Shown in pieces: positions 1 through 64,000 of a stretch of 64,000 nucleotides of DNA. A model generated the notes under the pieces. It did no database searches and was not told the origin of the DNA. It saw nothing but the letters and a program-made list of their open reading frames with translations. Numbering within the stretch: position 1 is the stretch's first letter; every line of letters begins with the position of its first letter. The translations under genes were made by a program, and so were the position numbers. Location: contig CAVTTN010000002.1 of NCBI GenBank assembly GCA_963737655.1, positions 1,216,001-1,280,000 of the forward strand, written 5' to 3'. The stretch is from an uncultured Planctomycetota bacterium (GTDB lineage Bacteria > Planctomycetota > Planctomycetia > Isosphaerales > Isosphaeraceae).

Positions 1-257
1 ACCTTCTTGCTGCTGGAGCAGAAGCCGGCCGACTTGTGGGCTTCCTTGGCGACCTTGTTGTCCGGGTCCATGTAGTACTTCGTTTCCTTGTCGCCGTCCT
101 TGACGACGACGACGTTCTGGCAGGCGTCGGCCTCGGCCAGCTTGCACTTGGCGCAGACGGCGTCGCCGGTGATCGTCTTCTCGTCGGCGGCCAGGACCAC
201 CAGGGAGGCGCCCAGGCACAGCCCAGCCACGGCCAGCATCGGGAACAGCTTGCGCAT
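1..257 (-). CDS. Small secreted Cys-containing protein (DUF6370-like), truncated by the window edge
   Basis: Not in the ORF track. Manual translation from ATG at 257: MRKLFPMLAVAGLCLGASLVVLAADEKTITGDAVCAKCKLAEADACQNVVVVKDGDKETKYY... Signal peptide, CAKC...C motif, GGAG upstream. Confidence 0.7.
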   Translation of the reverse strand, partial: MRKLFPMLAVAGLCLGASLVVLAADEKTITGDAVCAKCKLAEADACQNVVVVKDGDKETKYYMDPDNKVAKEAHKSAGFCSSSKK

Positions 258-530
258 CTCGTCGTTCTCCGCAAGAAAGAGGGTACGGACCGGACGAAGA
301 CAAGCCGCGGCGACCGGTCACGCGAAACGCCGCGATTGGGGGACCTTGCCTCGGCCGCCATTGAATCACGCCCGAGCGTGTTTAACAACCGGAAACCGTC
401 CGAACCTCGGATCGCTCGAGGGGGACGGCGGCGCTCCGGGTTCGGGAGCCCTCGGTTCGCGAGGGTCCCGGGACTCGGGTGGACCCGGTTCCCGAACCAG
501 GAGCAGCCCGCGACGACCCGGTTCGGATTG

Positions 531-767
531 GGGGTGCCCCCGGTTCTCGAACCGGGGTCGCGCAGCGACAAGAGGCGGAAACGCCAGCGAGGCGACCCGA
601 CCGCCGTAGGGTCGATCCGTTCTTCCTATTTTGGGCGGAGCTTACCCTCGCCCCCGCCCTCGCGGGACAGGACGTCAAACCCTCCCTCTTCAACAACCGA
701 TCGATCTTTACCCGACCGACGGCCTCTTGCGGCTGCGCCGCCCCGGTTCGAGAACCGGGGGCACCCC
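531..767. repeat. REP/MITE-like element: 46-bp imperfect inverted repeats (531-576, 722-767), each containing the hairpin CCCCGGTT-N4-AACCGGGG
   Basis: 531-576 GGGGTGCCCCCGGTTCTCGAACCGGGGTCGCGCAGCGACAAGAGGC is nearly the reverse complement of 722-767. Partial copies at ~484-498 and ~800-810. Confidence 0.75.
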
Positions 768-865
768 TTATGTCCGCCTCGGCCTGGCTCGTGGCGGGGG
801 AGAACCGGGGACAGAGGGCGCCGAAACTCATGGGATGCCTGGACTTCGGCAGGGACGATCGCCGC

Positions 866-2212
866 TCATTTCGCCGGCCCCTGGCGGATCAGCTCGTAGG
901 AGTGGGGCCGGGGCGTCTTCAACCGGGCGATCTCGGCCTCCTTCTCGGCCACGAGCGGGTCGAACAGGGGGATCTCGACGGCGTTGTTCCCCTGTTCATG
1001 CTTGCGGAATCCGAACAGATACGTTTCGTTCTGCGGCCTCCAGCGGTGGAAATACAGCTCATTCTTGGCGTTGATCGCGGCGCGCAGGGCCCGGGACTGG
1101 TCGTCTTCGCGATGAACCGGGAGGTATAACGTGGACTTGCCGCCGTTCGACTCCGTGAGGAACACCGGGTCCTGGCCGTCATAGGAGATGGCGAATCGGC
1201 CCGGGGGCAGGTCCCGGAAGCCGAGCGAGCCAAACTCGGACATCACCGGGCCGCCCGCCTTGGCCGGACGGTCCTCGGGGGCAAGGCAGGCGGGCAGGCG
1301 GTCGGGGACGACGGCGACTTTCAGTCGCTGATCCGAACAGTGGACCTCCGAGAACCGCGCCCGGTCCGCCTCCCTGTCCGTCCCAGACCAGGAAATGCGC
1401 ATCGTCCAGTTCGTGGAGTGCGAATCGCCGAGCTTGCGGCCCTCCATCTGGCGGGCGATCTCGTGGTCGAGAACCCAGTATCCGAACGGCGAGGGGTGGA
1501 GGCCATCCCCGGTCATGAACCAGACCTGGGGATAGGCCGTGGGGTCCGGGGTATCATGGGGGGCGTCGGGGTCCGGCTTCTTCAGGGGGAAGACCGTCGG
1601 GGCTCTCCCCGTGATCGACGGGTAGAAGATGGGCCCGGTGAACAGATCCACAAACGTACACCCCCGAGCCGAGGCGATACCCCGGATGGCCTCGACGTAC
1701 CGGGCCAGGTCCCGGTTATGGGCCGAGGGGTCCGGCAAGGGCGGCCCGAGGTTTTCGTGCTGGATCGGCGAGATCAGGACGATCCGGGCCTTCGTCTCTC
1801 CCAGGGTGTCGAGCAAGGTCTTCAGCCCCGCCTCGAACTCGGGAAGGCCGGCCTCCCCGGCGAACGACTCGTTCATCCCGTAGGCGACGAGGATCAGGGT
1901 CGGCTTGAGCGCAAGGACGTGCTGTTTCAGGTGTTGGAACCCGTCGGCGCGGCTGCCGAACCGCGCCCGGGCGTCTCCCCAGACGGTGTCCCCGCTCCAT
2001 CCGAGGTTGCGGAAGGTGAAGGTCTTGTCCGGGTTGGCGGCGGTCAGAATTGTTTCGAGGTATCCATACTCGCCGTCCCTCTCGGCGAAGGTATTGCCGA
2101 GATAGACGATCCGGTCGCCGTCGCGGACCTCGACCTTGGGGCCTTCGGCAAGTGCAGGGGATCGGGCGAACAGGGCAATCCCGGGGAGCAGGGCCAGCAG
2201 GAAGGATCTCAC
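866..2212 (-). CDS. Secreted SGNH/GDSL hydrolase family protein
   Basis: Signal peptide from GTG 2212. Blocks IVYLGNTFAE, RNLGWSGD, YGMNES and DGLHP. The nucleophile position reads Thr (GNT). Start inferred; the ORF track extends to 2431. Confidence 0.8.
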   Translation of the reverse strand: MRSFLLALLPGIALFARSPALAEGPKVEVRDGDRIVYLGNTFAERDGEYGYLETILTAANPDKTFTFRNLGWSGDTVWGDARARFGSRADGFQHLKQHVLALKPTLILVAYGMNESFAGEAGLPEFEAGLKTLLDTLGETKARIVLISPIQHENLGPPLPDPSAHNRDLARYVEAIRGIASARGCTFVDLFTGPIFYPSITGRAPTVFPLKKPDPDAPHDTPDPTAYPQVWFMTGDGLHPSPFGYWVLDHEIARQMEGRKLGDSHSTNWTMRISWSGTDREADRARFSEVHCSDQRLKVAVVPDRLPACLAPEDRPAKAGGPVMSEFGSLGFRDLPPGRFAISYDGQDPVFLTESNGGKSTLYLPVHREDDQSRALRAAINAKNELYFHRWRPQNETYLFGFRKHEQGNNAVEIPLFDPLVAEKEAEIARLKTPRPHSYELIRQGPAK

Positions 2213-2556
2213 GGGTCGGCTCCGGTCCGAGAGGGGGCGTCCGGGTCGTCGCGATCGGGGGGCCCGGCTCGATGGAGGCACTCTAGCCGGGTCGGAGGGC
2301 CGAGTCGAGTCCCCGCCGGAGGCCGGAATGGGGGAGGGTCGAGTGGAATCGGATCGGATCGGGCCTCTGTTGCATCTTTTCGCCGTTTCATCCTGGCCGT
2401 TCGTCGAAATGCTGGACCGGCCGTCTCCCATTAACTAGTATGGAATGGGTTCCCGGATCGTTCGGCCCGAATCCTGCTAGGAACGCGACGGGTTCGACGC
2501 TGGAGTCGGGCCTCTGGGTCGATGCGGACTTGCCGGACCTTGGCGAGGTCTCTTCC

Positions 2557-3408
2557 ATGAATCTGAAGGCATCGGATCGTCCTCCCGTGCAGAGATACGG
2601 GGTCGCCCTGGCGTTGAGCGTGGGGGCGCTGGGCACGAAGGTCGTGCTGGGATCGACGTTGGGTTACGAGACGCCGTTCCTGGCGGTGTTCACGGCGGTG
2701 CTGCTGAGCGCCTGGTTCGGCGGGCTGGGCCCGGGCCTGGTGACCACGGGCGTCTCGGCTTTGGGGATCGCGTATTTCTTCCTCTCCCCGGTGAACTCGT
2801 TGCGGGTGGAGAGTTTGCGGACGCTGGTGCAACTGGCGGTGTTCCTGGCCGAGGGGACGGCGATCAGCCTGATCGTGGCGGCGCTGGAGAACCAGAGGCG
2901 GAACCTCGGGGAGATGCGCCTGAAGGCCGAAGTGCTGCGGGACGTCTCCCGGCAGATCGGGGACAAGGCCCGCCTGAGGGCCGATCGCCAGGAGGCGCTG
3001 GTGGACCTGTATCGCCGGGGGATCGCCCAGGGTCCGATCCCGTTGGAGGGGACGGGCCGTCTGGCCACGCTCCTGGGGGTGGATCGGTTGGCGATCCTGG
3101 AGGTGACGGCCGACGGGCGGTCGCTGAGGGCCGTCGTCGGGGACAGCCCGGAGGTGGCGCTGGACTCCCAGGCCGGGGAGGCCCGGGCGTTCGCCTCGGG
3201 CGGATCGGTCGTGTTCGACGAGGCCGGTGTCGGTTCCGGGGCGGCGGTGGCGATTCCGGGTCCGGGGGGCCGGGCTGTTGGTGTAGTCCTGGCAAGCTCG
3301 GCGGCGCGACGGAGCTTCCCGAAAGACGACATGGACTTCCTCCGAGGAACCGCCCGGATCCTGGGAGACGTGATGGGGCTGGTCGGCTCGGGCTGCCGGG
3401 AGGCCTGA
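2557..3408 (+). CDS. Membrane sensor: DUF4118-type TM domain + coiled coil + GAF-like domain, no output domain
   Basis: RYGVALAL...PFLAVFTAVLLSAWFGGLGPGL (DUF4118-like) and C-terminal GVVLASSAARRSFPKDDMDFL (GAF-like). GAGGT precedes ATG 2557. Confidence 0.7.
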   Translation: MNLKASDRPPVQRYGVALALSVGALGTKVVLGSTLGYETPFLAVFTAVLLSAWFGGLGPGLVTTGVSALGIAYFFLSPVNSLRVESLRTLVQLAVFLAEGTAISLIVAALENQRRNLGEMRLKAEVLRDVSRQIGDKARLRADRQEALVDLYRRGIAQGPIPLEGTGRLATLLGVDRLAILEVTADGRSLRAVVGDSPEVALDSQAGEARAFASGGSVVFDEAGVGSGAAVAIPGPGGRAVGVVLASSAARRSFPKDDMDFLRGTARILGDVMGLVGSGCREA

Positions 3409-3557
3409 GGCCCGAGCCCCGACCGATCGTCGCCTCGCCGACGGCCCAGGCTCAAAGCCGAAGGGCTGAGGAAAGTTGCGTCTGGAATTCCGGGCGAGTA
3501 CCATCGGGGGCCCGGCGACCCTGGCCCACGTCCCGCCCCTCGACCCCGGCACCCTCG

Positions 3558-5385
3558 ATGGCCGAATTCTGGCAAATCCGCGTCTTCGACCAGCACGAAC
3601 CGGTCTATTCGACCGAAGTGCCGGGCAAGGTCGTCCTCGGGCGTCAGGGCACGCCCGGGGAACGGCTGTACTCCAAGACGACCGGGCCGGACGGGACCTG
3701 CCGGATCGTCATGGCCGGCCGGGACGAGGACTTCGTCTCCCGTCAGCACGCCCAGCTCGACCCGTCGGGCCCCGGGACGCTCCGCCTGAAGAACGTCAGC
3801 GCGAAGGTGCCGATCCGGCTCCAGGACAATACCGAACTAATGCCCGGGGCCGATTGCGAACTGGTCCTGCCGACGGTCATCACGCTGGGTCGCAAAGTCA
3901 TACGGGTCCTGGAGGTTGCGCCCGACGACCTCCAGTTCCAGAGCCTGCCCGAAGCCACCTCGCCCGGCGTCTCCATGGCCACGCCGACGGTCTTGACCTC
4001 GCTGAACATCCCGGGCCAGAACATCAACTTCGAGGAGATCATCACCTGGCTGAAGGCGGCGATGGGCGTCCTCCAAAGCGCCGCGACCAGCCACGACTTC
4101 TTCGAGAAAGCCGCCCAGGCCGTGGTGGAGACCGTCGGGCTGGACACCGGGCGCGTCCTCTTGCTGGAAGGCGGGGAGTGGCGGACCGTCAGCGCCTTCT
4201 CGGATCGGGGCGAGGCGCCGGGGCCGAGTCGGCGCCCAGCCGGAGCGTCCTGAACCGGGTCCTGAAGGACCGCTGCACCCTCTGGCTCGGGCCCGACCCC
4301 AACGCCCCCGGGGGCGTGGATAGCTTGCTGGGCGTCTCGGCCGTCGTCGCCTCGCCGATCCTGGATGAGAAGGGCGAGGTCATCGGCGCCCTCTACGGCG
4401 ATCGCAAGCGGTATCGCAGCCCGGGCCAGCCGCCCCGGATCACCCGGCTCGACGCCATGCTCGTCGAGCTCCTGGCCAGCGGGGTGGCCGCCGGCCTGGC
4501 GCGGACCGAGTTCGAACGCCGGGCCGTCGCCGCACGTGTTCAATTCGAACAATTCTTCACGCCGGAACTCGCTCACCAGATCGCCATCCGGCCCGAGCTT
4601 TTGGAGGGGCAGGAATCCGAGATCACCCTGCTGTTCTGCGACATCCGCGGATTCAGCCGGATCAGCGAGCACCTCGGGCCGGCCAAGACCGTCCGATGGA
4701 TCAACGGCGTGATGGGCACCCTCTCCGACTGCGTCCTGGCCCACGGCGGCGTCCTCGTCGACTACATCGGCGACGAGCTGATGGCCATGTGGGGCGCCCC
4801 GGCCGAGCAGCCCGACCACGCCCGGCTCGCCTGCCGAGCCGCCCTCCAGATGCTCGAGATCCTCCCCGAGATGAACGAGGAGTGGATCGGCGAGATCGGC
4901 CAGCCCTTCGACCTCGGCATCGGCCTGAACACCGGGATCGCCCGCGTCGGCAACACCGGATCACGTCACAAATTCAAGTATGGACCCCTGGGCAATACCG
5001 TGAACATGGCCAGCCGTGTTCAGGGCGTCACCAAATACCTGAAAGTGCGCCTCCTCGTCACCCAGGCCACCCGCGAGCGCCTCGGCAAGGAGGAGTTCGC
5101 GCCCGGAGGATCGGCAAGGTCCGCGTCGTGAACATCGCCGAGCCCGTGGACCTCTTCGAGGTCAAGCCCGTGGGCAACCAGGAGTGGGAGGCGCTCTGCC
5201 TCGAATACGAGTCCGCCCTGGCCGAGTTCGAGCGCGAGGGCTTCCGCATGGCCACCCGCATCCTCGGCGGCCTCCTGACCGAGCACCCCGACGACGGCCC
5301 CTCCATGGTCCTCCTCTCCCGGGTGGTCCAGAGCCTCGTCGATCCCGAGACCTTCGACCCCGTCTTCGTCGCGCCCGGGAAATGA
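3558..5385 (+). CDS. FHA-like + GAF + class III adenylate/guanylate cyclase; frameshifts near 4234 and 5100
   Basis: Three ORF pieces join up: VLGR...VSRQHA (FHA); ASPIL...GALYGDR (GAF); TLLFCDIRGFS, DYIGDELMAMWGAP, GIGLNTG, GNTVNMASRVQ (cyclase); then a C-terminal RIGKVRVVNIAEPVDLFE tail. Confidence 0.85.
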
Positions 5386-5429
5386 ACTAGCGTTTAGTTA
5401 TTCCTTCATATCCAAATCCGAGGGCCGCC

Positions 5430-6709
5430 ATGATCGCCCCCTTGCTGGTCCTGGCCGCCCTGGGCGGGCCCATCTCCGGCGACGGTCGTCCCTCGGCCGG
5501 GGACTATCGCCGCCAGGCCGAGCGGTGCCGCGGACTCCTGAAGGCCAGCCTCCTCGCCTTCTACCTGCCGGCGAGCCTCGACCGCGAGGACGGAGGCTAC
5601 CTCGAAGGTTTCGAGGACGGCCGGTTCCGGCCCATCGGCGAGAAGTTCCTCGTCCATCAGGCCCGCCAGCTCTGGTTCTTCAGCACGCTCGCCTCCGAAG
5701 GGATCGAGCGCGACGCCTCGCTCGTTGCGGCGAAATCAGGATATGTATTCTTGCACGAGAAGATGAGGGACCGCGACCTTGGAGGCTACTTCGCCCGGGT
5801 CTCGGACTCGGGTTCGCCCAGGGACATGAGGAAGCACGCGTATCTCCAGGCGTTCGCGCTTTACGGACTCGTCGCCTACGCCGGGGCCTCGGGCGACGCC
5901 GAGGCGCTCGAAGCCGCCCGGGCCCTGTTCCGGACGCTCGACGCGAAGGCCCACGACGCCCGATACGGCGGATACGCCGAATCCTTCGCCCGGGACTGGT
6001 CGCCGATCGACGACCCGAAGTCGCCCGGGATCGTCGGGGCGCCCGGCACGAAGACCTTCAACACCCACCTCCACCTCCTCGAAGCCTTCGCCGCGCTGTA
6101 CCGGGCCTGGCCCGATCCGACCCTGAAATCGCGGCTGGAAGAATTGATCGCCATCAACACGTTGACGGTCCGCCACCCCGAATTCCCGTGCAACCTCGAC
6201 GGCTGGAGGCCCGACTGGTCGCGGATCGACACCCCGGCGAACCTCCTCGCCAGCTACGGCCACGACATCGAATGCACCTGGCTCGTCCTCGACGCGGCCG
6301 ACGCCCTGAAACGGCCGCCGACGCTGCTCCGGTCGTGGTCCGAGGGCCTGTGCGATCACGCCTTGACGCATGGATTCGACCGCGAGCACGGCGGCTTCTT
6401 CTACACAGGCCCGCCCGGCCGGCCGGCCGAGGACCGCCGGAAGGAATGGTGGGTCCAGGCCGAAGGGCTCGTCGCCATGATCGACCTCCACCGAGACACC
6501 GGCCGCCGCGACGCCTTCGACGCCTTCGTCAAGACGCTCGACTTCGTCGAGAAACACCAGGTCTGCCCCGAGGGCGGCTGGTATCGCGCCGGAAGGCCGA
6601 CGGCTCCCCCCTGGACGACGCCCGCAGCGGCCCGTGGCAGGCCGCCTACCACTCCGGCCGGGCCTTGCTCCTCTCGGCGAGACGACTAGAGGCGCTGGCG
6701 GGTCGATAG
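5430..6709 (+). CDS. AGE family epimerase (cellobiose 2-epimerase-like) with signal peptide; frameshift near 6585
   Basis: QARQLWFFS, KHAYLQAFALYGL, NTHLHLLEAF, SYGHDIE, WWVQAE. The terminal WQAAYHSGRA motif is in the second frame. Confidence 0.85.
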
Positions 6710-7021
6710 ATCCGGTTCGAGCCTCGGGAGCCCACCGCGAGAGCGGGCTTCCTGGCACTGCTCGGACCCGGCGGCGAATTCACGGCATGTCGCGGGCCGA
6801 GATTCATAAATCTCACAACGATTCGACCCGTCCAGGAACGGGCAGGCGGCGAGGAAGGGCAGGGGGAACAGGGCGAACGCCCACCCCGGCGCCTCCAGGT
6901 GATCGGGCAGGCGGCGGCCCTCGGAGACGATCCGGGGCTCGCGCTCCGCGTCGCCGATCGAGACGAAGATCGGGAACGTCCGACAGCAGGCCCCGCACCC
7001 ATCGCATTCGTAGTCGAACAT
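6686..7021 (-). CDS. YkgJ family cysteine-cluster protein (CxxCxxCC)
   Basis: MFDYECDGCGACC...CPFLD...CEIYESRPATCREF; GAGGCGG upstream of ATG 7021. Confidence 0.85.
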   Translation of the reverse strand: MFDYECDGCGACCRTFPIFVSIGDAEREPRIVSEGRRLPDHLEAPGWAFALFPLPFLAACPFLDGSNRCEIYESRPATCREFAAGSEQCQEARSRGGLPRLEPDLSTRQRL

Positions 7022-7038
7022 ACTCTCGCCGCCTCGCC

Positions 7039-9111
7039 TCACTCGGATGTCTTCGGGGCCCCGGTTTTCATGCGTTCCACGAGCCGGTCCATCTCGGCGA
7101 GTTCCTCGGTGAAGGGGGCCTGGACCGGCGGGAAGCGGAAGCCGGTCTTGGGGTCGAGGTCGAAGGCCGTCACGCGGAAGCTGATCGCGAACCGCTCGCG
7201 CTTCCATTGCGCGAAGCAGAACAGGCGGACGAACTTGCGGATGTGGGCCGCGAAGGCCGAGACGTCCCCGCCGTAGGTCTCGCGCATCGCCGGCCAGAGC
7301 CTCCGCAGCATCCCCTCCGGGTCCAGCCCGAGCTGCACGAACGCGTACATGAGCTGATCGAGCACGGGAAACGGCATGAGGTCCGCCTCATCCGTCTGCG
7401 CCTGGCCCGGCGGCCGGAGTTCGGCCGTGGCCTCCATCACGTCCACGCGGTCGAACCCGGCGAGCCCGTGGAAGTGCCGGGCCCAGGCCAGGTACAGCTT
7501 GACGAGGCTCTTGGGCACGTCGGCGATCGGCGCCAGACCCCCGCTGGAGTCTCCGTCCATCGTCGTGTAGCCGACGGCCGCCTCGCTCTTGTTGCTGGTG
7601 ACCAGGAGCAGGGCGTTGTGCAGGTTCGCGACGGTCCAGATCAGCATCCCCCGCAGGCGCGCCTGGATATTTTGCATGGTGATATCGTGGCGCGTTTCGG
7701 TCCAGGAGAGGCGCTCGCCGGTCATCCGCTCGACGACCGCCTGGGCCGAGTCCAGGGCCGGCTGGACCTGCCCGTCCAGGAACGTGGCGCCGATCTCCCG
7801 GGCCACGGCCTCGGCCGCGTCGTGGGTCGCGCGGCCGGAGTTCTCCGTGGCCATGTAGGCGCACACGAACGTCCTGCCCACGAGCCGCCTCTGCTCTTCG
7901 GCCGACAGGCCCGGATACCAATATCTGTACATCCTCGCGACGATCAATGCCACCATCGCGCTGTCCCGGCCGCCCGAGAGCGCCAGGCAGAGCTTGGGCA
8001 CGCCCGACTTGCGGACGTAGTCGCGCAGCGCCAGCGCCAGGGCCAGCTCCAGCTCCAGGTGGTTCAGGTCGCGCTCGGTGATCGCCCGGCCCTCGAGCGC
8101 CTCGGATTCCAGGTACTCCAGGGACGGGTCGGGATGCGGAGGCTCGGGAGGAATCCAGTACGGCGACGGCGGGGGCGCCTGGTCCGTCGTCGAGAAGTCT
8201 CCCGCCACCCGGACGCAGCTCGGCGCCGAGCCGAACGCGCCGGCCCTGGCCCGGCCGAGCTGGTCGCGCCACGAGCCTTCTTCCATGCGAACATGCCGGA
8301 GTTCCGACAGGTCCACGACCTGATGGACGAGCTCCCAATCCCGAGTGAACACGAACCGGCGCCCCTCCGCGAGCGTCTGCCCGTTCATCGCGAGGAAGAG
8401 GCTGCCGTCGAAGATCAAGCGAGTCGCATCGGCACCCAATAGTGACGAATACATATAGACGCAATGGTCCTCGCGGCTGATCTGCTCGACCATCCGGCGG
8501 CGGACGCGGTGCTTGCCGATCGTGAACCACGAGGCCGACGGGTTCATGATGATCTCGGCGCCGGCCAGGGCGTACGTCGAGCCGGGCCGGATGCCCTTCC
8601 AGGCATCCTCGCAGATCTCGAACGCCACGGTGGCCAGGCCCGGCAGGTCGAACATCTGCGTCCCCAGGGGCACGACCTCGCCGCCGGGCCCGCGATACTC
8701 GACGAGCCGGCCGTGGGGCCACGGGGAGAAGTACCGATTCTCATATTCCACATCGCCGACGGCCAGGTTCTCCTTGGCGACCAGGCCCACGAGCTTCCCG
8801 TCGGCCAGGAAGCCCATCGCGTTGTACAGGACGCCCTCGAAGACGATCGGCAAGCCGGCGGCCACGGCCATCCCGGTCGTCGCGTCGGCCAGGCGGACGA
8901 GCCGGTCCCACGAGCGTTCGATCGTGCCGGTCCTCATCAGGCGGTCGCCCAGGCTGTAGCCGGAGATGCTCATCTCGGGCAAGAGCAGGAGCTTCGCGCC
9001 GGCCTCGCGGGCCGCCGCGATCGCCTCGCGGGACCGGCTCTCATTGCCGGCCCAGTCGCCGACCGTCTGGTTCAGCGAAGCCACGGCCAGGTGAGCCTGA
9101 TGAAACGGCAT
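7039..9111 (-). CDS. nadE: Glutamine-dependent NAD+ synthetase
   Basis: Nitrilase-like domain with E-K-C triad (LLPEMS, AKENL, EICEDAW) plus synthetase motifs SGGRDS, QNIQARLR, NKSE, TAELRP, QWKRE. Confidence 0.95.
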   Translation of the reverse strand: MPFHQAHLAVASLNQTVGDWAGNESRSREAIAAAREAGAKLLLLPEMSISGYSLGDRLMRTGTIERSWDRLVRLADATTGMAVAAGLPIVFEGVLYNAMGFLADGKLVGLVAKENLAVGDVEYENRYFSPWPHGRLVEYRGPGGEVVPLGTQMFDLPGLATVAFEICEDAWKGIRPGSTYALAGAEIIMNPSASWFTIGKHRVRRRMVEQISREDHCVYMYSSLLGADATRLIFDGSLFLAMNGQTLAEGRRFVFTRDWELVHQVVDLSELRHVRMEEGSWRDQLGRARAGAFGSAPSCVRVAGDFSTTDQAPPPSPYWIPPEPPHPDPSLEYLESEALEGRAITERDLNHLELELALALALRDYVRKSGVPKLCLALSGGRDSAMVALIVARMYRYWYPGLSAEEQRRLVGRTFVCAYMATENSGRATHDAAEAVAREIGATFLDGQVQPALDSAQAVVERMTGERLSWTETRHDITMQNIQARLRGMLIWTVANLHNALLLVTSNKSEAAVGYTTMDGDSSGGLAPIADVPKSLVKLYLAWARHFHGLAGFDRVDVMEATAELRPPGQAQTDEADLMPFPVLDQLMYAFVQLGLDPEGMLRRLWPAMRETYGGDVSAFAAHIRKFVRLFCFAQWKRERFAISFRVTAFDLDPKTGFRFPPVQAPFTEELAEMDRLVERMKTGAPKTSE

Positions 9112-9142
9112 CGGTCGGACCTTCTTGAGGAACTCGTCGGAC

Positions 9143-9247
9143 TTGTCAGTTGTCAGTTGTCAGTTGTCAGTTGTCAGTTGTCAGTTGTCAGTTGTCAGTT
9201 GTCAGTTGTCAGTTGTCAGTTGTCAGTTGTCAGTTGTCAGTTGTCAG
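9143..9247 (+). repeat. Heptamer tandem array (TTGTCAG)x15
   Basis: Perfect 105-bp array read directly from the sequence. Confidence 0.97.
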
Positions 9248-9408
9248 TCCACTCGTTCCCACGCTCCGCGTGGGAATGCCGTCTTCGACGCTCCCGCGTC
9301 GGGTTCGGTTCGACGACGGAACCGTGATGGGACGATTACATCGAGGACTCCTCCGGCACGCGGAGCGTGCAAGACGGCATTCCCACGCGGAGCGCGGGAA
9401 CGAGTGGA
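9248..9408. repeat. REP doublet (REPIN-like): 38-bp inverted copies of TCCACTCGTTCCCACGCTCCGCGTGGGAATGCCGTCTT
   Basis: 9248-9285 and the reverse complement of 9371-9408 differ at one base. Each has an internal TTCCCACG...CGTGGGAA-type hairpin. 85-bp spacer. Confidence 0.9.
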
Positions 9409-9452
9409 CTGACAACTGACAACTGATGACTGACAACTGACAACTGACAACT
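9409..9452 (-). repeat. Inverted heptamer array (CTGACAA)x6, one unit variant CTGATGA
   Basis: Reverse complement of the 9143-9247 array. Confidence 0.95.
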
Positions 9453-9459
9453 CCGGTAT

Positions 9460-11458
9460 TCACGGCCGGAGCGTCGGGAACTCGGTCACGCGAAGATCCG
9501 TGCATCCATAAGGGATGAGCGTGAGGTCTTCCATCGGCCGATCGCTCGTCACCGGGCTCTTCGGCGGCGGGGCGGCGGCGTTCTTCTCCAGGGTCCATGA
9601 CGGCAGCCTCCGCCCCTTGACCTTCGCCGTGATCGGCGCCCCGTCCTGAGAGAACGGCCGGTCGCCGACGGGCCTGGTCTCGAAGCTCACCGAGGCCTCG
9701 GGATGGTCGCGGTCGATCGCCAGGGCATAATTCCACGGGGTCGTGGGGAAGACCTCGTAGTCGGCATACGGCTCCTTCCCCCGGAGCGTCTTCCACTCGG
9801 CGCCGATCTTCAAGGAATAGACCAGCGGGCCGCGCTGGATGGCCACGGAGTCGTTGTATCCCGCGAGGAGCGCGACGTCCATCGAGAGGTCGAGGGTGAG
9901 GATCGTGGTGTCTCGCCAGGTGATGGACATGGGGTCGAAGAAGGCGGGTTCCTTCGTCCCCCTGGCCGGGACGATGTTGTAAGCGGTCCTCTTGATCGAC
10001 GTGATCTCATCGCGGCCGTCCGGAAATTGGAGCCGCCTCGCCGCCTCGGCGGCGATCGTCTTCGCCCAACCGGGCTTGCGGAAGTAGATCGGGAACTCCA
10101 TCGGCTCCGGGACGGTGACCTTCATGGTGATCCGGCCGGAGAAGGGATAGTCCGTGACCGTCTCGACCCGCACCGGCTTGCCCTTCACCGTCGTCTCCAG
10201 GACGCTCGGCGCGTAGGCCAGCGCGACGAGCCCGATCATTCGGGGTCCGACCCCAGAGGTGGGTGACGAACTTGGGCCAGCCCTGGTGCATGTTCGCGGT
10301 GCAGCACCCGAAGTTCGGTTCGAGGCCGAAGAGATTGGCATCGGGACCATTATCCGTGTATACGCGAGGGTCCGAGACCTTGCACACGACCTGATTGGCC
10401 TGCTGGTCGTACTGATGGGCGGTCATGTCCTTGCGGAAGGTGGCGGGGAAGGCGTTGAAGGCGAGCCGTTCGAGGCGGTCGCCCAGGGCGGCGTCTCCCG
10501 AGATCGCCTCGGCGACTTCGAGCGAGTACATCGCCTCGGCCACCGTGCAGAGCTCGGTCCCCTGCGACGGGCTCCGGCCGGCGAGGTGCTCGTCGCACGA
10601 GAAGATCCCGGTGGGCTGGCCGTGGTGGGCGTCGAGCTGGTCGAGCATGTTGGTGATCGCGTCGCGGTCCTTCGAGTCGCCGGTCAGGCGACTGCGGACC
10701 CCGCCGAATTTCAGGCCCATCCCGGTGTTCACGCCGTGGTTGTCCAGCCCGTAGGGGCCGTCCTTCGTGCGAAAGCGCTCGAAGTTCTCGAAGTGCTTGC
10801 GCCAGTCGTATCCCTGCTTCATCACCTTCGCCGCGAGGTCCAGAGGCAGACGATCGCCGGTCTTCTCGTGGAGCCAGAGGAGAGGGACGGCGAGGTCGGC
10901 CGCGCGGAAGTGGGCCCAGCTATAGATGGGATCCTTCGTGATGACTTCGTCAATCTTCTTGCTACACTTCAGGAGGGCCGGAATGATGCGGGGGTCGCCG
11001 GTGGCCTCCTGGTACTGCGTGAACGCCTTGAACAGGACGAACAGGGGCCAGACGTCGTACGGCTTGTGGCCGGGGTCGTTGTCGCCCACGGGCCCCATCC
11101 AGCCGTCGGCGGCCTGGTGGTCGAGGATGTAATCGACGTACTTCTTGACCTTCCCCTTGAGCGTCGGGTCGTCGAGCAGGAAGGCCAGCGGGATGGCGCC
11201 GTCGAGCCAGTAGGGCGTGCGCTCCCAGCCCTCGGCCTTGCCGCCGATCCAGGCCGAGTCCTTGATGTCGGGCCAGAACTCGTCGAGGTGGCCGCCGAGC
11301 CCCTCGGCCTGGATCTTCAATTGATTCTTCAGCCACCCGGCCGGTTTGATGGCTCCGAGGGGGAGTTCGGAGAAGGCCGGCGGCTTGAGCGACGGACGAT
11401 CGTCGGCGCCGGCGGTCGCGACGACGACGAGTACGGCGAGCGCCAGAAGAGTGCGCAT
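9460..11458 (-). CDS. Secreted beta-L-arabinofuranosidase-like glycoside hydrolase (GH127/GH146-like); frameshift near 10240
   Basis: Signal peptide, GWERTPYWLDG, HGVN, GTELCTVAE, NFGCCTANMHQGWPK, then TDYPF, RGPLVYSL, LIPYGCTDLRVTEFP in the second frame. Confidence 0.88.
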
Positions 11459-11521
11459 GTCGGTTCCTCTTGAGACGGGTTCTGGGACCCGGACCCCCTC
11501 GGACGGCCGCGGGAGAACAGG

Positions 11522-14500
11522 TCAACGCTCACTCGCCTTCTTGAGCGTCGGTTTCGGCGTCGCCTTCGCGGCCTCGACGTCGCCGAGGAGGACCTCCACG
11601 GCCTTGCTCAACTGATCGTCCTTGCCGGAGGCGAGGTCGCCGGGGGCCGGCCAGAGGACGTGGTCGGGCACGGCGCCGTGGAGTTCCATGTCCTCGCCGT
11701 CGTTGATCGTGAACCAGCCCCGGAACGGCATGCGGAGGAACCCGACGTCCATGATCGGCACGCCCCCGGTGCTGATCACGCCGCCCGCCGTGGGGACGCC
11801 GACGAGCTGCCCCCGCTTCAGCGTCTTGATCGCGTGGCTGAAGATCTCGGCGTTGCTGAAGCTGTTCTGGTTGCACAGGACCACGATCGGCTTGTTCCAG
11901 GTCGCATAGACGATGCGGTCCTGGGGATAGCCGGGGCCGCCCCCCCTGGGCACGGCGATCGCGTGCCTCGGCTGGGTCAGGACGGTGAGAAGGTGATCGG
12001 CCGTGGAGCCTCCGCCATTGTTGCGGACGTCGATGATCAGGCCCTCCTTGCCCACCCCCACGGCGTAGAGCTCCTGCTCGAACCGGTGGAAGCTGGGGAA
12101 GTCCATCCCGCGGATGTGGAGGTAGCCGAGCCGGCCCTTCGAGGCCTCGTCCACCGCCTTCCGGCAGTCTTTGATGAACTTTTCATACAGGAGCGCGCTC
12201 ACAGCGGCATACGAAGTCGGCCGGATCGTGACGGTGCGGTCCTTGCCGGCCCCGTCGCGGACGACGAGCTTCACGTCCCGCTCGATCGGCCCGTTCAGGA
12301 CCTTCGTCAGGTCCATCGAGGGGTCCACGGTGGTGCCGTCGATGCTCACGACGAGCTCGCCGGGCTCGATCCGGGTCTTCTTGTGGTCGGCGGGGCCGTC
12401 GGGCAGGACGTCGCGGACCTTCAGGCCGGGGCCCTTGTGGTCGGGGGCGAACCGGAGGCCGAGGTGGGCCGTGACGACCTGCCATTTCGTCGGCGGTGCG
12501 GCGGGGGCGGCGCCGGGGGTCGGCCTCGTCAGCGCCCGGCCGGCCGTCGCGGAGTAGCCCAGGTGGGAGCCGTTCAGCTCGCCGAGCATCAGGTTCACGA
12601 CGGTGGCCAGCGCCTCGGAATCCGGGGCCTCGGCCGCGGCGTCGGCGTACTTGCGGCGGATCGCGTCCCAGTTGCGATTGCCGAGCTTTTCATCGTAGAA
12701 ACTGTCTCGCATGAACCGCCATGCCAGCTCGAACGCGGCGCGGTGCTTCTTCGGCAGGTCCACCTCCTGGCGGGCCCGGAAGCGATACACGCCGTCCGAG
12801 GCGCCTCCAGCGGTCGATCCGCCGCCGCCCCGGCCCGCGCGTCCGCCCGCCGGCGCCGAGGCCGAGGCCGGCGCGGCCCCGCCGCCCCCGCCGCCCGGGA
12901 CGCTCGCCGGAGAGCCGTTCGCCAGGCCGACGATTTGATTCCCCGCCTCCAGCCACCTCGCCTGGGTCAAGGGCGATGACGACAGGGGCTTGGGCTTGAG
13001 GTCGTCGGGCGGCTCGATCGTGAACAGCCCGGCCTGGCCGTCGATCGTCGCCGAGAACGCCAGCCGCTTCGAGTCAGGCGACCAGAACAGGGCCCGCTCG
13101 GTGACCTCGGGCAGCGAGACCTGATGAACCCGTTCGTGGAGTCCGTCGAAATCGATGACGACCTTCGCCGGCGGCTTCTTCGGCTCGTCCTTCGGGGCGT
13201 CGGCCTTCTCCTCGTCCTTCTTCTCGGCCGCGTCCGACTTCCTCGCCGCCTTGCCCTTCTGGCGGGCCTTGGTCATCTTCTCGATGGCCTTCTCCATCGT
13301 CCGGTCGCGCGAACCCTTGTCGTCGTCTTCCTTATTCAGGAAGACATAATAGATATCGACCTCGTTATCGCCATGACGCCCCGTGTAGGCGATCGCCTTG
13401 CCGTCGGGCGACCAGGCGGGGTCCGAGTCGACGTCCGGGTGCCGCGAGACGTTGAACGGCGGCGTCGAGCCGTCGCTCGGCAAGATGTAGATATCGCGAT
13501 TGAAGTCGTTGTCCGACATCGCCAGGACGAGCCACTTGCCGTCGGGCGACCAGTCGAAGTCCGGCGGCTCGAACGACTTCACCAGGGTCTTCGCGTCCTT
13601 CCCCTTCGCGTCCATCACGCAGAGGTCGCCCCGGCCCTTCACGAACGCCACCTTCGAGCCGTCGGGGCTGAACTTCAGGCCCGTTTCGACGTCCGCATCG
13701 TTCGTGATCCGCTCGACCTTGAACGAAGGATTATGCCACCAGAAATCATTCGGCTCGGACCGCTCGATCCGATAAATATCGGCCTGGCCGTCCTTGTCGC
13801 TGACGACGAGCAGGGCGTCCCCCTCGGGGGAGAACGCCGGGTCCCGCTCCTCCTCGGGGGTCGAGAGGACGGCCTTGGGCTCCAGCAATTCGGTGTCCAT
13901 GACCCACAGGTCGCCCCCGGCGAGGAAGGCGATCTCCAGGCCGTCCTTCGAGAACGCCACGTGGTCGGCCGAGGTCAACGTCCGGCGATCGATCGGGTCG
14001 GGCCGGCCGTCTCCGCCCCGCGAGATCGCGATCTTCTTCGGGGCGTCCGGCTTGCCGGGATGATAGCTGTAGAGGTCGAACAGGTGGCGGAAGACGATCG
14101 TGGAGCCGTCCTTCGAGATGCACGGATCGACGATCGAATCGTCCTTCATGGAAGTCAGAGCTTGATCCTTTCCCGTCTCCAGGTCATGCACCCAAAGATT
14201 ATAAGCCCCGTCATTCATGGCGACGTAATAGAACGCCTTCGCATCGGGCCGCCACATCGGGAACAGGGCGCCGCCCTTCGGCTCCAAAATTTTCTGGAAT
14301 GCTTTCGTGCCCAGGTCATAGGACCAGATCTGCGACTGCTGGGAACCGTGATACCCCTTCCGCCACCACTGCGTGCCCTCGCGAGCGAACAGGAGGGTCT
14401 TGCCGTCGGGCGAGAGCGCCCCGTCCTGGCCGTAGTCGTCGAACAGGAGTTCCTCGGCCGAGCGATCGTCGCGCTTCACCCGGAAGAACCGGCCGGGCCT

Positions 14501-14953
14501 GGACCAGTAGTGGTCGCGAGTGCCCGAGACGAGCAGGGACTGGCCGTCGGGGAAGTATCCTTCGAGCCCCGATCCGGCGGTGTGGAAGGTGACCTGCCGG
14601 GGGTCGTCCGACCCATCGACGGGCATCAAGTAAACCTGGGCCGACCCGTCGCGGTCGGAGCCGAAGGCGATCTCCTTGCCGTCGGGCGAGAACTTCGGCG
14701 ACGTGTCGCGGGCCGGGTTCCGCGTCAGGGGCTTCGCCAATCCGCCCTCGGTCGGGACGGTCCAGATCTCCCCGGCCCACGAGAAGGCGACGGTCGAGCC
14801 GTCGGGGGAAAGCGCCGGCGAGTTCGCCAGGCGGATCGGGTCGGCGGCGAGGGCCGAGGCGGGCAGGAAGAACGCGAGGGCCAGGGCCAGGCGATGGGCG
14901 CTCAACGGTGAAGCTCCGGGGGGTCGGCAAGGGATTCGCGTCGGCCCTTTCAA
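11522..14953 (-). CDS. Tricorn-like S41 protease (PD40 beta-propellers, PDZ, S41 catalytic domain)
   Basis: Repeated P-x-FSPDG motifs, GELNGSH, GYLHIRGM, IDVRNNGGG, SFSNAEIF, GAVPD. The start may be TTG 14905. Confidence 0.92.
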   Translation of the reverse strand: MKGPTRIPCRPPGASPLSAHRLALALAFFLPASALAADPIRLANSPALSPDGSTVAFSWAGEIWTVPTEGGLAKPLTRNPARDTSPKFSPDGKEIAFGSDRDGSAQVYLMPVDGSDDPRQVTFHTAGSGLEGYFPDGQSLLVSGTRDHYWSRPGRFFRVKRDDRSAEELLFDDYGQDGALSPDGKTLLFAREGTQWWRKGYHGSQQSQIWSYDLGTKAFQKILEPKGGALFPMWRPDAKAFYYVAMNDGAYNLWVHDLETGKDQALTSMKDDSIVDPCISKDGSTIVFRHLFDLYSYHPGKPDAPKKIAISRGGDGRPDPIDRRTLTSADHVAFSKDGLEIAFLAGGDLWVMDTELLEPKAVLSTPEEERDPAFSPEGDALLVVSDKDGQADIYRIERSEPNDFWWHNPSFKVERITNDADVETGLKFSPDGSKVAFVKGRGDLCVMDAKGKDAKTLVKSFEPPDFDWSPDGKWLVLAMSDNDFNRDIYILPSDGSTPPFNVSRHPDVDSDPAWSPDGKAIAYTGRHGDNEVDIYYVFLNKEDDDKGSRDRTMEKAIEKMTKARQKGKAARKSDAAEKKDEEKADAPKDEPKKPPAKVVIDFDGLHERVHQVSLPEVTERALFWSPDSKRLAFSATIDGQAGLFTIEPPDDLKPKPLSSSPLTQARWLEAGNQIVGLANGSPASVPGGGGGGAAPASASAPAGGRAGRGGGGSTAGGASDGVYRFRARQEVDLPKKHRAAFELAWRFMRDSFYDEKLGNRNWDAIRRKYADAAAEAPDSEALATVVNLMLGELNGSHLGYSATAGRALTRPTPGAAPAAPPTKWQVVTAHLGLRFAPDHKGPGLKVRDVLPDGPADHKKTRIEPGELVVSIDGTTVDPSMDLTKVLNGPIERDVKLVVRDGAGKDRTVTIRPTSYAAVSALLYEKFIKDCRKAVDEASKGRLGYLHIRGMDFPSFHRFEQELYAVGVGKEGLIIDVRNNGGGSTADHLLTVLTQPRHAIAVPRGGGPGYPQDRIVYATWNKPIVVLCNQNSFSNAEIFSHAIKTLKRGQLVGVPTAGGVISTGGVPIMDVGFLRMPFRGWFTINDGEDMELHGAVPDHVLWPAPGDLASGKDDQLSKAVEVLLGDVEAAKATPKPTLKKASER

Positions 14954-14954
14954 G

Positions 14955-16445
14955 TTACTGGACGGCCGGGGGCCTGTCGATGGGCCGGGGGGCGGCCTGG
15001 CGGACGGTGACCCTGACCCGTGGCAGCGCCCTCTTCAGGACCACGGCCCCGGCCACGGTCGTCTTCGGGGAATACACGAGCAGAGTCCTCAAGCCCTTCA
15101 TGACTCCAAGCTTCGCGAGGCCGGCGTCGGTGACCTCAACATCGCGGAGGTAGAGTTCGGTCAGGGCCGGCAGCGCCACCAGGGCGGGGATCGATGCGTC
15201 GGTGATCGCGCCTCCACCCAGGGTGAGGCGTCGCAGGCCGTTCAAGCCCGCGACCTGGGCCACGACCGCATCGTCCACATCCGGCCCGAACAGGGCGAGG
15301 CTCCACAGCCCCGACAGCCCCGCGATATGCCGGACCTCGGCCGGGTCGATCCGGCATGAAATCAATTGCAGGCCGGTGAGAGCCCGGCATTTCGCCAGGC
15401 CGTCCAGGCGGCGGAGGTTCGCCCTGGACAGATACAGGGTCGTCAGCCCGGGTAGACGTCCCAGCCCTTCGATCCCGCTGCCGGTGATCTTTTCGCCGCT
15501 CACGTCGAGCCAGGTCAGGGACGTCAACTCCCCGAATTCCGCCAGTCCCGCGTCGGAGAAGCGCGAATCGTTGAGGTGGATCTGGTCGATTTGCTTGAGG
15601 TCGCGGAGCGCGGCCGCCGCGCCGTCGCCAACTGGATAATGATCGAGAGAGAAATACTTCATGCTCGTTGCTCGACCCAGGGCGGCGAGATCCGACGGCT
15701 CGGCGGGGCCGTCCGCCATCCGAAGCCGCAGGCTCGTCAGGTTCGGCAAGGCCGAGACGGACTCCAGCCCCTTGCCGGTGATCCCGGACCCCTTCATCGA
15801 GGCGCCGTCGATCAGATGGAGAGTCTTGAGTCGGGTCAATCCCCGGAGGGGCCGGAGCCCGGCGTCCGTGAGTTGCGAACCATCGAACGAGAGCCACTCC
15901 AGGTTCGGCATCCCGGCGAGGTATCGCATCTGGGCATCCTTCGGCGCGGACCCAGTGAGGGCGAGCCACCGGAGGTCGTGGAGGTGTTCAAGGAACGCGA
16001 GCGTCCCGATAGGGCCGCGTCGCTGGTAGGTCAGGTCCTTGAGATGGGGAAGTTGCCGGACCGCATCCAGTCCCGCCTCGGTCACCGCCGAGCCGCCCAT
16101 GATCTCCAGCCGTTCCAGGCGGGTCAGGCGGATGACCTGCTTCATCAGGGCATCGTCGCAGCGACGGTCCGCCAGGATCACGCGGTCGGCCGTATCGAAC
16201 GCGTCGGGCCCGAGCCACTCGCGGAGCCATCGCGGCCCCTTCGGGGTCTTCTTCTTGTGGTCCGGGCTGGCCTCCCAATCGTAGGTGACCGTCCCGCCCG
16301 CCGCCCGGATCGCGGCCACGGCCTCGCGCTGATCCCGGATCGTCGAGGCCCACCAGCCCAGCGCCAGGCCCGTCATCAGCACCAGCCCCAGCATCACGCG
16401 GAGGCTCAGTCCCAGAATGCTTCGCTTCGGCTTCTCTTCGCTCAT
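14955..16445 (-). CDS. Membrane-anchored leucine-rich repeat protein (planctomycete type)
   Basis: N-terminal TM (SLRVMLGLVLMTGLALGWW), QREAVAAIRAAGG, ~24-aa LxxLxLxxxxITDAGL repeats. Confidence 0.88.
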   Translation of the reverse strand: MSEEKPKRSILGLSLRVMLGLVLMTGLALGWWASTIRDQREAVAAIRAAGGTVTYDWEASPDHKKKTPKGPRWLREWLGPDAFDTADRVILADRRCDDALMKQVIRLTRLERLEIMGGSAVTEAGLDAVRQLPHLKDLTYQRRGPIGTLAFLEHLHDLRWLALTGSAPKDAQMRYLAGMPNLEWLSFDGSQLTDAGLRPLRGLTRLKTLHLIDGASMKGSGITGKGLESVSALPNLTSLRLRMADGPAEPSDLAALGRATSMKYFSLDHYPVGDGAAAALRDLKQIDQIHLNDSRFSDAGLAEFGELTSLTWLDVSGEKITGSGIEGLGRLPGLTTLYLSRANLRRLDGLAKCRALTGLQLISCRIDPAEVRHIAGLSGLWSLALFGPDVDDAVVAQVAGLNGLRRLTLGGGAITDASIPALVALPALTELYLRDVEVTDAGLAKLGVMKGLRTLLVYSPKTTVAGAVVLKRALPRVRVTVRQAAPRPIDRPPAVQ

Positions 16446-16484
16446 ACGGTTCGCTCCAGGATGCGAGGGGGATCGGTTTGCGAG

Positions 16485-18029
16485 TCAGCGGACCACTTCC
16501 ATCCTGGGTCGCCGATTCTTCAGGGCCGCGACCCCGGCGTCGGTGACCTTCGTGCCCTTGAGGCTCACGTGGTAGAGTCGGGGCATGGCGACGATCGAGC
16601 GAAGGCCCTCGTCCCCGATCGCGGTGCCGTCGAGGTCCAGGCGACCGAGGCGGGTCAGCTTCGCCAGCTTCGCCAGGCCCTCGTCGGTGATCTTCGTCCT
16701 CGACAGGTCCAACCCGCTGAGGCCCCTCAGCCCGGCCAGCGTCTCGGCGCCGGCGTCGGTGATCTCGGACCCGGCGAGCGACAACTCGCCGAGCTTCGGC
16801 AGGGCCGCGAGCGGGGCGAGGCCGGCATCGGTGAGTTTCGCGTCGATGATGCGGAGCTTCGTCAGCTTCTTCAGCGAGGCGACGGGGCGGAGGCCGTCGT
16901 CGTCGATCGGGCAGCCCCGGAATTCCAGGTCCTTCATCGCGGACGCACGCTCAATCCCCCGGAGAGAGCGGACCTTCGCACCTTCCAGATGGAAGAAATC
17001 GAGCTTCGACAGGCCCCACAGCCGCGTCAAGCCGTCGTCCGTGGCCTTCGGCGCCCGGATACGGATGGCGATTAACGTGGGGATCGCCCCCAGCCGCTTG
17101 AGGGCAGAGTCGCCCAGGTTTGCCCCGCCGAGGCTGACGACCATCAGGGCCGGATGTCCCGCGAGGTGGTCGAACTCAGAGTCCTCCAACTGGCAATTGC
17201 CGAGGGTCACGTGGGTGAGCTTCGTCAGGCCCCTGACGGCGGACAGGCTCGTGACCGCCTGGTCCTTCGGGTGACCGAGATCATCAAGGATCATCACTTC
17301 CAGTTCTGATAGGCGTTTCAGTGAATCCAGTCCGGCCGTTGAAACCCGCGTGTTGATGGCATGGAGTCTGCGAAGACGACCCGAACGGCTCAGGTGGGAC
17401 AGGTCCGCGTCGGTTATTTGAGAGTCCGTCGCGAACATCTCCAGGGCGGGAAGGTCTTCCAGGCGTCGCGAGTCCTCTTCGCGGATCTCAAACCCGTTGA
17501 TCCCCAAGACCTGGAGACCTGTGAAACCCTCGATCCAATCGAGGCGGCCGTATTTTCTGTCGCCATAGATATGGAGGAACTTCATTCGGGGGTGGTTGCG
17601 GAGTGGGGCGAACGCCGAGCCGGTGAGCTCGTTGCTCCTGTAGATGGTCAGGTCTTCGACCGACCCCAGGCTCGCCACCTGGATCATCAGGGCGTTGTTG
17701 ACGAGGGGCGCCTTCTTGGGATCAGGATGCGTGCCGAGGGACACGTAATTCGGCGATTCGAAGAAGTCCTGCCCGAGATGGGCATAGAGCCACTTCCTCG
17801 TGGGCGAAGCCTCCCGGGGCTTGGGGCGGGGCCCGGCCGAGGTAGGCCGCTGATAGCCATAAATCACGCTCCCGCCCGCTTGCCGGATCGCCGCGACGGC
17901 CTCGCGCTGCCGTCTCGCCGAATTGGCCCACCACCCCAGGGCGCCTCCGGCGATCAGGACCAGGACCAGCATCACGCGGAGGCTGAGGCTCAGGGTGTTT
18001 CGCTTCGGCTTCGATATCGGTTCGGTCAT
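16485..18029 (-). CDS. Membrane-anchored leucine-rich repeat protein, paralog of 14955-16445
   Basis: Same N-terminus (SLRVMLVLVLIAGGALGWW...QREAVAAIRQAGG) and LRR repeats. Start inferred at ATG 18029. Confidence 0.88.
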   Translation of the reverse strand: MTEPISKPKRNTLSLSLRVMLVLVLIAGGALGWWANSARRQREAVAAIRQAGGSVIYGYQRPTSAGPRPKPREASPTRKWLYAHLGQDFFESPNYVSLGTHPDPKKAPLVNNALMIQVASLGSVEDLTIYRSNELTGSAFAPLRNHPRMKFLHIYGDRKYGRLDWIEGFTGLQVLGINGFEIREEDSRRLEDLPALEMFATDSQITDADLSHLSRSGRLRRLHAINTRVSTAGLDSLKRLSELEVMILDDLGHPKDQAVTSLSAVRGLTKLTHVTLGNCQLEDSEFDHLAGHPALMVVSLGGANLGDSALKRLGAIPTLIAIRIRAPKATDDGLTRLWGLSKLDFFHLEGAKVRSLRGIERASAMKDLEFRGCPIDDDGLRPVASLKKLTKLRIIDAKLTDAGLAPLAALPKLGELSLAGSEITDAGAETLAGLRGLSGLDLSRTKITDEGLAKLAKLTRLGRLDLDGTAIGDEGLRSIVAMPRLYHVSLKGTKVTDAGVAALKNRRPRMEVVR

Positions 18030-18174
18030 GAGGATCTCCCGATCGCGGAGGATTTCGACGCGCCATCCTACCCGGCCGGACGGGCCGTTTCTCCTATAGA
18101 ATGGGCCGGTCGGCTCGGCTAGGATGGCTGGCACCTCTCGACCTGGCCCCCTCGTCTTGCCGGAGCTTCCCTCG

Positions 18175-21100
18175 ATGCGGTTCGCCCCTCTTGCCCTTCT
18201 GCTGATGCTCGCTCCGGGCGTGGTCCGGGCCGATGAGGACCTTCGGACCGTGGCCGAGAAGTCGGATTACAAGGCCACGGCCCGCTATGACGACGTGGTC
18301 GAACTCGGGCGGAAGCTGGCGGCGACCTCGAAGCGCGTGGTGCTCTCGGACCTCGGCGTCTCGACCGAGGGGCGGACGATTCCGCTCTGGATCGTGGCCG
18401 ATCCCCCGGTAAAGACCCCCGAGGAGGCGAAGGCGTCGGGCAAGCTGGTGGCGTTCATCATCGCCAATATCCACGCGGGCGAGGTCTGCGGGAAAGAGGC
18501 GCTGCCGGTGCTCGTCCGCGAACTGGTCACGACTCCGAATCCACCGTTGCTCAAGGATTATGTTCTTTTGATCGCTCCAATTTACAATTGCGACGGCAAC
18601 GAGAAGTTCGCGAAGACGAACCGGCCGGGGCAGGTCGGGCCCGAGGACGGGATGGGCGTCCGAACCAACGGCCAGGGGCTGGACCTCAACCGCGACTTCG
18701 TGAAGCTGGAGGCGCCCGAGACCCGAGGGTTCGTCAAGCTGCTCAACACCTGGGACCCTCACCTGTTCATCGATTGCCACACCACCAACGGTTCTCATCA
18801 TCGCTACACGATCACCTATCAAGGGTCCAAGAACCCCGCGAGCGACCCGGGCGTTTTGAGCTTCACCCGAGACAAGCTGATGCCCGGCGCCGGGGCCTTG
18901 CTGGAGAAGGCCACGGGCGACAGGAGCTTCTTCTACGGCAATTTCGACCGCGACCACAAGCGATGGACGACCTATGGCGCGACCCCTCGTTTCGGGACCA
19001 CGTATGTGGGGATGCGCGATCGCCTCTCGGTGCTTTCCGAGGCGTATTCCTATGCCCCGTACAAGGCCCGGATCGTCGCGACCCTGGAATTCGTCCGGGG
19101 ACTGCTCGAATTCACGGCCGAGCACAAGGAGGAGGCGAGGAAGGTGCTGGCCGGGCGGAAGGCGCCGAAGGTCGGCGACGAGGTGGCGATCCGCTCCGAT
19201 CCGAAGCCGTCGAAGGAGCCGGTCACGGTCCTCGGGTTCGTCGAGGAGGAGAGGGACGGGCGTCACGTCGCGACGAAGGAGCCGAAGGATTATCCGGTGA
19301 TCCTCGAGGAGGAGTTCACGCCGACGTTCTCGGTCCGCCGCCCTTATGCGTATCTCGTCCCGGCTCGATCCGCGAAGGCGATCGAGCTCTTGAAGCGTCA
19401 TGGGCTGGAGATGGAGGAGCTTCGCGAGGACATTTTCCTGGATGTCGAGGCGTATCGAGTCAATGACGTGAAGAAAGCCGAGCGCCCTTTCGAAAAACAT
19501 GTAACAATTGACCTGGATGTGACCCCGAGGAACGAGTCGAGGAAGGTGGGGGCGGGGACGATCCTCGTCCGAGGGGAGCAGAAGCTCGGGAACCTGGCCG
19601 TTTACCTGCTGGAACCGAGGAGCGATGACGGCCTGGCGACGTGGAACGTCCTGGATGACGGGATCGCGTCCGGCCAGGATTTCCCGGTGTTGAGGCTCCC
19701 GGCGAAGGCCGACGTCCTGACCGCGCCGGCGGCCCCCCTGCCCGAGGACGCCCCGCCGAAGAAGCCCATCACCTTCGACATGAGGCCGACCGGAGGGCGT
19801 CGCGGAGGCGGAGGCGCGGGAGGCCCGATGGGCTGGCTCGACGGCTCGCACTTCCTCCAGAATCGCGGCGGGAAGCTGGTGAAGGTCGAGGCCGAGACCG
19901 GCCGCGCCGAGCCGTTCATCGATCCCGCCCCGATGGCCAGGGCCTTGGCGGCGATCCCGGAGGTCGGCAAGGACGACGCCGAGGGCCTGGCCCGTCCGCC
20001 GTTCTCGACCATGAACCCGGCGAAGACCGGCGCCCTGCTGACGCACAAGAACGACCTCTACTTCGCCTCGTTCGACGGCAAGACGGCCGTCCGCCTGACC
20101 CGCTCGCCCGACGAGGCCGAGGAGCTCGCCTCGTTCAGCCCCGACGGGACGCAGGTGGCCTTCGTCCGCAAGAACGACCTCTGGGCCGTGTCGATCGACG
20201 AGCCGAAGGAAAGGCCGCTGACCACGGGAGGCACCAACGCCCTCCGCCACGGCAAGGCGGACTGGGTCTATTATGAGGAGATCTTCAACCGCAACTGGAA
20301 AGCCTACTGGTGGTCGCCCGACTCGAAGCGGATCGCGTTCTTCGAGACGGACGACTCGCCGGTCAAGACGCACGTGGTCCTCAACGACTCGGGGTCCGAC
20401 CGGATCGTCGAGGAGACGCCGTATCCGAAGTCCGGGGCGCCGAATCCGAGGGTGAGGCTCGGCGTCGCGGCCGTGACCGGAGGGGCCCCTCGTGGGTCGA
20501 TCCGCCCGGGTATTCCGCCGATTCGACCCTGATCAGCGACGTCGGCTGGCTCGACGGCGATCATGCCTATTGCTATGTGCAAGATCGCACGCAAACCTGG
20601 CTCGACGTGGTGAAGGTCGCGGCCGACGGCCACGAGGCCCGGCGGCTCTTCCGCGAGACCACGGGCGCCTGGGTCGAAAGCCTCGGCAAGCTCCACGTCC
20701 TCAGGGACGGCTCGTTCCTGTACCTGAGCGATCGCGACGGCTGGAAACACCTGTACCACGCCTCGGCCGACGGGTCGTCGCGTCGTCAAATCACCAAGGG
20801 CGAATGGGAGATCTCGGCCGTCCACCACGTCGACGAGGCGGGCGGATGGGCCTATGTGTCGGCCTCGAAGGATGACCCGATCGCGCCCAACGCCTACCGG
20901 ATCAAGCTGGCCGACGGGTCGATGGAGAGGCTGACCAAGGGCAAGGGGGCGCACTCGGCAAGCTTCTCGCCGGACGGCTCGCTGTTCCTCGACTCGTGGT
21001 CCGACATCCACACGCCGCCGAGGACGGCCCTCGTCCGCAGCGACGGCTCGGCCGTCCGGATGCTCGACGCGGGGTCGTCGCAAATGCTCAACGAGTACCG

Positions 21101-21905
21101 ATTCGGCTCGAGAGAACTCGTGAAGATCCCCGCGCGCGATGGGTTCCTCCTCGAAGGGGAGCTGATCCTCCCCCCGGGGCTGGACCCGAACTCGACCGAG
21201 CCCCACCCGGCCTGGTTCACGACGTATGGCGGCCCCCACACGCCGACGGTCTCCGACGCCTGGCTCGGCGGGAGGACGTGGGACCAGGCGCTCGCGGCCG
21301 AGGGGTTCGTGGTGTTCCGGGTCGATCCCCGGAGCGCCAGCGGGAAGGGTTCGGCCTCGGCGTGGACCGCGTACAAGAGGCTGGGCGTGGGGGAGCTGGA
21401 AGACATCAAGGACGCGATCGCGTGGCTGAAGAAGAAGCCGTATGTCGATGGGTCGCGGATCGGGATGAGCGGCCACAGCTACGGAGGCTTCATGACCTCG
21501 TTCGCCATGACCCACAGCGACCTCTTCGCCGCCGGGATCGCGGGCGCGCCGGTCACGGACTGGCATGATTACGACTCGATTTACACCGAGCGCCTGATGC
21601 TCACCCCGGCCGAGAACCCGAAGGGGTATGCCGAAACCAGCGTGGCCGCCGCCGCCTCGAAGCTGCACGGCCGCCTCCTGATCGCCCACGGGGCGATCGA
21701 CGACAACGTGAGTCTCCGCAACACGCTCCACCTCGTCCAGGCGTTGGAGAATGCGAACAAGGATTTCGAGATGATGATCTATCCGTCCTCGCGACACGGG
21801 ATCGTGAGCGCGCACTACCAGAGGCTGCAAGTCGAGTTCATCCGGCGGACCCTCGGCGGCCCGAAGGCGAAGCCGAAGGAATCAGCGTCTTCGGCGGCAC
21901 GTTAG
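18175..21905 (+). CDS. Secreted M14 metallocarboxypeptidase + DPP IV/S9 dipeptidyl-peptidase fusion; frameshift near 20490
   Basis: M14 motifs NIHAGEVCG, DLNRD, DCHTT; DPP IV propeller (DWVYYEEIF, WWSPDS, YPKSGAPNP); S9 motifs GHSYGG, DDNV, RHG. Confidence 0.87.
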
Positions 21906-22722
21906 CAATGTCAACCGCCTGGCCGCTCGGATCGAATCGGGGTCGATCCCCAATTCGCGAAGCTTGGCGGCCAGGCGTTCGGCCTCGCGACCTTTCGACT
22001 CGGCCGCGCGCTCGGCCTCATCGGCCCGTCGGGCGATCTCCTCGACCTGTCGGACCGCAGCCTCGGCCCGCGCGGCGGCCTCCTCGATTCGTCGGACGGC
22101 CTCATCGGCCTGCAAAGTGGCCTCGCGGGCCCGGTGCTCGGCGGCTTCCCTCTTCGTGGAGCTCCTGGAAGGTGGCGAATGGGTGGCCGGCGGGGCCGAG
22201 GATGGTCAGTTCCTCCGCCAGATCGAAGCGGATTCCCAGCCTGGGGCTGATCCATCCGTTGGGTTGGGGGATCTCGACCAGGTGCTCGCCTTCCCGGCGA
22301 TAGGCGGTCAGCTCGATCGTTTCGGGGTCGTACAGGTAGTACTCCTCGACCTCGAACTCGTCGTAGAACTGGAACTTCTTCAGCATGGGGCCGAAGCGGT
22401 TGCTGGGCGAGAGAACCTCGAAGACAACCTGGGGGCCGAGGCCGTCCTCCTCCCATTGTTTGTAGGAGCGGCGCTCCCCCTTCGGCCGACCGAAGACGAC
22501 CATCGTGTCGGGCGCCGCGGAGATCTCGGGGCGGCCCTCGACCGGATACCAGAGGAGGTCGGCGGCGAGGAAGACGTCGGGGCGGTCGGCGAACAGTGCG
22601 GCGAGGTTGCCGTGGATCGTGACGATCCAGCGGTACTGGATCGTGTTCTCGGCCAGGGGCTCACCATTATCCTCGGGATAGACGATCCGCCGATCGGCCT
22701 CCGCGGGGGTGGTCGTGCTCAT
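21882..22722 (-). CDS. Uma2 family PD-(D/E)XK endonuclease with coiled-coil tail; frameshift near 22150
   Basis: YPEDNGEPLAENTIQ, APDTMVVFGRPK, VFEVLSPSN, EEYYLYDP, SPRLGIRF; the tail AERLAAKLRELGIDPD is in the second frame. Exact stop uncertain. Confidence 0.85.
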
Positions 22723-23038
22723 GGCTCGGAGGCTCCCGGCCCCGTCGGGGGCGATGGGATGATTCTACGGGACGGCCAAATCGGCCGCCAGACCGGGCTT
22801 TTCGCCCTCGCCCGCGGCACGGATGCCGCCGATCGCCGTACAAGGGGGTGGAGAGGAGGCGATCATGAGCGAGCGATTGGGATGGTTGGCGGACCCGACC
22901 CTTCATGTTTTAGGGATCTTGATGGCGCTGGCAGTCGTGGCGGCCGTTACGGGCTGACCGGCGGGCGCCCCTTGGTCGATCGGTGGGGCGATGGTAGGGT
23001 GGGCGGTCGATCGAACCCGACCCCACGGAGCCTCTCCC

Positions 23039-24907
23039 ATGCATGCCTTCCTGACCCTCGTCCTGGCCGTCGCCTCGGTCGCGAGGGCCGACGATCGCCC
23101 CGACGTGGTCCTCGCCGATTTCGAGGCGGACACTTACGGCGCCTGGGCCGTGACCGGCGAGGCGTTCGGACCCGGGCCGGCCCGGGGTGGGCTGCCGGGA
23201 CAGATGGCCGTCGGGGGGTATCTCGGGGATCGTCTGGTGAACACGTTCTACAAGGGCGACGACGCCGAGGGGACACTGACGTCCCCCGAGTTCGTCGTCG
23301 ATCGCAAGAACCTGAACTTCCTGATCGGCGGCGGCCATCACCCCGGCGACCTGGCCATCCGCCTCTTGATCGACGGGAAGGCGGCGAGGGAAGCCACCGG
23401 GACCGACTCCGAGTTCCTCCGCTGGATGGCGTGGGACGTGGCCGAATTCCGGGGCAAGGCGGCGCGAATCGAGATCCTCGACAGGAAACGAGGCGGATGG
23501 GGACACATCAACGTCGATCAGATCACCCTGAGCGACTCACCTCCGCCCGCCCCTCCGGACGATCGCGAGAAACTGCTGGCGAAGGCCGAGGCGGGCGATC
23601 GCGAGTGGGCCGCGAAGGCCGAGAAAGACCCGGCCCGGCCCACGTTCCACGTCGTCCCGCCCGGCGGCTGGATCAACGACCCGAATGGACCCATCTTTTA
23701 CAAGGGATATTATCACCTTTTCTATCAACACAACCCCTACGGAGACGACTGGGGGAACATGCACTGGGGGCACGTCCGCAGCAGGGACCTGGCCCACTGG
23801 GAGCGATTGCCGATCGCGCTCTGGCCGTCGAAGTCGCGGGGTGAGGATCACGTCTTCTCCGGCTGCATGACGGTCCGGAAGGATGGGACGCCGATGATCT
23901 TCTATACGAGCATCGGCAACCGTTTGCCGGAACAGTGGGCGGCCGTCCCGGAAGACGAAGATTTGATCAAGTGGAAGAAGCACCCGGCGAACCCGATCCT
24001 CGCCGAGACGCTCCACGGCAAGACGAAGGTTTCCGAGTGGCGCGACCCGTTCATTTTCGAGGCGGGGGGCCGGACGTGCATGGTCCTCGGCGGCAACCTG
24101 AACGAGAACCGCGGCGGACAGGCCGTCGTGAACGTCTATCGGGCGGTGGACGAGTCGCTGACCAAGTGGGAATACCTCGGCGTCCTGTTCACTCACCCAG
24201 ACGAGGACGTGAAGAACATCGAATGCCCCCTGTTCTTCCCGATCGGCGAGAAGTGGGTGTTGATCGTGTCGCAGGGGAGGCCGGTCCAGTGGTTCGTGGG
24301 AAGTCTGGACGCGAAGACGCTGCGATTCCGGGCCGAGAGGCGGGGCGATCTGGACCGAGGAAACTTCTACGCGCCGAACGTGGCAAGAGCGCCCGACGGC
24401 CGGACGCTTCTCTGGGGCTGGATCCCCGATTTCCCCAGAAACCAGGGCTGGAACGGCTGCCTGACCTTGCCCCGGGTGCTCACGATCGACACCAAGGGGG
24501 ATCTGGCGTCGGCCCCGGCGGAGGAGGTGGAAGTGCTGAAGAAGCCGCCGGCGAAACCGGACCCGGGCGACGCGATCGAGCTCGTTTCGGGCCTGGACGT
24601 CAAGGCCGAGGGGACCGTGTCCCTGGAGCTGCGAAAGGGCGTGGCCGTCTCGTTCGACGGCAAGAGCCTGGACGTGGCCGGGGCGGCCGTCCCGATCGCC
24701 CTGCCGGCGGGCAAGACGTCGCTGGGTCTTCGCGTCTTCCTCGATCATTCGGTGCTGGAGGTCTACACCGACACCGGCCTGGCCGTCTCGCGGGTCGTCC
24801 CGATGGGACCCACCCATGCGAACGTCAAGACCTCCGCACGCGGAGGCTCGGCCACGGGCTCGATACTCGGACCCTGGCCGATGGAGTCGATCTGGTCGAA
24901 GAAGTGA
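23039..24907 (+). CDS. Secreted GH32 glycoside hydrolase (beta-fructosidase/levanase-like) with an N-terminal accessory domain
   Basis: WINDPNG, WGH, FSG, RDP, ECP and DHSVLEVY motifs; signal peptide from ATG 23039. Confidence 0.92.
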   Translation: MHAFLTLVLAVASVARADDRPDVVLADFEADTYGAWAVTGEAFGPGPARGGLPGQMAVGGYLGDRLVNTFYKGDDAEGTLTSPEFVVDRKNLNFLIGGGHHPGDLAIRLLIDGKAAREATGTDSEFLRWMAWDVAEFRGKAARIEILDRKRGGWGHINVDQITLSDSPPPAPPDDREKLLAKAEAGDREWAAKAEKDPARPTFHVVPPGGWINDPNGPIFYKGYYHLFYQHNPYGDDWGNMHWGHVRSRDLAHWERLPIALWPSKSRGEDHVFSGCMTVRKDGTPMIFYTSIGNRLPEQWAAVPEDEDLIKWKKHPANPILAETLHGKTKVSEWRDPFIFEAGGRTCMVLGGNLNENRGGQAVVNVYRAVDESLTKWEYLGVLFTHPDEDVKNIECPLFFPIGEKWVLIVSQGRPVQWFVGSLDAKTLRFRAERRGDLDRGNFYAPNVARAPDGRTLLWGWIPDFPRNQGWNGCLTLPRVLTIDTKGDLASAPAEEVEVLKKPPAKPDPGDAIELVSGLDVKAEGTVSLELRKGVAVSFDGKSLDVAGAAVPIALPAGKTSLGLRVFLDHSVLEVYTDTGLAVSRVVPMGPTHANVKTSARGGSATGSILGPWPMESIWSKK

Positions 24908-24935
24908 TCAAGAACCGCGACGACGTCCCGACCGT

Positions 24936-26156
24936 TCAATCCACCTTCCCGCGAGCCGCGAGGGCGTCTTCATACAGTTGGAGGATCTGCGGGAGGCAGA
25001 CCTCCAGGCTGTATTTCTCGCGGATCATCGCCAGGCCACCGGGTCCGAGGTGGCGGTATTCGTCGGGCCGGTCGAGGACATCCTCGGCCATGTCGGCGAG
25101 CCGGGCGGCGTCGAAGAAGTCGCAGAGGAGGCCGTTCTCTCCGTGGCGGATCATCTCGCGGACCGGGGCCGTGTCCGAGGCGAGCACCGTCGCCGAGCAG
25201 GCCAGGGCGTCCATCAACGACCAGGAAAGAACAAAGGGTACGGTTAAGTAGACGTGCAGATTCGTGAGCGAGAACAGTCGGGCAAGGTCGGGCGGAGGGA
25301 GGAGGCCGGTGAAGAGGAACCGGGAGAGGTCGTAGGAGTCTCGCGAGAGGACCCACTCCTTGAACGTCATGTCGCCGATGTGCCGCTGGTCGCCTCCGTA
25401 GCAGATGCGGTCCTGCCCCACGACGACGAACAGGACGTCCTTCCGCCGGTCGCCGAGGACTTTGGCCATCTTCATGAAGATGTCGAACCCTCGCATCGAC
25501 TCCATCCCGCGGGCCACATAAGTGATGATCTTCATGTCGTCGGGGATGACCCGGTCGCCGAACTGCCGGGAGGCCCCTTCGATCGGTCGCCAGACCTGGG
25601 TGTCCACGCCGTCGAAGATCGGGCGGACCTTGTCGTGGAAGAGTTTGGGGAGCTGCGCCCTTTGCCAGAGCGTGGGGCTGTAGCCGACGTCGCAGTTTTC
25701 CAGGTCGAGCAGGAGCATCGCGTTGCGGGCCTTGGCCCGCAGGCCGTCGATCTCGGGGCAGGGGAAATCGGGCCGGAAGTCCATGTCCGAGTTCTTGGTG
25801 TGATAGAAATACTCGAAATAGTTAATGATCGGGCAATCGTACAATTCGCGCAGGAACAAGGTCGAACCGAAGCCGGAGTGGCCGACGACGAGGTCGGGCT
25901 TGATGTCGGGGCGTTCGCGGAGGGCCTCGTACACCGCGTGGGTGTGCCACACGGCGTTCTCGAAGGTCCGGCTGCAATAGTGGACCTGCGGAGTCGCGCC
26001 ACCCTGGACGCGATACTGGATCTTCTCCACACCGCCGAACCAGCCCGGGGGCCTCTCGGAGACGAACGTGCAGCGCATCCCGAGATGGCGGTCGAGGTGG
26101 GCCGCGATATGGCCGAACTGCGCCGGGAAGTTCTGGTGGACGAAGAGGACGTGCAT
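24936..26156 (-). CDS. Glycosyltransferase family 4
   Basis: [55 protein letters not shown]. Confidence 0.92.
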
Positions 26157-26162
26157 TTGGGA

Positions 26163-26257
26163 GTGGGCAGAAAGCAGTGGGCAGTGGGCAGTGGGCAGAA
26201 AGCAGTGGGCAGTGGGCAGTGGGCAGTGGGCAGTGGGCAGTGGGCAGTGGGCAGTGG
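26163..26257 (+). repeat. Heptamer array (GTGGGCA)x13 plus a partial unit; two units are GAAAGCA
   Basis: Read directly. It ends 3 bp from the stop of the four-helix-bundle gene and starts 6 bp from the GT4 ATG. Confidence 0.97.
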
Positions 26258-26260
26258 AGT

Positions 26261-26638
26261 TTATACTTCGAACTGGGCTTTGTGGTCCAGCCTGGCGATG
26301 AGTCCGTTGAGGAGTCTTCCAACTTCGGAGGCCCTGGCTAGGAGGTCGTTCGTGGGGTCATCCTCCAGGAATTCGAGGCGATTTGCGATCATCACGTGCG
26401 TTTCGACTTCGCGGAGCGAACCGTGGGCGATCCAGAGGAACCGGAGGAAGTCGCGGGTCGTCTCGCGTCCCTGGCCCTCGGCGATGTTGGATGGTATCGA
26501 CACGACCGCTCGACGCAACTGGCTCGTGAGCCCGAATCGCTCCTCGCTCGGGAATGGCCGGGTGGCACGATAGATCCACTCCACCAGGTCCATCGCCCGT
26601 TGCCAGACGATCAAATCCTGATAATTTCGAACCGTCAT
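26261..26638 (-). CDS. Four-helix-bundle protein (23S rRNA intervening sequence protein / Avd-like family), 125 aa
   Basis: [18 protein letters not shown]...[29 protein letters not shown]...[13 protein letters not shown], the family signature. GGAG lies 8 nt upstream of ATG 26638. Confidence 0.95.
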
Positions 26639-26671
26639 ACCATGAACTCCAATAAGAGAACGCAATCCGGT

Positions 26672-26838
26672 CACTGCCCACTGCCCACTGCCCACTGCCC
26701 ACTGCCCACTGCCCACTGCCCACTGCCCACTGCCCACTGCCCACTGCCCACTGCCCACTGCCCACTGCCCACTGCCCACTGCCCACTGCCCACTGCCCAC
26801 TGCCCACTGCCCACTGCCCACTGCCCACTGCCCACTGC
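26672..26838 (-). repeat. Inverted heptamer array (CACTGCC)x23 plus 6 bp
   Basis: Perfect array and the reverse complement of 26163-26257. It abuts and overlaps the TAG stop of the upstream gene. Confidence 0.97.
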
Positions 26839-27701
26839 TACGTGCGGATCAGCCCGATAAACCCCGTCCCAGAGTGCTCGATTTCGAGGAACGAGGCATT
26901 CTCCGGGGCGGGTTTGTAAATCGTGAAGGCTCGCATGACTCCGAGGGTGGCGGCGCTTTCCAGAGGGCCGATGAAACGGGTGTCTCGGTCGAGAAAATCG
27001 GGGCGGTCGGACCAGGTTTTCATCTGATCCGCACTCAGGAAATAGCAGCCCGAGTGAGGGTTTGCCGGGCGGAGGAAGGCGACGTCCCGGTTGAGGACCT
27101 TGCTCCTCAGCGCGGGCTCGTCGCCGATGTCGCGGAACCGGGCAATCACGTGATCGGCGAGGTCTCCGTCAATGTACGCCTTGTGGACGAGGCCGCCTCT
27201 CGCCAGCTCGAAGCGGTTGGGCATGAGGAGCTTTTCGGGGCCGAGGTGGCCGTGGAACCAGGCGAGCTTGGCGAAGAACCAGGGGTCGCGGACGATCAGG
27301 TCGTCTTCGAGGTAGCAATAATAGTCGAACTGGCCGAGGGCGTCTCCGAGGATCTCCCGGCAGGCGAAGCCGAGGAACATCGGGTCGAGGTCGGGCTCGG
27401 CCGGGCGGTGCTCGATCAGGGAAGGGTCGATCGGCAGGGCGCCAAGGAGGTGTTTGTCGCCGACGGTGCGGACGACGACGTGGACGTCGGCGACCATCGG
27501 CCGGTTGATCGGCCGGGTGACCTTGCGGCCGATGTCGATGGTGGATTGGGTCCGGTCGAAGTGCTGGAACAGGGCGGCGACGCACGAGGCGAGGGCCTCG
27601 GCGCGGGGCCTCGGGTCCTTCGCCACGGAGCCGTGGGCGCGGCCGTCCCCGGCCTGGCCGAGGGCGTCGAAATAATGAGGGATGACCGCGAGGATTCGCA
27701 T
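26838..27701 (-). CDS. Conserved hypothetical protein, possible GT-A-fold glycosyltransferase
   Basis: Start [11 protein letters not shown] at 27701; [11 protein letters not shown] resembles a DxD-type metal/nucleotide-sugar motif; co-oriented with GT4. Confidence 0.6.
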
Positions 27702-27786
27702 TGCGGGGCGGTGTGGGTCGATTCCGATCGTGGGCGAATGACCGGGGCGGGGCGGGCCCGCCCCCGGATGACGCACTTCCAGAACT

Positions 27787-30786
27787 CTACTTTCGGAGTC
27801 CCTGGAGGATCTGGTCGAACTCGGGGTCGGGCTGGATGGGGTAGATGTCGGGCTCGGCCACGAGTTCGTCGGCGCTCTTCCAGCCGTGGGCGATGGCGTC
27901 GCGGAGGGCCTTGAAGGAGGCGTCTCGGTAGCGCTTGACGAGGGACTCGTCGGGGGGATTGGCCGCCTTCGCCGCCCCGTAGCAGAGGGCGTAGCCGCAG
28001 GCGATGTCCTTGAGGATCAGGGCGTTCTCGGGCGGGTTCTTGAGGACGTCGTCGGCGATCTTCGCGGCCTCGGCGTGCTCCCGGCATCGGGCCAGGATGA
28101 GCATGAGCTCGATCTCGGCCACCCTCCGCGGGTCGCCCTTGGCCGAGGGCTCGGCGGCGAGCTCTCGGCGGAGGTCCAGGCACTTGCGATACATCTTGTC
28201 CGACTCTTCGAGGGCGTTGGCCTCCAGGCAGGCGGTGGCGTAGTAATACAGGGCCAGGGCGAAGTCGCTCTTGGCCCGGGTGTTGTTCGGGTCGGCCTGG
28301 AAGCGGCTCTTGAAGCCCAGGGCGGCCTTGAAGTACATGTCCTTCGCCTTGGCCGGGTCCTTGGGGGCGAAGAGGAGGAAGGCGGTGCCGAACTTCTGGT
28401 AGGACAGGAGGATGTCCCGGCCGACCTGGGCGTGGCCTTCGAACTCCTTGGCGAGGTCCTGGCGGACCTCGTAGCTCCTCTCGTAGTAGCGGCGGCCGTC
28501 CTCGACCTTGCCGAGTCGGAGGCTGTAGAGGTCGCCCAGGGCGTCGTACAGGCCGGCGAGTTCGCGACGGGCCTCGCTGTCCCGGGCGGCGTCGATCGAG
28601 AGGGATTCGCGGAGGGTGACCTCCTGCTCGTATAGGGGCCTGGCGGCCAGGGGGTCGCCGGCGACCTGTTCGAGCCGGGCCAGGGCGCCCAGGGCGTTGG
28701 CCACGGCCCTCTTGGCCACGTCGTCCTGCGGCCACTTCTCCAGCCAGTGGCGGCGGATCTCCAGGGCCTCCGCGTAGTACTTCCGGGCCTCGGCCACGTC
28801 CGAGCGGACCCGGAACATGTAGTCGCCCATGGTGTACTTGCTGGAGGCCTTGTTCTTCAGGGCGGCCAGGTCGGTGGGGTCGAGCTTGTACAGGGCCTCG
28901 GTCAATCGCTCCATCTCCTGGAGCTCGGGGAGGATCTTCTTGACCTCCTCGCCCCCCTGGAGCATGAAGACCTCGGCGCGGGCCTGGTGGATGCCGGCGA
29001 GGGTCCGGTTGACCATCGCGTCGGACTCTCGGCTGCCGGCCCCCTTGGCGCGGAGCTCGTCCATCACGCCCACGGCTCGGGCCATGCTCATCTGCGTGAC
29101 CTTGAGCATCTCCTTGCGGACGTCATCGGTGCCCGGGATGTCGCGGAGCCTCATGTTGGCCAGGACGCTGACGTACCTCTGGGCCTCGATCATCGTGTCG
29201 GTCTGGCCGATGGCCGCCTGGGCGATCTCGTGGGCCTCTCGCTCTCGCTTCAGGGCCAGGTCCTCGTTGTCCTTGGCCCTCTTCTCGTTCTGCTGGGCGA
29301 GGGTCTTGGCGTCGTCGGCGGCCTTCTTGGCGACGGTCAGCGCGTCGTTCTTCTCCTTGAAGACGACGGCGGCGCCGAGGGCCACGCCGGTGGTCACGAC
29401 CATCATCGAGGCCACCGCGGCGATCGAGGCGGCGATCTTCGGGTTTCGCCGGCACCATCGCCAGGCCCGTTCGGGGGCCGACACGGGGCGGGCGAGGATC
29501 GGCTCGCCGTTGAGGTAGCGCTCCAGGTCGGCGGCCATCCCGCCGACGTCCTCGTACCGCTTCTTCGGGTCTTTTTGGAGGGCCTTCAGCGAGATCGTTT
29601 CCAGGTCCTTCGGCACCTTCGGCTGGAGCCGGGTGGGCGGGACGGGCTCCTGGTTGCGGACCTGTTCGAGGGTATCGAGCGGGTTGGCGCCCTGATAGGG
29701 GGGGCGGCCGGTGAGCATCTCGTAGAGGATGGCGCCGATGGCGTGCTGGTCGGCCAGGGGGCCGATCTCGCCGGTCTTGCCCCAGGCCTGCTCCGGGGCC
29801 ATGTACGACGGCGTGCCCATGATGGCGCCGTCGCGGGTCTGCTGGCTGTCCCCTTCGAGCCGCTTGGCGAGGCCGAAGTCGGTGATCTTGGGATCGCCGT
29901 TCTTGGTCATCAGGACGTTGGCGGGCTTCAGGTCGCGGTGGATGATGCCTTGCTGGTGGGCGAAGTGCATCGCCTCGGCCAGGGTCTTGACGATCTTGGC
30001 CGCGAACCGGACGGGCTGGGGCTTGCCGCCGATGGTCTGCTGGAGGCTGCCGCCGTCGACGAATTCCAGGCTGAAGAAGGGGAGGCCGTCGCGCTCGCCG
30101 ACGTCGTGGATCTGGACGATGTGGTTATGTTTCAGGGCGGCGACGGCCTGGGCCTCGATCAGGAAGCGGGCGAGCTGGTCGGCCGAGGCGTGGGCCCCGG
30201 CGAGGACCATCTTGAGGGCGACCAGGCGGTCGAGCTTCGTCTGCCTGGCCTTGTAGACGACGCCCATGCCGCCGCGGCCGAGCTCGGAGAGCAGGGTATA
30301 GCCGGCGACCTTCGGCATGTTGTCGAAGTGGATCTCGGCCCCGCCGTGCTCGCCCGAGAGGGAGTAGGCGTTGGTCTTGCCCTCGCCGTCGAGGGTGGGC
30401 AGGGCGACCCGGGTATCGTGGAGGTCCGAGCCGGGGACCGAGCCGAAGTTCATGCCGAGGGTGTCGCCCTCGACGGGAGGCCGGGTCGATCCCGAGATCC
30501 GGGTCGAGCCGGGGGTGTGGGCGATGGTCTGGTCGGGGGCGGCGCCGAGGTGGGGCCGGGGGAAGGCCAGGTTGGTGACCTCGACGGTGGCATCGGAGGC
30601 GGCCGAGGCGAGGTCGATCGTGGCCTGGACGGTCTCGCCCCCGCCGTCGTCGGAGGGGGAGGCCGAGGCGGGCCGGGAGTGGCCGTCGAAGATCGCGGTC
30701 GCGGCGACTGTGGCGTCGTCGCCGCCGGGGCGGGGGTCTGAGGGCGGCCCGGAGGGCTTCGGCGGGGTGGCGTGCGGCCTGTTCAT
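27787..30786 (-). CDS. Hanks-type Ser/Thr protein kinase with TM helix and TPR-like C-terminal repeats
   Basis: [42 protein letters not shown] + TM segment, then helical repeats. Confidence 0.95.
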
Positions 30787-30921
30787 AACGGCCTCCTGAG
30801 GACCCCCGAGGCGGCGACGGCTCCGGGGCGGATTCGGGGCGCGGACTCTCCACCGAGCTCTCGTGCGACTTCCACATATACGGACCCCGAGGCCCGCCGT
30901 ACAGGAGAAAGTTTCCGAATC

Positions 30922-30961
30922 CGCTCATGATCGGGAAAAACCCGTTCATGAGCGTTTTTTT
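30922..30961 (+). terminator. Intrinsic terminator-like hairpin with T7 tail in the divergent intergenic region
   Basis: CGCTCATGA-T-CGGG AAAAA CCCG-T-TCATGAGCG followed by TTTTTTT. Confidence 0.6.
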
Positions 30962-31364
30962 CTTGTCAACGAGCGAGTTCGCGTCCTAGACTGGTCACCC
31001 GGAGCCGATTGAAGATCCTTCCGGCGCAGGCGGAGGGCCCGGATCGGGGAATGAGCCTTCCTGACCCGACGACGGGTCCGGCCGGCTTCTCAGGCGATCC
31101 ACGGCGGGCCGCCCGGCGAAGGATGCCCCCCCCACGATCACGCCTCGGTCGCCTTTCGGCGCGATGTGCCACGGTCCCCGACGTCGGATTGCCCCGGGAT
31201 GGGCCACGCGTCCCTCTCGCCTCCCGAGCGGTCGAACGGCTCCCAGATCGGCCTATTTATGCGGCGGCGCCCGGCCGAGCGCCCCCCGTCCGCCTTCGAA
31301 GCCCCGCCACGACGGCGACGCCCCGGAACGAATCCTCTCCCCGACGATGACGGAGCCCCTCGAG

Positions 31365-34300
31365 ATGTCTTCCAAGAGCCGGGATCGCTTCTGGGAACTC
31401 GCCCGACGGGGCCGCTCCTCCCGTCGCCAGAATACGAAGAAAATCGACCGCGCCGCCCAGATCGAGCGGCTGGCGGAATTGGAGCCGCGCCTCCTGCTCT
31501 CGAATTTTAGCGTGACGAACAACGCCGATACCGGCCCGGGGTCGCTCCGCAATGCGATCACCTCGGCGAATGCAACGCCCGGCAGCTCGATCGGGTTCAG
31601 CCTGCCGTCGGGCCAGCTGACGATCACCCCGGCCACGGCCCTGCCGGCGATCGCCGCCAGCACGATCATCGACGCCACGAGCCAGAGCGGCTACGGCTCC
31701 AGCCCGCTCGTGACGCTCGACGGCGCCTCGCTCGGCTCGACCGGGATCGGCCTCCAGCTCTCCGCCGCGAACACGACGGTCAAGGGCCTGGCGATCGTCG
31801 ACTTCGGCAACATCGGCCTCCAGATCTCGGCCTCCGGGACCACGAACGACGTGATCCAGGGGGACTACTTCGGGCTGAAGACCGACGCCACGACGGCCGC
31901 GCCGAACAAGTACGGCCTCACCATCAACGGCTCGGGCAACACCATCGGCGGCGGCGGCACGGCGCAGATGGATATCATCTCGGGCAACACGAACAACGGG
32001 ATCGCGATCGTCGGCGGGTCGAGCAACGTCTTCATCGGCGACCTCATCGGCCTGAACGCGGCCCAGTCGGCGGCCCGGCCCAACTCCATCGGCGTGTACA
32101 TCAACGGCGGGAACGGCAACGTCTTCTCCGGCAACGTGATCTCGGGAAACACCGGCTACGGCGTGGACATCGTCAGCGGGACGGGCGAGACCTTCACGCA
32201 CAACTGGATCGGCCTGGTCGGCGGCAATGGCGCGATCATGCCGAACACCGGCGACGGGATCTTCGTCGCGACCTCGGGCAACGTCATCGGCGACACCAGC
32301 GGCAACGGCGGCAACATCATCGCCGGCAACGGCGGTTACGGGATCGACGGCTCCGGCGCCTCGGACAACCTGATCCAGCAGAACTTCGTCGGGACCGACC
32401 AGAACGGCGCCTCGGCCAAGGGGAACGCCCTGGGCGGGATCTACCTCAGCGGCGGCACCGGCAACACGATCGGCGGGACGGTCGCGGCGACCCGGAACGT
32501 GATCTCGGGCAACACGGGCTTCGGCGTGGGCCTCTCCGGCACGTCGAACCTGGTCCTGGGGAACTACATCGGGACCACGCCGACGGGCGGCTCCGTCCGG
32601 GGCAACGCGGGCGTGGGAGTCTCGATCCTCGGCTCCGCCAACACGATCGGCGGGACGGTCCTCGGGGCCGGCAACGTGATCTCGGGCAACGGCGGGGCGG
32701 GCGTCTTCCTCGACACCTCGTCGGCCACCAGCAACCGCGTGGCCGGCAACTTCCTCGGCACGGACGCTTCGGGGACCGTCGCCCTGGGCAACGGCACATG
32801 GGGCGTGATCGACCGCAACGCGCAGGGCAACACCATCGGCGCGGCGGAGTCGCTGACCCAGGCGACCTCGCTCGGCGGCGGCCGGAACGTGATCGCCGGC
32901 AATGCTCAGGGGGGCATCGCGATCTATGGCGGCAACGCCACGAACGTGCTCGTCCGGGGCAACTACCTCGGCGTGGACGGCACCGGCAACGCCGCCCTGG
33001 GCAACGCCTACAGCGGCGTATTCGTCGGCGTGGGAACCGGCTTCAGCCCCAGCGTGGGCGGGACGGCCACCGGGGCCACGATCACCGGCAACCTCGTCTC
33101 GGGCAATCAGCAGCACGGGGTCTGGATCGACGGCGGCGACTCCACGACCCCCTCGGCCACGAATGCGTCGGTGACGGGCAATATCGTCGGCCTGAACGCC
33201 GGAGGCACGGCGAAGCTGCCCAACACGTTCGCAGGCGTCTTCGCGCAGGAGGCCACCGGCAACACGATCGGCGGGACGACCGCCGCGGCCTCGAACGTGA
33301 TCGCCGGCAACAGCACGTCGGGAATCTCGCTGGGCACCGGATCGACGGGCAACCTGGTCCTCGGCAACTCCATCGGCACGAACGCGACGGGTTCGACGAT
33401 CCTGGGCAACGCGGCCCAGGGCGTTTATGTGAACGCCGCGAACAACACGATCGGAGCGGCGAGCGGGACGACCCAGGTCATCGGCGGGAACGCCTACAAC
33501 GGGATCTTCCTCGACTCCGGCGCCACGTCGTCGGTCGTCCTGGGCAACTACATCGGCGAGGGGACGGGCGCGAGCGGGGCGGCGATCCCGAACTCCTACA
33601 ACGGGATCGCGGTGACCGGGGCCAGCGTGAGCCTGGGCGTGGCGGGCGCCGGCAACTTCATCGCGGGGAACGTGCAGACCGGGATCTATTTCACCGGCGC
33701 CTCGGCGACCGCCGGCCTCGTCGTCGGCAACACGATTGGCCTGAACGCCTCGGCGCGATCGTGCCCAACGTCCAGGCGGGCGTCTTGCTCGACAATGGCG
33801 CCTCGGGGATCACGGTCGGCGGGACGGCGGCGTTGGCCCGCAACATCATCTCGGGCAACGGGGGAGACGGGATTGATGTGACGGGGTCAACGAGTCAGTC
33901 GCTCATCCAGGGCAACTACATCGGGACCAACCCGGCCGGTACCGCTCCGGTTCCCAACGCCTTCCAGGGGATCTACGTCACCGGCAATGCCGCCAACAAC
34001 ACCATTGGCGGATTGGCGGCATTGACGCTCTCGGCGGCTGCGGCGGGCGCGAGGAACGTGATCTCGGGCAACACCCAGTCGGGCGTCTTCATCTATCAAG
34101 CGGGCCCAGGAAATCTCGTCGAGGGGAACTATATCGGTACGGACGCAACCGGCGCGAATGCGGTGCCAAACCTTTACTACGGCGTCCAGGACGATTCTCC
34201 CTCGAACACGATCGGCGGACTCGTCGCGGGATCGGCGAACCTTATCTCGGGCAACCTCTACTACGGAATTAACCTCTACGGCTCGGGGGCGTCGCAGATC

Positions 34301-37300
34301 CTTGTGGTTGGCAACTTCGTCGGCACGAATCCGGCTGGCACGTCAGCTGTCGCCAACGGCGCCGAAGGCGTGCTCCTCTGGGGCAGCGGGGGACAGAACA
34401 CGGTCGGCGGGACGAGCGCAGCGGCGCGAAACGTGATTTCTGGCAATGTCGGCGGGGGCGTCTTGTTCTATCAGGCAGCTTCCGGAAATATCGTCTTGGG
34501 TAACTATATCGGCACTGATTTGACGGGGTCGTTCGCTGTCACGAACCTCGGTCAAGGGGTAAACATCACGTCCAGCCCCGGGGAAACCATCGGCGGGACC
34601 GTCTCCGGCGCCGGCAACTTGATCGCGGGCAACCTGCAGGAGGGTGTCCTCCTGAGCGGCTCAGCGACCGCAAGCAATGACGTCGTGGGCAATACGATCG
34701 GCTTGAACTCTTCGGGCGCCTCGCTGGGCAACTCCACGGGCGTTTACCTCGCCAACTCGGCCAGCGGCAACACGATCGGCGGCCTGACCACCTCGGCTCG
34801 GAACATCATCTCGGGCAACACCGGCTCCGGCGTGTGGATCGACGGCGCCTCCTCCAACCTGCTCGTCGGCAACCTGATCGGGACCGACCCGACCGCCTCG
34901 GCCGCCCGGCCCAACGGCCTAGGTATCTACCTCAGTGGGACGTCCGCCAACAACACGATCGGCGGGACCGTCGGCGGAGCCGGCAACGAGATCGCCTTCA
35001 ACACCGGCGCCGGCGTGCAGACCAGCGGCTCGGGGGTCACCGGCACGGCGATCCTGGAGAACTCGATCCTCGCCAACGGCGGGCTGGGGATCGACCTCGG
35101 CGGCGATGGCGTGACGGCGGCCGGCACGCCGCTCGTCACCCTCTCGGGCCTGGCCTCCGGCCTGGCCAGCAACGGGACGATCTCCGGGGCGATCTCCGCG
35201 ACGCCCAGCACGACGTACCGGATCGAGCTCTATGCCAATCAGGCCGCCGACCCCTCCGGCTACGGGGAGGGGCTCACGTTCATCAACGCGGTGAACGTCA
35301 CCACCAACGCCTCGGGCTCCGCCACCTTCAGTGTGACCACGGCCGCCGGCGCCTACGTCGGCCAGTACATCACCGGCACCGCCACGCCGGTCAGCGCCGG
35401 GACCCTTGGCGCGACGAGCGAGTACGGCCTGGACCGCGTGTTTTCGGACCTGGTGACGAACACCAGCAACACCGGCGCAGGGTCGCTCCGCCAGGCGATC
35501 ACCGACGCCAACGCCTCCTCGATCACGCCGTTCCCGATCGGCTTCTTCATCGCCTCTTCGGGCGTCCAGACGATCTCCCCCGCGACGGCCTTGCCGACGA
35601 TCTCCCACACCGTCCTGATCGACGGCTACACCGAGCCGGGCTCGAGCGTCAACTCGTCCTCGACCACCGATAACGCGGTGCTGACCATGTCGCTCGACGG
35701 CCTCGGGACCGTCCAGAGCGACGGCCTCCTGTTCACGTCGTCGAACAACACGGTCCGGGGTCTGGCGATCTCCGGGTTCACCTTCACGTCGGGCAGCAAC
35801 CAGTTCGGCCAGGTGCATTTCTCGAGCGGGACGAACAACCTCGTCACCGGCAACTTCCTCGGCATCCGGCCCGACGGCACCGTCGCCAGCGGAGGGGAGG
35901 CCAACGGCGTCCTGACGAGCAACCTCTCGACGGGCAACACGATCGGCGGGACCTCGGCCGCCTCAAGGAACGTGATCTCGGGGAACACGACCAATCACGG
36001 CTACACCACCTTCGGCCTCTTCCTTTATTCGAACAACAACCTGATCGAGGGGGATCTCGTCGGCCTGAACGCCTCCGGGGCGGCCAAGGCGAACGACTAC
36101 GGGATCTACGTCCTCGGCACCGGCGAGACGATCGGCGGCTCGGCCTCGGGCGCGGGCAACGTGATCTCGGGCAACACCTACACCGGCGTGGACGTGAACG
36201 CGGCCAATGCCCTGGTGATCGGCAACAGCATCGGGACCAACGTGACCGGCACGGCCGCCGCGGCCAACGGCGCCGCGGGGGTCGAGCTCGACTCGACGGG
36301 GGCGACCGTCGGCGGGTCGGGGGCGTTGGGGAACCTGATCGCGGGCAACTCGCAGTATGGGGTCCACATCACGCAGTCTTCGGCGTCGAACAACTTCGTC
36401 CTGGGCGACCTGATCGGCCTGAACGCCTCGGGGACGGCGATCCCCAATAGCGCCTCGGGGGTGCAGGTCGATATCTCGACGGGCAACCAGATCGGGGCGA
36501 TCGGCGCGGGCAACACGATCGCCGGCAACGGGGCGTTCGGGATCGAGGTCGTCACCTCCGGCACCCCGGCGAACACGATCCGAGGCAACCTGATCGGCAC
36601 CTTCGGCACCGGGGCCACGGCCGTGCCGAACACCCTGGGCGGCGTGTTCCTGACCGGCCCGGTCGTCCTGGGAGGGACGGCCTCGGGCGCCGGCAACGTG
36701 ATCTCGGGCAACAACGGCCCGGGGGCCTCGATCCTCGGGTCGGGCACCTCGGCCCAGGGCAACTTCGTCGGCACGAACGTCGCGGGGACCGCCGCCCTGC
36801 CGAACCAGGGCTGGGGGATCGCCGTCACGGACGCCGCCAACGTGACGATCGGGCCGGGCAACGTGGTCTCGGGCAACTCGCTGGGCGGCGTGGCGATCTC
36901 CGGCACCCTCTCGACGAACGACCTGGTCATCGGCAGCTTCATCGGGACCGACGTGACCGGCTCGACGGCCCTGGGCTCGCAGGGGTTCGGCGTGTTCGTG
37001 GGCGAGCCGAACCGGGTGACCGGCCTCGGCGGCGGGTCCTTCGGCACCGCCACCTTCGCCACCATCGGCGGCTCGGCCGCCGGCTCGGGCAACGTGATCT
37101 CGGGCAACTCGAACACGAACGTGGACATCGCCGCCTCGGCCGCCTCGACCAGCGCCCTGGTCGAGGGCGACATCATCGGCGAGAACGCCGGGGCGACGGC
37201 CGCCGTGGCGGGGTCGAACTTCGGCGTTTACGTCTTCGACTCCCTCTCCAACACGATCGGCGGGACCGTCTCCGGGGCCGGCAATACCATCGGCGGCCAC

Positions 37301-40300
37301 GCCTACTACGGGATCACCCTGGACACCCTGTCCTCCGGCAACCTCGTCGCCGGCAATATCGTCGGCCTGAACGGCGCGGGCACGGCGGCCGTGGCGAACG
37401 TCTACGGCGTGTACGTGAACGCCGCGAGCAACACGATCGGCGTGCCCGGCGCGCTGGGCGGCAACACGATCTCGGGCAACTCGCAGGTGGGCGTGTTCCT
37501 CCAGACCTCGGCCACGGGCACCCTGATCCAGAACGACCTGATCGGGACCAACGCCTCGGGGTCGTCGGTCCTGGGCAACGGCGTCAGCGGGATCCAGGTC
37601 AACGCCGCGAGCGCGACCATCGGCGGGAGCACCGCGGCGGGCGCGGGCAACGTGATCTCGGCCAACGGCGGCCCCGGCATCCTCCTGAACCAGGGCGGCT
37701 CGGCCCTGATCGCCGGCAACCTCGTGGGGACGTCGCCCAACGGCCTCGCGAAGCTGGGCAACGGCGGGATGAGCTACGCCAACATCAGCATCACCACGCC
37801 GAACAATACCGTCGGCGGCACCAACCCGATCTATCGCAACGTGATCTCCGGCAGCGGGATCCCGGGGGTCACGGCCGGGTTGCCCGGGATCTCCCTCACC
37901 GGCTCGGCCGCCGAGGGGAACCTGATCGTCGGCAACTACATCGGCACCGACGCCACCGGGGCCGCCGCGCTGGGGAACGCCGGCAGCGGGATCCGGATCG
38001 ACACGGCCCTGGACACCACCATCGGCGGGAACGCCGCCGCCGGCGCCGGCAACGTGATCTCGGGCGGCCTCACCAACGGCATCAACGTGCAACCGAGTGC
38101 CACGCCCGTGCTCCTCGGCACCCTGGCGTATCTCCAGGCCGACGGGACGGCCGCCGACGCCACCGGCTCCTATTCGCCGACCGCCCCCAACGGCGTGGGC
38201 TACTCGTCGGGCGTCTCCGGCGGCCAGGCGTTCAACTTCAACGGCTCGAACCAGTACGTGAGCCTGGGGACCTCGACGGCCCTGGCCCCGGCGGCCATCT
38301 CCGTGAGCCTGTGGGTCAACCCCCGGAGCATCAACGGCGTCTACACCGACCCGATCGGCCGGTGGGGGCAATCGAACTCCGCCCAGAACTCCTGGCTGTT
38401 CGACATCGCCCCCAACGGCCAGGTCTATTTCAGCGTGACCAACGCCTCGGGCACCCAGAAGGACGCCGGCTCGGTCTCAACCGTCCCGCTGAACGCCTGG
38501 ACCTTGATCACCGGGACGTACGACGGCACCAACGTCAGGATCTACATCAACGGCGTCCTCGAAGGGTCGATCGCCCAGACCGGGGCAATCCAGGCCAACG
38601 CCTCCAGCACCACATCCGTCGGCGCGAAGTTCGCCGACGGGACGCCGAACTACCCGTTCAACGGCCTGGTCGACGACGTGGCGATCGCCTCCCGGGCGTT
38701 CTCGGCCGCCGAGATCCAGGGGATCTACAACGCCAAGGCCACGGCGCTGGGCGGGACGACGATCCAGGGCAATTTCATCGGCACCAACGCGGCGGGCACG
38801 GCGGCGTTGCCGAACGCCTCGCAGGGCGTGCTGATCTCCGGAGCGGGGACGACCATCGGCGGGGCCTCCGCCGGCCTCGGCAACGTGATCTCGGGCAACA
38901 CCCAGAGCGGGATCGACGTCGAGAACGCCTCCGTCGTGGTCCTCGGCAACGACATCGGGACGGACGCCGCCGGGTCCGCCGCGTTGCCCAACGGCTACGA
39001 GGGGTTCTTCACCCGGTCCCCGTTCCCCTCCACGCTCGGCGGCACGGCTGCCGGGTCGAGGAACGTGATCGTCGGCGGCGGCAACCCGGGCGTCTGGCTG
39101 GAGACGCCCACCTCGGGCAACCTCGTCCAGGGCAACTACATCGGCACCGACCGGACCGGCTCGCTGTCCCTGGGGGGCGGCGAGGGGATCTACGTCCACT
39201 CGCCCTCCAACACGATCGGCGGGGCCGCCGCAGGCGCGGGGAACCTCGTCGGCGGGAACGCCGGGTACAACATCCACGTCGCAACCTCCCTGGCGGCGGG
39301 GAACCTGATCCTCGGAAACACCGTCGGCATGAACGCCGCCGGGACCGGGACGCTCGCCAGCCTCGACGGCATCGTCCTGGACGGAGCTCCGAACAACACC
39401 GTCGGCGGGACGGCCACCGGCGCGGGCAACCGGGTCGTGGTGACCACCGCCGGTCAGACGGGCGTGTCGATCCTCAACGCCGGGGCCACCGGGAACCTCC
39501 TGCTGGGCAACACCATCGGCCTGAACGCGGCCGGCACCGCCGCCCTGGGCGCGGGCAACGGGGTGTACGTGGCGACGGACCACAACACCATCGGCGGGAC
39601 GGCCTCAGGTGCCAGGAACATCATCGACGGCTCGTCCAACTATGCTTCGATCTGGCTGGACACGACCGGGGCGTATTCCAACCTGATCCAGGGGAACTAC
39701 CTCGGCATCACGCCCTCGGGGTTCTCCGCGGGCGGGGGCAGCGCCTTCGGGGTCCTGATCGGCTACGGGTCGAGCAACACCGTCGGCGGGACGACCTCCG
39801 GGGCCGGCAACGTGATCTCCGGCAGCAGCCGCTACGGCGTCTACCTCGGCGGCAACTCGGGCAATGCCGTGGCCTCGGCGAACCTCGTGGCGGGCAACGA
39901 CATCGGGACCACGCGAGACGGCCTGTCCCCCCTGGGCAACGCCGTCGGCGTCGACATCGACGGCGGGGCCACCGGCAACACCATCGGCGGCCCGGGCGCG
40001 GCGTTCCGCAACATCATCTCCGGCAACACCCAGCAGGGCGTCTACATCGGTTCCACCTCGACCGGGGGCAACCTCGTCGCGGGGAACTTCATCGGGACCG
40101 ACTCCACCGGCCTCAACGCCCTGACCAACGGCGCGGAGGGCGTGCGGCTCTACACGGCGGGCACCGGCAACACGATCGGGGGGGACTCGACGCTCGGCCT
40201 CGGCAACCTCATCTCCGGCAACGCCGACGCCGGCGGGAAGGGCAACGGGTCGGCGGGTCTCGCGGTGATCGGCGGGGGCGGGACGCCCGGCACGGGCACC

Positions 40301-43300
40301 CTGATCGTGGGCAACCTGATCGGCACCGATGTCAACGGCGCCAACCCCATCTTCAACGGGCGCGAGGGGGTCTACATCGGCGGCTCGGACGTGACCGTCG
40401 GCGGCACGACGGCCGGGCTTCGCAACGTGATCTCGGGCAACGGGCTCGTCGGCATCCAGATCGGGAACTACTTCGGCTTCACCACGGCCCGCAACCTCGT
40501 GATCGGCGACTACATCGGGACCAACGCCCTCGGGACCTCCGCGATCGCCAACGCCAACGAGGGAGTGCTCATCGCCGGCGGCGCGACGGCCAACACGATC
40601 GGCGGGGACGGGGCCGCCTTCCGCAACGTCATCTCGGGCAACAACTACGACGGCATCCACCTGTCGGGGGGGACGCTCACCGCTTCCAACGTGATCGCCG
40701 GCAACTACGTGGGCGTGGGTTCGGACGGCAGGTCGCTCTCACCGGCGGCGGTCGCGTTCTACCGGGCCGACGGGACGGCCGTGGACGCGGTCAACGGCCT
40801 GAACGGCGTCCTCTCGGGCGGGGCGACCTACGCGGCAGGAGAGGTCGGCCAGGCGTTCAGCTTCGACGGCGGGTCGGGGATCGTGAGCCTCCCCGGCACC
40901 ACGACCGGGCCGCTGGACATCACCGGGACGGCGATCACGATCGAGGCCTGGGTCTACCAGACCGACCCGACCCAGGCCAACAACGGCGGGGCCCAGCAGA
41001 CGATCCTCGACAAGTTCTACGACACGGGCTTCACCGGCTACGGCCTAGTCACCCTCAACGGCGAGCTGGCCCTCCAGATCGCGACGGCAAGCAACACGTC
41101 CTACACCCTGACCGCCCCCTCGGCCCTGCCGCTCAACACCTGGGTCCACGTCGCCGGGACCTACGACGGCGGGACGGCCCGGCTGTTCGTCAACGGCGTG
41201 CAGGTGGCCTCGGGGAGCCAGAGCGGCGCGATCCTCCACAACGCCCTGCCCGCCGCGATCGGCAACGACAACGCCGGCTCCGGCCTCTACGGCTTCAAGG
41301 GCCGGATCGACGAGCTGGCGGTCTACAGCCGCGTCCTGGACCCCCAGGAACTCGCCGAGATCGTCGGGTTCGGATCGACCGGCAAGGCCAACGAGCTGGG
41401 CAACAAGTTCCAGGGGATCGAGATCGACCAGTCCCCCTACAACACGATCGGCGGGACGGCCGCCGGCGCGGGGAACGTCCTCTCCGGCAACCACAACTGG
41501 GGCGTGTGGATCCACTCCGACGGCTCGACCACCATCGGCGGGAACGTCGTGCAGGGGAACCTGATCGGCACCGACCCCACCGGGAACCTGGCGGTCCCCA
41601 ACCAGTACGGCGGCGTGATCGTCTCCGACGCCGTGAACTCCGGCACGATCGGCGGGACGGCCGCCGGCGCCGGGAACGTGATCTCGGGCAACGGCTCGGG
41701 CATCTACGTCGGCGCGCAGGTCTCCTCGACCGACTCCTCCAACATCCTGATCCAGGGCAACCTGATCGGCCTGAACGCCGCCGGGACGGCGCAACTGGCC
41801 AACGGTGCCTATGGCGTGCACATCTTCGGGCCGGGCAACACGGTCGGAGGGACCACGCCTTCGGCCCGGAACGTGATCTCGGGCAATCGCTCCCAGAACG
41901 TCTTCCTCGACAACACGGCCGCCACGGGCAACCTGATCGAGGGGAATTACATCGGCACCCTCGCCAGCGGCAACGCCTCGGCCGGCGGGGGGTGGAGCGG
42001 GATCGTCATCCAGTACGGCGCATCCAACAACACCGTGGGCGGCCTCACCTCCACCCCCGGCACCGGCGCGGGGAACATGATCTCGGGCAATGGGGGGGAC
42101 GGCGTCTCGCTCTACGGGAGCAACGGCGACCTCGTCGGCAACGTGGTCCTCGGCAACCTGATCGGCACCAACGCCGCGGGGACGGCGGCGGTGCCCAACT
42201 TCTATCAGGGGATCTACGACTCCGGCACCCTGAACACCACCCTCGGCGGCACGGCGGCCGGCTCCCGGAACGTCATCTCGGGCAACTCCCAGTGGGGCGT
42301 CTACCTCGACAACTCGGCGACCGGCACGGTGCTCGAAGGCAACTTCATCGGCACCGACATCACGGGCCTCCTGGCGGTGTCGAATAGCCGGGTCAATGGC
42401 CAGTTCGCCGGCGGCGTGGTCGTCATCAACGGCTCGCACAACAACACCATCGGCGGCAGCACGGCCGTCGGCGCGGGGAACGTGATCTCGGGGAACAACC
42501 TGATCGCGAACGCCGCGACCGGCATCGAGATCTATGGCTCGACCTCCACGCAGAACCTCATCGAGGGGAACATCGTCGGCCTGGGTGCCGACGGGATGAC
42601 CATCCTGGGGAACAGCTACACGGGGATCCGCCTCTATCAGGCCCCGAACAACACCATCGGCGGGACCGTGGCCGGCCTGGGCAACCTGGTGGCGGAGAAC
42701 GTCGGCGGGATCTTCGTCACGGACTCCTCGAACAGCGTCCTGATCGCCGGCAACATCGTCGGCCTCGCCGCCGACGGCTCGACCCCCCGGGGCAACGTCC
42801 AGTACGAGGGGATCGGCCTCCGCGACGTGACGGGCGACACCATCGGCGGGACCGTCGCGGCGGCCCGCAACGTGGTCTCCTCCAACGTCGGGTCGGGGAT
42901 CTACCTCTACAACCCGACCACCACCGGCAACCTGATCGTCGGCAACTACGTCGGGACCGACATCACCGGGACGCTCGCCCGGGGGAACGTCGGTCCGGGC
43001 GTCTTTCTGATCGCCCAGGCCAATGGCAACACCGTCGGAGGGACCTCGGCCGCGGCGAGGAACATCATCTCGGCCAACGCCACCGGGGTGTCGATCACCG
43101 GGACGGGGACCTCGAACAACGTCATCCAGGGCAATTACATCGGCCTGGACAAGAACGGGGCCGCCCTGGGCAACACCGTCAACGGCGTGATCATCACCTC
43201 CGGCGCCTCGGGCAACACCATCGGCGGGAGCACCGCCCTGGGCGCCGGCAACGTGATCTCGGCCAACGCGTCCCGAGGCGTCGAGATCGACTCCTCCGGC

Positions 43301-46300
43301 AACGTCGTCGTCGGCAACCTGATCGGCACCAACCCGGCCGGCACGGCGGCGATGTCCAACACCTTCCCCCTGTTCATCGCCGGGGCGAACAACCTGATCG
43401 GCGGCACCCAGGCGATCTACCGCAACGTGATCGACGAGGGATCGAGCACCATCGGCGTGTCGATCAATGGCGCCGGGGCGACCGGCAACACGATCTCGGG
43501 CAACTACATCGGCGTGGACGCCTCGGGCAACAACCGGATCTCGAACTTCCAGGCCGTGACGATCGCCGACGCCTCGAACAACGTGATCGGCGGCACGGTC
43601 GCCGGCGCCGGCAACGTGATCGCCGGGGGCAACGCCCTGATCGCCGTGTACCTGAGGAGCACGACCGGGACGAGCTCCGGCAACCTCGTGGCGGGGAACT
43701 CCGTGGGCCTCGGCGCCAACGGGACGACGGCCGCCCTGGGCACCGCGGGGATCTACCTCGACGGCGCCGGCACGACGAACAACACGATCGGCGGCACCGT
43801 CCTCGCCGCCCGGAACGTGATCGCCTCGGGCCCCAACGGCACGGACCTGACGATCCGCAACGGCGCGAGCAACAACCTCGTCGTCGGCAACTACGTGGGC
43901 GTCCTGGCCGACGGCGTGACCCCGGCGGGCAACTCGATCGGCGTGAGGCTTTATGGGGCCGCCTCGGGCAACACGATCGGCGGCACCTCGGCCTCGGCCC
44001 TCAACCTGATCTCGGGCAACGGCACGGGGGTGACGATCACCGGGGCGGGGACCTCGGGCAACGTCTTCCTCGGGGACATCATCGGGCTGGACGTCTCGGG
44101 CCTGAAGGCCGTGGCGAACACGGCCAACGGCGTGGTGATCGACGGCGGTGCCTCGGGCAACACGATCGGGGCGGTCGGGAGCGGCAACACCATCTCGGGC
44201 AACGCCGGGGACGGCGTCCACATCGACGCGGCGAGCTCCAACGTCGTGGCCGGGGACACCATCGGCCTGGACGCCAACGGCAAGGGCCTCGGCCCGGGCG
44301 CCGTGTCGTTCTTCCCCGCCGAGGGCAGCGCGTATGACGCCGTCAGCGGGGTGACCTCGGCGGTCGGCTCGGGCACCACGTTCGCCACCGGCGAGGTCGG
44401 CCAGGCGTTCCTGTTCAGCGGGACGAGCACGAGCGGGGTGACGATCTCCGGGTCGTTCGCCGGGCCGCTCAACGTGACCGGCTCGGCCCTCACCATCGGC
44501 GCCTGGGTCTACCAGACCGACCGGACCCAGGCGAACAACACCGCCAACAACCTCCAGCTCGTCCTGGACAAGCAGAACACCACGTCCGACGGCTACTCCC
44601 TGGCCCTCCGGAACGGGGTCCCGTACGTCTCGGTCGGCACCTCGCAGACGGTCCAGTACTCGCTCCTGGGCGGGTCGGCGATCCCCCTGAACACGTGGAC
44701 CTACCTGGCGGCGACCTACGACGGCTCGAAGCTCCGCCTGTTCGTCAACGGGGGCCAGGTCGGCTCCCTGGCGGTGACCGGGAACCTCAATTCCAGCGGC
44801 GTCAACGCGGCGATCGGCAACGCGCATAACTCGACGAACTACGGCTTCAAGGGGAAGATCGACGAGCTGGCCGTCTTCTCGCGGGCCCTGGCGGCCCCGG
44901 AGCTCTCGGCGATCGTCGCCCTCGGCTCGGCCGGGACCGGCAACCCGGTCTCCAACGGCGGCAACGGCGTGGTCGTCCAGAACGGGGCGACGGGCAACAC
45001 GATCGGCTCGGGCGACGCGATCTCGGGCAACGCCGGGGCGGGCGTCTTCCTCGGGGGCTCCCTGACCTCGGGCAACGTCGTCGCCGGGGACTTCCTCGGG
45101 ACCGACCCCTCCGGCCTGGCCGTCCGGGCCAACGCGACCTATGGCGTCCTGGTCTCCGACGCGCCGGGCAACACGATCGGGGGGGCCTCGGCGGCCCTCC
45201 GCAACGTGATCTCCGGCAACGACAAGGGCGGCGTGGCGATCGCCGGGGCCCACGCCGTCGGCGACGCCGTTGTCGGCAACTACGTCGGCCTCGGCACCAA
45301 CGGCTCGACCCCGCTCGGCAACGCCGGGGACGGCGTGTTCGTGGGCGACGGCTCCAAGGTCTCGCCGACCGTCTCGGGCGTGGCCTCGGGCATCCTCCTC
45401 GGCGGGACCGTCGCCGGCTCCGGCAACGTGATCTCGGCGAACTCCCGGTTCGGCATCGAGGTCAACGGCGGGAGCGTCTCGGCCGCCACCCTCGTCACGA
45501 TCGCCGGGAACGTCGTCGGCCTGACCTCCGACGGCATGGTCGCCGAGGGCAACACGCTCGGAGGGGTGGCGCTCCTGGAGGCCCAGGGCAACCTCGTCGG
45601 CGTCGTCGGCTCGGGCAACACGATCTCCGGCAACGGCGGGAGCGGCGTCGAGATCGACCTCGGCTCGACCGGCAACCAGGTCAACTCGAACCTGATCGGC
45701 CTGGACGGGTCCGGCCACAACCAGAGGCCCAACGTGGTCGGCGTGACCGTCTACGACGGCCCGAACTCGATCGGCCTGGCCGGGACGTCCTACAGCAACA
45801 CGATCGCCGGGAACGTCCAGAGCGGCATCTCCCTGCTCTCCGGCCCGGGCCTGTCGGTGGCGAACGACCTGATCGGGACGACCGGGGCGGGGGACCTCGG
45901 CCTCGGCAACGGCGGGGATGGCGTCTACGTCGCCACCTCCGGCGTCACGATCGGCGGCAGCACGACCCTCGACAGCATGAGCGCCGGCAACGTCATCTCG
46001 GACAATGCCGCCAACGGGATCGAGATCGACGTGGTCGGGGCGGCGGCGACCCTGGTCGAGGGGAACCTGATCGGCCTGGCCTCCGCCGGCAGCACGGGGC
46101 TGGGCAACAGCGCCAACGGCGTCCTGATCTACCGGGGGACCGGCGTGACGATCGGCGGCCTGACGCCCGACCTCCGCAACGTGATCTCCGGCAACGGCGC
46201 CCGGGGCATCCATGTCTACGACCCCTACGACGCCGACGCGAACGCCTTGATCGTCGGCAACTACATCGGGACCGACCGTTCCGGCGCCTCCGGGATCCTC

Positions 46301-49300
46301 GACGGCGACTCGGGCGTGTGGATCGACACGGGCGGGACGACCGTCGGCGGGACGGCCTCGGGCGCCGGCAACGTGATCTCGGGCAACAGCGGCGATGGCG
46401 TCTACATCGACGCGTACGGCGTGGCGACGAACTTCGTCCTCGGCAACCTCATCGGGACCGACGCCACCGGCGCCTACGCCGTGGGCAACGCCGACGGGGT
46501 GGTCCTCGACAGCGGGGCGGACGACGTGATCGGCGGGACGGACGCCTCGGCGAGGAACATCATCTCGGGCAACCTCGGCGACGGCGTCCTGATCGAGGGC
46601 TCGGGGGCGTCGAACAACCTCGTGGCGGCGAACTTCATCGGGACCGACCGGAACGGGACCTCGGCCGTGCCCAACGGGGGATGGGGCGTCTTCATCGACG
46701 GGGGCTCCTCCGACACGATCGGCGGGATCGCCTCAGCGGGGCTCGACCCCGCCCACTCGGGCCCCCGCAACGTGATCTCGGGGAACCTCCGGGGCGGCGT
46801 GCTGGTCTCCGGCGATGGGTCCTACAACTCGCTGGTCGAGGGGAACTTCATCGGCGTCGATTCCTCGGGCCTGCTCGCCCTGCCCAACGACGGCTACGGC
46901 GTGTTCGTCGGTGACGCCATGGGCCAGGGCCTGGGCGGCACCACCTACGGCACGGCCCTGGAAGTGACCATCGGCGGGATCGCGGCCGGCTCGGGCAACG
47001 TGATCTCCGGCAACTCAGGGTGGGGCATCGCCCTCCTCGGCGACGGGTTCGCCTCCCAGGACCTGGTCGCCGGCAACCTCGTCGGCGTCGGCTCCGACGG
47101 CCAGACCCCCGTCCCCAACGGCACGAGCAGCCCCGGCGACTACGGCGGGATCGTCGCCTCGGGGAACTCGTTCAACTTGATCTCCGGCAACGTGATCTCC
47201 GGCAACGACGGGCCCGGCATCGAATTCAACAACCAGAGCGGCCTGGGCGAGTCCAACGACCTGATCCGAGGGAACGTCGTCGGGCTGGCCGGCGACGGCC
47301 TCTCCGCCGTGGCCAACACCGGCAACGGCATCCTCCTCGACCAGGTCTCCGGCGACACGATCGGCGGCACGGGCACCGGCGACGGCAACACGATCTCGGG
47401 CAACGGCGACCACGGGATCGAGATCACCGGGGGCCAGTCGCAGGACGACCTGATCCTGGGCAACACGATCGGCCTGGGCTCCGACGGCACCGCCCTGGGC
47501 AACGCCCACGGCGGGGTGTACCTCGGGGGCACCGCCTCGTTCAACACGATCGGCGGGACGGCCACCGGGTCCGCCAACGTGATCTCGGGCAACGGCGTCC
47601 TCAGCGGCTTCAACGGCGTGCTCCTCCTCAACGTCTCGCACAACGTCCTGCTCGGCAACCTGATCGGGACCGACCCGACCGGTACGCACGCGATCTCCAA
47701 CGGCGGGGACACCGTGACCGTCGCCGGGGGATCGGCGAACAACACGATCGGAGGGGACGTCGCCGGGGCCGGCAACACCATCGGCGGCCAGGTCACCCAG
47801 AGCCTCGCCGGCATCTGGGTCGGCGACTCCGGGACGACCGGCAACGTGATCGTCGGCAACCAGATCGGCCTGGTCGATTCCGCGACGCTCCCCGACTTCC
47901 AGTACGGCGTGTTCGTGAACACGGGGGCGACCGGGACGACGATCGGCGGGACCTCGGCCGCCGCCCGCAACGTGATCTCGAACAACGCGAACGCGGGCGT
48001 GGACGTCGAGGAGTCGGACGTGGCCGTCCTGGGCAACTACATCGGGCTCGACGCGACCGGGATGCTCGCCGTGCCCAACGGCTACTTCGGGGTGACCGTC
48101 GAGAACGGCGCCTCGGGGGTGACGATCGGCGGGACCGTCGCCGGCTCGGGCAACGTGATCTCCGGCAACACCAGCGAGAACATCTTCATCACCGGCCTCG
48201 GCACCACGGCCAACGCGGTCCTCGGCAACACGATCGGCCTGAACGTCGCCGGTGCCCCCCTGGGCAATGCGTACAGCGGGGTGTTCCTCGACACCGGGAC
48301 CTCGGGCACGACGATCGGCGGGACCTCGGCCGCCGCCCGCAACGTGATCTCGGGCAACAATAACGGCGTACACGTCTACGGCTCGTCGGACCTGATCCGG
48401 GGGAACTTCATCGGTACCTCGGCCGACGGCACCTCGGCCCCGGGCGGGCAGGACGACGGCATCGACCTCTTCGGCGCCGACAACACCGTGGGCGGGACCG
48501 TCTCCGGCGCCGGCAACGTGATCTCGGGGAACCTCACCGACGGCATCCAGATCGACAACCCGGCGATGGGCAACGTGATCGTGGGGAACCTGATCGGCCT
48601 GACGGCCGACGGCTCCGCCGCCCTGCCCAATAGCGTGGGCGTCTACTACCAGGACGCGGGCGGGAATAACGTCGTCGGGGGCACCGACCCGGCCTCGGCC
48701 AACACGATCTCGGGCAACGCCGCGGCCGGGGTCCAGTTCTATTCGCAGGTCAACGGCGGGTCGGCCCTCTGGCTCCAGGCCGAGGGCAATGGGAACGACA
48801 CCTATTTCGGCCACGACGCCACGGTCCTCGGCTCCGTCGGGTACGCCCCGAGCTACTCGGCCGACGCCGGCCAGGCGTTCTCGTTCGACGGCTCGGGCGA
48901 CGGGGCCGTCGAGGTCCCGTCGTTCCCGAACATCGGCACCGCGTTCTACGGCCAGTTCACCGTGGAGGCGTGGGTCCAGGTCAACGCCTCGGGCCAGGAC
49001 GCCACCATCCTCTCCAACGAAACGTACCCCGGGCCGAACGGCTTCGGCTACGCCCTCCGCCAGGACGCCGCCGACCACTTCGTCTTCGGCGTGGGGAACC
49101 TCGGGAGCGACCAGACGGTCGAGTCGAGCACCACGCTCGTCCCCGGGCAGTGGTACCACATCGTCGCGGTCGATACCTACTCCTATCTCAACCTGTACGT
49201 GGACGGCCAGGAGGACTCGGCGGCCCCGGCCTTCGGCATCGCCCCGAACACCACGAACCCGCTACGGATCGGCCTGGAGACCGACGGGACCGACCCCTTC

Positions 49301-52300
49301 AACGGCCAGATCGACGACGTGGCCGTGTACGACTACGCCCTCGTGACATCTGGGGTGGCGACCCTGGACGGCCCCCACGCGATCGACGTCCGCGGCGTGA
49401 ACCGGGTCCAGGGGAACCTGGTCGGCCCCGGGGCCCCGGCCGGCGCCCAGCCGATCGGCATCCAGGTCGGCAACTCGACGGACGTCCTCGTGGGCGGGAC
49501 GGCCCCCGGCGCCGGCAACGTGGTCGCGGGGAACGTCGATGGCATCGACGCCGACCAGATCGGCAGCAACGGCAACGTCGCGATCTTCGGCAACCTCGTC
49601 GGCCTCCTGGCCGACGGCGCGACCGTCCTGGGCAACACCGAGGCCGGCGTGAAGCTCGACGGCGCCGCCGACGTCCAGGTCGGCGGGACGGCCGCCGGCT
49701 CGGGCAACACGATCACAGGCAACGCCGCGGGCGTCCTGATCGTCGGGGGCGCGAGCAGCAACCTCGTCCGGGGCAACACGATCGGCCTGGACCTCGCCGG
49801 CAACGCGATCGGCAACACGGTCGCCGGGGTGGAGATCACCTCGGGCGATCAGAACACGATCGGAGGGACGGCCCCGGGCTCGGCCAACGTGATCGCCGGG
49901 TACGGCTCGGCGACTGCCGACGGCGTCCTGATCGACGGCCAGAACGCGGGCCAGAACCTCGTGGCCGGGAACTTCGTCGGCACCGACGCCTCGGGCGACG
50001 GCAACCTGGGCCTGGGCGGCGACGGCATCCACGTCGCCGGGGGGGCCTCGGACAACTCGATCTCGGGCAACGTCGTCGGGTCCAACGGGAACTATGGCAT
50101 CCGGGTCTCGGGGATCAATGTCTCCGTCAACCAGGGGATGCAGCAGTTCAACGACGGCGACGTCACCGACGACGCCACCTTCCTCGCCGACCACGCCAAC
50201 GACCGACAGCCCTTCAATTCCCTGGTCGATCCCTTCGGCGGGTCGATCGACCTGGACTTCGGGACCATCCCGTCGGACTTCGGCTTCGGCTACGTGAACT
50301 TCGGGCTGTACGACCTCCAGGAGGGGACCGCCGGCCGGGGGATCTCCGAGGTCGACCTCGACGGCGTCCCGCAGTCCTTCGGCACCGCCGGCCCCGGCTT
50401 CGCGGGCGAGGTCCAGACGGGCTTCTTCGTCTATCTCGACCCGGCGGTCGTCGCCCAGAACCACGGCCTGGCCCTGATCCACATCGTGTTCCAGGCCGAT
50501 GCCCCGGGCGACGCGGGGGTGGGGATCGACTACGCCTATTTCCACGTCGAGGCGGTCTCCCGGGGCACGCTGATCGCCGGCAATGACGTGGGGATCGGGC
50601 CCGGGGGCCAGGACCTGGGCAACAGCTTGGGCGGGATCGACCTGGACGGCTCCGGCCAGGCCACGATCGGCGGGAGCTCGCTCGACGGCACGGGCAACGT
50701 CGTGGCGTTCAACGGGGGGGACGGCATCGACGTCGTCAACTCGTCCTTCGGCGGCATCCTGATCGCCGGCAACGACGTCGGCACCGACCCGTCGATCACG
50801 GCCGTGGAGGGCAACAGCGGGGACGGCATCCTGGTCTCCAACTCCTATCAGGTCACCATCGGCGGCACGAACGCGGGCCAGGGCAACGTCATCGCGGCCA
50901 ACGGCGCGGACGGCATCGACCTCGAAGTCAACGCCAGCGATAACCTGATCGTCGGCAATACGATCGGGGCGCCCGGCGGCCTGGGGAACTTCGGCGACGG
51001 CGTGGAGATCGCCGGCGGCGCGAGCGGCAACACCGTCGGCGGCTCCCAGGCCATCGGCGACCCGAACCCGGGGTCGAGGAACGTCATCGGAGGCAACTTC
51101 GGCGCCGGGGTGAACATCCACGGCGACGGTGTCTTCCTCAGCGGCAACCTGGTCGTCGGCAACTACATCGGCACCACCGCCGACGGCCTCTCGGCCGACC
51201 CGAATCAAGGCTCGGGCGTCTCCCTCGGCGACGGCGGCTTCGCGACCTACGAGAACACGATCGGGGGCGCCGGGGCCGGCAACCTGATCTCGGGGAACTC
51301 CGGAGACGGCGTGTACCTGAACGCCGCCGAGTTCACGACGATCCAGGGCAACTGGATCGGCCTGGACGCCACCGGGGCCGCGGCCCTGGGCAACGGCGGA
51401 TTCGGCGTGGACCTCCAGAATTCCCAGGCCGCCCAGGTCGGCGGGTCGCGGGCCTCGGGCCAGGGCAACGTGATCTCGGGCCAGGCGTCGGGCCCCGGCA
51501 TCTACGTCTTCGGCGCCTATGGCCAGGGCGACGGCCCGGAGATCCAGGGGAACCTGATCGGCACCGACTCCGCCGGCCTGGCCGCCCTCCCGAACGCCTC
51601 CGGGGTGGAGATCCAGGCCGACCACGTGTCGATCGGCGGCGGCTCTCGCGACCTCGGGAACCTGATCTCGGGCAACACCGGCGACGGCATCGATTTGGAC
51701 GGCAACTCCGACTGGATCGCCGGCAACAACATCGGCACATTCGCTGACGGGACCGGCTCCCTGCCCAACCAGTACGGGATCTACGAGACGGGCCTGGGCA
51801 CCGGCAGCACCATCGGCGGGGTGGCGGCCCCGGGCCTGGACGACGCCTCCTCCGGCCCTCGCAACGTGATCTCCGGCAACCTCGCCGCGGGGATCGTCCT
51901 GGAGGTCGGCACCCTGGTCGAGGGGAACTACGTCGGCCTGGCCTCCGACGGCATCACCGCCGACCCCAACGCCCTCCAAACCTTCGAGGGCGGGATCCTC
52001 ATCAAGGACTCCCTGGCCGGCGGCAACACGATCGGCGGCGGGTCGATCGACACGGCCAACGCCATCTCCGGCAACGACGGCCCGGGGATCTCCCTGATCG
52101 GCCCGGGGGCGTCCCCCAACGTGATCCAGGGCAACATCATCGGCCTGAACGCCACCGGCCTGGGCCTCATCCCGGGGACCGTCGCCTGGTTCCGGGCCGA
52201 GGGGGACGCCACCGACGTCGTCACCGGCCAGGCCGGGACGATCGGCCAGGGCACGACCTTCGCCAACGGCGAGGTCGGCCAGGCGTTCCAGTTCGACGGC

Positions 52301-55300
52301 TCCCCCGACGCGGGGATCACCTTCCCCGACTCCCCCGACCTCCAGCTCACCGAGCTGACGATCGAGGGCTGGATCGAGCTGAACTCGGCCCCCACCACCG
52401 CCGCCGACTACCTGATCGTCACCAAGGGGCTGACCTTCGGCGAGGGCGAGAACTACGGCCTGTACGTCCACAACACCGGCTCGTCCCTGGAACTCCTCCT
52501 GGAGTGGACCAACGGGGCGACCTACCAGGCCGTCTCCTCCGGGGCCGGCCTGACCCTCAACTCCCTCGAACACGTCGCGGTGACCGTCGACGGCTCCACG
52601 ATCAATTTCTACGTCAACGGCGCGCTCGTCTCGTCCTCCTCGCAGTCGGCCGCGCTGCTGCCGACCCCGGGCGTCCTGGAGATCGGGGCCACGCACTCCG
52701 GGTACGCGAACTACTTCGACGGCCTGATCGACGAGCTGGCCCTGTACAACCGCCCGCTGTCCGACGCCGAGATCGATTCGATCTACCTCGACGGCTCGGT
52801 CGGCAAGCCCGTCGCCCCGACCGCCTCGGCCCCCAACACGGGCGACGGGATCATCGTCCAGGGCTGGTCGGGCAACACCGTCGGAGGCGACACGGCCGGG
52901 GCCGGCAACACGGTCTCGGGCAACGCCCAGAACGGCGTGGTCTTCTTCAACGCCTCGGGCTCGGTCGTCCAGGGCAACCGGATCGGCCTGGACGGCTCGG
53001 GCCAGGCGGCCTCCGGCAACACCTTCGCCGGCATCTACCTCGGGACCAGCTCGGGCAACACCATCGGCGGGACCGCCGCCGGGGCCCGCAACATCGTCTC
53101 GGCCAACGGCACCTGGGGGATCGTCCTCGACTACGCCTCCGGCTCGAACCTCGTGGCCGGCAACTGGGCCGGGACCGACTCCACGGGGGCGGCGGCCCTC
53201 GGGAACGTCCAGAGCGGGATCGCCCTGCTCAACGGGTCGTCGAGCAACACGATCTCCGGCAACGTCTCCTCGGGCAACGGCCAGGACGGGATCAGCCTGT
53301 TCGGGGCATCGGCCTCGAACCACGACGTCGCCTCGAACCTGATCGTCGGCAACGTCGTCGGCCTGAACGCCACCGGCACCGCCGCCCTGCCCAACGTCGA
53401 TCAGGGCCTCTACGTCAGCTATTCCGACGCCACCACGATCGGCGGGGCGAACGTCGGCGACGGCAACACGATCTCGGGCAACGCCGGCGACGGCCTGATC
53501 CTCTTCGGCGACTCGGCGACCCTGGTCCAGGGGAACTGGATCGGCCTGGACCATTCCGGCTCGGCCGCGATCGGCAACGCCTTCGTCGGGATCAGCGTGA
53601 CCGAAGGCTCGACGAACACGACGATCTCCGGCAACGTCATCTCGGGCAACGGCACCGACGGGATCGGCCTGGCCGGGGCCTCCGCCGCGGACCGCGACAT
53701 CCTGGGCACCCTGATCGTGGCGAACGTCCTGGGCCTCTCGGCCGACGGCGAGGTCGCCCTGGGCAACGGGTACAGCGGGGTCTGGGCCTCCGACTCCGAG
53801 GGCACGACCATCGGCGGGACCGCCGGGCTGGGCAACACGGTCTCGGGCAACGGGATCTACGGGATCGGCCTCGACGGCTCCGGCACGACGCTCGTCCAGG
53901 GCAACTGGGTCGGGCTGGACGGCTCCGGGACGACCGGCCTGGGCAACAACATCGCCGGGATCGTCGTCCTGGACGGGGCGACCGGCACCACGATCACCGG
54001 CAACGTCGCCTCCGGCAGCCACAACCTCTCCGGGATCGATATCGACAGCTCCCCCGGGACCCTGGTCCTCGGCAACCGGGCCGGGACCACGGCCTCGGGC
54101 GATTCCGCCGTCCCGAACGCAGGGTCCGGCATCAGCGTCGCGAACTCCGACGGCGTGACCATCTGCGGCAACCTGGCCTCGGGCAATGCCTTCGCCGGGA
54201 TCGACCTGAATGACGCGAACGGGGCGATCGTCGCCGGGAACCTCATCGGGACCAACGTCGGCGGTACGTTCGCCGTGCCCAACGCCTACGATGGCATCTA
54301 CCTCGAGAACAACTCGGCGAACACGACGATCGGCGGGCCGACGGCGGCGGACCGCAACGTCATCTCCGGCAACGGCCGGGACGGCGTCCGCCTGGTGGGC
54401 GTGGGAATCACCGACACCCTGGTGCTCAACGACGCCATCGGCACGGCGGCGGATGGATTCTATGCCGTGGCCAACGGCGGGGACGGCATCGACATCCTGT
54501 ACGGGGCGGCCCTCAACACCATCACCGGAGTGACGGCCTCGGGCAACGGCAACGACGGCGTCGAGATCGACGCCAGCGGCTCCAACGTCGTCCAGGGGAG
54601 CTTCCTCGGCACCGACCCGACCGGCACCTACGCCATCCCCAACGGCGCCGGGGTGAACATCCACGACGGGGCCACGAACAACCTCGTCGGCGCCGACGGC
54701 TCAGGCGCCGCCGACCTCGCGGCCCGAAACGTCATCGCGGGCAACGCCGGCGATGGCGTTCAGATCACGGGCGCGGGAAGTACCGGCAACGTGGTCGCGG
54801 GCAACGACATCGGCGTCGTTACGCAAGTCCGCTATGGGGCCGCGCTCTCGACACCAGCTTCAACGGCACCGGCTACGTCGTCGCCGACATCACGCATCCG
54901 TACGACAACTATGCCACGTCCGTAGTGCCACTGGCCGACGGGTCGGTGATCGTCGTGGGTTACAGTCCCTACGGGTCCGGCGACTTCGAGATGGTGAAGT
55001 ACAAAGCCGACGGCTCGCTCGATGCCAGCTTCGGCGTCAACGGCTACGTTGAGACGGACTTCGGGCCGGCCGTTGGCGGGGGCCAGACCGGCGACATCGC
55101 TCACTCGGCTCTCTTGCAGCCCAACGGCGAGATCGTGCTGGTTGGTACCGCGGCGTACGGGATCAATAGCATCCCTCACATGACGCTCGCCCGCTACGAC
55201 ACGACCACCGGGGCGCTGGATGCCGGCTTCGGCACGGGCGGGCGGGTCGTCATCCCGAACCTCGTCCCTCCCGGCGGCACCTACGGCGGCGAGCAAGCCT

Positions 55301-58300
55301 TTGCCGACTTCCTTCAGCCGGACGGCAAGATCGTCGTGGCCGGCATTGGGGACACCGGAAAATTCGCCCTCGTGCGCGTCAATGCCGACGGCAGCATCGA
55401 CACCAGCTTCGGCCCCAACGGCACGGGCTGGGTCACGACGCAGGTAAGCAACAGCTGGGCCGTGGTCGAAGCCCTCGGCATGCAGTCGAACGGCGACCTG
55501 GTCGCGGTCGGCTACGCCAACGGCGCGGGTGCCGGCTCGATCGCCCTGGCCCGCTACACCGCCGACGGCCTCCTCGACACGACGTTTGGACAGTCCGGTA
55601 TCGTGATTACCGACCTCGGCGGCGGCGTGCGTAGCGTGGGCACCGGAATCGCGATCCAACCCGACGATTCGATTGTGCTGAGTGCTTATGCCAACAACAG
55701 CCCGACCGACAGCGGCATCGTGGCGCGCTACACGGCTAACGGCACCCTCGACGATACCTTCGGCACGAACGGCATCGTCACCCTGGCGGGAAGCGATGCG
55801 ATTCGGGTCGCCCTGACACCGGGCGGCAAGTTGCTGATCGGCCAAGACATCAACGAATCCGCGATCGTCTATCACTTCGGGCTGACGCAACTCAACGGCG
55901 ACGGCAGCGTCGATTCCTCCTTCGGCACCAACGGCCAGGTGGAACTGAACTTCGGGGGCGGGCAAGAACAACTGTTCGACATGACCGTGTTGCCCGACGG
56001 CCAGGTTTACCTTGTGGGTGAAACGAACGCGACGGGCAACGAAGCGTTCGTGACCGCCCGCGTCGGCTCCAGCGTCACGACCGCCGTGGGCAATGCCAAC
56101 GGCGTGGTGATCGAAAGCGGGGCAAGCGGCAACACCATCGGCGGGACGGTCGCCGGGGCCGGCAACCTGATCTCGGGCAATCTCGCCGACGGGGTGGAGA
56201 TCGCCTCCGGGGCGGGCGACGGCAACCTGATCGCCGGGAACATCGTCGGCCTGAACGCCACCTCCGACGCCGCGATCGAGAACCATTACGACGGCATCGC
56301 CGTCGGCAGCAACAACAACACGATCGGCGGCACCGTCCTCGCCGCCCGGAACGTGGTCGCCGGCAACGCCCTCCACTGGGGCGTCTACGTCGGCGGCGGC
56401 TCCGGCAACGTGATCGTCGGCAATTACGTCGGCCTGACCCCGGCGGGCCTGGCCTTCGGCAACGTCGATGGCATCTACCTCCAGGGGCTCGACCAATACG
56501 ACCATCGGCGGCACCGACCCGAGCCAGAGGAACTTCATCGGCCGCAACGGCGACGGGATCGTCCTGGACCACGCGACCGGCAACCGGGTCCTCGGCAATT
56601 TCCTCGGCACGAACCTGGCCGGCACCGGCAGCGGCATCGTCTACCGCAACGGCAACAACGGCATCAACATCTTCGGAGGCGGCGGCAATACCATCGGCGG
56701 CACCGCCTCCGGCTCGGGCAACCTGATCTCGGGCAACGTCGAGGCGGGCGTCCTGATCGCGGTCTCATCTTCGGGCAACATCGTCCTCGGGAACCTCATC
56801 GGCACCGACACGCTCGGCGGGACCGCGCTGCCCAACGGGACGGGCGTCGAGATCGACGACTCCTCGAACAACACCATCGGCGGGACGATCTCCGGGTCGA
56901 TGAACCTGATCTCCGGCAACGCCGGGCCGGGCATCCTCCTGAAGAAGACCACCGCCAACTCCGCCGACCTGATCGTCGGCAACCGGATCGGGACGAACCT
57001 GGCGGGGACCTCGGCCGTGCCCAACGGAGGGGCGGGCATCCAGACGTCGCAATCCGGCGGCGCCACGATCGGCGGGATCGCCGCCGGCGCCGGCAACCTG
57101 ATCTCCGGCAACGTCGGCGACGGGCTCTATTTCGACTTCGCAGCCCCGGCCACCGGCAACCTCGCCCAGGGCAACACGATCGGCCTGAACGTCTCCGGGG
57201 CCGCGCTGGCAAATCACGGCGACGGCATCGACGTCAGCGGCTTCAACAACAACACGATCGGCGGGACGGTCGCCGGCTCGGGCAACATCATCTCGGGCAA
57301 CCTCGGATTGCAAATCCTCCTGGCCTCGACCGGGAACATCGTCCAGGGCAACGTGATCGACCTGAACCCGGGCGGAACGGCGGCCCTTTCGCTGACCGGG
57401 ATCAAGATCACCGGGTCGAAGAACACCGTGGGCGGGTCGGGGGCCGGCTCGGGCAACCTGATCGGCGGAGGGGTGGACGTCTCCGGGGGCTCGGCCACGC
57501 TGAACGTCGTGGCCGGCAACTCGATCGGGATGAACGCGGCGGGGACCGTGGCCCTGGGAGGCCCCGACGGGATCGTCGTCGAGAACGGGGCCAGCGGCAA
57601 CACCATCGGCGGGATCGCGGGCAACATCGTGGTCGTCACCGGGGGCGGCGGACTGGTCGGCGGGATCGTCCTGACCGACTCGGCGACCACCGGCAACGTC
57701 GTCGCCGGCAACCTCGTGGGCCTCACGCCCGACGGCAAGCACCTGCTCGGCACGCCTCGCAACGGCATCCTCATCGCTTCCGCCCAGAACAACACGATCG
57801 GCGGGACCACCGCGGCGGCCCGCAACCTGGTGGACGGGGCCCAGTATGGGATCGACGTCTTCGGGTCGGCCTCCGCGAACGTGGTCGAGGGGAACTACGT
57901 CGGCACGGACATCTCGGGGACGATCAGCCTGGGCAACGCTTACGGGATCACCGTCGCGGGGTCGAACAACACCATCGGCGGGACCGTCGCCGGCTCCGCC
58001 AACGTGATCTCGGGCAACTCGCTCTCGGGGACGAGCGACCAGGGTTACGGCCTCGCGGTCGGCGGATCGAACACCCTGGTCGTCGGCAACTTCATCGGCG
58101 TGGGGGCCGACGGCCACACGGCCGTTCCCAACCCGGTGGCCGGGGTGGTCGTCTCGGGATATTCCGCGACGATCGGCGGGACCTCGGCCGGGGCCCGCAA
58201 CGTGATCTCGGGCAACACCAACGAGGGCGTGTACGTCGCCTCGGGCTCCGCCGGCACCAGTATCCTCGGCAACTTCATCGGGGTCGATTCCTCCGGGACC

Positions 58301-61300
58301 GCCGCCGCTCCGAACCACATCGGCGTGCTCGTCCGCGACGCCTCCAACGCGACGATCGGCGGGACGGCCGTCGGCGCCGGCAACGTGATCTCGGGGAACT
58401 CCACGGGCGTCGAGATCGACGGCTCATCCTCGTCCGTCGCCGTCCTCGGCAACCTGATCGGCACCGACATGACGGGCCAGGCCCGGCCCTCGGGGGCCGT
58501 CCAGTCCCTCGGCGTGTTCGTCGGCCCGGCATACTACGGCGGGACGCCCTCGAACAACTCGATCGGCGCCTCGGCGTCCGGCTCGCGGAACGTGATCGCC
58601 GGGAATTCGGGCGATGGCGTCCTGCTCGCCTCCGGGTCGATTGGTACGACCCTCGCCGGCAATTACATCGGCACCGACATCACCGGCGGGACGCCCCTGG
58701 GCAACTCGATCGGCGTGAGCGTGGCGTCGGGTTCGAACGTGATCGGCGGGTCCGTGTTCGGCTCTCGCAACGTGATCTCGGGCAACTCGGCCACCGGCAT
58801 CGCCCTGGGCGGGGCCTCGGCGGCGTCCAACGTGATCCTGGGCAACTACATCGGGCTGGATGCCTCGGGCACCCAGCCCCTGGGCAACTCGGTCGGCGTG
58901 GCGGTGGGGGATTCGGCGAATTCCTTGACCGCGTCGAACAACACCGTCGGCGGAACCGCCTTCGCCGCTCGCAATATCATCTCGGGCAACGCGTCCGACG
59001 GCGTGGACCTCTTCGGCAGCGGCAACGTCGTCGAGGGCAACTATATCGGCACCGACGCCTCCGGCTCCAGCGCCCGGGGGAACGCCGGGGCGGGTGTTCA
59101 TCTGTTTTCGTCGGCCTCCGCTATCAGCACCGGCAACACCATCGGCGGCGGCGCGAAGAACGTGATCTCGGCGAACTCGGGGGATGGGATCCAGCTCTCC
59201 GGCGGGTCGGGGACCGTGGTCCAGACGAACTTCATCGGCACCGACGTCATCGGGACGACCCCCCTGGGCAATCTCGGCAGCGGCGTGAAGGCCGTGGGCG
59301 TCGACCCGACGACCTCGATCGGCTCGACCGTCTCCGGGGGCCCGAACCTGATCGCCTACAACGGCTCGACGGCCTCGGGCGTGACGGCGGGCGTCCTGAC
59401 CACCGGCGGCTCGGGGATCGTGATCCGGGACAACTCGTTCCACGACAACGTGGGGCTCGGGATCGACCTGGGAGGCGACGGCGTGACCCCCAGCGGCCTG
59501 ACGATCTCGTCGGCCAGTTCCTCGGGCGGTTCGAGCACCATCGGCGGGACGCTCTCGGGCGGGGCGCCCAACACGCTCTACGCGATCGACATCTACACGA
59601 TGACCGGCACCGATCCCTCGGGCTATGGCGAGGGCACGGGGTTCCTCGGCACGAAGGTCGTGACGACCAACGGCAGCGGCTCCGTGACGTTCTCGGCCGT
59701 GCTGCCGGTCCCTCTGCCGAGTCATGCGGTGATCACGGCGGAGGCGACGAACCTGAACGGCGGCGGCTCGACCGAGTTCGCCCACAACCTCGGCGGAGAC
59801 CGCCCGCCGGTGGCCGTCGCCGGCTCGTCGTTCTCGGTCCAGGCGGGGACGACCGTCACGCTCGACGGGACCGGGTCGAGCGACCCGGACAACGACCCCC
59901 TGACGTATTCCTGGAACTTCGGCGACGGCTCGACGGCCACCGGCTCGAAGCCGACCCACGCCTTCACGACGCCCGGGACGTTCAAGGTCACCCTGACGGT
60001 CAACGACGGCTTCGGGCTGACCTCCTCGGCCACGCTCTCGGCGACCGTGACCAACGCGGCGCCCACGTTTGCCAGCAACGGCTACTCGGCGTCTCAGACG
60101 ATCTCCTCGGGGACGTCGTCGGGACGGTTCGGCACGTCGGTGGCGACGTTCACCAGCGGCGATTATGCCGTGGGCGCCCCGGGCGACGGCACGGTCACCC
60201 TCTATTACACGGATGCCAAGGGCAACGCGCAGGTCCTGACGCTGTCCGACCCGGACGGCCAGCCCTCGACCGACGGGTTCGGCCAGGCGATCGCCGCCCT
60301 GGATAGCTCCTTGCTGATCGTCGGTGCGCCGACCGACGCGACCTCGGGGGCCGGCAACGGGGCGGCGTTCCTGTTCGACGCCAACTCGGAGAGCCCGACG
60401 TTCGGCCAGCTCCTCGGGACGTTCCGGCCGTCGGTGGCCTCGGGCGAAACGAACATCGCCTTCGGGGCGGCGGTGGCGTCGTTCGGGACCGAGGTAGTCG
60501 TCGGCGCCCCGGGCAAGACCGGCGGCGCCGGGGCGGCGTATGTGTTCAACGCCGACCCGACCTCCGCCTCGTTCGGCACGATGGCCCTCCCGGCGATCCT
60601 CGACCCGACGGCCAACCCCGGCGACGGCTTCGGCACGGCGGTCGTGGGGATCGGCACCGACCTGGCCATCTCGGCGCCCAACGCCAGCGGGCTCGTCAAC
60701 GGGATCCCCCGGCCGCATACCGGGGTCGTTTACGCATTCGACGCGACCGGGGCGCAGGTCGGCTCGCCGACGGCGGACCCGGACGCCGGGCTCGGCAACA
60801 ACGCCCCCCTGTTCGGTCAGAGCCTCACGACGATCAACAACGACCTGGTCGTCGGCGCCCCGGGGACCGTGAACAACGGGACGACCTCCGGGGCCGTGTA
60901 CCTCTTCGACCTGCTCGGCACCGGCCTGAAGCTGGCGAAGTTCCTCAGCCCGGTCTCGGAGCTCAACGGTGCCGGGTTCGGGTCGGCCCTGGCGAGCACC
61001 GGGACGGAGCTGCTGATCGGGGCGCCGAAATCCAGCCTGGGAGACGGCCAGGCCGGGGCGGCGTACCTGTATGACGTGACGATCGATGCGTCGAACGTCA
61101 CGCATTCGACGTTCCGGGGGGCCGTCCAGGCTCCGTCGCCGGCTCCGGGAGACGGCTTCGGGACGGGCCTCGGGTTCGTCGGCTCGACGATCGTGGCCGG
61201 GGCCCCGGGGTCGCTCTCGGCCCCGGGCCGGGCCTTCATCCTGCCCGCCAGCTCGCCCCTGACGGTCAACGCCATGAGCGTGGGCGAAACCCCCGCCGGG

Positions 61301-64000
61301 ATGACCACCGTGATCGTCGGCGGGACCGTGCTCGATCCCGGAGGCGGCGAGACCCATACCGTCCTGGTCGACTGGAAGGACGGCTCGACGACCACCGTGA
61401 ACCTCGCCGTCGGCCAGTCCTTCTTCACCGCCACCCACAACTACCCGCAGGACTCCTCCACGGCCTATGCGATCACGGCGAGGGTGACCGACTCCTTCGG
61501 CGCCTCCGGGACGGCCGGGGTGGCCGTCACCGTCCACAACGACCCGCCGACGATCGCGACCCTCACGGTCTCGCCCGGGACCACGATCCTCGAGGGGACG
61601 AAGGTCCTGCTCACCGGCTCGTTCACCGATCCCGGGGCGCTGGACTCTCACGATGTGACCGTCCACTGGGGAGACGGCTCGTCGGACTACACGTTCCACC
61701 TCGCGGCCGGCGTGACGTCGTTCAACGCCGGGTCCGACCCGAACCTCTCGCACGTGTATGCCGACAACCCCACGGCCCCGGCGACGAGCTTCGGCCTGTC
61801 CGTCACGGTCAAGGACAACGGCGGCGGTTCGACCGTCAGGAACGTCCCGGTCACCGTCCAGAACGGGGCGCCGACGCTCTCGGGCGTGGCCCTCAGCGCC
61901 CTGAACATCAACGAGGGCGACTCGGTCACCCTCTCCGGCCAGGTCGCCGACCCGGGCGTGAACGACTCTCACACCCTGACGATCGACTGGGGCGACGGCT
62001 CGGGGCTCCAGACGATCCAGCTCGCCCCGGGGAGCCAGGCGAACAAGCCCCTGCCGGGCGTCACGCCGTTCTCGGTGACCCACCAGTATGTGAACAACAC
62101 GGTCGGCCTGTCGCCGAGCTCGTTCGTCGTGACCGTGACCGCCACCGACAAGGACCTCGCCTCGACCTCGACCAGCCCCGGGACCGTCCGGGTCACCAAC
62201 CTCTCGCCGAAGGCCAGCATCGGCGAGGACCCGGCCCTGAACACCGACCCGTCGATGATCACGCTGACCTCCACGGCGTCCGACCCGGGGCCGGTCGATA
62301 ACCTCTCGCTCAACTACTCCTGGACGCTGACGAGGACCGACGGCGGGGTCGAGACCCTCCAGGGCGTCGGCTCCGCGTTCAAGCACTTCACCTTCGCCTC
62401 GGACGCCAGCAATACGTATGACGTGGCGCTGACGGTCACCGACCTCGACGGCCTGAGCGACACCGTGATGTCGCTGGTGATCGTCCCGACCGGCAGCTCA
62501 TACGAGGTCACCGGCGACCTGCACGGCCACACCCAGGCCGTCGTCCTGTCCAACAGCGACGGCTTCACCGTCGATGCCACGAAGTCGACGATCCCGGTCT
62601 TCGTCGACGCCCAGGGGATGAATTCGACGGTCCTCGGCGGCCCGGGGAACGACACGATCGTCACCGGACACGGCAACGACTCGATCAACGGCGGGATGGG
62701 GAACAACTACTACAACGTCGTCATCGGCAGCAGCCCGACGATCACCCAGCCGAACGCCCCGGGCACCGTCGCCACGATCGACCTGTCCCGGACCAACTTC
62801 GCCGTGAGCGTGGACCTGAGCATCACCGGGACCCCGCAGATGGTCGATCAGTCGATCGGCCGGAACGACTCCTTGACGCTCAACGGGTCGTTCCAGGACC
62901 TCATCGACACGTCGGGCAACAACGACACGTTGATGGGCAATTCCGGCGACAACCTGATCCGTGGCGGGACCGGGGACGACCTCCTCTTCGGCGGAGCCGG
63001 CAACGACACGATCTATTCCGGGTCGGCGGCCGGGAACCAATCGACGCTCAAGGGAGGCGCCGGTTCGAGCCTCCTGTTCGGCGGCCTGGGCAACGACTCG
63101 GTGGTCTCCGGGTCTCTGGCCGGGGGCCACAGCACCCTGGTGGGCGGCCCGGGCAACCAGATCCTCTTCGGCGGCCTGGGGAACGACTCGCTGGTCTCCG
63201 GGTCTCTGGTCGGGAACCAGACGACGCTGATGGGCGGCCCGGGCAACCAGATCCTCTTCGGCGGCCTCGGCAACGACACGCTGATGGCCACCGGCTCGGG
63301 CCAGAATACGCTGGTGGGCGGCTCGGGGGCCCAGCTCCTCTTCGGAGGGCTCGGGAACGACTCGATCGTGTCGAACTCCGGGCCGACGACGCCTCACACG
63401 GTGGTGGGCGGGGGCGGTTCGGACATCCTCTTCGGCGGCCTCGGGCCCGACACGGTGGGCGCCGGCTCGTTCTCGCCGACCGGCCAGTACACCCCGGGCA
63501 CGGGCAACAGCACGATCGTCGGCGGGCCCGGGCGCAAGTCCTCTTCGGCGGCCTGGGGAACGACTCGATCCAGGGCGGGACCGGCCCGAGCACGATCGCC
63601 GGCAACGGCGGGGCGGACATCCTCTTCGGCGGCGCCGGCAACGACACCATCGGCGCCGGCTCGTTCACCCCGGGCCCCAACGGCTCGATGACCTACACGC
63701 CGATGAGCGGCCCGGCCACCCTGGTGGGCGGATCGGGCAACGTCCTCCTGTTCGGCGGCCTCGGCCCGGATACGCTGGCCGCGGGCGGCTCGGGCCAGGA
63801 TACGTTGGTCGGCGGCCCCGGCGCCGAGGTCCTCTTCGGCGGCTCGGGTCCGAACACGATCAGCGGTGGAGGCGGCGGCGACACGATCCAGGCCGGGGCC
63901 GGCCCGACCCTGGCGTTCTCCGGCGACCCGGGCAACCCGAACGTCGGCTCGCCCGGCGACGTCTCGCTCCTGTTCGGCGGCAGCGGCCCGGACACCCTCG
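31365..64000 (+). CDS. Giant surface protein/adhesin (>10,800 aa, 3' end outside the window); frameshifts near 33755, 54842, 56485 and 63531
   Basis: Basic leader + LEPRLLLS; many NTIGG...GNVISGN beta-helix repeats. LamG-like domains at ~38115-38735, 40740-41380, 44293-44935, 48757-49345 and 52171-52805. Delta-60 propeller ~54835-56060, PKD ~59803-60055, FG-GAP ~60125-61245, PKD-like ~61300-62480, RTX-like GGxGND repeats from ~62635 to the end. Repeat phase continues across each frameshift. Confidence 0.9.

Follow-up and report, generated by a model that had tools for sequence, protein, structure and literature searches.

A four-helix-bundle gene between inverted heptamer arrays, a candidate self-spreading insert at stop-to-start junctions of bacterial genes

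We describe a cassette in which the gene of a four-helix-bundle protein lies between two inverted arrays of the 7-base unit CAGTGGG. Our preferred explanation, to which we give an even chance of being right, is that the cassette is a self-spreading junction insert and that its protein, likely a pentamer, binds its own heptamer. This reading draws on features established by comparison: the anatomy of the cassette, its recurrence at unrelated junctions, the filled and empty sites, the tracking of the protein by the unit, and purifying selection on the protein. As far as our searches reach, the cassette class is real, general and unpublished; the open full-text literature yielded no account of a gene-plus-inverted-heptamer cassette outside rRNA.

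The cassette was found in a stretch of 64,000 nucleotides, hereafter the window (Table 1). An earlier note on this DNA had described a gene and inverted arrays filling the gap between two putative glycosylation genes. The layout was confirmed, with 14 units in the 3' arm and the GT4 ATG (26156) 4 nt past the arm end where that note had counted 13 units and 6 nt, a counting difference. The 3' arm is composed of 10 CCCACTG, two CTTTCTG, one TCCACTG and one CCCACTC, and occupies the usual position of the GT4 ribosome-binding site. No other of the 64 exact 7-mer arrays in the 7.6-Mb genome is as long as the 5' arm, which is thus not a chance occurrence. Matches to PF12000 and PF00534 confirmed the identity of the GT4 gene. 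By contrast, "glycosylation gene" is unproven for the upstream host gene, because it gave zero Pfam or NCBIfam matches; its nearest Atlas clusters have no Pfam family in common. We speak of an operon because the genes are co-directional and a scan of the locus found no promoter- or terminator-like site. An Rfam search of 24000-29000 returned no match, and the cassette sits between two protein-coding genes, not inside a 23S rRNA gene. The 199-nt spacer led us to reject in-frame read-through out of the upstream gene. A two-codon ORF (ATG GTA TGA; 26643-26635, minus strand) overlaps the start of the four-helix gene, between GGAG and ATG.

Table 1. Positions, within the window, of the cassette, its two host genes and a gene-less sister pair
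Feature	Position	Strand	Remark
Upstream host gene, 287 aa	26838..27701	-	Outside the cassette; its TAG abuts the 5' arm
Stop codon TAG of the upstream gene	26840-26838	-	Read from the sequence
5' purine-rich arm, 23 perfect CAGTGGG + CAGTG (x23.7)	26672..26837	-	Begins at the next base after the upstream stop
Loop between the arms, 413 nt	26671-26259	-	Holds GGAG and the 125-aa ORF
GGAG, putative ribosome-binding site	26647..26650	-	8 nt ahead of the ATG; putative function, from the sequence
Four-helix-bundle gene, 125 aa, PF05635/TIGR02436	26261..26638	-	ATG at 26638; TAA ends at 26261
3' pyrimidine-rich arm, 14 CCCACTG-type units	26161..26258	-	Reverse complement of the 5' arm
GT4 glycosyltransferase, 406 aa, downstream host gene	24936..26156	-	Outside the cassette
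Gene-less sister pair, TTGTCAG x15 / ACTGACA x6.4	9143..9452		Unit is that of the paralogue; 159-nt loop

The encoded protein matches PF05635 (E 4.7e-39; 133.3 bits for a cut-off of 33.8) and TIGR02436 (E 2.3e-38; 130.7 bits for a cut-off of 24), and stays under the cut-offs of the Avd models PF22296 (33.9 of 40 bits) and NF033474 (31.3 of 80). A close homologue (E 9e-28) is the five-chain pentamer structure of XCC0516 (PDB 2GSC), and the protein studied here likely forms a pentameric ring as well; a single-sequence AlphaFold model of it is all-helical, with a pLDDT of only 50. Among 43 disjoint homologue pairs, the median dN/dS was 0.13 in the 25 that were unsaturated, the other 18 being saturated at silent sites; judging from these codon comparisons, purifying selection acts on the protein. 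The GC3 of its gene is 0.75, against 0.87-0.88 in neighbouring genes. Matches to TAL effectors were rejected as sums of weak repeat matches with no stretch passing alone.

The loop carries the four-helix gene only, with no transposase gene within the element. The earlier note had seen no mobility enzyme in the window, which holds for reverse transcriptases and Y1 transposases, since profile searches of its 64 kb matched neither. Genome-wide, there are seven Y1_Tnp matches and three RVT_1 matches, the latter all at least 0.5 Mb from the cassette. Two of the three score best as retron-like (C2:719484-720116, L327, and C2:6187635-6188243, L328; best model retron St85, below cut-off), and L328 is a long fusion. 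Nothing in the genome was found to tie the seven Y1-transposase matches or the two retron-like reverse transcriptases to the cassette. The genome also encodes RNase III.

Inverted heptamer arrays turned out to be a general companion of this gene family. Of 112 homologous loci collected, 108 had at least 150 nt on each side; period-7 arrays flanked the gene upstream in 86 of these and downstream in 82, with 72 having both. Among the periods scanned, 4 to 11, no other exceeded 3 loci, and control windows 800 nt away gave 4/87 and 1/87. The two arms were inverted (reverse complements within one mismatch) in 60 of the 72 loci, compared with 12.9 (maximum 24) in shuffled pairings. According to record titles, the hosts include Acidobacteriota, Chloroflexota, Planctomycetota, deltaproteobacteria, Chlorobium, spirochaetes and others. 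In an enlarged set of 229 genes (224 unique, 210 with enough flank), the median arm has 4.6-4.7 copies, which makes the CAGTGGG locus an extreme; the mode of 4-5 units per arm may reflect the detection threshold and short-read assembly. The 24 and 14 copies found here are probably a slippage expansion of a normal 4-5-copy arm. About one third of the loci have no detectable arm on one side.

The position of the arms is equally regular. The 5' arm starts within -30 to +12 nt of a co-directional stop codon at 83 of 116 loci (mirror position, 28/117), and a start codon follows within 30 nt of the 3' arm at 73 of 117 (mirror position, 9/116). Two four-helix genes, L030 and L031, have inverted arms that look 6-periodic, L030 belonging to a separate long-branch clade. 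The gene also occurs on five contigs of a viral collection (L322-L326); among the four with enough flank, three have the 5' arm and two have both arms. Viral contigs are a possible transfer route for the gene.

The genome itself holds two PF05635 genes, both armed, and their cassettes contain its two longest exact 7-mer arrays. In the cassette of the paralogue, whose gene lies at C2:5657545-5657925, the order is TGA, GTTGTCA x18, gene, CTGACAA x13, 19 nt, ATG, and the flanking genes are ExbB-like and ExbD-like, names taken from translations rather than from a family scan. Arrays of the CAGTGGG class account for 45 of the 64 exact ones. Relaxed scoring gave 91 arrays, 69 of them in four units (52 CAGTGGG, 7 CAGTTGT, and 5 and 5 of two others); 10 arrays belong to two further units that have no matching gene in the genome. 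Facing pairs number 21, with the purine arm first in 21/21 and no reversed case, and 19 of them are gene-less, that is, without a four-helix gene. The gene-less pairs mostly carry the unit of a resident protein, as comparison of the arrays shows; their arms are alike and their loops, by eye, differ. Thirteen of the 21 pairs abut a stop codon, against 3% expected per random non-core position with crude gene calls. By raw count, five pairs lie at ribosomal junctions (nusG-rplK, rplA-rplJ, rplR-rpsE, rplN-rplX and rpoA-rplQ, rplN and rplQ being recognised by translation) and one after infB; the bccP-like junction carries another gene-less pair. One gene-less pair falls in the window (Table 1). 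The earlier note was silent on such sister hairpins, as it was on the tracking of the protein by the unit. In the loop of this pair, 9252-9407 is a palindromic element, which we take to be REP/MITE-like; its core has 16 loose matches in the genome, and only this one adjoins a heptamer array. Elsewhere in the genome (G000), a single array at C2:1651509-1651595 changes unit midway, from CAGTGGG x6 to TGGTTGG x6.

Across 120 genomes of the bacterial family, (CAGTGGG)3 has 145 matches in this genome, none in three congeners and at most 26 elsewhere. The four-helix gene is present in 57 of the 120. It occurs in 10 of 11 other genomes with a (CAGTGGG)3 match and in 47 of 109 without, a comparison in which kin are not independent. 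G115 (26 matches) and the congener G003 (its own unit) have arrays and no four-helix gene was found in either, both being 77% complete. Together with the two orphan units of this genome, they disfavour a strict need for a resident gene. In G115 (C296, L368), the space between facing CAGTGGG arms is taken by another tandem repeat, of about 21 nt, in place of a gene.

We then compared filled and empty junctions. A clean empty allele of the CAGTGGG locus was sought and not found, either at 29 further loci of the upstream gene or at 29 of GT4. The upstream and GT4 genes are directly adjacent in the same order at none of the 29 other upstream-gene loci, and the four-helix gene is at none of these; nor is it upstream of GT4 at any of the 29 other GT4 loci, two of which have a short solo array of other units. 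In the congener G002, an unrelated antisense gene stands between the same two host genes; G001 has a different neighbour at this locus, and the G003 contig ends there. The empty-site comparison proposed in the earlier note was more informative at the paralogue's junction, where both states occur. Of 31 loci of the ExbB-ExbD-like junction (the 30 best matches and one already known to be filled), three contain cassettes, each with its own unit; both congeners lack one, their gaps measuring 53 and 89 nt. Grouping the three proteins as one clade was rejected (AU p 7e-64; 38 rows drawn randomly from the set, four long branches excluded, LG+G4, quick search), which indicates that this junction was filled repeatedly or that its cassette was replaced. 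Unrelated insertions of 697 and 351 nt stand at the same junction in L153 and L163, and it looks like a general insertion hot spot; two loci of this junction show heptamer-like remnants by eye. Together with the arrays at homologues, the filled and empty sites support the earlier proposal of a self-contained repeat-plus-protein module.

The sites of gene-less pairs also change among congeners. Eight such sites were tried; five could be aligned in each of the three congeners, and a sixth in G001 alone. At these, other units formed facing heptamer arrays in G003 (5/5) and in G002 (two clear cases, one weak), and G001, which is 96% complete, had a period-7 hairpin at none of its six alignable junctions. 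The main unit of G003 was confined to G003 among the four genomes compared. Loops at the same junction were no more alike than loops at different junctions (five loops across congeners, unrelated). No enzyme, target-site duplication or near-identical copy at a new site came to light, nor was there an empty allele of this site close enough to reveal such a duplication; movement is therefore read from the patchy distribution only.

Comparison of loci shows that the heptamer unit follows the protein and not the host. Among 76 near relatives of this protein, 34 have a unit that differs from CAGTGGG by at most one mismatch, against 1 of 50 for the paralogue, the two sets coming from different collections; the former have CAGTNGN-like units, the latter CAGCNNT-like ones. 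At 70-80% protein identity, 54% of pairs have units no more than one mismatch apart, at 40-50% just 4%; among 28 paralogue pairs of the same genome, a single one is that close. Such tracking would also be expected from simple co-inheritance. In the first clade, Asn5 goes with unit base G7 (20/21 vs 7/55) and Thr or Ser61 with G5 (38/44 vs 3/32); base 1 of the unit varies together with residue 107 in both clades. This residue-base covariation exceeds that of traits simulated on the tree (family-wise p <=0.01), the tree being poorly resolved and the units phased by a rule of our own. A top-scoring, all-gap column was ignored as an artefact. Tests on independent pairs had just 2-4 supported pairs among those listed, too few for significance. 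In 17 held-out loci with a called unit, the rule linking Asn5 to G7 held (4/4 vs 4/13), and those for residue 61 (10/15 vs 2/2) and residue 107 (2/4 vs 5/13) failed. A residue-to-base code is suggested by these alignments, as a lead and not as a result.

The arms can pair around the loop, as the earlier note had proposed: the predicted stem spans 93 bp (-227 kcal/mol), encloses the 413-nt loop with the four-helix gene alone and buries 20 nt ahead of the GT4 ATG. For the 801-nt region, the predicted folding energy is -454 kcal/mol (z -16 vs 20 shuffles). If selection kept the sense-strand RNA stem, G-U pairs should outnumber A-C mismatches, but the 134 of 210 loci with alignable arms gave 202 G-T against 240 A-C, and 43 against 61 when counted by locus; where arms expanded recently, this test has little power. 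What one arm tolerates, the other tolerates in mirror image, with A>G at 0.10 in the 5' arm and T>C at 0.12 in the 3' arm. Both observations agree better with each arm being read as a series of units than with a stem maintained for its pairing. A G-quadruplex is possible on paper from the 23 GGG runs; many units of the family lack G runs.

Several known systems resemble the cassette in part. In REP/REPIN-RAYT systems, one protein gene is flanked by a motif that is also scattered over the genome as gene-less intergenic inverted pairs. Unlike these, the cassette has arms of tandem heptamers instead of palindromic REPs, its protein is not an HUH nuclease and has no known catalytic activity, and no Y1 transposase lies between the repeats, all seven genomic matches being outside the window. 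Two hallmarks of insertion sequences and MITEs are likewise absent, namely a transposase in the element and near-identical dispersed copies.

ORF-bearing intervening sequences (IVSs) of 23S rRNA have in common with the cassette the protein family, a unit of about 430-680 nt with complementary ends, and a place inside a host transcript. As described in PMC4990558, the Coxiella burnetii IVS, in helix 45, carries tandem heptamers GACAGAT just ahead of the S23p start codon and is cut by RNase III at the first repeat, and its S23p is reported not to be made in vivo and described as decaying. This supports the family tie to RNase III-cut 23S IVSs drawn in the earlier note, and complementary ends around an S23p-type ORF are also what we found here (93-bp predicted stem, PF05635 gene). 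In contrast to ORF-bearing IVSs, the cassette lies between protein-coding genes, its arms have 24 and 14 units where Coxiella has a 28-bp stem, and its protein is under purifying selection where that of Coxiella was described as decaying. The cassette resembles an ORF-bearing IVS moved into mRNA operons, yet is not a member of that class, because it lies outside rRNA and RNase III excision is here only putative.

Dispersed heptamers have been described elsewhere. In Xanthomonas, GGGAATC arrays are mostly of four units and form 70-75 facing pairs per genome, close behind operon stop codons (PMC4692102). Row 15 of its Table A is a four-unit array 6 nt after bccP that overlaps the start annotated for XCC0516; the table records no partner for it. 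These repeats were studied as G-quadruplex formers, and the main text contains neither "four helix" nor "intervening"; as far as those terms show, the link from array to XCC0516 was not drawn there. In anatomy, the Xanthomonas pairs match our gene-less ones, and 13 of the 21 facing pairs in this genome likewise abut a stop codon. Direct repeats of TAACTGA occur in Beggiatoaceae, cyanobacteria and Bacteroidetes, mostly as solo arrays that end just ahead of start codons, replace the Shine-Dalgarno sequence and are over-represented at translation genes; S1, Csp and CsrA are named there as candidate binders, and the text examined mentions neither four-helix nor IVS proteins (PMC4679880). The reverse complement, written CAGTTAT, fits the unit class of the cassettes. 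Avd is a pentameric barrel resembling S23 proteins; all five subunits bind an RNA stem-loop encoded beside its own gene, and flipped-out bases are taken up in crevices between subunits (bioRxiv 10.1101/2023.10.23.563531). The cassette protein differs in falling below the Avd cut-offs and in having no DGR reverse transcriptase adjacent. Two further papers place the gene inside cas operons (PMC3936711) and among strain-unique genes (PMC8700078), and heptamers go unmentioned in the text examined of either.

In the mechanism that we favour, cassettes and their gene-less derivatives would arrive repeatedly at stop-to-start junctions of co-directional genes, where an insert would disrupt no gene and the host promoter would transcribe it. 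The ring of five subunits would bind its own 7-base unit at about one unit per subunit, in line with the 4-5-unit mode of the arms and by analogy with the uptake of flipped-out bases between Avd subunits; both arms would be binding sites. Gene-less pairs may be derivatives made or moved in trans, or may be left after loss of the gene. The hairpin in the mRNA could make the insert easier to tolerate, either because the stop of the upstream gene and the start of the downstream one come to lie side by side or because RNase III cuts it as in 23S rRNA. Cutting and joining are assigned to an assumed host or trans-acting enzyme, because the protein has no known catalytic site. That RNase III excision is instead the very purpose of the element, and controls GT4 from an intervening sequence of the mRNA, was the version of the earlier note, and we hold it to be rather improbable. 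It would account for the long stem that buries the region before the GT4 ATG, it can call on the RNase III gene of the genome, and it has the precedent of the Coxiella heptamers cut at the first repeat ahead of S23p (PMC4990558). A role specific to GT4 finds no support in the other GT4 loci (0/29 with the gene upstream, though two have short solo arrays of other units) or in the modules between unrelated genes elsewhere. The absence of a G-U excess and the same unit-level changes in both arms also speak against it; any cutting by RNase III could be incidental.

A domesticated RNA-binding regulator is unlikely, in our view. Such a protein would bind heptamer arms in mRNA junctions, including its own, and tune downstream translation or stability; the gene-less pairs would be its regulon, with units rewritten as the protein changes. 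The low dN/dS, the five of 21 pairs at ribosomal-operon junctions with one more after infB, and the hairpins of other units at the same junctions in congeners all agree with this, as does the 3' arm, which often replaces the ribosome-binding region like the TAACTGA arrays of Beggiatoaceae, for which a regulator was proposed (PMC4679880). A regulon is harder to reconcile with a gene found in fewer than half of the family genomes (57/120) and with changing sites, with the nearly complete G001 that lacks hairpins at six alignable junctions, with loops no more alike at the same junction than at different ones, and with unrelated cassettes at one junction. It is quite improbable that the arrays have a passive origin, growing by slippage in junction hairpins where the gene is a cargo that landed in loops, like the palindrome at 9143-9452. 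Slippage typically yields long perfect arrays, the genome has 19 gene-less pairs and only 2 with the gene, and loops hold other cargo or no gene. This account leaves unexplained, however, why the period is only 7 and the polarity fixed (21 to 0), why paralogues of one genome differ in unit, and why units grow steadily more distant with decreasing protein identity. The self-spreading insert remains our preferred reading.

A bolder extension of it, possible but doubtful, would make the pentamer a sequence-specific reader with a partly modular code, in which residues near 5, 61, 107 and 116 set bases 7, 5, 1 and 4. The pentamer would act in trans for a class of mobile elements not yet described, one that writes hairpins with heptamer arms into stop-to-start junctions of highly expressed operons or moves them there. 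That one system would have produced the 23S rRNA IVSs as well as the GGGAATC pairs of Xanthomonas and the TAACTGA arrays, and the gene studied here would be the master copy for roughly 50 CAGTGGG arrays of its genome.

The cassette links two questions, namely the function of the large S23p/four-helix-bundle family and the dispersed heptamer arrays of many bacteria, whose origin and binder are left open in PMC4692102 and PMC4679880. This copy stands out by its very long arms, and its genome, where two paralogues go with two units and each unit also occurs in gene-less arrays, lends itself to a crossed binding assay. Should recognition of the unit follow a residue code, the protein would represent a new type of small ring-shaped nucleic-acid reader, related to DGR Avd and acting with no reverse transcriptase beside it.

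Other features were noted in the window. From 32798 to 54925 and onward on the plus strand runs an ORF of 7375 aa (by first start) with repeated beta-helix-like and LamG-like segments by eye; its frame appears to change near 33800 and 54900, and it may be part of a larger surface-protein gene split by frameshifts or assembly errors. Translations of 14955-18134 (minus strand) reveal two tandem leucine-rich-repeat-like genes of similar architecture, and 63072-63361 contains coding 90-nt tandem repeats that are, by eye, RTX-like and glycine-rich.
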